A stretch of 56,658 bases of DNA, the filler included, from Asterionella formosa (lineage: Eukaryota), in the NCBI GenBank assembly GCA_002256025.1. It is 4 parts of 4 records of this genome, joined end to end, with 100 filler letters (N's around TTAATTAATTAA, not from the genome) between each part and the next. Parts side by side here need not be neighbours in the genome. Positions count along the whole stretch, not along the records: positions 1 to 14,136 come from NKIB01006191.1; 3 more parts are not named here. One strand, written 5' to 3'. The first letter of the stretch is position 1. Each line of letters opens with the position of its first letter. Made by a program: the position numbers and the translations under genes. Of this stretch, positions 1 to 56,658 are shown piece after piece. The notes under the pieces are model-generated. The model did not search any database. It was not told the origin of the DNA and worked only from the letters and a program-made list of their open reading frames with translations.

Positions 1-220
1 TAAGAGAAAGATCCGAAACCTTTACTCCTGGAAGATCCACGGATAATTGAAATGAATTTGCTGTTTCAGCGACAGTGTGGTCTCGGAAAGCTGCAGCATT
101 ACTATGATGAAAAGGAGAGCAAGATTGTTCTGTCTGCTGACAAGCTCTGGCGGCATAGGCTCGAGCGAAAAAGTCATTCATGACGACTTGTTGGGGTTTA
201 TGGTAAGATATGATTGGCAT
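1..220 (-). CDS. Small heat-shock protein (HSP20/alpha-crystallin family), 5' part; runs off the window start
   Basis: Manual translation from ATG at 220: MPIISYHKPQQVVMNDFFARAYAARACQQ...DHTVAETANSFQLSVDLPGVKVSDLSL. 'ET..SFQLSVDLPGVK..DL' matches the start of an alpha-crystallin domain. No stop before the window edge. Confidence 0.8.
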   Translation of the reverse strand, partial: MPIISYHKPQQVVMNDFFARAYAARACQQTEQSCSPFHHSNAAAFRDHTVAETANSFQLSVDLPGVKVSDLSL

Positions 221-269
221 TTGGTTCTTTTGACTGTCGATACTTCGTTTCTGTTTACGAAATTGTGAG

Positions 270-470
270 CTGAGAACTTCAAGGCATTATTACCGGGGTG
301 TACTCTAGGAAGGTCTTCGAAGGTATCGAATTCCCCTTTTCCCATACACCAGTACATAATGAAGTATGATATCGGTTCAGAGCTTGTTTCTAGCCTGCGA
401 GCGGAAATAAATTGTTTGACAGAATTTCTAAGAATTTTGAGTGTTATCGAGCGAAACTCTTCGAAGCGCG
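270..470. promoter_or_regulatory. Cluster of heat-shock-element-like nGAAn/nTTCn units upstream of HSP20
   Basis: GAAggTCTtcGAA (309-321), GAAttTCTaaGAA (422-434) and GAAacTCTtcGAA (453-465), all within about 250 bp of the HSP20 start. Confidence 0.45.
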
Positions 471-2153
471 ACGATCCTTGCTACTAATTTAGTGCTCACG
501 GATGTCGCGAAATGAGGTACATGGTACCTGTTACAAATATATTTTTGGTTGCCCGAAAGACCGGAAACTGCTAACGATAAATCTCATGTGTTGTCAAAAT
601 GGAGATGACGATCGCCATTTTCGTCCTAGATAATAGTAATTCATTATCCCCTTTTTCGGATAGCTATGCTCAATCATATCATTGCTTAGCTCTAGAGTGT
701 GAGCTACTATTGTAATGAATGATACCTAGTGAAATCCATAATTTCATATATTTTGCCCAAAGACTCGATTCGGTTGAGTCAAAGGACGAGAAAACTACTA
801 CAGCCATAGGGAAATGTGTATGCAAAAATATATATAAAATAGTTTAAATAAGATAAACTTTGCTTTGCTGTACTGTTACCGACATTACGGTAGTCTTGTC
901 TACTGGTACTGGCAATGCAATGGTTTCATGATGGCTCATTTGCTATTGCTGGTACCTGGTAGGTACATAAAGTCTATTCACTCATCAGCATGCTCTGAAG
1001 GCATCCCGGTATAAATACCTGTTATGGTACAGGGTACGGGTACCTGATATAGAGAATGAAGTCAATGAACCATCACAGTTTATACTAACATATTGGTATG
1101 TTGTAGACTATAATACCAGTATACTCCTTCAGCCATGTTTGTTTCCAATACTTCTGTTAATAATTATAACTCTATGATAGGAATGGATCCCTTCCTGTCA
1201 CCCAGTAATGGAGTGAATTAGCAAGGGCCTGTTTCACTTAGTTTCAGAAACTCCTGGATTCTTTTCTATCCACCATAGCTGCTCATCTACCTTAAGGGAA
1301 ACCTTAAGAGTGCACTAATAGGCCTGTCAATCCCCAACTCAGCATTCCTAGCAAGCAACTCCACAACCAGATTCTCCATGTGATTTGGATTTGTCACTTT
1401 CTTCGTCGCATCAATGAAGTGACCCATGGCAGCCAGTGATTAGTGCACCACCTCTAAGCCCACCAGTCTCACTGTGAATTTGAATAGAATTTTTTGGTTT
1501 TATAAGCAACATGTTGTACTCAAACAGTTCCAAATTTTCATTCTGAATATCCTCAAACTTCTTATGTCAAGAAAGCAATCATCGAATCAGCCATGTTTGC
1601 TCATGATAAAACTCTGAATTGCATTTCTCCTGTTTAGACATTTCTTATTTAAGTAATAATATTGCTGTGTTGAATGTAGTCTTTGCCCTCTATCATCCTA
1701 TGTATTGGTTAAGTGATTTTGTACCTGCCTCATCCTTGCTGTCACTTGCATTGCCATAATTGCTAACAACATTATGTTGCAATTGCAAGAATGACAAGAC
1801 AACACCATACTGTGCATATTTACCTTCTTGTTTTAATAAATAAACTCATTTATTAATCGCTTTAAACTACTCTACTGCTAGTAGGGGAGCTTGCGTAGCG
1901 CTTCCTGGCGTTACCAGCCCTGGTTTTCTGGAAGACGAACCATGCCGATATCAGGAGCCCAACAGCCATTGTGACTTTCGGCGCTGGAACGCAGGGAAAA
2001 GGGTGGATACACTCCCTCGAGGGGAAGTTGGAAAATTTTGCTTTCTTGATGACAGTGTTTCTTTGGTGCTGTCATATTAATCAGTCTCCCGTCGTCTTTG
2101 ACGAACCAGGAAGAAATTGAATAACTTAGTTAGAACTTCATGTAAGCTGCATA

Positions 2154-2700
2154 TTACATCTAAGCCGCGTATTATGTGAAGCGACCTTCACATAAATAAG
2201 CCTAGTTGATTTTGAATGGCTCACATGAAGTAGTTGAATAAATCAACATGCTTATTTGAATATATATATATGTTATCTGAATACATCACCTTAATTATTT
2301 GATCAGAGTTTCATGCATGCATTCCTGATCATCACTTTATTACATCTAAGCCGCGTATTACGTAAGTGACCTTCACCTAAATAAATCTACCGGTAGTTGA
2401 TTTTGAATCACATGAATGAGTTGAATACATCAAAATGCTTACTTGAATATCTATATATTATCTGAATACATCACGTTAATTATTTGATCAGAGTATCATG
2501 CATGCATTCCTGATCATCACTATATTACGTGATCACCTTCTCGTAATTATTTAAAAATTTAAAACTCTTCACGTAATTATTTGAAATACTTCAATTAATT
2601 CTGTAATTTAGTTCACATCGCCTTATAATTTTGTTCACGTAATTCTATAATATAGTTCACATAATTTTTTAAATTTGTTCACGTAGTTTAAAGTAATATC
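2154..2700. repeat. Dispersed repeat: two tandem ~186-bp units followed by a degenerate TTCAC(G/A)TAATT array
   Basis: Units start 'ttacatctaagccgcgtatta' at 2154 and 2340; a homologous copy lies at 40695-41060. Confidence 0.85.
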
Positions 2701-4361
2701 AAATAATGTTGATAACAAATTCAACTACCTGTATTTCACATTACATGGGAAAAAAATCTCGATATGCAATCAAACAAAGCTGTTCTATTCGAATGGCACC
2801 TTCAGTCTTGAGAAGGCAGGCATTATGAGACGTCGGTAAGGACAGCATTGCAAGACGAAGAGAAGCCGTTCATCCAGAAGGGGAATTTATTCACTCTTGA
2901 ACAGGCATCATTGTACAAAGTTGCAACATGAATGCATCACACACTGGCTTCCTTCTTGTCCTTGAAATGACTTGCTTCTTCATTGACCTGCAAAGATTTA
3001 CATAACAACAGTGTGTCAGTAATTCATATGATAGAACTAGCAACAGCAGAAAGCAACACACAGATGTGGTAGTATTCAACTGTTTCTTAGGGAAGTCGAA
3101 TTGAAACAACAAACCGGCATCAACCAGACAGCACCACAACTCACCGATGCGTTCAAAAGAATGCTCCTGTTGTGAAATGTTCGGCAAAAATGAAAAATAA
3201 ATGTAGAGAAAAATAATAGAACCATAGTAGTACAGTTACCTAGTACCGGTAGTACAAGGTTATCCCTGTCTTGGGCTTTCTTCATTTCCCAATACAAGGT
3301 CATAACTTCCAATTCAAGGTGTATTGGGTTTTGTCTCTACTATGTCATGTACCAATACAAGGTGACAATATTTTTCAATTCAAGATTTCCGCTGTATTGG
3401 GCCTTACATGCGAAATGGCGATGCAAGTTGTCCGAATTTTTGAAGGCTTTGTTGTTGTATTTTTCTTGCATGCTATTTCTCAACCATGCTCTTGCTTCTG
3501 TCGACGTTTCCAGAGTGTATCACTGTAAACATATTTCTCAGTGCTCCAATATGCTTTGCCTGGTAAAGGATTGGTGAATTGCGATGAAGGCAAATCTGGG
3601 GCTCAAGAACCACGCACAAAGGATGATTCTAACATTGTCAGAAATTCGATATTGCTGTTAAATTCTATAATATGTTTGTTTCTTGTTAAAATAGCAAAAT
3701 AAACTTGAAGAGTTGAAAAGGAATATATTAATATACCAACTTGAACTACTTATTTGCAGCTAGGTTTTTCTTGTTTGCATCACGTGACTTCTGGTTTGAA
3801 GTTGTCTGTGAATACAATTTCCGTTGGATCTAACGTTTTACTCAGCATATGATGAAATTTTTTTTATGAAGCTAAATTTTTATTCTATCGAAAATAATTT
3901 TGATACATTAATAATTGATTCTGTTTGATCAATCAAATTTTTATCTCAGGTTATGGTTTTACACATATGACGTTATGCATATGTAAAAATTAATCGAACG
4001 TATGTACCAAAAGTTATTGATTTTGCAAATTTGCTGTTTCATCGGAAATTATTTTGATATATCAACATCATTTTCTGTTCGATCAATAGAATCTATATCT
4101 GGTGATGACAACATTACACGTACCAACTCACACGTTTTTTTGTACTCTGTAGAGTACCGGTAGTACCAGATGACTTGCCATTCCGACTTGATCACTTGCG
4201 TTGATGCACTTAATGTACAGGTACTCCTCTCTCCTCTTTCCTTTCTCATATCGGCAATCGAAATTTTACCTTTTGACTAAGCCAGGTGTGCTCGTCGAGT
4301 CCCTCACGAGCTGCCTTCCCACGGAGAAGATGAAGATCTTAGTAGTCTTGTAACGAATGAT

Positions 4362-4772
4362 ATGGTTTCGATACTGAAAGGGAAGTATGCCGGCGAAGTT
4401 GGATTGTTTGTTTGTTACACAAAAGCCAAAGCTTTGGTCAATTTATACAACAGAATTGGAGTAAAATCCATTGAAGCTCATGCCCGCCTACCATCCGAAA
4501 TCAAGAAGATAATTCCTTTTGCTCATAGTTCGCCCACTGCAGACGTAGGTTCATATTTCGGATCATTTCTTCAAGACAAGGCGTGGATCAGAGTGAAGAT
4601 AGACCAGATGGTGGCACAGTTTGTTGCTCATGGTCTTAATCATGAGACATCAATTCTTATTGACTATTGGAGAGAACGTTTATATGCTGCCAACTTGGGG
4701 CAACTTGGAGCGCACAGACATCACAAATCTAGAAACAGCTGCATCTCTTCTACAGAATTAATCAAGATATAG
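4362..4772 (+). CDS. Hypothetical protein with a KOW-like N-terminus, probably transposon-associated
   Basis: VSILKGKYAGEVG resembles a KOW motif; lies next to decayed transposon ORFs. Confidence 0.35.
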   Translation: MVSILKGKYAGEVGLFVCYTKAKALVNLYNRIGVKSIEAHARLPSEIKKIIPFAHSSPTADVGSYFGSFLQDKAWIRVKIDQMVAQFVAHGLNHETSILIDYWRERLYAANLGQLGAHRHHKSRNSCISSTELIKI

Positions 4773-5084
4773 CAACTCAACTTGAATCATGAATAGAAGT
4801 GGGTTCGAAATGACAATCACACCATTATTAGTTATGTACTATCCCATTGTTTTAATAATTCTTGTTACTACTGCCAAGATTTGCAATAGGACCTGCTAAA
4901 GTTTATGTCATGACTTCATTGCCATACCGGTATGCATTTACACTATTATTTTATATACTAAATATATACTAGTGTATTCCGTCTCACACATTTTTTCCGG
5001 CATGTATTATATGTATAAAATATTAGAATATCGAATACCTGGTACCGGTTCCTGGTAGCACCTCTAATTGTTCAATATCGAGCA

Positions 5085-7249
5085 ATGGCACACAGCAGCA
5101 ACAGTAGTCAAGATGACTCCAATGGTGTTGATGAAGTGCTCCGACATTGGGAAGTTTATAAAGATCCCTGTACATTTACCAATGTTGTTAGTACCGGTAT
5201 TGATACAGAGGAAAAGAGGAATAAGATTCTTGGCACTATTTCGGCCACATTTGAAAAGCATCGTCAAAATTGGGAAGCATTTTTCCCAAGAACCAGCCGA
5301 TGGAATTAGTCATTCCAAGTAGAGAACATCGACGTTGTGTGTTCTCTGTGTCTAAATCTACACAGTTGATTGACAACGAGATAGTTGGAAATGAAGATCG
5401 TCAGGTTTGTGTGGTAGATCTTGTTTCTATCTCCACAGAGTCTATTGATTCCGATTTGCTTGATATTAAGCTATCATCCCGTTCCAAAGCAAAAGGTACA
5501 CTAAAGGAAATTCCAGAAATCATTATTACAAATCTGGAGATAATTCACGGTAGCTACTTTCCAAAGAATTCCAAAATTGTTGGGGTGGCTGATAGGAAAG
5601 TAATTGAACAGGTCGAGGCTTCAAACTTTTTTTCTAGTTAGGATATGGATAAATTGAAATGTTTCGACGAAGGAATTCATAAATATTTACATGAAAGAGC
5701 GACAAGAAACAAAGAAACACATGTGCAGGGAAAGGTTAATGTTGCTGTTTCCACATATGTTGTGGAATTGGAACAGTTCAATGATCGCCTTTATGGTGTT
5801 TCACCATTGTTTTGTTGGGTGGAATCCATGTCCTGTCCATTCTGCGTGACTTGCCATGTATTTGATTCAGCCTTCCGTTTCCCACTTCCATTGGGTTTGG
5901 AGTCACTTAAACTCTACTACAATACATACTCCCACACTCCATCAGAAGTACGTTAGTTTTGCAAGAATGAATATTTCCTGAAATTGACAAGAAAACAGTA
6001 TAGGGAACATTATGAAGAACTGGACAATTGTGCTTATTGGGATATTGAAATTGTGACCGCAATAGTGAAGTACATTGTTCATGAACTGGACCCCTCAAAT
6101 ATTCATGTCATTGTTGAATCTCAAGACTTAAAGGACTGGAATACTGAGCGAACATCCTTATCCATCTGACTGTTACTACCTCCAACCCTCCCTTGAATTC
6201 CTCATTTTGTGGTTTATTTACAAACAAGTCATCATCAACATTATGTTCTATATTGTTTTGATCTAAATGAAGGCATAGTTGAAGTATGTGATCCTGAACA
6301 TGGAGTGTGTTTGGAAAGTCATTTGAAATGCACCATTCACGAGATTGCACGTAAATACCGACTTTGCCCAAGGTTTGATATCGATAAAAAAATTATACCA
6401 TCAAAAAATGTGGTCAAGTTGAAAACAGAGTTCGAGAAATGGAAATCAGGCAGGAAGAAAGCTAAATCACTTCATCGCAAAAGATTTTTGAAAATATTGG
6501 GTGAAAAACCAAGGATCGGAGGTTATACTGATGGCGAACCTCAGTTTAAGATTGCCAGTGGATGTTGAGGTAAAGAGCACCTGACATGTTTTATGGCCAA
6601 AGATACTGATTTAATGATTTTCCAACCAACCGAGGATGGTAAATGGTCATGTGGTCCCTTTAAGATTTTGAAGTTTATGGAATTATTACTTCAGTTACAT
6701 CATAGTAGAGAAACGGTGTTTATGGGGAAGCGAAGTGAGGCTCGGTTAATGCTTGATGGTTGGGATACATTTTTGAGAATGAAATTTAATGCAAGTGATG
6801 GAATTGGATGGTCATATCCTGACAATACCACAGATTTCGGAATTGAAGATGCGGTTATGGAATATGTTTTGAAAAAAATTGTGGGTTCTTGTGTTGATAA
6901 AGTTGCAGCAATGGAGTTCAATCCTAATTTTGAGTTATCTCCGACGTTAAGTGATACCGAACTGACATATCTTAATGAAATGATTAAACATCCTGTAAAA
7001 TCATTACATTGGCATGATAATGAAGAAACCAGGAAATTTGACAAAGAATTCGAACATGATGCTTTGGTTATTGCTGAGGCCATGCAGAGAGTGAGCCGTC
7101 ATTCTGTCCTTCTGGATGGCGTCCAACATGATAGAGTTTACAACAATTTTAAGAAATTTTGGAAATCTTAGGAAGAATCAGCAGATGATGACAGTTCATA
7201 TTCATCATCAGGCACTCGAAAAAAGAGAACATACATAAGTCATACATAA
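5085..7249 (+). pseudogene. Decayed Ulp1-like (peptidase C48) cysteine protease ORF of a transposon
   Basis: ORFs 5270, 5645, 5984, 6209 and 6593 share one frame broken by six TAG/TGA stops, with one frameshift near 5300. Ordered catalytic motifs: HYVLYCFD(H), EVCDP(D), FQPTEDGKWSCG(Q,C). Confidence 0.65.
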
Positions 7250-7259
7250 GTATCTAATG

Positions 7260-8730
7260 AATTCGTGACAAACTAGTATGCACATGTTGAGCGGAGTATT
7301 TTCTAAATTTAAGTGAAGCAAAATAATATCGTTACTTTGCCTCTGTACTTAAATGAATATCCCAACCAATCAATTTCCATTGATCTCGTGGTGGTAATGC
7401 TATATAATAATCAGTGTTTTCCATGGCTGATATGGTTTCTCTTGAACTCATACATTTTCTGTTTGTACCTGGCGGTAAAGCAGGGACTACAAACGCTGTG
7501 GAAAGTATGTTGTTATGCTCAACAACTCTTAAACCAGTATTCTCATCGCAAATATAATCTCCTTTAGCAAAAAACATGAGATCATGGGCTGTCATGTTAT
7601 TGGTGCTTCTCAACGAACAAACAGATGCCAGGATTGATTTGGTTCCATCCGAGTAAATGACGTTCCCCATAAAAGTAGTTTTGCTGGTACAGTCGTGTAG
7701 TAATTACCATTCCGACTTTCCCAATTCACCTCAATCCAATCAAACCAGGAATTAGTTTCTTGATGATTGCTATTATCCTTTTCGTTTCAAATTGGATTAC
7801 ATCTTAAAAATGTTTTCACTGTCATCTTTGGAAACAATAGTAACATGGTAATAGAAATCGATCCTGAGCAGTACCTCTACAGACATAGTTCCAATAGAAT
7901 TTTTGTCATTACAGAGCTGAACGGCAGAGTTTACAAGGTTCTTAACCGCTGCTTTCCCGTAGTCGTTGTGTGGTTGGAAGAGGCAGAATTAGACTGTCCC
8001 ATCTGATCGTTTTCGTTCTTTTCTTGATTGTTTATTCCTTCCGGAAATGTACCAAATTCCACAGTCATCTTTTTCTGCCGAGAATTGAATTTTTTGGGGT
8101 TTCATAAGAATGCATGGATGTCTTATGAGTGGGTATATCGGTTGAATCAATATCATCAAGATCAGATTCATCAGATTTTGATTCATCAGATTTTGATGCA
8201 TCAGTATTTGATGATGTATCAGTATTTTCATCCTTTACCAACAGGGACATAACGTAATCACTGGGGAAGAGAACTTTCCTGGCAATTGAATATTGTCTTC
8301 CTTCATAACTCCTCAATAATACATCGTGTTGTAGACAGTGTGTATGACCATTTACTCTTTTATTTGGACGTTTCAATTTTTCTTTCAAAACTGATTCTAC
8401 GAAACCACCGAAGAAGTTGATAGGTGTTCCAAATTTTTTAATCAAATGAGGGTAATGAATCATTCCATGGAACTTGGGTATACGGTATGCGACAGAAGAA
8501 AACAGTTCACGTTGTTCTCCAGTTACTGTTTTTGTCACAGCAAGATATCTTCGAATTCGTTTGTCTAGGATTTCTATTCACTCTTCAGTGTATTGTCCCA
8601 TATTCAGATTGTCATTCAATGAAATACTTAACCATAATAATGTTGTAAACAAGTCTGACTCAAATTTTTGAAATTTGGGACCCATCATGCCAGCACCCAT
8701 GGCGAAGATTGTTAATAGACTTATAGACAT
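7260..8730 (-). pseudogene. Plavaka-like (CMC/CACTA-related) transposase, C-terminal half, decayed and 5'-truncated
   Basis: YRIPKFHGMIHYPHLIKKFGTPINFFGGFVESVLKEKLKRP, and downstream RCNP...SWFDWIEVNW...VPAKLL; several stops and frameshifts. Confidence 0.7.
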
Positions 8731-9429
8731 TCATAGATGAAAAAAAAACATAAATTTTGAAGAATTTGGAAATTTTGATAAATGATTGCGAAATTGAAGT
8801 ACCTCTTATTTCACAAAACCTGATGATGAAGTAAAGATCGACAGCCTCCTATCGAACTGACCTGAAAGCTCAGGAGAGAATGAGGATTGATACCCTGTTG
8901 CGTCACCTGTCACCTATCAATCAACCATGAAAGGAGATGTTAGTTATATGTTCTTTATCTGTTCATCTATCATTAATGATCGATGAGCATCAATAATATC
9001 TCTTGTCCCTACCTGCAGATGCGAGAATGAGGATTGATACCCGATCACTTATCAATCAAGCATGATGGGCGATGTAAGTTATATGCCCTTTACCTTTTCA
9101 TCTACCATTAATGATAGATGTCTACTACAAGGAATTCGACATTAATAATATCTCTTGTCCCTACCTGCAGATGCAAGAATGAGGATTGATACCCAATCAC
9201 TTATCAATCAAGCATGATGAGCGATGTAAGTTAAATGCTCTTTACCTGTTCATCTATCATTAGGGCCGATCTTAACAGAGATACAAATTGTTTTTTGTTG
9301 TATCTTCAAAAAAAAGAATCTTTACAGAGATACATTTCACAAATATATCTCTGTAACGGTAAAACAGTTAGCCGTTTTCTTTATGTCTCTGCAAACATGT
9401 GCATCAGACACAACAAAAAATTTGCAATG

Positions 9430-9762
9430 TGAGCTTCAATTATTCAAGGTGTCTGACCATTATCATTGCTGCAACGACAACGACAAATCGACTGGAAGAA
9501 CCTGACAGTTGGGATGTCATTGACAGTCTTGATAAAGAAGCGGAACAACAGAGCTTTTCGTTAATTGCAGCAGTTACATTATCATTTTTGGAGTCCTATC
9601 AACGAAACTCAAAGCCAGTGCGAATTCCAAAATGGGAGCATCAATGAATTGACTGGAATGAGCAAGTCATAAAGCTTCTTCATGACAATATATTTCATCG
9701 TGAATATCGCGTGTCCCTTGAAGCTTTCAATCAACTTCTGGAACTACTTCGACCTTCCATCA
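9430..9762 (+). pseudogene. Harbinger DDE transposase N-terminal remnant
   Basis: [44 protein letters not shown] matches the 'F...YRMS...F..L...L' N-terminus of Harbinger transposases; truncated before the DDE core. Confidence 0.7.
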
Positions 9763-9764
9763 AA

Positions 9765-10015
9765 TCATTTGTGGACGAGAAATTTTGTCGGGGGCTCAGC
9801 GTGTTCATGACCCAGACTTGTTGGACGAACGGGCCAAAGCATGGGGAATCGATGTATCGATGATTCAGGATTATGTGAACTCGTTCCGTAATGGTGCTCT
9901 TCCCCATGGTGGCGGAGGTATTGGACTCGAGCGTGTCGTTATGCTATTTTTAGGGCGGGCTGCCCAACATTCGAAAGGCAGCCTGGTTCCCTCATGACCC
10001 CAAGCGTCTGCATGC
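9765..10015 (+). pseudogene. Captured 3' fragment of cytosolic aspartyl-tRNA synthetase
   Basis: [13 protein letters not shown]...[18 protein letters not shown], then a gggc duplication frameshift to [17 protein letters not shown] (class IIb motif 3). Confidence 0.9.
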
Positions 10016-10088
10016 AGCCGTTGTCAGAAATGATTCGACAAATATAATGACATTTTTTACCTTACTGAGACTTTTAATTATAGAGTTT

Positions 10089-10650
10089 TCACCGATAGGC
10101 TTGATGCTGCGGTTGCAAATCAATAACCATAATCGTCATGTTATCTCCGCCAATACCTTGGGTAAATCGAGGATCTTCACTAATGATTTCATCTAGCATC
10201 TCAATTCCAATCTCTACTGGCGTCTTGGTGTCAATTCGCTCTCTCACGTATTTTACCGCCTGTTCGTTAGTGAGCCAATCCCAAATACCATCACAACCCA
10301 AAATAATGAATTCGTCATTTGGATGCAGAATCTCCTGAACAATATTGGGTTTCGCTGTAATCATTTGTCCTGCTGGGGGAGTTCCAGGAACTTGTTTATA
10401 TTTCAGATCACCAATGGATCAAGAAAGGTTCAAGTTTCCATTTACACGCCCGAATTGGTTTACAAATCGACCAGCCTTGTGAATTCTATCCATTTCTCGA
10501 TCTTGCTGTGGTTTGTGGTCGAAACTTAATGCTTCCATCTTTCCACCCGACCTACAAAGGACTGCTCGGGAATCCCCAGCATTCGCAACAGTTAGTGTAC
10601 ATCCAATGATAACCGCCACGATCGCTGTACAGCCGGCATGAATTTGGGAG
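10089..10650 (-). pseudogene. Captured 3' fragment of a PP2C (PPM) protein phosphatase
   Basis: HAGCTAIVAV...ANAGDSRAVL...DHKP...RVNGNLNLS*SIGDLKYK...ILGCDGIWD...GGDNMT; one stop at a probable CGA>TGA; N-terminal half absent. Confidence 0.9.
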
Positions 10651-11310
10651 CAGTTGCAGCATTTCTTTTCCTCTGATTCTTGGGAGGTCGTCCCTGTTTC
10701 TTAATAATCTGGTTGGATATTTTAGAATCGTCATCCAATAAAATATCAGCAGGAACTGGAGATGGAAATGCATACAATTGGGACGGAGATAATTCGGAAT
10801 CTGTACTTGAATCATTGGCAATATCTTCTCTGGTAGTAGAAAGTTGCTTTGATAGTATTAGGCAAGGAGACTTCCTTGTTGATGATTTAGGAGTAAAGGG
10901 AGAGCCTTTTCTTTTCAGATACTTCTTTAGGCGACGAGACAACCTTGTTGATGATTCAAGAGTAAAGGGAGCTCCGTTTATTTTCAGGTCCTTCTTTGGT
11001 TCTTTTGATGACTTTTTGTTGTACCCCAATATGTCTCAAAGATCAAGAGTCTTTAACCAATTCTTAATGAGTGTAATCATTATCATCTCTGTTTTGTTTC
11101 TGTATCCGGCGATTTTAAAGTGAACGCAAATATGACGAAGTTGTTGTAGCGATATCTGTTGAATGGCTGAGCATGTCTTTTATTGTTGTCTAAGACCCTT
11201 CGTGGTCAATGAAAAAATCAGAAGGAGGAGTGATACATGCATCCCACTGGTCATCCTGTCTCCTTGCTGCAGAGTAAGTTTCATTGTTCAAAGATTCAAA
11301 TGATGCCATT
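10650..11310 (-). pseudogene. Remnant of the Harbinger second (DNA-binding) ORF
   Basis: Decayed frame QQLRHICVHFKIAGYRNK...; basic repeats and an AT-hook-like KQGRPPK; inside the TIRs and convergent with the transposase. Confidence 0.45.
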
Positions 11311-14136
11311 GCAAAAGTTGTTTACAGGTGATGAATAGCATTATTCCATGAGTAGCTAGAGATAATATTAATTTCTGCTGAGAAGCAATCCCTCCTCCCA
11401 AAATTCATTTCTGTTGTTGCCGTTGATGTCTTTGTTGATTAATTCAATTCCATGACATATATTAAATTTATAAATTAGTGTTGCTTAACGCTGTATCTGC
11501 AGCGATACACACAGAGACACATTTCGGAGCAACAAAAAATGTGTTCCTGGAAGCAACATATCACCCGGATATGCGAGATACAAAAATTGGGCCGAGCAAC
11601 ATTTTTTTGTTTTTTGTATCTTTGTTAAGATTGGCCCTTAATGATAGATGGCTACTACAAGGAATTCGACATTAATAATATCTCTTGTCCCTCCCTGCAG
11701 ATGCGAGAATGAGGATTGATACCTGATCACTAATCAATCAAGCATGATGGGCGATGTAAGTTATATTCTCTTTATCTTTTTATATGTCTATTGGAGCACG
11801 AAGTTGTATTTTATCTTCAATTATGTTTATATAAAACCCTTGCTTGACAACATCTTCTCGGTGCACTTGAGTGTAAGGAAGAGCGCTTGTGATCATATAT
11901 TGTGGATTGTTTCGTTGCATCTATGTGGAGATGGTTTACTCATTGCAACACTTTCGCTAACATTGTTCTTATCTCCTACAGTAAAATCAGATAAAAAGGT
12001 TAGAGAATATGAGTTTGCTGTCATTCGTAATGGTGGAATTTTGAATATTACATCAGCAACGTTGATGACTCTTTCATTTCATCTTTAAGAATGTCAAAGT
12101 GAATGATAGATGTCACTGAAATGAAAGGAATCAACGATGACCTATGTGCTCATTTTGTTAAAGGATGTGAAGTGGGAATGGATGTTGCATGCATAAAGGA
12201 TGTAAAATTAAGTAGCAATACATGTAACTCGACTTTTCTAGATCATTGATCGAACATCATAATATGTTTGACCGAAAGTAAGATTGCTTTAGATCTGTAG
12301 AAATAAATGCGTAAGGTCGAAAGCAAAGTATTATATGATCAAACAATCCAAATGTTAGATCAATAGATCAATTGACTTCATCGATCGGTTGTTATCATTA
12401 GATCGTAAGTTGGAACACTACTTGATAAAAAAGTAATGGTTCTGTATTAACGATGGTGCCATTGTTGGGACGATTAATTTTTGCGTGCATTGATGTATAA
12501 ATAGATTGAATGTATAATACTAAGGGAACACAACCTGATGCAACAACAAAAACTGTTTGATAAAAGAACAGTTTGTATATAAACATGCATAAATATGTTT
12601 ATGATCAAACACGCAAAAAGTTATTGATCAATAACTTTTTTTGTGTGATCTATAACTTGTTATAGATGATCGGAACAGAATTTTGTTTGATGGACAGCAG
12701 TGATTGCAATTTGTCTGCCATTTGTGGAGTGCAGGGCCTTTGTGATAATATCAATGCCATTGGAGCAGGGTGTGTTGGCCTTTGCATGAGCCGCATCCAA
12801 GTAGTTGGGAGCATTCTTGATGGCTACAATATCCAGTATGGGCAGATTCAATAATGGACACAGCAATTGGTGATGGGACCATTGCACTAAACACCACCCA
12901 ACAAGCTGACTGAAGTTTCGTGAGTCTTTATCAATTACTTTCCATCCACGGACTTTGGAGCATTGGAAGGAACGAACGCAGTCAAGGGATTGGCGGCTTT
13001 CTTCATGTCCGGAACACCTGAGTTTATATATAGCAGCTTGAAAAGCAGTACCTGCATGACGATATCAATTGAGGCCTGTCAATGTGCATCTGAAAGGAAG
13101 TATTACAATGATAAAGACTATAAATGGCGATAGTTCTTATGACACAGATCCTTCTGACAGCCCAAGAAGAGACTTAGGGAGCACCAGGATCAAGATTTCA
13201 TAGGGAGCACTACTAACTGTGTGAGATAAGCTGAATGATATGAGCCCCTATAGGCTTTTCCAGTCGTGATTTTCATTTAGTTATTATGCTCATTATACTG
13301 CAAAAATATTTGCTAGGTTCCCATCATAAGTGTTCAATAGTCAAACACCAAGCATCAACAAAAGTTGCAAAACTTTAATTGTAAATACAGATGCATTGAA
13401 TCTTATTTCCAAGGAGACAGACTTAGAGCATACACCCTAGGTAGTTGTTAGGATTTGAAGCAAACAAAATTTATTCAGTTCATCTAAAAGAGTGCCGACT
13501 TTTGCTAGCAAGTTCTCCACAGTTGCTAGTTGGCCAAGTCCTGAAAAGCAAGTATGATCGTTGGATAGCAATGGATCACTCGACTTTATAAATGAGCTAG
13601 AACTTGAATTGAAGGAGGACATCCCATATTGTTCAACGTTTTGTAATATTTTCGGAATCAGTGGCTTCATTGCTATTGACAAGTAACTGTGTTTAGAAGT
13701 CAAAACCAGCATAAGAGAAAATTCCAGCATACCATGTATGCTAAGTAGAGGAGGAGAACGAAAAGACTTGAAATAGTTCAATCACCATGCTTCAAAATCT
13801 GCAGGAGCACTGGCTCTCATTAATGTTGTCTTGCTTGGCCCAGATTTTAATAAATATCATGCAAAATGAAAAGGACTTGCTTTCGTCAAACATTAAACTG
13901 CTTTACTCTGTAAAGTTTTACTTTCAGAAAAACTTTTTGGCTATTGACATATTTTCTTATTCACTCAGGGCAGATGCTATTAATGAGTCGAAGTCCTTTA
14001 TCTGATTTGAACTTTATGATATGCACTCCAATCTAAGATGCTATTAATGAGTCGAAGTCCCTTTCTATGATTTGAACTTTATGATATGCTCCCCAATCTA
14101 CGTAGCACTTAACAGCACGGTCAAAAAATGGTCGGG

Positions 14137-14236
14137 NNNNNNNNNNNNNNNNNNNNNNNNNNNNNNNNNNNNNNNNNNNNTTAATTAATTAANNNNNNNN
14201 NNNNNNNNNNNNNNNNNNNNNNNNNNNNNNNNNNNN
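14137..14236. other. Artificial contig-join spacer (44 N + TTAATTAATTAA + 44 N)
   Basis: Identical 100-bp structure also at 28341-28440 and 42509-42608; the 12-mer has stops in all six frames. Confidence 0.95.
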
Positions 14237-14952
14237 GCATTCACTTTCTCAGCTGTAATCCCGTGTCTCCACCTAGCCTCACTACATCCATCCCTCCTCT
14301 TAACGGTGCTATTTACGTCCACTGTCAAATTCTTAAGGAGGTTGTATCAAGTGCTGCTGAGGCCGAATTAGCTGCTTTATTCCACAATGGCAAAGAGGCA
14401 TATGCTATTCGCACCATTCTTGCTGAGCTTGGTCATCCCCAACCTTCTACCCGTATTGTCACCGATAATAGCACTGCCAGTGGCATCGCCAATGATACTG
14501 TCCGACAAAAACGTTCCAAAGCTATGGATATGCGTTATTACTGGGTACGCGATCGGGTTCGCCAAGGCCAATTTCTTGTATACTGGAAAAAAGGTAGTTT
14601 GAATCGTGCTGATTATTTCACTAAACATCATCCCGCTTCCCATCATATGTTGATGCGCCCGCACTATCTCCATTGCCCTCCATCCCTCCCTAGTCCTCCT
14701 AACTATTATGCGTGCTTGGCTTCCGATGCTGATAGCATCTCCCTCCCCGCTCCTGTTCTTCTGCCTGCATCTGTTGGTGAGGGTGTGTTAATATCTGCAT
14801 ATGATGCTCCATACATGCGCCGTACGAACCATACCGGCGCAGCCACCAGATTAGGTACATGCGTGAGTGCTGACAACGATGTACTTGGAACAGCAATAGA
14901 ATAGTCATAATATTGTAGTTCACCTTTATTCACGATAAGGTTCCCCTCAACA
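14237..14952 (+). mobile_element. 3' end of a Ty1/Copia (CoDi-type) LTR retrotransposon: RNase H, PPT and probable 3' LTR
   Basis: SSAAEAELAALF...TDNSTASGIAN...KRSKAMDMRYYWVRDR...NRADYFTK; purine-rich ggtgagggtg followed by TGTTA (14786)...CAACA (14952). Confidence 0.9.
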
Positions 14953-15637
14953 ACTTGGTTGGTTTTGGGTATATACCAGGTCCCAGGGTACCTGGTACTG
15001 CCAGGTGAAGGGCCGGCAAAATACGTTTTTAACTTAAAAAATAAAAAGCTAAATATCTCGATCATCGGACTTTCTACAGGTAACAACTCACCTCACTGGC
15101 ATGCTGCTTGCTTTCGTTTTGGCTGAAGGAAAAGAACCGGAGTACGCCGTACTCTGGTTCTCCTCCATACTTCAATGCTGTCTTATGTATGGTGCAATAG
15201 CTCCTGACAAGCAGCGACGTAATCATTCCGGGGTTCGCGTACGTACTTCCTGGTACCTGAACCAGGTGCTTGTACTTGCTCCTATGAACCATCCATACCG
15301 GTGTGAACGTACTTTAAAATGTGCTACCTGGTACCTGGTACCTGGTACCTGGTAACTGCTACCGAGAAAAGACGACGATGACAGCATGCATGGACTCAAA
15401 TTTGCCACCATAAGAACACTCCTTTGATATTCTCGTCTGGCCTAATTATTACGGTTTGATGGTTGTTCCATTTCAACCAAAATCGCACGCCATTGTTAGC
15501 AATGACAATCTCGCCTTATCCCAGTTCGGTCACCTCGGAAATCATTAAATTTGAACAGACCGAGCACGTCTACCGTTCCTTCTCAGCCAGCTCCGAGTTC
15601 AATAACAAGTCCTTTCTCTTCCTTTCTCTGCAGAGCC

Positions 15638-16603
15638 ATGTCTATCGCTGCCACCAAGAAGTCGAACGGCTTCTTCTCGGAGGATTACTTCGTCGTGAAG
15701 GCCTCCGGTTTGTCCCAATTCCAGGCAATGACTGCTTACCTTGGAGGTTCGGCTTTTCAGACCGTCATGGACAACCCAGTCACGGCCTACCGTCAACTTG
15801 TCCAGCAATACGCAAAGGACGCAGCAGGGCTACCGGTCGATCCCAAGATCGCATCGCAAGAAGCTAAAGCGGTCTTCAAGGCTCACCCTGTCAGCGCCAG
15901 TTTGTCAGGGGTTGGACCTCGTTTGGTCGGTGTCGGCTTCAAGCGGGTCCCCAAGTTCGGGATCTTGTTGGGCATTTCCTTCTTCCTAGGCGAAGGAGAG
16001 TCTCCCGGGATGTGGGCTGCTACTGGCGCTTCCATCTTCAGCGCTCCGTTCATCAACCCTATCCGCATGATTGAGAAGCAACAGCGGGCTTACTTCAAGA
16101 CTACTGGGAAAGTCAAACCTATTATGGAGATCCTCAAAGAGTCTGCTGCCAAAAACTTTACTCCTCTCTTTCGTGGAACCGTTCCTTTAATGGGGCACTC
16201 GTTCGCTTCCGCCGTCCTTGGTCTTGTTGGGCAGCCCCGACTACAAAAGTACATTCAGACGGAGCTTGGATCGAAGACTGACTTGGGCAGAGCTGTGACT
16301 GGTTTGATCGCTTCTGCTTGTGTCTCGCCAATCTACGTTGTTATTACTAATCCGCTTTCGAGATTGGAAGTTATTATGCAAACGAGTGCGATTTCGGGCA
16401 AGTCCATCTCGGTCATTGAAGCATGCAAGGAAGTCGCTAGAGATTCCGCCAAGTTTGGAATGCGGGGTATCTTCCGCGGCCAAGGTATTGGTATCGCCAA
16501 GGCTGTCATCTCCTTAACATTGTTCCATGAAGGAAGAGTCTTCTTGCAACAATTTTTCATGCAACGCAACATTGCTAATGGGTCCTATGTTCCTCCGCAG
16601 TAG
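15638..16603 (+). CDS. Mitochondrial carrier family (SLC25-like) protein with divergent signature motifs
   Basis: Three repeats with Pro-kinked helices (NPVTAYRQ, NPIRMIEK, NPLSRLEV) and FRG motifs; 321 aa from ATG 15638; an upstream exon is possible (acceptor-like tttctctgcag at ~15633). Confidence 0.75.
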   Translation: MSIAATKKSNGFFSEDYFVVKASGLSQFQAMTAYLGGSAFQTVMDNPVTAYRQLVQQYAKDAAGLPVDPKIASQEAKAVFKAHPVSASLSGVGPRLVGVGFKRVPKFGILLGISFFLGEGESPGMWAATGASIFSAPFINPIRMIEKQQRAYFKTTGKVKPIMEILKESAAKNFTPLFRGTVPLMGHSFASAVLGLVGQPRLQKYIQTELGSKTDLGRAVTGLIASACVSPIYVVITNPLSRLEVIMQTSAISGKSISVIEACKEVARDSAKFGMRGIFRGQGIGIAKAVISLTLFHEGRVFLQQFFMQRNIANGSYVPPQ

Positions 16604-17013
16604 AATGTTGGAAACTGGATATCGATAGCATGCACACTGAGTACCCACGGAGCAGCAAGCACAACAACCACAAACCCACACACACAAGTCACAACAATTC
16701 CCCTCATGATTCAAGTATATTTACCGCTTTTACACACTGGTGATTTCGTATCACACACACACACACACAACAATACCCAAACACTAAGCTGCCCAACGTG
16801 CTAGGCGTGCAGCGTCATACTATAAAAAGTTCGTGATTTCTGTTTTTCTTGCACTCCACCACTGTCCTAACGACAATTTCAAGTAGTAATTCAGAACTAG
16901 TTTATTGTTCCCATCTTTTACAGTATATATTGTAGGCCTTGACGATGAGATATTATGATGTCACTAAAATACATGTAAAGATGCATTTGGGCGTTGCCCT
17001 CCCCTCGTCAAAT

Positions 17014-18555
17014 TTATGCAGCCTTGACAGTTTTGCTATAAAACATCTGTTTTCCTGCTTGAAGCCAACACACAATGAGTCCCATCGCACAAACTATGGA
17101 TGTTATTAGCAATGGCAAGAACTCCATTTTGGGAAAAAGAAAGACAGGATGGAGAATTTCCAGAAAGGACGCAACCATCAAGAGGACAAGAATACCAAAA
17201 ACATCCGCATGGGTCAAGAGCGATGGTACAGCAAGCATTTCCTCGAGTGCATGGACCGACAATGCAAGAAAGCCGACGTAGGACGTGACCTTCAAGGGAA
17301 GTTCTATAGGGCGGAAGAGCAAGGGAAATAGTCCAAGCAAACCCACGGCAGTCATCCGTAGGTAGAGGCGAGCACTATCTACCGATTGGGCAGCCAAGAG
17401 CGTCAAGGGAATTATAGCAGTCATGATTGCTTTTTCATGAACATGATATGCCAACATGAACGAGCTCATGGCACAAAAGACTACGCAGTAAAGAAGAGTA
17501 ATGGGCCTGGCCTTCCAGCCGCAAACTAGACCAGGTACCAAACCAACCAGCAAAATCAAGGCCACCAACGATGGTGGCAAATCTGGCAAACTCCAGGACT
17601 CGCCAACCTTTCTCCCCAAAAAACCCACAACTTTTTCACTGAGAACCCAAATAGCCCAAATATTCGCAGCCCAATAATCATGAACAAGGCCACGCCCGAA
17701 AGGAAAAAGACGACTCATCATCTGCGTCAGTTGATTGATCGGATTAGTTTCCAGTGCGAACGGGATAAAAGGAAGCGCGAGAGAAGTTCCAGTGACTACT
17801 GCCACACTGAGAAAGTTGGCACTATTGAACGACGGAGTCATGCAATAGACGCTCAGCAGGTAGACGAAGTATAGTGGCGCAAGCCCCAAATAGAGGTGCT
17901 TCATGGTCAATAGTATGGCAAAAAGCGCCGCTGCCAATAGATTGCATACGTGGTGATAAATTCCCCTGACATTAGCACCTCTCACGAGCAATCCCAGCGA
18001 TGCCAACAAAATCCCCAACAGCATCCCATTGTACTGGAAGTGAACATGGTCCAACCACAAAAGACCAGGGTTCAAAACAACAAGCAGGAAAGTCCACCGA
18101 CACTTGATTGCATCATTCGGAAACACTGCCCACGAGGCGACATAGGCCCCAAGCCAGAGAACCAAATCAGATATTATGACTGTCGCCCGATGGAACGAGA
18201 CACAAGCGCTCGAAACGCTATTCTTTGCATCTGGCAAAAGTGCCAAGCACGATTCGTCCAGCAGTTCTGCTTCCAGCAGGCTATCCGTGATGAGGTTTGT
18301 GCTCAAGAAATACTCAAAGAAAGCAAACGATGGCGGATAGTCCAACGTGTGCATTGTTGTGCCGTTGACGTCGTCAAAGTACCATTCTGAAAGCGGTAAA
18401 TGTTTCGTCAGCGCCAGCCAATTTCGATGCACATCAAAATCAGTGGATCGATACGCGGGGATAACCAATATCTTGGCAACAGTTGCAAAAAGCAAGGCAA
18501 TGATAACGGATCGAGGCGATCTCCTCAATGACGAAGTTGAGGGTGATGATGCCAT
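17014..18555 (-). CDS. ALG8: Dolichyl-P-Glc alpha-1,3-glucosyltransferase
   Basis: YRSTDFDVHRNWLALT, TLDYPPSFAFFEY, DHVHFQYNG, SRLFPFGRGLVHDYWAAN, YHVHEKAI; multi-pass membrane protein. Confidence 0.92.
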   Translation of the reverse strand: MASSPSTSSLRRSPRSVIIALLFATVAKILVIPAYRSTDFDVHRNWLALTKHLPLSEWYFDDVNGTTMHTLDYPPSFAFFEYFLSTNLITDSLLEAELLDESCLALLPDAKNSVSSACVSFHRATVIISDLVLWLGAYVASWAVFPNDAIKCRWTFLLVVLNPGLLWLDHVHFQYNGMLLGILLASLGLLVRGANVRGIYHHVCNLLAAALFAILLTMKHLYLGLAPLYFVYLLSVYCMTPSFNSANFLSVAVVTGTSLALPFIPFALETNPINQLTQMMSRLFPFGRGLVHDYWAANIWAIWVLSEKVVGFLGRKVGESWSLPDLPPSLVALILLVGLVPGLVCGWKARPITLLYCVVFCAMSSFMLAYHVHEKAIMTAIIPLTLLAAQSVDSARLYLRMTAVGLLGLFPLLFRPIELPLKVTSYVGFLALSVHALEEMLAVPSLLTHADVFGILVLLMVASFLEILHPVFLFPKMEFLPLLITSIVCAMGLIVCWLQAGKQMFYSKTVKAA

Positions 18556-19750
18556 TGATGGTTGAAGGCTTGCTTTTATTGTGCGTTACAAATTGGGAGT
18601 ACAGTACCTGGTACCGGTACCTTTTATTAGTGCTGCCAATTTTCAGGTAAAGGAGATGTGCATCTTTTTTGGAGTTTTTTACACTCTATATATTGCTACC
18701 TGGTAACCAGGTACCAAGTAACAGTATGTGACATTCCGGTATTTTAAATCGGGCGGTTAAAAATTTCAAAACACCAGTAAACTGTACTGGTATACATGGA
18801 ATGCAAATAGCAAGTACCGGTAAGAATCTATGTAAAAATCAACACCCACACACTGGAAGGAGTACCGGTATGCATTTCAGGATGTTGGGTGTAGATGGTT
18901 GTTACGAGCTTGGTACCTGGTACTGGTACCTGGTACTCCTTCCCATGGGTGGGTGGTTTGCTTTGCATAGATTCGTATTTGTATATACCGGTAGCATGGG
19001 ATCAGGTACCAGGTATACAGGTCAGACACAAATGTTACCATAATATCTATTACACTACTATTATCAAATAACTGCAACTATATGGGTCGAAAGGGACACA
19101 GAAAGAGTACAGTGATTCAGAATTGTTGTGTAGATTACTAGGGAAGCGATTTGTTAGTAGCACTTGCAATACTCCGATTATAACAGATGCTATTGTGGTT
19201 GCATACCAACTTAAACTGTTGGTATCAATCTCTATGAAATATTGGAGGAAATGAAGCTAAGCTCCACCTCCAAAAATTGAAAAAGAGACAAAGATGGCAC
19301 TATTGAGTGCATTGAATGTAACCATGAAAATATTCGCGTTGCACACAGACAGAGCCTTTTTTTTAGTTCATTGTACCTTAAAATTTACTTGTCATTTTAT
19401 TATTTTGCTTCCAAACAAATGTTGACATGCAATATGACGCAAGAGTAGTAGAAAGACCAAAAAATTGGAACAACAGTACCATTGCTTCAGCTATGAGAAA
19501 CTGCAATCACAGTTGGATCAAGAGGTCGGAACCTACTAGTTTGCTCTCCCGAAAGCCTTCTTGGTTCAAAAAGTTGAGAATATTCAGTTCCCAGTAAGAA
19601 GAAAGAAATCTAACTCTCAGCCAAAAGTCAAGATGTGATAGATGTGATGGCTAAAGGAGTACATGTGGTTGGCAAGCCAATGTCATCACACTGGTGGCTG
19701 CGGCTCCTAGCATCTGCTAGTGCTAAAAAAACAATAAATATGCATCAACA

Positions 19751-21139
19751 TCACACTAGTACATGCTTTTGTGCTAACCCCCAGTAGCTAAATGTAAATC
19801 GAGGAAATAGCTTACAATTGTAGCAACTTTCACTTTCTCCAATGGTGAAAGCGTTTCGCTGGTGATGACAAAGTCTTGGTATCGTAGTAATTCCGACCTG
19901 ATCTATGTCGTCCTCGTCTGTTCGAAAATAATTTTTGGTAGCTCGTCGAAAAGTTGACAGTGGCATGTCGTCCTCGCGATTTTTAGGTCCTAAATTTTTC
20001 ATTTGAGTCAAGTAGGTAGAGCTTACCAATTGAGCATGAGCTTGGGGCGTCCGGGAGCGTCCGGGAGCGTGTCTTGGAGGAAATCGCTCCGGCTTCGACT
20101 TCAAAAGTCATTGCTCCTTCAGCATTCTCTTCTTCATCCTCGTGGTATTCTTTGTCGTCGATCAAGAAACTAGTTGATGCTGCTTTGCGACGGCTGGCCC
20201 GTTGCTTGAGCACATGAGTCCTACACTACTGGTAGTTGTCGATTTACGGCTACCAGACTGTTGTCCTCCAGTGACCGATTCGCGGAATGATGCTCGCGTT
20301 TGTGTTACCTTGTGAAGTTCAACATTGGCTGCACCATTTGATTCATCTTTCTCCTCAGGGTCACCACCACTATCCATAGGTGTTTCGGAAATGTCCCTAG
20401 ATTTCCTCACTTTATCTCCAGTTGTGCCTAACGCCTTCCCTTCGCCCACACAGGTTGCTAGCACTGCGGTTCGGCGGTCACCCTTCCTCCCGACATCATC
20501 AGGTTCAAATGTGACAAATTTTCGGAAATAGGACTTACCCTTTCCAATATCCCTCACATCCAATTTCTTGTCTTGGCAGTCCTGAGTAGCCTCAAGGAGG
20601 TCATCTTCGACATCTTCATCAATCATCAACAATTCTTGTTGATGCTGCCTTGTTGATAAGGGCCTTTTGCTCAACAAACACCAATTTATTGTGAAATGTT
20701 TTGAGACCCAAGAAGCTTGACGCTGCTGCTTTGGAAACAACAGCATTTCGTTCTCCGACTTCCTTTTCAACCGTCGATCTAACGATGCCCCCAACACAAG
20801 TTTGTGAGGCGATACTGTGACTGTTCCCTTTACAACGTCCGGTTTGTTAATAAACTGTTTCTTGTCGTTAACGATATTCTGTACGGCTTCACTACTCGCA
20901 TTCTGCCCCACACCTTCGATCTCATCAAAAGCTATAGTGAGATTCTCAGAAATGGCTGATTGAAGGTCGCCGGGCGTTTCCATCCCACTTTCAACTTTGC
21001 CGACTGATCCATCCTGACTAACAAAACTAGCTGGCGCAACATTTCGTCGAAAGGATTTTTCCAGAGCGCGATCCAACGTCTCGGCTCTCCCCAGTTCTTC
21101 AAAAAGCCTGCCTTCGCCAAAACAACTGGCCGATACTGA
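19751..21139 (-). pseudogene. Apparent decayed C-terminal extension of the PHD gene
   Basis: Frame stays open for about 325 codons beyond the TAA at 21140-21142, then shifts; a 10-bp duplication (gcgtccggga) lies at ~20047-20067. Confidence 0.5.
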
Positions 21140-24100
21140 TTAATTGCGAGATGACGCTGACTCTCGCTTTTCCTCGTGGTCTACTGGAACATCTTGCAAC
21201 ACAAAAAAACTAGTTTTTTGTGCTTCATTTAGTTTTCGGACAATTTGCTCGGCAGCTGTGGGTTCGTGCAACGACGTACCAGAAACGTCAGGGGTAGGAT
21301 TCTTAGATGGAGGCCCTTCTTCCATTTTACGTTTAGTATCGTCGGAGTTTGGAGAGGGGGCTGAGATGATTCGTACATTCTTTCGCGGTCGGCTATGGTA
21401 TCGTCCCGCCGATTTCAGTTTTGGAGAAGACACTGTTTCCGGTGAATTCGGTTCCGGCGCCTTTTCCGGCTGCAGAGAAAGCACCAAATGCCCTGCTCCA
21501 CATTTTACAGACACTCCCTCAGCGACAGACACAGCTATTTCAATAGTGGCTCCCGAAGTGCTAGACGAATTCTGCAGTTGCCCTTGCGCAACAAGCTCCC
21601 CAGAATTCTCATTGAGACCAGCTGACTTTTGGGACTTGCTTCGCTTTGATGTCGCTGTCACATTCAAGTCATTTGGATCTGCTTTTCGTTTCTTTGTTTG
21701 TTCATTCAGTAGGACTTTCGGATTTAAAGCGGCTTTTGTCACGAGCGTTCCATCTTTGAACCGTTCAGGCTTCAGGAAGTCATCAGGATCATCGAAATCG
21801 ATTTCAAATACTTGCCCAGGTAGAAGTTCTTGCAATCCTGGAAGCCTTCGGGCTCCAAGTGTATACTTGGGAATTCTGTCAGGGCCTTCAAGGACGCATC
21901 CTCTTGAGGGCCTGACCGCTATCTTGTCCTCGCCAAAGCCAAGCAATCTCGACTTTGAACGATACGCAATTCCGAGCCACTCCGCAAAGAAGTCGATTTC
22001 CCATTCCTCCAGAGGACCTACAAGACTCTTTGTGTGCAACATCGCGCGGAAGGCGCGATCAAGCAGCACAGTGTCGCCATTTTCCACGCCGTCGAAGCTG
22101 CGATTTCGAAGTGCTGCTCCAAGTGCAGCCAATCGACACTTTCTTGCATCTTCGCATCTGCTATTCTGTGTGCTTTCAACAATGCGCTTTTCTTCATTGG
22201 TCATATCCTCTTCTTTTTGACCGGGTTCGAGAAGGGGTTCCCAGCTATCTTTATACAGGATCCACCATTCTGCCCACCGCCAGGCCCAACCAAGAGTATG
22301 CAATACTAGAATCGACAAATTCAGGAGACGAGAAGCATGCGCGAAGCTCATGACTCGTGCATCTTTGTTCTCCAACTTCTTGCCAGCCCTTCGCTTCTCG
22401 ATCTCTATTAGATCCTCAAGTCTCGCTCGAAGGTTTGCAACATTGCTGCCATGCCTGAAACATTTAGCATAGAATTCGTAACCTAATCCGTCTGCCGTCG
22501 CTCTGTTTTCGACTTCAAGTCCAGCCTGTCTAGCACATGTGGCATGAAATGAATAAGGTTTTCGCATCTCTCCCCAGCCTCGACAACCAGGCTCTGCACA
22601 TTGGATCTTCATTCCCTCGATACTTCCGCATAGTTCACACATGTACTTTTCGTAGATAAATCCGCGGCCATGGGTCATCACAACATCATTGCAATTGCAA
22701 ACAAGCTTCTGTTCATCAAAATGCACCTTCTCTTGCCACCTTAGAGGAGGAACAACAAACGTGAGAATTCAAGACAGTAAATGATTGACAAACACAGAGT
22801 ATGTATGCATGTATGTATCAACTCACATCTGACAAAGCTGATGACACCAAAATGGTTTTGCAAACAGAGTTTTCGGCCACTCCTTGATTTTATCTTTCTT
22901 TTTCCAAATGCTGCTTTTCATTGGCACAGCAAATGATTCGCGAAGCCAACCACCATTCTGAACACACAAGCGGCATCTAGGAATGTCGTATTCTTCTTTC
23001 TTTTCTTTCTTTTCCTCAACAACGGTGCAAGCACGACATTTAAACGTTCGATTGGTTGAGCTCACACCATCAGCTTCCGATGTACACGAATCACAGAAAA
23101 CTACTGCACATGACATGCATCGTGTCAAGTTCTTCCCGTCCTCTTCATATTGAAAGCAGCTCTCACATCGCACACCAAAGTTCTTCTTTAGCAAAATCTC
23201 GACAAGATCATCCTCAAAATTTCGATCCTTCATTGCTTCTTTCCTTTCCTTGCCAAGCATCTTGTGGAAGCTTTGAGAAGCCTTCGGTTTCGGCTTTTCA
23301 AGCTTTTCTGGTGGAAATTCTTTTGCAGCCATGATGAGTTGCTCAACAGTCATAGTCCCAGTGGGAATAAAATTTGGATCGGAACCGGAGTGGTCAGGGC
23401 AAAGTAGCGTCCAAGGATTGATGTCAACAGGCCCAGTACAGTTTTCGCCATGAACCACCTCACAGAGTCCAGACGATCTTGCACAGGAAACATGCAAAAA
23501 ATTTTCGCATCCTTGCTCTCGGCACTTATTGAAAGCACCCCGATCGCTTTGGCAAAGCATACAAGAGACCTTGAGGATGTGGAAATGCAACTTGAGCGGT
23601 AGGACGTCTTCGACACAATCCGTACATTGATCGTTCACGAAATTGAGACCTTGCCATTTCGCGCAAAGCACATGGACCCATCGGGATAACATTGTATTGG
23701 ATTCGTTTTCGGGCTTGCGATTCGATGTGTCGCAACGGATATATGCCCCTTGTTTGCGGGGACACAGCTCACAACAGATCGGTAATGGGGATGCGGAAAC
23801 CTTTATATCTGCTCCCCTTTCTAGCTGTTTTGCAATAACCATGCCCATTTTTTCGCGTTCGAAAAATCTACATGCGATGCAGTAGTAATCACCTGAAGGC
23901 ACACGCTCAATGCCGTAGCACATTTGATGGACAGCAACGTTGCAAGCTTCGCAAAATAGAATTTGGTTGTCTGGTGTAACCTCTCCATCATTGCAAATTT
24001 CGCAAACAGCGTCCATATCTTGATCACGCTGCGACTGCCATGCCATGTCGATTTCCTTCCGACGCTCTAAAACGGTTTGGTATGCATTAAGAACTTGTTT

Positions 24101-26626
24101 TCCGAAGGAACGTTTGCCGGCGTCCTTCTCAAACTTAATGCGTTCCTCTACAACTTTTGCCAGAAGAGATCTAAGTTTGGATTCCATGCCAGCCTCAATA
24201 TCAACTAGCTTTCTCTGTGCTTGGGTCAACAACGACAAAATGAGATCATCAGGATCAATCTCAGATATAGGAGCAGGTGTTGGCATCGAAAACGATTTCA
24301 GCACATCCCAAGCAGGCTCTTGAGCAACATCCGGAATGTCTAACAGCGTATCACCAATTTTGCCATCTTTATCCAGGATTTTCAATGCGCCGTTTAAGGC
24401 ATTAATTTGAACGCCAAACGCAATCTTTTGAAGTGTAGATCCAACACCTGTAAAAAAAATGTTGGCCCTCTTTGGACGCGTCATAGGTTTCCTAGGAGTT
24501 GCCGCAAACCCAGTGATAAACGAGTTGGCATCTTCCACATTTGGCAGTCGGACAAGCAGTCGCTCTCGGGAGGACGCGGGAGGCGGCACACACTCGTCGG
24601 CCTTCGGAGTCTTGAATAGCAAGAAAGCGTACTTGTAGCTGCATTTCTTTAGATCGCAAACAAGTGATATAAGGTCGTGCTCCTCGGCGAGCTGTACCAT
24701 GCGGAAGTATTTGATAAGTATCGCAGCTATGTTCTTCGGCACCTGTACCAAACCATACCATACATCACAAGCTCGAGCATGTTCAAGAGCCAATGCAGTC
24801 AGCACAATGACACTCTGCTCGCTCATAGAACCAACATGATTTGGAATGTGAGAATGATTAGGTTGCTCGGCGACTTTCTCATCGTCGAATTCGGGAACCA
24901 ACGTTGACTCGGGTAGGGCTTGTCCGCGAGCCCTGTCGTCGTGCTCATCAATATTTTCCTCAACGGGACCTGCCATATCGACAGACATACTACCTGTAAA
25001 CTTTCCCTCACCTACGTCATCCACGACATTATTCATATCGATAATTTTAGAGTCGTCCATGATAACATTAGTCACTGTTTGTGTTACAATGGCTCCAGCC
25101 AATACTTGTGACACAGGTTCCTCAACTGGGCTTGTCTGAGCAATAGACTTCACAACTCCCTCTCCTTGAAAGGAGTCGATGCAAGTGACTTCACCCGGAG
25201 GCGGCTCAATTTCCTTTCCTAGTGATGATGGTGCGACTCCACTTCGATAGCAATTAATAAAGATAACCAATTCCGACATCTTCTGTTTTTTCAACATGGA
25301 AGCTGCTGATGTTATGCCGTAATGACTTGTTGTTGCTTCTCCGGCTTGTTGATCGTCGAATAGGCGGTACCACGCCAATTTGTAAGAAACTGAATCATGA
25401 TGAGATGTGCAACAACCGAAATCTCCAGCAATATCCATAATCTGGAAATCTGGCAAGTCTTTGAACATCTCGTTGGCCATACCTAAGCATTCTTTCGATA
25501 GAAAGCGCCGAGAAAGTGGATTTAGGGCGGCTCGTTTGAATAGATCGGGCCTCAAGCCCTGTTGGCAGATTGATTGGTACACGGGATCTTGGTAGTCTAG
25601 GATTTCATCGCCTTCTTGCTGTTTCCACACGTCGGCAAAGGCACCGAGCGGGGGAATTGTCTTGTAACCTTCATCTTTTTGGATTGGAATGGTGGCCGGG
25701 TTCAAGGCAACGCGCGCATCACCTACAGGAGGATGAACCTCAAATCCTAGCACACGTGCATAGTACGAAAGTGGGTAGGTATCAAGGTGATGGAAGACAA
25801 TATCGCTCCACACGTACAGTTCTGCAGCGTTTGGATGATCTGAGTCTGCTTTCGGCACGTCTACAAGTGGATTTGTCAAGCGGTCTGGGTCGTCATCAAT
25901 TATATGAATTTTGGGTCGTCGTTCGGGAAGTCGAGGATTGCCCGAAGACTTTCTTTTTGTTTTCTTGTCACTTGTTTTCTTTTCAATTCTTTTCCCTTGC
26001 TTCTTCTTCCCTTTTTTCGCAGCGGGGCCTCGAGTCTTTGCGGATACACCTGAAGATACCCCTGATAGTGCCCCTTCTGTGCCTGGTCGCTGCTGAATCG
26101 AAAATCCACGCGCAATTCCTGAGATTGCATGATGTATCATGGGCAGGGGACTAACAGTAGGAACTGATACAGTTTCTACGGCAGGGGCGACTCCCAGAAT
26201 TGAAGAAAATTTTCCTTCCATCACAGGTTTCCAAATTCGTTTGCGGTTGTTGGAAAACCAGCTCGACAATTGCTTGGGATCAATACCGGTATCTCGTATT
26301 ATTTGCGCCTTCTCGTCCTGTGAGGGGAAGGGGTGAGCAATATGCTCTGGAGACATCATCCATGCTTTGAGGTAATCTATAGTCTCAGCAGGTACTTTAT
26401 GGTGCGCTGACATCGGCAAGGCTCGATGCTTTTTTGGTGGCACTTCCAATACGGGCACGGATGCAACAGCGGGAGGAGGCTTTGAGGGCTGCGGTGGGTC
26501 CCCAGGACGCCGCTCATCTTCCACGGATGAATTCTGGTCATCTTCTTGTTTTGCCAACTTTAGGGGAGCAGTAGGTTGTGCTTCCCTAGGAGGTTTTTCC
26601 ATCAGACAAAGAGACTCGTCCACCAT
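21140..26626 (-). CDS. TALE homeodomain + PHD/extended-PHD (BRPF/JADE-like PZP) chromatin protein; 2 exons (26626-22827, 22739-21140)
   Basis: LKAWMMSPEHIAHPFP...WFSNNRKR (TALE HD); [31 protein letters not shown] (PHD); CELCP...WVHVLCAKW...LHVSCAR (ePHD). The GT-AG intron 22740-22826 joins the ORFs in frame and completes a second ePHD. Confidence 0.88.
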
Positions 26627-27201
26627 TCTAGCGCTGATTTAATCAGAGAAGCTAAAGGATTCATAATTATGATGTGGCTGAATGCACCTGTTGTTTATAG
26701 GACGAGCCTTGGAAGCATGTATTCATACCGGCATGTGATGTACAGGTAAGTTAGGGTTACCAGCAGAAGTGCTGTAGTTTTTTACCAGCACTGGTAACCT
26801 GGTACCTGGTACCTGGTACCTATACCGGTACCTCTAGATATGATGTACATACATGCATGCTATCTAATGTACACCCATACTTATCATACAGCCAAGAAAA
26901 TAAAAAGGAGAGGAATCTATCTTATACATCCTCTTATTCCAGCCATTGGAAAATAAATACCGGTAGATTAGTCTACCGGTAGTGTAGCTACAGTGTGAAC
27001 AAAAAAAACCAAGCAAAGCACCGCAATTTGCTGTACTGTTATCTTGTTCATTTTTTCAAAATTAAAAAACGGTACTACCGGCTGTAGATACTGAACAGAT
27101 AGAGCACTACCAGGTACCATAAATCATAAGAGGAACATTCACCATATGGGTCATCCTCACCAGAATAATCAATCATCATAGCGAAAGGAACAGCGACCCT
27201 A

Positions 27202-27984
27202 ATGTCCACGGACTCGATGATAATGACAGCATTGCTTCGATCGCTTTTGTTGTACCTGTCAGTTCAGCATGCATGCTCCTTTTCCATTCCTCGACCTCTC
27301 AAAGGTGTGATTTTCGACATGGATGGGACTCTCATCAAGTCAGTCATTGACTTTCCTGACATGAGGCGACGGATTTATGAAGTTGCCTCAGAAGACCTTG
27401 GCATAGACGTGCGGGAAGGAGACGTTCTGGCCTTGGCAACGTCATTGTCAGTGCAGGGTCAAGAGAAAGCGAATTCCGTCTTTCGAGATATCGAAGCCAA
27501 GGCCATCCGAGATATGGAGTTGAATGAAGGCATGTTGGACCTATGTGAATTTTTGGATAAGCTGCGAATACCGAGAGCTCTCTTAACTAGAAATGTAGAA
27601 GCAACTGTTGAGCACCTGCATAAGAGTAAAATGCACGCGACAGCAAGGTTTCATCCTGCTATTTCGAGAGACACAGTCCATAAGGGGGAAATCATTCGGC
27701 CGAAACCATTTCCAGATGCAATCATCTACATTTGCCAACAATGGGGTTGCGAACCTTCTCAGGTTGTTATGGTTGGCGATTCCCTTCATGATGACATTGT
27801 GGCTGCTAATCGAGCAGGTAGCATATCAGTGCACCTAACGACTATTCACGACAATGATTCTGGAACAGCAAGCGCGAGCAGTGACGACGAGCAAGTTCCA
27901 GATATAGTTATTCAGAGTCTACGAGAGTTGCAAGAACTTTTGCAGGAAGTTGATGTTGTCACTAAAAAAAAACGGCTGTTGTAG
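27202..27984 (+). CDS. HAD-superfamily hydrolase, probably plastid-targeted
   Basis: FDMDGTL (motif I), LTRN, KPFPD, MVGDSLHDD; hydrophobic leader ending ACS-FSI, resembling the ASAFAP motif. Confidence 0.88.
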   Translation: MSTDSMIMTALLRSLLLYLSVQHACSFSIPRPLKGVIFDMDGTLIKSVIDFPDMRRRIYEVASEDLGIDVREGDVLALATSLSVQGQEKANSVFRDIEAKAIRDMELNEGMLDLCEFLDKLRIPRALLTRNVEATVEHLHKSKMHATARFHPAISRDTVHKGEIIRPKPFPDAIIYICQQWGCEPSQVVMVGDSLHDDIVAANRAGSISVHLTTIHDNDSGTASASSDDEQVPDIVIQSLRELQELLQEVDVVTKKKRLL

Positions 27985-28340
27985 ACTTGTTATAATAATT
28001 CCTAGAGCCAGGAACTAAAACTATTGGTTGGACATTTTGGATCAGCTTGTGACTGAAAGTTTCTAACTACCGGTACGCATTTGCTAGGTACACCACTGTT
28101 GAAAGGTCTCGTACTCCTTCCCGTCTGACGGGTTCTTCTTACGTAAAACTTACCTGTTATACCACTAGTATTGTTATCTTCTTTCTGCTGCTAGCCTTCG
28201 TGCTAGTTTTCGCTATTGACCTTACTCTGTCAATTCTCACTGTTTCTTAATTATAAGATTAAACTAAAACTAAGTTTCAATCCCATTCATCACACTTCGA
28301 GAACCTGTTCTTCGTGTTCCCTTTTCGTTGATGTAAACCT

Positions 28341-28440
28341 NNNNNNNNNNNNNNNNNNNNNNNNNNNNNNNNNNNNNNNNNNNNTTAATTAATTAANNNN
28401 NNNNNNNNNNNNNNNNNNNNNNNNNNNNNNNNNNNNNNNN
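28341..28440. other. Artificial contig-join spacer
   Basis: 44 N + TTAATTAATTAA + 44 N. Confidence 0.95.
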
Positions 28441-28451
28441 AAAATGGACAT

Positions 28452-30459
28452 CTAATAGTCTCCGCCCAAACCAGGATGCTGCCAATTTTCTGGTTGGGGA
28501 GGCGATTGCTGGCCAGCTTGCGGTGGATGTTGCTGACCGCCTTGAGGTGGTTGCTGTTCCTGTTGCTGTAATGTCCTACCTTGGTGTGGAGCATACTGGC
28601 CACCTTGCTGCTGAGGAGGGTATCCATATGGACCGCCACGAGGCGGATATTGCTGTTGCTGTCCTGTTGGCGGTCCTCTCCACTGGCCCTGCTGCGGAGG
28701 ACCCTGGTGTTGCTGTGGCTGGTGTGGGTAAGGAGGGTTTCCTTTCGGCTGGCCATATTGGGGCGGATAGCCACCTTGTCCACCATACTTCGGGGGAGGA
28801 TATCCACCTGGTTGTTGTGGCGGCGCTCCATATCCAGACATAGAATAGCCACCTGGTGGTTGCTGCGGTGGAGTATCAGACTTCTCAAAGAGCGCACCAA
28901 CACCTGTTCTTGCTTGTGACCAAAGACCTGTTGATCCCAGAAATTAGTGCGAAGAAATGGTCAAAGATGCAAATTTATAGACCATCCTTTAACTTACCGG
29001 TAGTAGTAGAACCAATCGTTTGACCCGCTGCAGTTGCGCTAGTGACGACGGACTCTCGGGCCTGCTCAACGGCCACTTTCGTTCTGTTACCAAATCCAAG
29101 AAGTCCCTGCCAAGTCTTTCCAAGGGCTTCTTTGACGGCGCTTGTAGTCTCTGCAGGGATCAGTTGGTTCTGCGGTGGCTGCTGAGGCGGTCTCAGCTGT
29201 CCGGGATATTGGTTGTATTGTCCTGGGTATTGGGTCCCGTATTGTCCATACTGACCGTATTGATGGCCGATTGGAGACTGTTGATGCTGAGGAGGCGTCC
29301 CACGCGGGTTTTGTTGCTGTTGCCAGGGAGGGCGCTGTCCGTGTTGAGGCATTCCCTGTTGCTGAGGAAGCTGCTGGAATCCCGGAGGAGGGCCCTGTTG
29401 TTGCGTTCCAAATTGGTGTCCAGGAGGTTGCTGTTGTTGATGTAACGGAGGTCCTTTTTGCTGTTGAGGTGGTCCCAGCTGTTGTGGAGGGCGTCCTTGC
29501 TGTTGTGGAGGAGGCCCCTGCTGTTGTGGCGGGTGGTTAAATCGCTCCTGCTGAGGCGATTGCTGGAAAGGCGGTTTCTGCAGCTGTGGTGGGCGATTGA
29601 AATGTTCCTGTATGGGTGGCTGCTGGAATGTCGGTTTCTGTTCCTGCTGAGAGTGAGCGTACTGTTGTGGTGGTCTAGCGAACCCTACATCTGAATTCCC
29701 TTCCCTCGCAGGCTCGGGCTCCGCAATTTTGACAATATCCTCTTGCTGCATTTTCCAAGGATCTGATTGCTGTCCTTGCTGCTGAGATCCGGGCTGGACT
29801 CCCCAAGGCGGCAGCTGATCACGCAACTGCTGTAGTTCCACACCCCAAGGTTGTGGCTGCTGTTCCGGGGACGTATGGGACTTTGGAACATCCTGCCGTC
29901 CCTGAGGGTTTTCATATGTATGCTGCTGACTTTGGGACTCCGGTTCAGGTTCTGGCTGACGCTCTTCTTGTGGTTTTTGATCAGACCCTTGTGCATATCC
30001 AACCAAAGGCCGATAGTAAGATTCACCCGGTGGCGCCTCCTCATACTTTCTTTCCGAAACACCAACCAATTCATCCTCTGTATCCAAAGGCTGCACTTCC
30101 GGATCAGTGACAATTTCCACGAGCTCGGGTTGACCATCTTCCTTCGGTTCGGCAACTGGCTTGTCCCAAGTTGTTGTTCCATCCTTTTCGTTGTAGTAGT
30201 AAGGTTGACCGCTGGATGGATCTGTGTACTCCACCCAACCATCCGGCAAACCATCCTCATGCGATTCATCCCTCATAGCTTCAGGTTCTCCTTTCTGTTG
30301 CCCGAACTGCTCATATTGCGAATGTTGATTCCATTGTTGCTGATATTGACTGATAGGTTGTTGCTGATAGCGGCTGCTGTACCCTCCGCCAGGCGAAGAC
30401 CCATGAGATATTGATACTCCCCACAAGAGAACGGCAACAACATGCGGCCGGAACTTCAT
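28452..30459 (-). CDS. Signal-peptide, WW-domain, Q/P/G/Y-rich protein; 2 exons (30459-28998, 28927-28452)
   Basis: MKFRPHVVAVLLWGVSISHG leader; LPDGWVEYTDPSSGQPYYYNEKDGTTTWDKP (WW). The GTAAG...CAG intron 28928-28997 joins the two ORFs in frame. Confidence 0.85.
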
Positions 30460-31112
30460 GTTACAGGAAACCACTCAGCCCAAGGATCGTAAACAATACC
30501 ACCTCTTATGTCAAGTCTCAGAAATGGTATTGAGTGTGTATTACCACTTATCAATAAGAGTGGAATTGATGGAGATCCATCATCATCATCGAATGATGTG
30601 AGACTGAGAGGTTGGCCCACGTAGCTATGCTACTGGTAGGCGGTCTCGTATCTTTTCCTCATTCGCCCATTCTTAGTTCCACGCGTTATTTGCTTCGCAC
30701 AAGTTCAGTATACACGTGTTCAATACTGGTGCCTGGTGGAGTACCAAACTTCCTGGCTGCACGCGTCGTCTGTACCACACTCGGCCTGGCAACCTGGTAC
30801 TAGGTACATGAAATGCCCACAGAACTGGTATTCTCTGTTTATGATTTCATTACTATGTAGTGGCACCTGGTACATGGAAGGAAGGTCTGGTGGCGCACGT
30901 TCAATGCGCACCTTTCTGTTTCGACACACTCTCAAGAGATCATATCATGCCTGCTGGATGAGATAGATTGGCTTTTCATTCCTAATTATCATTCATTTAA
31001 TCCAAGTCGTGTTCTCATCATCGAAATCGTGTTCACCTACTCCTACTGGTAATGGTGCTCAGCAACTGGATGATGGTTTGCTAATGGAATTCACCAACAA
31101 TCAATAACTTCC

Positions 31113-32585
31113 TTCTAGTCACAGTCAGCAATTTCTAGTTGTAGTCAGCAGTTTCTAGTCGTTGTCAGCAGATATTTACTCGCTATATAAATCTGAACAA
31201 CTCCTTCATTACAATAATTAGCGTATCTTCCAAACTAAGTTCAAACCGTGCGTTTACTCCGTTTAGCGGTGGCTTACAGTTCAAAAGTCGTCATAGCAGT
31301 GGCTTACAGTTTTTAACTGGTACCACCTAAAAACTGAGAGTCAACGTTAAATCGAGTAAATTCACGTTTTGGGCTAAATATGCTAGATACGCCAATCAAT
31401 GTTGTAGCGATTTATGTACTAACCAATAATGATCATGCTTTGAACTCGTCAATTAGCTAGCATTACTTCCGTATTTGGTCCCAAAGGTTGCTGTCGACGA
31501 GAAATGAAATAAAAAAGCTAAAATAATTTTTACTCCATTCAGCTGGCATCACCTGTAATATATGTATACAGGTATTAGAAAGTATTTCTGTCGGTAGATT
31601 CATTTAGTGTCCAAATAGATTTTTTGTTACGGTAAAATATATAACAATGTCATTTTGCATTCTCCTCTACCTAAATGGAGAACATCAGCTGCGACCTCTT
31701 GGCGTGACTACCTGAAACACTACGTACGAGCAGGATTTGTCGAGAAATCACAAAAATCACCTGTGAAATGAATTGAAACAAGAGGAGGACCACTGGACAG
31801 ATGAGAACTTGTTGAAGTGATTGATATGCGAGGTCCGAACGAATACTTGACAAATATGCTACCAGTACTGTTATGATTGGCACTTAAAACCCTGGTACCT
31901 GGCACCGGTAGCTGGTACCGCTAATTATAGGATCAACAAAAGTAATAGAAAATAGTTTTTGTGGTAACAATCGAGTTAAAAAACACGGTTTGGGGGTAAA
32001 AAATCTTCATGTATAGATTAAAAAGTATGTATTGAGAGTCAACGTTACGAGTGAAAATGGGTAAGACTAAATTGCTTAGATCTCCATAACTGTATGTTCT
32101 ATTAAGAAACTTCGATAATTTTAGTCGAAAGAAGGAGTACTGAAACGTTGACTCTCAGTTTTTAGGTGGTACCCTGAAAATATATATCCTATGTAGCAAT
32201 AGTATAGATGGTGTGATAAGTGATGTGTATGATATGCATTGCAAATAGTATAGTGGTACCCTGGTAAGCTGTTGCATTTGGCGTGATAATGATTGTGACC
32301 ATGTTTATAGATATGATGTTATGTATGCTTGTATGTAGTAGTATTGGCAAGGCTATCAGGGGGTAGTGGTTGTGTTTGTCCATGTATATACTCCATAGGC
32401 ATAAGGGTCATTCAGAAAATCTATTCTTATATTTGCAAGTCCAAGTTGTTGCCAGCAAATTCTAGTTGCTGTCAGCAAGTTCTAGTTGTAGTCCACAAGT
32501 TCTAGTCATAGTCAGCAAATTTTAGTAGTTGTCAGGAAATCCTAGTCATTGTCAGCAAGTTCTAGTCGTAATCAGCAACTTCTAA
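31113..32585. repeat. Degenerate (GTCAGCAAGTTCTAGT)n arrays at 31113-31170 and 32451-32585; related GTCAGCA arrays at 40490-40590 and 41270-41420
   Basis: Direct reading of ~20-bp periodic units. Confidence 0.7.
31323..32169. mobile_element. MITE / non-autonomous Tc1-mariner-like element
   Basis: Perfect 26-bp TIRs ccacctaaaaactgagagtcaacgtt (31323-31348 and 32144-32169), flanked by TA on both sides; no transposase ORF. Confidence 0.85.
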
Positions 32586-33049
32586 ATGTAGAAAGGTAGG
32601 ATTCCTATGTGGACTCTGAAGCTAGAAGACACTTTGCTGAACCCATTAAAATCCAAGTTGTGTTCAGAGACTCACTCTGCAAATTGTCAAAAAGAGTAAT
32701 GTTTTCCTAAATTACTGAAGGAACATTATTTTCATCAAAAGCTGGCTTATCTCCTCCGGCAGACATGAGACGATCCATTAGGAGTGCATTGAAACTGAAA
32801 GGTGCACATAGAACGTGCACTACCAGGGTGCTTTACATACAATTCCTGGGTCCCCTCCTACATACCAGTTAGTACATAAATGCAGGTCATAGTATTGTAA
32901 CAGCAAGGGATGAAAATGAATGTACATATGCAGATAATTATTTACCTCAAGTTTCCACTCAAATGGCACAACCTTTCAAATTCACCAAGCACTATACCGG
33001 TAGGCTAATAAACAGACTGAAATAACAAAAGAACAACAGAAGTTTGAAT

Positions 33050-35035
33050 TTACCTATTACGTAGGACTTCAAAGACCAGCTCCATATTGCTCCTGCCCAT
33101 TTCTTCAAAGGACTTGGTTTTCGAGACTTCCTCAAAATGGGAAAGCATATATTTCAATGCCTTCATTCGCAATGTGGTTGCCGAATGCATGTCTGCGGCA
33201 TGAAATATTCCAGCTGCATTATCCACAGAAATAGAGTGAAGCATTCGACGTTCACACATTGTTTTGAGACGAGGAATCATAAACAAATCAGCCGCTTCAA
33301 ACAATTCCATAGCTGAATCAAAGGGAATGTGAACTTCGTCCGTGTAAAGGTACTCCAAAACGGACAAAAAAACATGATGACTGACTTGTTCCATGCGAAT
33401 AGTTGCAAGTTGAGACTCACGCATTTGTCCAAGAAAGAGAGCTCGAAAATAGGAGCACCTCATGAGCATAAACTTGTGAGCGTACACCTCCTGTTCCTCC
33501 ACAACGAAGGTAACATCTGAAAGCGTATCATCATTAACCATAGCTCTAAAGTCTGAAATAATAGTTGAAGGTGGAACTTCACAACTCAAATCATAGGCAG
33601 CAAAGTCAAATCGAAGGAAATCGTTAAGGCGCTCCGAACCATCATATCCTCCAAACACATACATGGCATCATGATAGACAACAGCAACGTGACAGAATCG
33701 ATGACCAGGTTGTTCACCAGATGTCGACTTGACTTGTCGCCACTTGGCTGCAGCTGTAGAGCTCAGTGGAAGCTGAAGCTCATGCAAGTCATTCATAGCG
33801 GAGCCACTCGAGCCACCAAAGATGTACATGGAATTGCCGTGAATGACACTGACATGAGAGTCCCGAGGAATTGGTGGTGTGCCCTCCGTTACCAAAGAAG
33901 CCCAAATTCGTGTCTCAAAATCAAATACTTGAGTATCGGATAAGTGCCTTGTGCCGTCGTGCCCCCCAAAGAGTAACATGGTGTTCTTGTGCACAACGCA
34001 GGTGGCACGGTATCGGGCTCGTGGCCGACGCCCAGCCGCTTGCACTAAACTCCACTTCGAATGACTAAAGTCAAATTGATGCAGGTCCGATTTATATGAT
34101 CCGTCGTACCCTCCAAAGACATACATGGAATTTCCATGAACGACAGCTGCGTGAGAATGTCGTTCCGACGGAGGCGTTCCTGAGAGCGGTAGAACTTCTC
34201 TCCAGCACATCGATGAGAAATCAAAGGCGAAAAAATCCGATACTCTGGAAGTCCCGTCAAACCCTCCGAATACATAAAATGAATTGCCGTACACAACAGA
34301 CACGTGCCTATCCCGTGGGCTAGGAGGTCTTCCCGAATTGGAAGCCGGTAACACTGGACTGAACCGCTTTTCCGAGAAGGAAAAACAGTGAAAGTCGTTT
34401 ACTCGAGCATGTCCATCGTAACCTCCAAAGACGTAAAGACACCCATTCAAGACAGCAGCTGTATGCAAGGATCTCTCACAGGGAGGGGCCCCACCAGAGG
34501 TAGTAGAGGATAGCTCCATGAGGGACCAACCGCTATTCTCTCGCCCCTGTAAATGAGATCCTGATTGCTGGGCCCCAGGTCCAGGAGGCGCCAGCTCCGG
34601 ATTATAGCGGTTCTCGTTGTATGCTCGCAAAATATTTTCTGAGGCTCTTGCAGCTGCGTCCGAGTAGTACGAGTTTCTGGTTCGTGAAGGCACAGTATAA
34701 CTTCGATAGGCCATCTCCCGCGTGCCAACAGGAGCGCTGGCCACCGACGAATCAGGCCAGTTGGACGGAGTTCGATTCTCGACATAGCGAGGCGGCGCAG
34801 GAGCTTGTTGTCGAAGCAGTGACTGGTGCGAGGAGGGAGGGAGTGCCCTAGATTGTAAATCCGAGCGCATTGGTACCAATTCTTGCATTGTGGATTGTCG
34901 AAGCGACCGCTGGTGGGAGTCTTCACGTGCCCCACCAGGATGACTGCCATCTTGGAACTCTACGTTTCTTACCGCTTCCGCAAGATCCATATCATCGCTG
35001 GATGCAGCGTGCTCTTCATCTTGAGAGATGTTCAT
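33050..35035 (-). CDS. Kelch-repeat + BTB/POZ protein (LZTR1-like)
   Basis: Six Kelch repeats (YVFGGYDG) followed by a BTB domain (SDVTFVVEEQEVYAHKFML...YLYTD). Confidence 0.92.
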   Translation of the reverse strand: MNISQDEEHAASSDDMDLAEAVRNVEFQDGSHPGGAREDSHQRSLRQSTMQELVPMRSDLQSRALPPSSHQSLLRQQAPAPPRYVENRTPSNWPDSSVASAPVGTREMAYRSYTVPSRTRNSYYSDAAARASENILRAYNENRYNPELAPPGPGAQQSGSHLQGRENSGWSLMELSSTTSGGAPPCERSLHTAAVLNGCLYVFGGYDGHARVNDFHCFSFSEKRFSPVLPASNSGRPPSPRDRHVSVVYGNSFYVFGGFDGTSRVSDFFAFDFSSMCWREVLPLSGTPPSERHSHAAVVHGNSMYVFGGYDGSYKSDLHQFDFSHSKWSLVQAAGRRPRARYRATCVVHKNTMLLFGGHDGTRHLSDTQVFDFETRIWASLVTEGTPPIPRDSHVSVIHGNSMYIFGGSSGSAMNDLHELQLPLSSTAAAKWRQVKSTSGEQPGHRFCHVAVVYHDAMYVFGGYDGSERLNDFLRFDFAAYDLSCEVPPSTIISDFRAMVNDDTLSDVTFVVEEQEVYAHKFMLMRCSYFRALFLGQMRESQLATIRMEQVSHHVFLSVLEYLYTDEVHIPFDSAMELFEAADLFMIPRLKTMCERRMLHSISVDNAAGIFHAADMHSATTLRMKALKYMLSHFEEVSKTKSFEEMGRSNMELVFEVLRNR

Positions 35036-38000
35036 GGGATGCTGGCAAAGTTATATTCCGAGGATACCAAGAGGGAACCGAGGAGAATATACGATAGTTA
35101 GATGCGACGATAATGAGCCACGTATTGCTGAAGGTAAGACACGACCGAGGGTGGAGACTGCCTGCGAGTATTCTTGTGTTCGACGCTTGGGAGGCGCGAG
35201 TACCCGGTATGTAGGTTGACCGGACAAGTGGCGCTGCCGGCGCTGCGAGAAGATCTACCTGCGAGGGCTCCGAAGTCGAGCACCTGGTACAAAGATTACG
35301 AATAGGCAGGCTCCTCCCGAGTAGGGTCTTAACTAAACAATTCACAACAACATTGCCCTGTCAGTTAACATTGAAAACCTATTTGAGTTAGTATGTATGC
35401 TGCATGCGAACTAGCCAATTGCCATTCAAATAATACATACATTGCTTATTTCATATGTAGAGTTTTTTTATTACTCAATCCTGCAATTGCCCTTCATTTA
35501 AAAACAGATTTTGAATATTTTATATGCTCCTTTTTTGACTGCCAAACTACCTTTAATATTTTCAATAGTCTCTAAATTATTTTGCCAAAATCGACTGCCA
35601 TTTATTACTGACATCTATTCCCCCTATGGACTGCCGTTTACTTCAGGTTGTGGCCCTGGCTCCACCCTAGTTTGGAGAAAATGTCGCTAGGGTTGTAAAA
35701 ACGGCATGGAACAGGGAGTTTCCTACTATGAATTCCCATGATTCAAGTGTCCAGTTGAATCTTTGAATTAAATAGGAATCATCGCCAGATTGATAGAGTT
35801 CCATTTTAAACAAACAGATATTTAAACGTTTATACTACATCAACGTTGCTGAATGTAGACATGATTTTGCTCAACACCAAAACACATATAAATCTACAGG
35901 GTTTCATGAAGATTTAAGTAGATAGCTGTGTACCCTATAATATNNNNNNNNNNNNNNNNNNNNNNNNNNNNNNNNNNNNNNNNNNNNNNNNNNNNNNNNN
36001 NNNNNNNNNNNNNNNNNNNNNNNNNNNNNNNNNNNNNNNNNNNNNNNNNNNNNNNNNNNNNNNNNNNNNNNNNNNNNNNNNNNNNNNNNNNNNNNNNNNN
36101 NNNNNNNNNNNNNNNNNNNNNNNNNNNNNNNNNNNNNNNNNNNNNNNNNNNNNNNNNNNNNNNNNNNNNNNNNNNNNNNNNNNNNNNNNNNNNNNNNNNN
36201 NNNNNNNNNNNNNNNNNNNNNNNNNNNNNNNNNNNNNNNNNNNNNNNNNNNNNNNNNNNNNNNNNNNNNNNNNNNNNNNNNNNNNNNNNNNNNNNNNNNN
36301 NNNNNNNNNNNNNNNNNNNNNNNNNNNNNNNNNNNNNNNNNNNNNNNNNNNNNNNNNNNNNNNNNNNNNNNNNNNNNNNNNNNNNNNNNNNNNNNNNNNN
36401 NNNNNNNNNNNNNNNNNNNNNNNNNNNTAAGGAAAATGGACTGCCGAAATTGGAAGGGAGTAGGATAAGCTACGTGAAGGCACGAAATGATGGTTTTCTG
36501 TCAAGTGTTGACAGCAATTCCACTAGTACTTACATCCCTGCTATGTTCCAGCATGCTTCGATGTAAACTACTAACTCTGTTCATTGATGTTTCAACTAAT
36601 GACTCTTCATCAAATGGATCTGGCTGGTTGATGGATAATTCGACTTGTCATGGGATTCATATCATCACATTGTGCTTGCTTCATCACAGTGGCCCCAAAA
36701 TTTCAATTCTCCTTTCTGTTGATTTCCGATAGTCTTTCCGGTCAACTCCTTCTCTAGATTTGATATGTAGTGAAAAATAAATTAATGATTGTTCAAAAGC
36801 GACCTCAATCAGTCGTTGGGTATCAAAACTCGAAACGTTATGGTAGGTCAAACAAGTTAGGGTTCCATCTTATCATTGAACCGGTATTTTCGTCAGATAT
36901 GATCAGCTGTTAAATTTCAACTATATTTTTGTAGTACGTTTTCTACGTGTCCTACATTATCTCAAATCAGATCTCGGCAGCAAGTTTTAGTGCCATGTGT
37001 TGGCTTTTTTCTGCTCCTCTACAATAGTATTGTTTCATTGCTTTCTAATCACAATATTACTTTTGTTACTTCTTTAGAATCTTCTACAATGACAACGAAA
37101 AGTCGTCAATCTCAATGAGCTATCGCAAGCTCCGCAAAACAGCCGGAACATATGGAATCGGTGTTCTGCATTTACTCGTATTCAACAAGGAAGAGAGGAC
37201 AGGTATGTTCTTGTTGATTGTTGTTGTCACATTTGAGTCATCGGCCGGTTTCTGCTCCTCCAGGCCCGATCTGAACATTTCTGAAATTTCGTTGCAACGA
37301 CAAAAAAGTTTGAGTTGACAATTGTTATGTAACAGCAACTATTATACCATACTACCAGGTAGTGGTGTAAACGTGAACATATCCAATTTTTGCAATTTCA
37401 TGTTGACAGCAACCTTTGGGCGATAATACGACCTATGATTAAAAATGTACACAATGCAACAATACAAGTACGTAAGTATTTACTTGCTATAATATAAATC
37501 TGAACAACTCATTCATGACAATAAATAGCATATCTTGCAGGCTAAGTTCAAACCGTGCATTTACTCCATTTTGCAGTGGCTTAAAGTTCAAAAGTCACCA
37601 TAGCGGGCTGACAGTTTTTTCCTGGTATCTGTCAACAACTCTTTGCTCTGCCTATTATTGCTTTCCTGTTTACGTCAATCATTATAGTCACCATATAATC
37701 TACACAACAATTACTTTTCTACATACTTCTATACTATATTGAGGAAAATTATATTGCTGGGTAATGCCAAACAAAAACTGCTGTAGACCACTATATCACC
37801 CTGTTTTTAAAATTAAATTACAAAAATGTTCAGCCAACCAGCTAATGCACGCAAGTACTAGATAAATGAATCATTTTAACAATGTGAAGTATATATCTTA
37901 GTATGATATCGAACTTTTTGAGTCATTCATTTTCTATTTTAGTGGTCGTCAGCCATTCATATATTTTTCATCATGGTGTATATATATATTATTCAATAGC

Positions 38001-38089
38001 TAATAGTTCGAAAATATTACCTCGTTTTCCATATTTTCTCCAATTTTTTGTGTCAAGTGACGTCAAGAATTTATTGTGTAAACACATAA

Positions 38090-39110
38090 ACTACTCCTCG
38101 GCCTCCATCACCATGACTTCATCGTCCCCTTCAGTTGAGGCTGCTGCCAGTGGTCTAGCTCTGGAAACTGGGACTGGCGGTGCATCGCCTTGTCCCATTA
38201 GATCAACATGCATACCTGGTAAGCAGTATTTGTTTTTTGCAGGTTATGGTGCATTGCCAATTCATTTGTACCACGACACAATTGTTTTTGTTTGAGCCAC
38301 CATCCATTCATGTGGCTGTTTGTTGAGCGCTCTGATCACTTGCACCTTGTTTAATCTTAGCTATTGTATAATGCATAACTTTCTTATTCGCTTTCTCACT
38401 CTCTTTCTCCTCTGCACTTCTTTTCATCCTAGTCATATCATGATCCAGTGCTTCCGTTCCCATTTTAATGCGCCCAGCCGCCACATGAATTGCTGCCATA
38501 AAACTTTTATTTTGCGAGATCGCCAATAGCGCTGACTCCTTCCGTTGGCGAGCCATCCTGGAAGAATTGTGTGGTCTCAATGGCAGAACTATTCTCGTTT
38601 GTACTAGTCCCCCCCCCCAACCTTCTCACAGGTAAGTTGTGTGTATGTTGAGACTCATGCTGTTCATGTCTATCTGCTAGATAAATGTTTCTCACACTGC
38701 TGTTTTCATATGATGAGTTCTCTCAATGTAAATGGTGTCAAAGTGGATGCAGTAGTGAAGGCTCTGGTTGCAAAGGTAAGAAAGTGTACTAGCTGCTAGT
38801 TTCAATTCGTTCTGATCGGGAACAATCCACTAGCGCTGTAGAATTTCAACCCCCTACTCCTAGATCCTTCTTGTTGTCGCTATTCAATTTCTTCAAATGG
38901 TACTTCACCATTTCTTTTGTCAGCCATGTTATTGTGCCAACTTTGTCTGCTACTAATACAGTGATAGCACCATATGGTAAAGCTCCTCCATTGCTTGCTA
39001 GCATTTGTAGCTTCTAGTTCTCTGACAATGTTGTTTAGAACAAGCTTTACTAAATCCTTATCTAGAGACTTACAAATAACTCTGTACTGCTTTGCTCGAG
39101 GTTTGGTGCT
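38090..39110 (-). pseudogene. Internally deleted, decayed pogo/CENP-B-like transposase ORF (tentative)
   Basis: N-terminal GGALPYGAITVLV...WLTKEMVKYHLKKLN and C-terminal AAGRIKMG...W...TKTIVSWYK segments recalled from diatom DDE_1-type ORFs; no DDE core seen. Confidence 0.4.
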
Positions 39111-40694
39111 TCTTCAGTTCATTATACTAAGTGGTATTAAGACCCGAAAATATGGAAATATGGTGTATTGCTNNNNNNNNNNNNNNNNNNNNNNNNNNNN
39201 NNNNNNNNNNNNNNNNNNNNNNNNNNNNNNNNNNNNNNNNNNNNNNNNNNNNNNNNNNNNNNNNNNNNNNNNNNNNNNNNNNNNNNNNNNNNNNNNNNNN
39301 NNNNNNNNNNNNNNNNNNNNNNNNNNNNNNNNNNNNNNNNNNNNNNNNNNNNNNNNNNNNNNNNNNNNNNNNNNNNNNNNNNNNNNNNNNNNNNNNNNNN
39401 NNNNNNNNNNNNNNNNNNNNNNNNNNNNNNNNNNNNNNNNNNNNNNNNNNNNNNNNNNNNNNNNNNNNNNNNNNNNNNNNNNNNNNNNNNNNNNNNNNNN
39501 NNNNNNNNNNNNNNNNNNNNNNNNNNNNNNNNNNNNNNNNNNNNNNNNNNNNNNNNNNNNNNNNNNNNNNNNNNNNNNNNNNNNNNNNNNNNNNNNNNNN
39601 NNNNNNNNNNNNNNNNTAGGGTAACAAAGACATCCTATATGAACATGCATGAAAAAAATTACTTGTTCATAGTAAATATTGTCGTATCGCTGAAATTGAA
39701 AGAGTTTGTAGTACAAAATGTAAGATTTACCCATTATAGTGCGTGGTCTAAGTAGCTCATACCGGTAGTGGGGGTCTTAAGATTGTGGCCACGCAGTTAC
39801 ATATTGCAAAGTCTGTATTTTGAAAAAAATGTTGAGATGATGTACAGTACCTCAATCTAGCTAAATAAATAGATAATTGTAAATTAGCTTTCACCAAGCA
39901 ATACCACCACTTTGCATATGCTTAGATACAGTCATTGCTCGACTAGGGGTAAGTGCGTTCTACATTCAGATATCGTAAGGACCTCATTTCTGGAGAAAAA
40001 CTAAAGTTATGAATTGAAGATTCGTAGCTAGTAACTATCCCAAAAATAAACAAATAAACTACGATACATAAACTACGGTTTCTATCCAGAAGTTGACTCC
40101 TGAAGTTGTTATAGGGTACACGGCTACCTATTTTAATCTTCATGAAACCCTGCAGAGGATGTAGAGCAATCCTCCTCCCAAATTTCGACCCAATCGGCTT
40201 ATTCAACAGTCGCCAAAATATTGGAATCGGAATTTGTACATGCGAAAACATTCCGTAGACATAGAAGCAGTCTTGCGTAGGTATGTTTGCCTGGAAGGTC
40301 CGGTAATCAGCGCACATAGCGTGCAGGATGCTCGTTTTCTGTTCATCGATTCACATCTACATACGAGAAAAGGCAGGGGCACACCCCCAAAAATTGTCGA
40401 ACCCCTAAATTTTGCGCCACTCCGTTATTCTTTAAATAGTTGTTTACATAGACGTTAAGCCATTAGTCGTTTTATTGTCAAAATGAATTTGAAGTCAGCA
40501 GTCAGTGATTTCATGTCAGCAGTCAGCGATTTTTTCAAATTTTCAGCGAATCAAGTCTGCAGTCAGTAGTTAGCAAGTTGAAGTCAGCATTTTTACAATA
40601 GTTCATGGTGGTAGCAATATGAAGAAGTAGAAAGCAATGATTTTTTTCAGGAATCAATGTCTATTTCACAGTATTTTATTATGTATGGGGTACC

Positions 40695-41060
40695 ACATCT
40701 AAGCCGCGTATTACGTGAAGTGACCATAACATAAATAAGCCTAGTTGATTTTGAATGCATCACATGAATTAGTTGAATACATCAAAATACGTAGTTGAAT
40801 ATATCTATATATTATCTGAATACATCACGTTAAATATTTGATCAAAGTATCATGCATGCATTCCTGATCATCACTATATTATGTGATCACCTTCACATAA
40901 TTATTTGAAATACTTCACATAATTATTTGAAATACTTCACATAATTATTTGAAAATAATTCACATAATTATTTGAAATACTTCACGTAATTCTGTAATTT
41001 CGTTCACAAAATTCTAGAATAAAGTTCACTTAATATGTAACATTTGTTTACGTAATTTTC
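40695..41060. repeat. Second copy of the 2154-2700 repeat, with a ~22-bp (TTCACATAATTATTTGAAATAC)n array
   Basis: acatctaagccgcgtattacgtgaag...catgcatgcattcctgatcatcac is shared with 2154-2530. Confidence 0.85.
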
Positions 41061-42375
41061 TGGAGTTCATTCAACTAAATTAAAGAGTTTCATTAATGAA
41101 ATAAAGCCTGCGCGAGGTACCAGGTACCAGGTACCTCGCGCGCTTTTAGTATCCCAACAAAGAAAAGGTGCGTTTCCATCACTATTCAAATTTGAAAATT
41201 AAACACGATCGATTCGTACACCCGTACCAGTAGTTGGTCTCTTCCTATGTACAAAGTAGGTTGCTTGACGTCAGCAACTTGAAGTTAGCAGTCAGTGACT
41301 GCATTCAGTAGTCAGCAAATGAAGTCAGCAGTCACCGAATATTTCAAATTTTCACAAATCAAGACAGCAGTTAGCAACAAGAAGTCCGCAATCAGCAAGT
41401 TGAAGTTGGTAGTCAGCAATTCTGCTGTGAAAGGTGGCAGCGCTTTTCCGATCGAAACTTATAATGGTTACAGGTAATCTAAATAAATTGAAATATTTTG
41501 AGATTTTTCATCATTTCGGAATTGGTGAGCCGGTCAGACTTCCTATGAAGGAGGTCGAATTCGCTAAGTGGAATTATTAGTATATAGTGCGCGCAATTCG
41601 CTGATTACCGGACCTTCCTGTAAAATTCTCTGTCCTAAAAGACTCCATGGTAAGTTCCCGCTTCCTTAGTACATATATGATAATTGGTTGAATTGAATTG
41701 ATTCACCTGCTCCAGATTGGCTGGAGTATCCCAGCAGTCTCCTTAAATCATGCCTGCCATACTATGTGAATCACATGCATTGTATGTATACCAGTAAGTA
41801 AAATTAGTTTTAGAGTCATCCTGCCTGTCTCCCATTATCATGAATGAACCAAAATTATATAAGCACTACATCTGTGATATATACATGCCTTGGGAGAAGA
41901 GTACTATCAAATCTACATACATCAATATAAATATATAAAAATTACTTCATTTCATGTGTTTGAACAAGAGTACACTCCTGATTTACGTATTTGTTTTGGC
42001 ATTGAGTAATATTATATCTACATACACCAACAAAGATATAAAATAAATGTGTAAAAATCATTTTTGATAGCTTGAAATGGCATTCTATTAATCTGGCACC
42101 AATTCCTACTCAATTTAAATTTTCAAACTGACACTCGAATCCCTGGGAATTTATAGAGAAAAACTCCTTGTTCCACACCAATTTTACAACCCTAGCAATG
42201 TTTTACTCCAGACTAGGGTTAAGCTGGGGCCACGATCCTAAGCAGTTTTTGACTGGTACCAGTACCTGCACTCTACTTGGTAACAGGGGCATGGCAGGAG
42301 TTGTGTCCAGTGAAAATATACTACCTGCAAGGTGCAGTAATTGTGCTGAAACTAAAAATATAGCTATCGTTATCC

Positions 42376-42508
42376 GGGGAATACTGGCTTAGTTGGTCAG
42401 CTTACCTTCCCAGGTGGCGGGTTCGATTTCCGCGTTCTCTACCTGCTTTGTTTATGTAGTCTCTTGGGTTCTGAGGGTTGAGGCAGACAACAAGCAGGTC
42501 TAAGGCCC
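42376..42508 (+). mobile_element. tRNA-derived SINE-like head or tRNA pseudogene
   Basis: A-box TGGCTTAGTTGG (42385-42396); T-arm gcggg-TTCGATT-tccgc (42417-42433); acceptor pairing ggggaat/gttctct; shortened anticodon region. Confidence 0.55.
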
Positions 42509-42608
42509 NNNNNNNNNNNNNNNNNNNNNNNNNNNNNNNNNNNNNNNNNNNNTTAATTAATTAANNNNNNNNNNNNNNNNNNNNNNNNNNNNNNNNNNNN
42601 NNNNNNNN
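42509..42608. other. Artificial contig-join spacer
   Basis: 44 N + TTAATTAATTAA + 44 N. Confidence 0.95.
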
Positions 42609-43425
42609 GTCACTCAAGACTGCAATGTTATATGTTGAGGATGCAGATGCCCAGCTAGCAATTGCCCACATACACAACAATCATTTAAACAAAGTGCGTA
42701 CATTCAAGTCTATATTTGTCAAGGTGACTACAGCTACACTAGTATTAAACCTACCATCGGTGGTTTTTCAGTGCGAAATTTCGGAGCTTTCTACAAGGTA
42801 TGTACATGATCGATTGAATGTCCCAAGGTCACACCCAAGCTCCTTCAGTCCTGCGCACATCTGTACCCTTGCTATGAGCTACGTACGGCCGCAGAATGCC
42901 AATGAACAGCTCGAGTTATTTTTGAACGAGCTAGCTACCCCTCGTGCAGAAAAATTACGCAGCCTGATCAACATTGTGGTACATGCTCGAGTTATGAAGA
43001 ATGAAGAAAATCGGATGTATTCTAATGCTATTGCTGCTACTACAAGTTATCAAGATTCAACAAAGGAAAATGGTTCTACTAACACAGTTTATGCAATTGG
43101 AATAACGGATGCTGCTACCATCCCCACAGCACCAAAGAAAAACCGGAAAAGTGGGTCCATAGAATTTGACGAGATTTTTGAGGTTGCAAAAACGAAAAAT
43201 TCTCATGAGAAGCTTGAGTTGATCTTGAATCTTGCAAGAAAAATGGAGCGTCTCCTCCACTCAGATGTCACTGAAAGGATGCGACTCTTTGATGTAAAAT
43301 TCATCAAGCCGATCATCGCATGCTTCCTGAATCATTGCGACAGCAACAAAGACACTTTCCACAGTCTCCATCCCCAGTTCCTCCACTCAAAATTCTCCAA
43401 AGGTTGCGGATGTAGCAAAGGTTGA
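42609..43425 (+). CDS. 3' part of an unknown protein (5' end lost at the contig edge), possibly transposon-encoded
   Basis: 266+ codon open frame; C-terminal C..NHC...F...H...CGC cluster; no family recognised. Confidence 0.5.
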
Positions 43426-45583
43426 TTGTAGAGTAAATTGGTTAGTAAAACAAAAGAAATTGCATGTTAGCGATAGCAAGAACCAGTGACCGCTTTCAAT
43501 CATCACATTTGGTGAGTTTGCTGTTTATTTGCATTTCTGTGTGGTGATGTGCAAGATGCAACGTTGGAGATGAATATTGAAAAGGTGCACATGCGCAACA
43601 ATAATATTTCAAAATGACTTCGTGACGTCATGTCGCCGCTGCACCACATTGCACCAGCATAGACCTACTGGTACCAGTACCAGATCAGGCAAATGTGGAC
43701 CGGTGGTCAAGTTTAAATGTACAATTAATGGTAATAAATACCAGTCGGGAAGTTTGCGAATGCAACAGCATTTTTCTTAGATCGAAATCATGATGTGCAT
43801 TTACAAGGATACCAGATAGACCTACCGGTATATGTACTGGTATAGTATGATAATAAAAGAGGTTTACCGGCCATCATAACGATTCGTCCTTGTATATGTG
43901 ATGTATGAAATTCCTGCACTTACATTACTCACCAGCTTCGGTCTAGTTGCATTTTGAATCTTGCTGATTAGTTGAACGTGCAATAACCGGTGTAAGTACT
44001 TACCGGTAGTTAGTTGGAGTCGTATGTAATCCCTATAAGTACCGGTATTGACTACCTAGTAGACTACCGGTATCCTCCTACGATAGTACCAGGTAAAGTA
44101 ATACTTTGCCTCCCTATATATATTACCTGGTAATTGTAATCCTATTATATGCCAAGATACATCTAAGCGTCCTAGCTGGGGGGTACCGGTACCAGGGTGG
44201 TACATGCAAAAAATTCAACGCCCAGTGCAACCATTTATGTCCGTAGTGAAAGCTAGTGTACTAGCAGTCAACTAGCACTGTGTACAAAGGTAGACTACAA
44301 GCTACCCTGGTACCTGGTAGTACGCTACTATATATAAATCTTACGTACATGGACAAATAAGATTGATTTATGATGGTGCAGTGGTTGAATTTCCCAAGAG
44401 GTTACAACAATATACGACTAATCTGAGTTGAAAATTCAACCAAAAGAAGAGGAAAAATTCAACCGCCAATGCAACCGGGTTGAAATTCTTGGAGGTCAGT
44501 ACCTAATTTTACCACGGTAAAATGTTGTCAATACTGTCAAGGTACCATCATGTCCCGAGTAGGAAAATACCAGGGGTCTACAGAAAAATACAACTTGGGT
44601 TGAATTTTACCAGTAACAGTACGGTATACTATCTGGGCAATAAATGTGCTTCGTATTTTTTACATTCAACTATTCAGCTTAGTTTAGTGGTCCAACCTGT
44701 TTCGGGTTTGGCAAAGAGAATCAAACGATACAACCCTATTTTAGGTAAGCTTATATCAGCTACTACCAGGTACCATGAGGCAGGTAGACTACTACTTTTA
44801 TCATGTAGGCAACTTTGCAGTGTAGATGCATCAATTTTCAAGTCAAGATTCGCAAGCAAGACCCCCCCCCCCACCCACCCAACAGTCATTTGAAAAACTC
44901 TTCGATAAAACAGCTTTCGTTACTGCAGACCAGCAAACCAGAGTTGAATGAGAATGCACCAACCATAAGTTGTCCTACTATCAGGAGTAAAACGATAGGC
45001 AAGTGGAAAACTTCATTCCATCATTTTGGTAGCAAATTAGTACTACTTCTAAAAAAGCGATTGAAAAACGACGTCCAACTGGTTCTATGTTGGGAGTTGT
45101 GAATCAAAAACTGAAACTGATTACAATACACCGGAATTTTGTAACAAGCGCAATTGAACGAGGAGTAGTATCTTGCGGCACTAGCAATAAAATAATAAGT
45201 AAGTACTGCTAGCCGTCTTCTTCCGTATCAATTTGTTTTGTCTTGGCTGAGAGTCGCAAAGGCGACAAGTAAAAACTAATGTGCTACATAAAAATGGCAA
45301 ACATCCTTAAGCATTCTCATCGAGCTAGACCAGACGAAAGTACCTGAAAATGATTTTCACTGTAAATGCCTTGTGCTATTCACATGTAGTCAGACAAAAC
45401 TCCTCGAGTAGTTGCAGCTAAATTGTCACAGAATTGATAACATAGTAAAGTTTTAATCAATCCCCTCAAAGAATCGTTTATAGAAGCTTCGGAGAAATCG
45501 GTTCCAATGAAGGCTGACTTGATTGGATTGTGTGCTATGCGTTAAAAATTCCAAACATCTATCTATCTTACATCAAATACATG

Positions 45584-46309
45584 TTAATGTTTTGTTTTTG
45601 ATCTCTTGATGGCCATGGCGAGTGCTACATGCAAACCGAAGTCGCATCCCTTGGCAATACGAAATTTGATGACACGCTTATCTGCTGATTTGTCAAAACT
45701 TTCCATCCGACAAATTACAGTTTTTTCTTCTCCGATAATAGACTCGAACACGGGCCATTTTCCATTCATGCGCAAATGAATTGGCCCGAGGGAATTTCCT
45801 GGTCCATACCTTTTGACTATGCATTCCTTTCCGTACATCGAGATATGGCACCAAGGAAAAAGCTTGCGTCTGCCAACCTTCTGTGTGTGTCTTTGTCTTG
45901 GAAAGGCAACAGCGTCATATCGATAGATCTCCCATTCGATACTGTCTGTCAGCTTTTTCATTGTTGCTCTGACAACAGGTTTGCCATTTCGGGACAAATC
46001 AAATCCTTTCTGTGATCCAAAGCCCGAAACATATGCGACCTTGTACGCTGTTTCTCCAGCGGCAGTTGTGATCTGCCATGAATTTGCACCCACATTTTTT
46101 GTCATTTCATAATCACCCACTTGGGTGGTAGGGCCTGAACCATCGACTGTTTCAAATGGAGTGGCTAATCGTCCATTGGCGACTTCCCACGGATCCTGCT
46201 CCTCAGGTTCAACAAGCATATGAGAACAAACTTCCCACGTTTCCTTCTCAGGTTCAACAGGCACATCAGAACAAGTGTCCAACAACTTGGACGGAGCACA
46301 TGTACCCAT
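45584..46309 (-). CDS. Tubby-C/LURP-one (scramblase-like beta-barrel) protein with a predicted N-acylation motif
   Basis: Beta-strand-rich body ending in FRIAKGCDFGLHVALAMAI (terminal helix); N-terminus MGTCAPS. Confidence 0.6.
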   Translation of the reverse strand: MGTCAPSKLLDTCSDVPVEPEKETWEVCSHMLVEPEEQDPWEVANGRLATPFETVDGSGPTTQVGDYEMTKNVGANSWQITTAAGETAYKVAYVSGFGSQKGFDLSRNGKPVVRATMKKLTDSIEWEIYRYDAVAFPRQRHTQKVGRRKLFPWCHISMYGKECIVKRYGPGNSLGPIHLRMNGKWPVFESIIGEEKTVICRMESFDKSADKRVIKFRIAKGCDFGLHVALAMAIKRSKTKH

Positions 46310-47079
46310 GATGTATTATTTCTTGAAAAGTATTGTTCCGATCATAAAGTAAGTCACTTTCTAACTCAACGAATCACTTTTACTGCCTGTTCCTATATCA
46401 GGGTCGGCTCGCAACGGACGAACAAAACGTCAGGCTATATGCGTTGAACACAAGGACACGGATCAGAATAACGGCTGGAACGAATTATGGCGTCGCAAAA
46501 TCTTCATAACACTCGCTATGACCAGTAGTGATGAGCTGGGACAGGGTGGTTATGTCGACCAGCAATTAACATTTACTATCATAATAAGTTCAAGTTGACC
46601 GGTAGGCGGTCGTGAGTAAAATACATACCGTTTAAGTTGCTGATACAAAGCAACCTTACCTTGAAAGGTGCACTGCCTAGCCGTACTTGCCAACGCACAT
46701 ATGAATTGTGCAGCAAGGAGGCAGTAACTACCGGTACCGGTCGTAGGAAGATTTATTGTTTACAATGCAGAACTGGTATGTACCACTATTGTGGACTGGT
46801 GCGTGGCAGCCTCATTGGTCATTGTCACAGCCCCATGTCTACCTTTGTTCTCATAGCACTTACCTAAGACAAACGTACCGAGAACCTGCATTACCGGTAT
46901 ACCGGTATATGAAATGAACCGTAATCACAGTAGGTACCCTGGTACTAGGTACAAAGGAAACGAAAGTGCCGTGCGTTGGCAATTTTTTTAACGCTTTCAA
47001 ACGGTTTTCGTCCTCCTAGTAATCCAGGCCTACTGTGCATTGGATGTCGCAATTTTTTCAATATTGGGATAAGCATTGA

Positions 47080-48470
47080 TTTCATAATTTGTGCTCGAAA
47101 ATGAAAACATTTTGTACCAACCAATGTTTTTGTCATCTAATCTGCATGCATCCATTGCACAGTACTGAATCTGTCCTTCCTATCTTTCAATAAGATCAGT
47201 GATGAAAAATATTTAATGTTGAAATGTTACATAAATTTTCCTAAACTTGCTATTCCATTCTCTGATTACTTTATTGAGCTGGTTTTGTCTTGGTAAATCA
47301 CATTTGCTGTCACATTATGTCTTTGTGCTTTGACAAACAGTTTTGTCTACAACACCTTTGATAAGATGATGTCATCAACACTGACCAATTCTAACTTCTT
47401 GTGTTCACTTTCTGTTTTGTAGACAGAACAAATAATTCTTTTTCCAAATGACAATGATGTAGCTCCAGTGTCACTTTTAAAATGTTTGTGCACTGAAAAT
47501 GCTGCATCAACATTCCACTTATTGCTCTGAGTTTGTTAGTTTGCACTCATAGGTGAAACCTCATTTTGAGTTGCTTTCAAGAAATTCATACTAATCTTGA
47601 TTAATTTTACCCAATCGCCTTCATTTGGGCGGCTCAGTAGTTCGGTTAGCCAGAAATGTTATTCCTGTTTGAATGTCCTGTCTAAATCGCTTAAAAAGGA
47701 ACATTTTTTTCATAACAAAAGTACGAAATAACTTTGCCTTATCATAATCAAGTTTTCTCGATTTTTAGTTGGCAGCGAACAATTATTCTGTCCATGGAAT
47801 TTTCTTTTACTACCTTCAAGTTTATCTAGGAAAGTGTCTATCGTTGATCTCGCAGATTTAGTCATATTCACTCTCAACACTCCTGGACCAAGCAAAGTAA
47901 TTTAGGGTCATCACCAAGTAATCATGCTTATTTCAACCCATGACCTTGAGCCAACCAATTTCGTCAGAAGCATATTCCTTCTTGAGCCATTCCGAACATT
48001 GCTGGGTCACTTTGCTATCTGCATGACTAGATTTCAAAATATTCAAGCTCAATCATTGATCTCACATATTAGTCATATCCACTCTCAACACTCCTAGAAG
48101 AGAGTAATTCAGTGTCATCACCAAGTAATCATGCTTATTCCACGAATAACCTAGACCTAACCAAATTCGTCAGAAATTTATTATTTCTTGAACCATTCCG
48201 AAAATTGATCATTCACTTTGCTATCTATGTGACTAGATTTCAAATGTTCAATGTGCCAAATGAATGTGTCCTGTTTGCCATTAACAGTGCGATTTGTAAC
48301 TCATGGAACATAAGGATTGACTTCGAATCCAATTGACTCAATATCCTTCCGAATTTTCTTGTACTACAGAATGATGACTGCGACATGCCAAACTATAGTG
48401 CCATGATCATCCTAATGTATAGGAGCTTGCTGCGTCCTTCATAAACAACACATGTTGTGCGAAGAATTTT
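47080..48470 (-). mobile_element. Heavily decayed Ty1/Copia (CoDi-type) RT-RNase H remnant with an internal ~205-bp tandem duplication
   Basis: Manual translation across stops and frameshifts: YKKIRKDIESIGFEVNPY...NRTVNGKQDTFIWHIEHLKSSHIDSKVNDQF; KHDYLVMTL; PNEGDWVKL; KWNVDAAFSVHKHFKSDTG; VIYQDKTSSI; HFNIKYF; AD*MTKTLVG. Confidence 0.85.
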
Positions 48471-49345
48471 CGTATTTTGCTTTCTTATCGGGCTAAATAA
48501 CTCGCAAATCCCCCCGAATGTAAAGATTAATCTTCATTCGCTCAAAGATTTTGAGAGTCATCCGATATTGACTCAATCTTTATATTTCATAGATTAATCT
48601 TGTGTACCTTATAGGTTCAGTTGATTGTGGTGTGCACATTTGATGTAATCGATGTAACTCTTACATTTTGAAGGTGGTACGCACTGCACATATCACCCTC
48701 AAGGTCTTCATCCAGAATTCTAAAATAGCACTCAGCTATATCTCGAAATTTCTTTTCCTCCCTTGACACAAACATGTGTTTAAATTTCGCACCCAGCAGC
48801 AAATATAATGGCGAACTTGACACTACAAGGCATGTTCGCTTCAGTGGAACCACCAATCCAATATCAAAAGCGATCACAAAAGGAATGGTCTTCTTCAGTT
48901 GTGTACTCAGTTGGTCCTTGAGTCGCCATCTTATGGATACAGCACTTGTGATGCTGTAAGGGGAGGGGAAAAGGAGGCAGGCAGATGTGACAGCTAATGA
49001 TTACAACAACAACAACAACAACAATGATGATGATGTTAATGATAAGGAATGTCGACAAATTATTACAATGACAATCAATGTACACATTTAACAGGACTAC
49101 CATTCTTCTTGTATTGAATAAAAAATCAAATCTAATGTTTTCTTTTGACATAAAGATTGACGTACTATTGTATGTAATCTTTGGAAGTGTAAGGAGGCAC
49201 TGAGATTTCCCGAATACAAAGATCTTCGATCTTCGTATTTCGGGCACTCTAAGCATCAGCCAAAAATACCAGCCAATGGCAAGAAATATTCTAATTCCTT
49301 GATGAAAAGGAGAATTTCAAAATTGTTTTAGTTTTAAAAAAAATT

Positions 49346-52078
49346 CTAACAAATTGTGCAAGCTGTACCTGTGGAAATATCTGAGGCCTTCAAGGATGAC
49401 GAGGCGTCTAGAATATCGTCGTAGCTGTCAGAAGCGTTGCTTAAGATCCACGGATGTTGCAATGCTGCCTTCGCACTAATTCTCGTGTGCGGATCCTGCA
49501 TCAACATCTTTTCTACCAGGTCACGAGCTTCTCGAGACACAAGGTTCCAATCACTGTCAGGATAGTCCACATCTGCTTCCTTGTTGGCAGCAATGAGCTC
49601 TGCGTCAGTCTCCCCATAGAAAGGCTCATAACCACACAGCATCACGTAAAGAGTGACGCCGGCCGAGAAGACATCTACTTTGTTGCCATATCCCCCATGA
49701 ATACCGGCAGTGAAAATTTCTGGTGCAACGTACCCTGGAGTGCCGCATCGACCTCGGACAAGACCATCTACACCAACAAAGGCCGACATACCAAAATCGC
49801 CAATTTTCACGTTCACTCTGTCTTTTTCTTTATTAGCCATGAGAATGTTGGCAGGTTTAATGTCACGATGAGCCAATCCGATTCGGCTCATGGAGTCCAA
49901 ACTAGTCAGAATATCTTTCATAATATTGGCAGCTTCAGTTTCATCCAAAGTTCCCCTGGTGGAAATGTAGTGAAATAAATCTGTTCCTTCCAGCAGCTCA
50001 AGTTCCAGGACAACATTGTCAGTAGTTTCAAAAAAACTCTTAAGTTGCAAAAATGAAGGGAGGCGTCCACATTTGGCTGTCAACGTTGCTTGAACTGATG
50101 TCTCTCGAACCAACGTATCAGCTCGTTCCATACCCTTGACGACTCGCTTCCAAAATTCGTTTTTATCAATCACCTTGATGGCACAATTCGGTTCAGTCCC
50201 AGCACAATCACTTCTACTACATTTGTCCAATCGTCGAGCGGGATAGACAGCCGCATACCGTCCCCGACCAAATGGACTATCTTCATCATATGAATACAAA
50301 TCTTGAATCGTCAACAGAGCCGCATCATTCAGACATGTGACCCATCGTTCACGTTCTTCTTTACTATCTAATTGCATCAACAAAAGTCTCTTATCAGCCT
50401 TGGCACAGGGACTACCAAAAAATTCCAATTCCACCGATGTTGCAAAGTCACCAGGATACGCACGTGCATGTTGCAAATGTACAACAGCTCGTGGTATACC
50501 ATGCATTCCTGCATCCACGTCATATTCCAATAAATAATTTTGTTGCAACACTAAATCACATATCGACCACCCTTGTGGTAATGGATGATCCATCATCATG
50601 GTAGTTATGGAGGATGTCATTTTTCGTTGTCCTACATATGTCAAGTTGGCTCTACCCAATGGAATCCTCCCAAAGGCGGATTCGTCTATACTTTTGTAGG
50701 CTGTCACTCCAGACAGTGTAGACAAGACAGATAGTGGACATGATGATAATGCTGCAGGTGCAATTAAATATCGTCGTCCTGCTTGCCATGATTCTGGTCC
50801 TTGAATTGTCCTGAGCATGGTTATGGATCGATGGACGCATATATCTTCAGTCACTGTCTCAAGAGGGACGGATCGACTTAAACTATTCTTGATAGACAAG
50901 TTTGGTTGGAATCGTTCCGACATGTTGGCTCTTGCCATGGGATTAAATTGAGCAAAGTAGGAATGTTGTTGATGAGCACTGGGTTCATCACCTAAATAGG
51001 CCGATGTTGAATCTTGAGCAAATTTAGTAGAATTGTGATATTCTGTAAAAGCTTTTTTGATTTCTGATGATTGTGCCTTTTTTGCCGAAAGAGGTGCTGG
51101 TGGTGCTGGTTCAGCTACTGGTGGATCTGCTGCTACTGATTCAGCTGCTGGTGGTTCTTTTACCAATAGTATTGTATTGGTGGGATCGAGAGACAGTGTC
51201 AATGCCAATTGCGATCGTGCCGTCGGTCGTTGTGTGGATCGAAAGGCAGTTGGAATTGATGATGATGGTGGTGGTGGTGGTGGTGGTGGTATAGGCGTGT
51301 CAAGATTGATATTGGGATCAGGGGGTGGCATAAATCTCACATTCTTTGGAGATGATCTTGGAGAAAGTGTCTTGCCTTGTCCTCTCCGTAAGGTTGAATC
51401 TAAATCATCCGCTGACGACTTGGAAGTGGTTCTTCTGTGTTGTAGTTGTGAATGTGCCAAAGTATCTGCTGATTTGATCTTTCGATGTTGAGGTTGGTGG
51501 TGTTGTGGTGATTGCTTTTGATGATGATGAAAGACTGAGTGAAAAAAGGATCCTCCACGTATGGCTAAATCTGATTTGGTCGATGTAAAATCTTCCATGG
51601 ATGAAAAAAGACTTGATGTAGTGGTTGTTCCTGTAGAAGTGATATCATTGCCATCTTCTTGTGCTATCATGCCAGAGGAGAATAACTGTGGTGGTTGTGG
51701 TGGTGGTTTGACCAACAATCGTCGTGATCCTGGCACTAGACGAAAGGTTGATTTAGTAGTCATGGTATCCTCAATCATGATTGAAGTTGTTGAGTTTGTG
51801 GTTGTTGTGTCTTGTGGATCATTTCCTCCTTCACCTTCTTGTTGAGTTGTTTTCTTTTTCAAAAAAGAACGATAATGTCGCTCCCATGCCTTTTTGGGTG
51901 GTGGTGATGGGGAACTTGTTGTTGTTGGTGGTGATGGTGATGGTGTTGTAGTAGTAGTTTCGTGATGGAGGGTATTGGAAGTGTGATTGTGGTTGGCCAT
52001 GACTCCTGTACTCTTGGTACGTCGTATTTTACCAGTCCATGCGGATGGCAACATGTTGCGAGGATCGTTGGAACTCAT
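49346..52078 (-). CDS. CaMK-group Ser/Thr protein kinase with a PH-like domain and low-complexity N-terminus
   Basis: FGRGRYAAV, AIKVIDK, HRDIKPANIL, DFG, CGTPGYVAPE, DVFSAGV; ERERWVTCL ends the PH-like domain. Confidence 0.93.
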   Translation of the reverse strand: MSSNDPRNMLPSAWTGKIRRTKSTGVMANHNHTSNTLHHETTTTTPSPSPPTTTSSPSPPPKKAWERHYRSFLKKKTTQQEGEGGNDPQDTTTTNSTTSIMIEDTMTTKSTFRLVPGSRRLLVKPPPQPPQLFSSGMIAQEDGNDITSTGTTTTSSLFSSMEDFTSTKSDLAIRGGSFFHSVFHHHQKQSPQHHQPQHRKIKSADTLAHSQLQHRRTTSKSSADDLDSTLRRGQGKTLSPRSSPKNVRFMPPPDPNINLDTPIPPPPPPPPSSSIPTAFRSTQRPTARSQLALTLSLDPTNTILLVKEPPAAESVAADPPVAEPAPPAPLSAKKAQSSEIKKAFTEYHNSTKFAQDSTSAYLGDEPSAHQQHSYFAQFNPMARANMSERFQPNLSIKNSLSRSVPLETVTEDICVHRSITMLRTIQGPESWQAGRRYLIAPAALSSCPLSVLSTLSGVTAYKSIDESAFGRIPLGRANLTYVGQRKMTSSITTMMMDHPLPQGWSICDLVLQQNYLLEYDVDAGMHGIPRAVVHLQHARAYPGDFATSVELEFFGSPCAKADKRLLLMQLDSKEERERWVTCLNDAALLTIQDLYSYDEDSPFGRGRYAAVYPARRLDKCSRSDCAGTEPNCAIKVIDKNEFWKRVVKGMERADTLVRETSVQATLTAKCGRLPSFLQLKSFFETTDNVVLELELLEGTDLFHYISTRGTLDETEAANIMKDILTSLDSMSRIGLAHRDIKPANILMANKEKDRVNVKIGDFGMSAFVGVDGLVRGRCGTPGYVAPEIFTAGIHGGYGNKVDVFSAGVTLYVMLCGYEPFYGETDAELIAANKEADVDYPDSDWNLVSREARDLVEKMLMQDPHTRISAKAALQHPWILSNASDSYDDILDASSSLKASDISTGTACTIC

Positions 52079-54698
52079 GGTAACAATGCAATAGTATTCC
52101 CGGATAGTCAGTAATAGTAGTAACAGTAGTAGTAGTAGTACAGGCAGACAGGGGGTTCTGCAAAAAGGAGAAAGGAATGAAATTTGAGGTTAGTTCATCA
52201 TGTGAGTCCACACTTGTCTTTTGTTGTGAATGGATTGTACTCTACGTATTATGTAGGTTTGGATTTGGAACTGAATGTCGATATGCACACAAGGAACACG
52301 CACACACACAGGACGCCAAAGCAGGGATGGTTCGTATGTATTGTGCGCCTTTAAAATTGACACTCCACTCGGCCTCCTTTGAAATTTTGAGTTCCGATTC
52401 TTTTCCGATTCTCCTCTTTTTTTGTTTGATGATGATTACGATTAAGATATTTATACTATCATGTGTAGTATCTTTCTTGCATATTTCCTCCAGCTCAGCA
52501 CTCATCCGTTACGACAACTTGACTTACAATGTGATTGAATTTGTGGAATGGGTTGGAGACAACCACAACGTTGTCGTTGGTTGGGTCTGAGAATACCGGT
52601 ACTAACAATGATAGTGATAGCAATCATCGGCGGGGCAACAAGACACAGCGATTCTAGTGGAAATATAGGCGGAGACAAGAAAGAGGGCACAGTACGGAGG
52701 GCAGGTCAGGAAACACAAAAAAATCCAGCTATGCATGTATTGTGTTGTAGCTTTGCTCACTTTGTCTTCTCTTCTCCTCTAAATAGTTCTTGGCATGGTA
52801 TGTATTCGTCATGGATATATGCATTCTGTAAGCAATATTCACAAATACTAACATGGTCGTAAATTTACTTAGGTATGGATTCAGCATCTATCATTAGAGA
52901 ACAAACCTCCACACCTACCTCGGAAGATTGATTCAGTGTACCGATAGTATAGTAAGTAAAATACTGACATCACTATTTCTTGGTCATTTGTTGCGAGCAG
53001 CTGTTCGTTTCGTCAGGACGCCGACTTCGCGTTGCTTCTCCCCATCACACCACCATCAGGACGGAGGATCTACCGGTATGTATATACATAATTGTGTTGT
53101 TCTTTTTACATCATATGAACCGCGATGCATGTATAGAATATTTATCATTTTTAAATGTTACAGTAAATATGACTTCCGTAACAGCTACATAAATGTTTAC
53201 CAGAACCTGGTACTAGTACTAGTCGTTGGCAAGAACAATTATGTACTGTACGCATGCTTATTCTACATACATGTAAGTACGATAAATATGTAAGTACACT
53301 ATGTACTACCAGCAGTCAATCAAATCCACATGTCACATCATAGTACCGGTAACTTGTAGCCTGGTACCAGGTACCGGCACATGTGTTGTGGACATGTATT
53401 TCTATACTACCAGTTGGCGGTATCTACGTATTTCTACAGAGTGAGTACCCAGTACTTTAGTACCGGTGATTCCGTTGTACCAGCTACACTGGGAAGTCGA
53501 CGAGTGCATACTTAGAGCAACCGCCGCTGCAGTACCTACCCCGCCTCAACATGATATGGAAGCTGCAAAACAGAATACCGGTACCGGTACCGGTAAGGGG
53601 GCGCTCTCATCATTCAGCATTTTTAATTTCCGGGTTTCGAGCAAAAATGACAGTTGGTATCAATTTTTGGTATCTGGTATGTATCAGCAACGGCTACCCT
53701 CCCCGAAGACTTTTTTTGGCTGTTCCAAGGCGCCAGGAGAAAACCTATCCGGCCGCTTTGCCCGCCTGCCCCATCAATGTGGGGTGCTTGGGGGGCATCA
53801 TGGGAGGATTCGAACTCCTCCCACCAGTTCACGTATTCGGGGATTTTTTGAGGCACCCCGTCATCCATTAATGACCTGGTGTCCTGTGAGGCACCCTGCC
53901 CTTTCGCCTGGGCGAGGTAGTGTGAGACTTTCACTCACTAAAAACCTGTGTGCAGCCCCAGTCTTGACCAGTACGCGGTCTGCCCTACCCGTCAGGGCAT
54001 TGGCCCGTGGTTGCAACAGTGCAGTATTATTGATACCATTTTTGACCCCCTCCAAAAAAGGTATTAATGATATTGGCAAATTCAGACAAGGGATCATTTC
54101 CATTGTCACTCCTGATGAAATAACCGAAAAAAGCTTTGCAGGGCACAAATTTTATTGTTGAAATTTTCCCTTCATTGGTGTCCTGCTTTTATCAGCTTTG
54201 TCATTCCAAGTGAAAAATGAATCTGCAGGAAAACTAGTAATAATTAGATATTTAAATGATTGTTGTTGGTTACTTTCAAATATTTACAAGTGTGAACATA
54301 ATATACTTTAAGATTTATCTTATATTCTAGGCAAGTTTTCTTCAAAAAATATTCCACCAGAAGTTGATTTTGCTGAAACTTTTTGTATGCTTAGGGTAGA
54401 ACTGTCTTGCATGGTCTTTTTTTGGCCAAAATGGATAGCAATGGGCCGACTTAAATGGTTTAATAGTATCTCTAATAATGATCTTATTGAATCCTTGGAG
54501 TTTAATTTGAATGCCTGCCTAGCATCCTGGCACACTCACTTTCAGCAAAACTATAGTAACTTGCTGACTGATGGTACCCTGTCCCAGGTAGTAGTACCAA
54601 GAAACTATTATGTATTTTGTACTCCTGAGTCCACTATAATATCTTGATGTCACCAGCCACCATGACAAATTATTGCACTGAACAGCACCCTAAAAGAT

Positions 54699-56253
54699 TC
54701 AACTCAATTTCAGCAACAGGGGCATATACAATGGATATGACCTCACAAAATCTTCCTTGTCAATGTCATCACACAATTCCACCACTTGGGACAACTTGCA
54801 TTCTTCTGTTGTAATAACAAAGTCTGCAGCCATGCGATCCACAATAGGATTTTGTAAAACAGAATGAATCGAAATACCATTCTTTTCACTTAATTCACCG
54901 ATTTTACGAATGATTCCCAATCCATCAGAAAAGGGGATACGAATATAAAAGGGCGATGAATAATCATGATCCAATTCCAATTGACTGCAAATGGGAAATG
55001 GATCTTTGACAGCCAAATTCGAAGCAATGCGTAAAATGTCAGATACCACACTATTGGCAGTGGGGAACCGACCAGCTCCTGGCCCTGTGTAGGAGGCTGT
55101 TCCTAAATTGGCAGATGAAATGGCCACTGCATTTCCACTCCCACGAGCTGATGCCAACAAGTGTGTGAGTGGCACCACTTTGGGGGCCACATACACAGAC
55201 AATGGACCATCGTGTTCTCCTGTGAAACAAGAGGAAATGTGTGAGTGTGATAGCTGCAATGCCGAGACCATTGGGAATACCTAATATAGTCAAATACATG
55301 CATACTATACATACCATACTGACTCAGCCTAGCAGCAGTTCCTACCAACTTGATGGTACACCCCAACAATTTGGCATATTCAAAGTCCACAGCTGTCACA
55401 GCACTAATTCCTCGACAGGGGATACTCTCCACGGGGGAAATGGTTGTCCCAAATGCCAATTTGGCCAAAATGGCAATTTTGGCACGAACATCATGCCCTT
55501 CCACATCTGCAGTGGGATCAGCCTCTGCAAATCCCAAATCTTGGGCTTCCTTCAATACTTCGTCATAATCAGCACCCAATTCCATTTTGCCCAACATGTA
55601 ATTGGTTGTACCATTGCAAATTCCCTATAGTATTGTAGTGGATGAATGGATTGTAGTGTAGTGTGGGGGAAAGATTGAGAATGGTATTATCCAATATAAG
55701 AGATTATTGTAGTAGCTCATGAAAACTACAAAACAATGTGAACATTGATAATTAAACCAAAACGTACCATGACTTCATGAATGGTATCTCCTGTGTAAGC
55801 TCCATGCAGGGTTTGAATGATTGGTATTCCTCCACACACAGCTGCCTCGAAGGCCAAATATCCCTTTGAATGTTTGGCCAAGACATGCAAGTCGTCCAAA
55901 TGGTCAGCGATCAATGCCTTGTTGGCCGTCACCACAGATTTGCCTTTGCGCAATGCTTCTTCGACGACCCGTTTGGCCAGACCAGTCCCACCCATCACTT
56001 CCACAACAATGTCAATCGATTCATCATTTAAAATGGAATCTACGTTGGTGACCAACTCTGTCGTATCTGTCAACAGTTGAAAGGATCTCGGTTTGGAAAC
56101 ATCGCGGACGCAAACTTTGGTAATCACACAAGGCGGCGTTGTTGTTGCCAACGTTCGAAGGATTTCATACACTCCGCCTCCCACAGTCCCGCCTCCAACG
56201 AGTCCAATGCGGAGAGGAACGACAGCGGCTGCTGCTGCTGCTGCTGTGGCCAT
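54699..56253 (-). CDS. hom: Homoserine dehydrogenase with a C-terminal ACT domain; 3 exons (56253-55768, 55624-55315, 55219-54699)
   Basis: GGGTVGGG, VVTANKAL, FEAAVCGGIP, GICNGTTNY, GFAEADPTADVEGHD, GPGAGRFPTANSV; two GT-AG introns restore the frame. Confidence 0.93.
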
Positions 56254-56658
56254 GTTCAATGTTTTATAATGGTTGTAAATACCGGTATATCATAAATAGG
56301 ACATATCTTAGGGCCTGGATTGAATTTGGTTTGTGATACCGGTAGTAAGAATATATAGCTATATGTGGAACTGCGTACCTGGTACCATGAGTACCGTACA
56401 CTATCTCCAAACTGATACTGGTTGCTGGTATCTTATTGGAGTACCAGGTAGTATATGATGTCAGGACCGATGGAAGTACGCATCATATGTGCCAGGTATC
56501 AAAACCGGTACAAGGTACCAGGTACAGTCATCGAAGTAACTTCGACACAATTACCGTCTTGTCCATTTCGTCTTTCTCCATATTTAGTCTGTGTTGTAGC
56601 TTCGTAGATACATCGCTGGAATATATGAAAGCGATCCATAGAATAATAGAATAATGAG

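Follow-up and report, generated by a model that had tools for sequence, protein, structure and literature searches.

The window, a 56,658-nucleotide stretch of Asterionella formosa DNA, harbours a transposable element of 2375 bp at 9263–11637. The element is inserted into a 152-bp tandem repeat (8953–9262), the interrupted unit of which picks up again at 11638–11788. It is bounded by 25-bp terminal inverted repeats (TIRs) at 9263–9287 (+) and 11613–11637 (−), whose arms are 92% complementary over 26 nt when one flank base is counted, and the same TTA target site duplication (TSD) lies on both flanks (9260–9262 and 11638–11640, +). The empty insertion site is visible in neighbouring repeat units at 8960–8985 and 9098–9120. 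Genome-wide, the TIR pattern yielded 62 matches and its reversed control none. The left arm (9263–9764, +) consists of a subterminal region and a broken 5′ remnant of a Harbinger transposase without the DDE domain, and matches the initial 500 bp of cargo-free copies at 85–91% identity. The right arm (10644–11637, −) holds the surviving 5′ part of ORF2, which includes a 69-bp tandem repeat at 10858–10997, and a subterminal region, and shares 85–89% identity with cargo-free copies.

The centre between the arms is a captured host segment (9765–10643; 879 bp here, 927 bp in the donor) that matches L086:5862–4936 contiguously from end to end. It comprises the 3′ end of a cytosolic aspartyl-tRNA synthetase gene (AspRS; 9765–10010, +), recognised by alignment, reading frames and the Pfam domain PF00152 (E 2e-15), and the greater part of the final exon of a PP2C gene (10089–10643, −), recognised by PF00481 (Pfam, E 2e-28 and 1e-16), open reading frames and spliced RNA contigs of the donor. 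In the window copy, the AspRS part carries a frameshifting 4-bp duplication, a 52-bp deletion takes out the AspRS stop region, and the PP2C part has an internal stop at 10419–10421. Both host/transposon fusions, AspRS with the transposase and PP2C with ORF2, are out of frame, and their frames stop 37 and 22 residues past the anchors used.

The cargo-free relatives measure 3.3–3.5 kb (about 3.4 kb) and carry PF13359 (DDE_Tnp_4; E 1.8e-19 and 1.4e-12), which the pack copy lacks; the frame of this domain sits downstream of the part kept in the left arm. None of the 10 cargo-free copies translated, a sample of the genome, was an intact autonomous copy. Their ORF2 lies tail-to-tail, spans at least 346 aa and has a family of 247 relatives. 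It matched no Pfam family, and no Myb/SANT match in Pfam was obtained for ORF2 or 36 relatives. Its predicted structure is helical (pLDDT 84); the model had no Foldseek match, atlas matches stayed below 0.8, and VIA returned no match at a Z of at least 5. The best Z in model comparison was 3.6, with GT-1 at Z 2.4 (rmsd 4.4, 58 aligned). Both TIRs and the TSD were kept while the transposase catalytic region was replaced, about 2 kb of the element's centre being exchanged for one contiguous host segment. The element is a non-autonomous PIF/Harbinger derivative of the Pack-PIF kind. As in PIF/Harbinger of the PHIS superfamily (PMC4482050), there are a DDE transposase, two ORFs and a 3-bp TWA TSD in most copies; unlike that description, two of seven matched duplications are TCA here and ORF2 has no Myb/SANT domain recognisable by these searches.

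The donor is an intact tail-to-tail AspRS/PP2C pair (G000:C12371, L086), spliced and expressed, and the locus was single in the searches made. Spliced RNA contigs place the beginning of its PP2C exon at L086:4911, and one RNA contig links the 3′ ends of both genes. Of 80 metagenome loci, 7 have the two genes tail-to-tail as well, which makes this arrangement older than the capture. The closest named relatives of the AspRS are from diatoms. A low-CpG AspRS paralog, considered as a second captured donor, was ruled out, its coding part having no copies; a repeat begins at its stop. The sequence-only reading of this DNA had described the TIRs with their TTA duplication and empty site, a Harbinger-type element, AspRS and PP2C C-termini on opposite strands in out-of-frame fusions, and a single tail-to-tail segment of about 0.9 kb from adjacent parents, and the analysis bears it out on all these points; new to it are the indels of this copy and the existence of at least 11 further copies.

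At least 12 pack copies, the window copy among them, carry the same capture junctions. The left and the right junction are each common to all 9 full or near-full copies aligned, with microhomology of 0 and 2 bp. Of 7 copies excised with both ends, 5 have matching TNA duplications; in a count over 14 such copies, seven TSDs match (TTA in two, TAA in three, TCA in two) and the remaining seven have mismatched TSDs or degraded ends. With junctions in common and flanks and TSDs that differ, the element transposed after the capture. The left junction recurs in independent data: a metagenome contig (L115) has it, as do runs X8 and X21. That assembly artificially joined a transposon to a gene pair could be suspected from the fragmented assembly (15,436 contigs) and from two pairs of pack contigs that are 100% identical; this explanation is refuted because the junctions recur in independent data and at least 12 diverged copies have distinct flanks, and its probability is negligible. 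The misassembly that had been named as a risk at the outset is settled by the same evidence. The tree of the copies is star-like. The right arm is compatible with one clade of all pack copies (p-AU 0.33); the arm tree, in which 16 of 19 inner branches are open, does not itself recover one pack clade. In the search for sister elements with other cargo, suggested earlier, 32 additional loci with the TIRs and 27 more loci of the family, two sets that partly overlap, were placed on a cargo-free reference. They read as truncations or deletion derivatives, and no second cargo family stood out, their unmatched gaps having been identified in part.

The cargo is evolving neutrally in the copies: its pN/pS is 1.01 over 12 copies, stops and indels are many, and transitions amount to 96/928 at CpG against 60/3446 at other C/G. 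This neutrality speaks against retention of the element for a function, whether as a chimeric protein or as a regulatory antisense RNA, which we consider improbable. Favouring such a function, metatranscriptome X21 contains contigs of the pack type at depths of 40.6 and 9, and one contig spans the left junction. Donor introns are without cover in X21, so carry-over of single-copy DNA is low there, and these contigs suggest that some pack copy is transcribed in one population; assembled contigs, however, reveal neither strand nor level, and in the polyA run X20 both contigs examined were parent-type and none pack-type. Pack contigs from X8 were rejected as evidence of transcription because X8 covers the donor introns unspliced, and run X2, with only 9 of 30 bins covered, was left out. 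Also favouring function, a later indel in copy C7729 brings ORF2 into frame with PP2C, but the fused frame stops 82 residues past the anchor. An in-frame ancestral fusion was rejected, given that the ORF2 junction is in frame only in C7729 among 11 copies read and the transposase junction is out of frame in all 9 copies read. The element most probably has no selected coding function. For the RNA-level action on the parent genes proposed earlier, the support is indirect and comes from the X21 contigs and the CpG loss at the donor described below.

The explanation we favour, with a probability of roughly 0.9, is one capture into a Harbinger element followed by mobilisation in trans and neutral decay, without a selected coding function. 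A full-length element would have broken and, by a single template switch during its repair, swapped its centre of about 2 kb (the transposase catalytic region and the 3′ part of ORF2) for 927 bp copied from the convergent AspRS and PP2C 3′ ends. The product, with both TIRs kept, would have spread in a burst to at least 12 sites, mobilised in trans by proteins of the family. Its copies have since decayed neutrally, under a mutation bias at CpG that a dead and methylated transposon is expected to show. The anatomy, the donor, the one shared capture, the later transposition and the neutral decay are seen in the sequences, whereas mobilisation in trans and methylation are inferred. Gap repair, already proposed from the sequence, fits the near absence of microhomology and is the mechanism we infer. 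The cargo contains no intron, and a DNA template is thus not provable over read-through RNA. PMC8277862 offers a precedent for microhomology-poor gap filling followed by amplification.

Pack-PIF elements are known in maize and rice (PMC8903248). They are, like the present element, non-autonomous PIF/Harbinger elements with TTA/TAA duplications and host coding fragments (e.g. Zm-Pack-PIF cluster 18), multicopy, with non-pack relatives within the same family. Here, by contrast, the host is a diatom, the cargo is 927 bp (163 and 58 bp in cluster 18), one block spans two gene ends, and the centre of a full-length element was replaced, whereas a neighbouring-insertion route is proposed there. The gap-filling/FoSTeST models for animal multicopy Pack-TIRs (PMC8277862) similarly invoke a template switch into a TIR element and later amplification, with a median microhomology of 2 bp (0 and 2 bp here); its main text does not contain the word Harbinger, its cases are mostly single-copy, and the present element forms no functional chimera. 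Our literature search, mostly outside subscription journals, retrieved no paper combining 'diatom' and 'Pack-TYPE' and the term 'CpG depletion' had no occurrence among 12 papers listed; Pack-PIF tables in the papers' supplements may hold closer cases.

The pack copies preserve the ancestral sequence of the donor. The donor differs from the majority of 12 copies at 38 of 927 positions, 16 of them CpG transitions on the donor side (losses), 15 of which are silent; the pack side has lost one silent CpG. Silent C/G transitions in the donor amount to 15/32 at CpG and 5/120 elsewhere (p = 2e-8). The silent CpG share of the captured segment was 26/77 ancestrally and is 14/79 now, compared with 58/171 in the adjoining coding sequence that was not captured (p = 0.03 and 0.01), and the CpG index fell from 0.73 at capture to 0.34. 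An independent 242-bp piece (L087) has CpG at all four donor-lost sites that it covers. Metagenome orthologs (72–80% identical) were too distant to serve as an outgroup for CpG polarity, and duplicate contig pairs, being identical, were without polymorphism.

One reading, possible and held tentatively, is that the silencing aimed at the pack copies reaches the donor in trans, with small RNAs or homology-guided marks methylating the 927 bp of the donor and deamination eroding its silent CpGs. It would be an addition to the capture explanation, the CpG loss being a mutational scar of epigenetic conflict, and the donor-sided losses, the fallen CpG share and L087 favour it. So does the uncaptured AspRS (5863–6365) compared with the divergent strain X8, where 0/16 CpG losses fall on the side of this strain and CpG turnover is 15/32 captured against 3/19 uncaptured (p = 0.035), among the rows listed. 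This control, however, comprises 8 differences among 40 of 242 rows listed, completeness over 5863–6365 being assumed; the contrast at coding positions only gives p = 0.063, and 3 of the 8 differences are CpG transitions (both among the rows listed), which would also fit a general hypermutability of CpG in genes. Inside the captured segment, the X8 donor allele is indistinguishable from pack copies. An index of 0.34 is low yet within the 0.15–1.14 of 33 long ORFs sampled, TE and wrong-strand frames included (0.41 in the ortholog L138); the donor is still well expressed, and only one locus is concerned.

It is an even bet that the donor's CpG loss is instead ordinary, arising from genome-wide CpG or GC-to-AT bias or from methylation caused by its own overlapping 3′ ends, with the capture irrelevant. 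All five silent non-CpG C/G transitions of the donor are also towards A/T, the CpG transitions in uncaptured DNA agree with this, and one RNA contig joins both 3′ ends. Against it, the genes had long lain tail-to-tail when the capture took place, and still the segment was not poor in CpG at that time. Moreover, captured and uncaptured DNA are about equally distant at silent non-CpG positions (8 in 804 bp captured; 5 in 503 bp uncaptured), whereas CpG turnover is about threefold higher within the segment, the uncaptured distance and the turnover being counted among the rows listed.

Silencing in trans also draws on two sources: diatom genes are mostly unmethylated (PMC9998398), and in maize, CG methylation rises locally where donor genes have been captured (10.1101/777037). 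The CpG loss here sits where the maize study predicts marks, in a donor that is still expressed and only in its captured part. In that study siRNA and methylation were determined for 1,629 donors, whereas here a mutational footprint is read at a single locus, and the lineage has methyltransferases different from those of maize. Somewhat more guardedly still, we propose that the capture turned the host's CG-methylation defence on two housekeeping genes, AspRS and PP2C, in trans; about half of the captured silent CpGs have gone from these genes since.

The kind of element is already known, and its extension of PIF/Harbinger Pack-type capture to diatoms is a modest addition; what is added is the snapshot of donor ancestry and the CpG loss, which, if it holds, matters more than the element itself. 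If the proposal is true, CpG loss in the donor's captured window outpaced that of most copies, the dead copies record the donor as it was at a dated point, and gene capture carries a heritable cost at the sequence level, which would be indirect evidence of homology-guided methylation in a diatom; in the boldest form, selection would have helped the donor to shed CpG targets. Past trans-methylation of donor genes would then be readable from sequence alone, and this locus, with its two sharp boundaries, would bear on the homology guidance of diatom CG methylation.

The 2375-bp element at 9263-11637 is bounded by 25-bp terminal inverted repeats (TIRs) with TTA at either side, and interrupts a 152-bp repeat unit whose adjacent units display the empty site, as the sequence-only reading had described. 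A domain search of its centre returned tRNA-synt_2 on the plus strand and PP2C on the minus strand, in agreement with the AspRS and PP2C ends proposed there. The repeat unit contains a 21-bp near-palindrome centred on the target site (9250-9262 and 11638-11650; empty unit 9098-9120). Positions 3432-11703 matched contig C9426 at 91-95% identity, with one inversion and one deletion; the element is thus nested in a larger repeated unit. The window and C9426 copies have flanks and indels in common, and represent one insertion duplicated with its surroundings. The ORFs at 6569-7171 and 8065-8577 gave no significant Pfam match.

The expected intact convergent locus was located elsewhere in the genome (L086, on G000:C12371), where an open AspRS exon of 565 aa faces a PP2C gene and 122 bp separates the stops. 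The cargo aligned end to end with L086:5862-4936 (927 bp), intergenic part included, which upholds the idea of a single tail-to-tail host segment. Of the 80 metagenome loci retrieved by the PP2C exon, 7 have the same gene order, which is therefore older than the capture. Among named AspRS relatives, the nearest were diatoms. The donor was spliced and expressed in both X20, a polyA run whose sample also supplied the best DNA dataset, and X21, a metatranscriptome. One polyA contig traverses the 3′ ends of both donor genes (L086:5490-5612), suggesting, though contigs are not proof, that their 3′ UTRs overlap.

An own-genome search gave at least 56 matches (40 of 336 candidates scored), and Harbinger arms and cargo occurred together on 16 contigs. 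Twelve copies were analysed after two identical pairs were merged and two short pieces excluded. Matching duplications flanked five of the seven pack copies excised with both ends (TTA, TAA, TTA, TCA and TAA), and the flanks of these five differed from one another. Cargo-free relatives of 3.3-3.5 kb have both arms in common with the pack copies and encode a DDE_Tnp_4 transposase and, tail-to-tail with it, ORF2, which has 247 relatives. Translation of 10 cargo-free copies gave no intact one. The element conforms to the PIF/Harbinger features in PMC4482050, the Myb/SANT domain apart: ORF2 showed no Pfam family or clear fold. The core of this unannotated family (ORF2 at L236:129-1169) is predicted to fold confidently (pLDDT 84), and comparison of the model with solved structures gave no match over Z 3.6. 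A short rearranged derivative at L100:520-1404 (G000:C13066) bears three TIRs.

The capture junctions were identical in 9/9 aligned copies. Microhomology is 0 bp at the left junction and 2 bp at the right one, and approximately 2 kb of the original element is missing at the capture site. A metagenome contig (L115) has the same left junction. Cover in X8, a run from a divergent strain, was unspliced, so it is evidence for the presence of the junction in that strain and not for transcription. The capture may have occurred by template switching during repair of a broken full-length element; DNA would be the simplest template, although the cargo has no intron to tell. Pack copies would then have been mobilised in trans by a helper, and their star-like tree suggests a burst soon after capture. 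Insertions in the copies (alignment A1) were mostly 3-4 bp tandem duplications. Two of these duplications unite four copies in a sub-lineage, which means that derived copies kept transposing.

The pack copies diverge by 1.6-5.4% from their majority sequence and decay neutrally: pN/pS is 1.01 over 12 copies, and CpG transitions are in sixfold excess. This decay probably proceeded under methylation; CG methylation of diatom TEs is described in PMC9998398. Both the transposase and ORF2 fusions with the cargo are out of frame, as had been claimed; in C7729, a later indel puts the ORF2 junction in frame, and a stop follows soon after. In X20, 2/2 contigs were parent-type. X21 contained spliced parent contigs with introns without cover, pack-type contigs with depths of 40.6 and 9, and one further contig extending 239 bases into the Harbinger arm. 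These contigs, which carry neither strand nor level, hint that some pack copy is transcribed in one population. The element is a real Pack-PIF in a diatom, and any function is putative at most.

The pack copies preserve the donor's sequence as at capture. Among 38 differences between the donor and the pack majority, 16 were transitions that removed a CpG on the donor side, 15 of them silent, and the pack side had only 1 silent CpG loss; because amino acids were spared, the CpG changes were assigned to the working gene. Silent changes on the donor affected 15/32 CpG positions vs 5/120 other C/G positions (p=2e-8). The donor lost 16/45 CpG dinucleotides, equal to the most decayed copy (copies' range 1/32 to 16/45). 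The ancestral silent CpG share of the segment (26/77) equalled that of neighbouring uncaptured coding sequence (58/171), and the present share is 14/79. A 242-bp PP2C cargo piece (L087:3071-3312; G000:C15315:5070-5311) sits cleanly inserted in a single copy of a different high-copy repeat and is absent from the remaining copies of that repeat. It retains CpG at 4/4 donor-lost sites covered. At diagnostic sites it carries pack letters at 10/12 and donor letters at 2/12, and is a second-hand or early independent copy.

Methylation linked to the capture is a tentative explanation of the donor's CpG loss, with a probability of about 0.4. Its precedent is maize, where, according to 10.1101/777037 and the review PMC13317346, captured regions of expressed donors gain non-spreading CG methylation. 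Compared with X8, the 503 uncaptured bases adjoining the boundary had at least 8 differences among the rows listed, including 0 CpG losses on the own side and 3 on the X8 side, all lying no more than 170 bp from the boundary. CpG turnover at similar non-CpG distance was 15/32 inside vs 3/19 outside among the rows listed (p=0.035; coding only, p=0.063), a control that depends on the 40 of 242 rows listed being complete for this stretch, as was assumed. Against this explanation, CpG changes are also common outside the captured segment, and the donor is not silenced. Moreover, the present CpG index of the segment, 0.34, lies between the extremes of 33 long ORFs (0.15-1.14); the index is 0.50 for the 250 codons upstream and 0.41 for the ortholog L138. 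The 3′ end of an AspRS paralog (L234:3521-4501; G000:C12688) is CpG-poor and adjoins a repeat starting at its stop, and an ORF adjoining pack copy C14304 is likewise CpG-poor. These two cases suggest that methylation may spread in cis.

Pack-PIF elements are known from maize and rice (PMC8903248), Pack-TIRs from animals (PMC8277862) and giant Pack-MULE-like elements from the brown alga Ectocarpus (PMC12477816); small RNAs associated with repeats are reported in diatoms (PMC4156623), and the 12 of 39 passages listed from PMC5861414 contain nothing on donor CpG loss. No paper treating both diatoms and Pack-TYPE elements was found in the literature searched, and no diatom Pack-Harbinger is named among the 25 of 89 titles listed. 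This kind of element is already known as Pack-PIF, and the diatom host is the addition. The testable lead that the element provides is the CpG loss of its donor.
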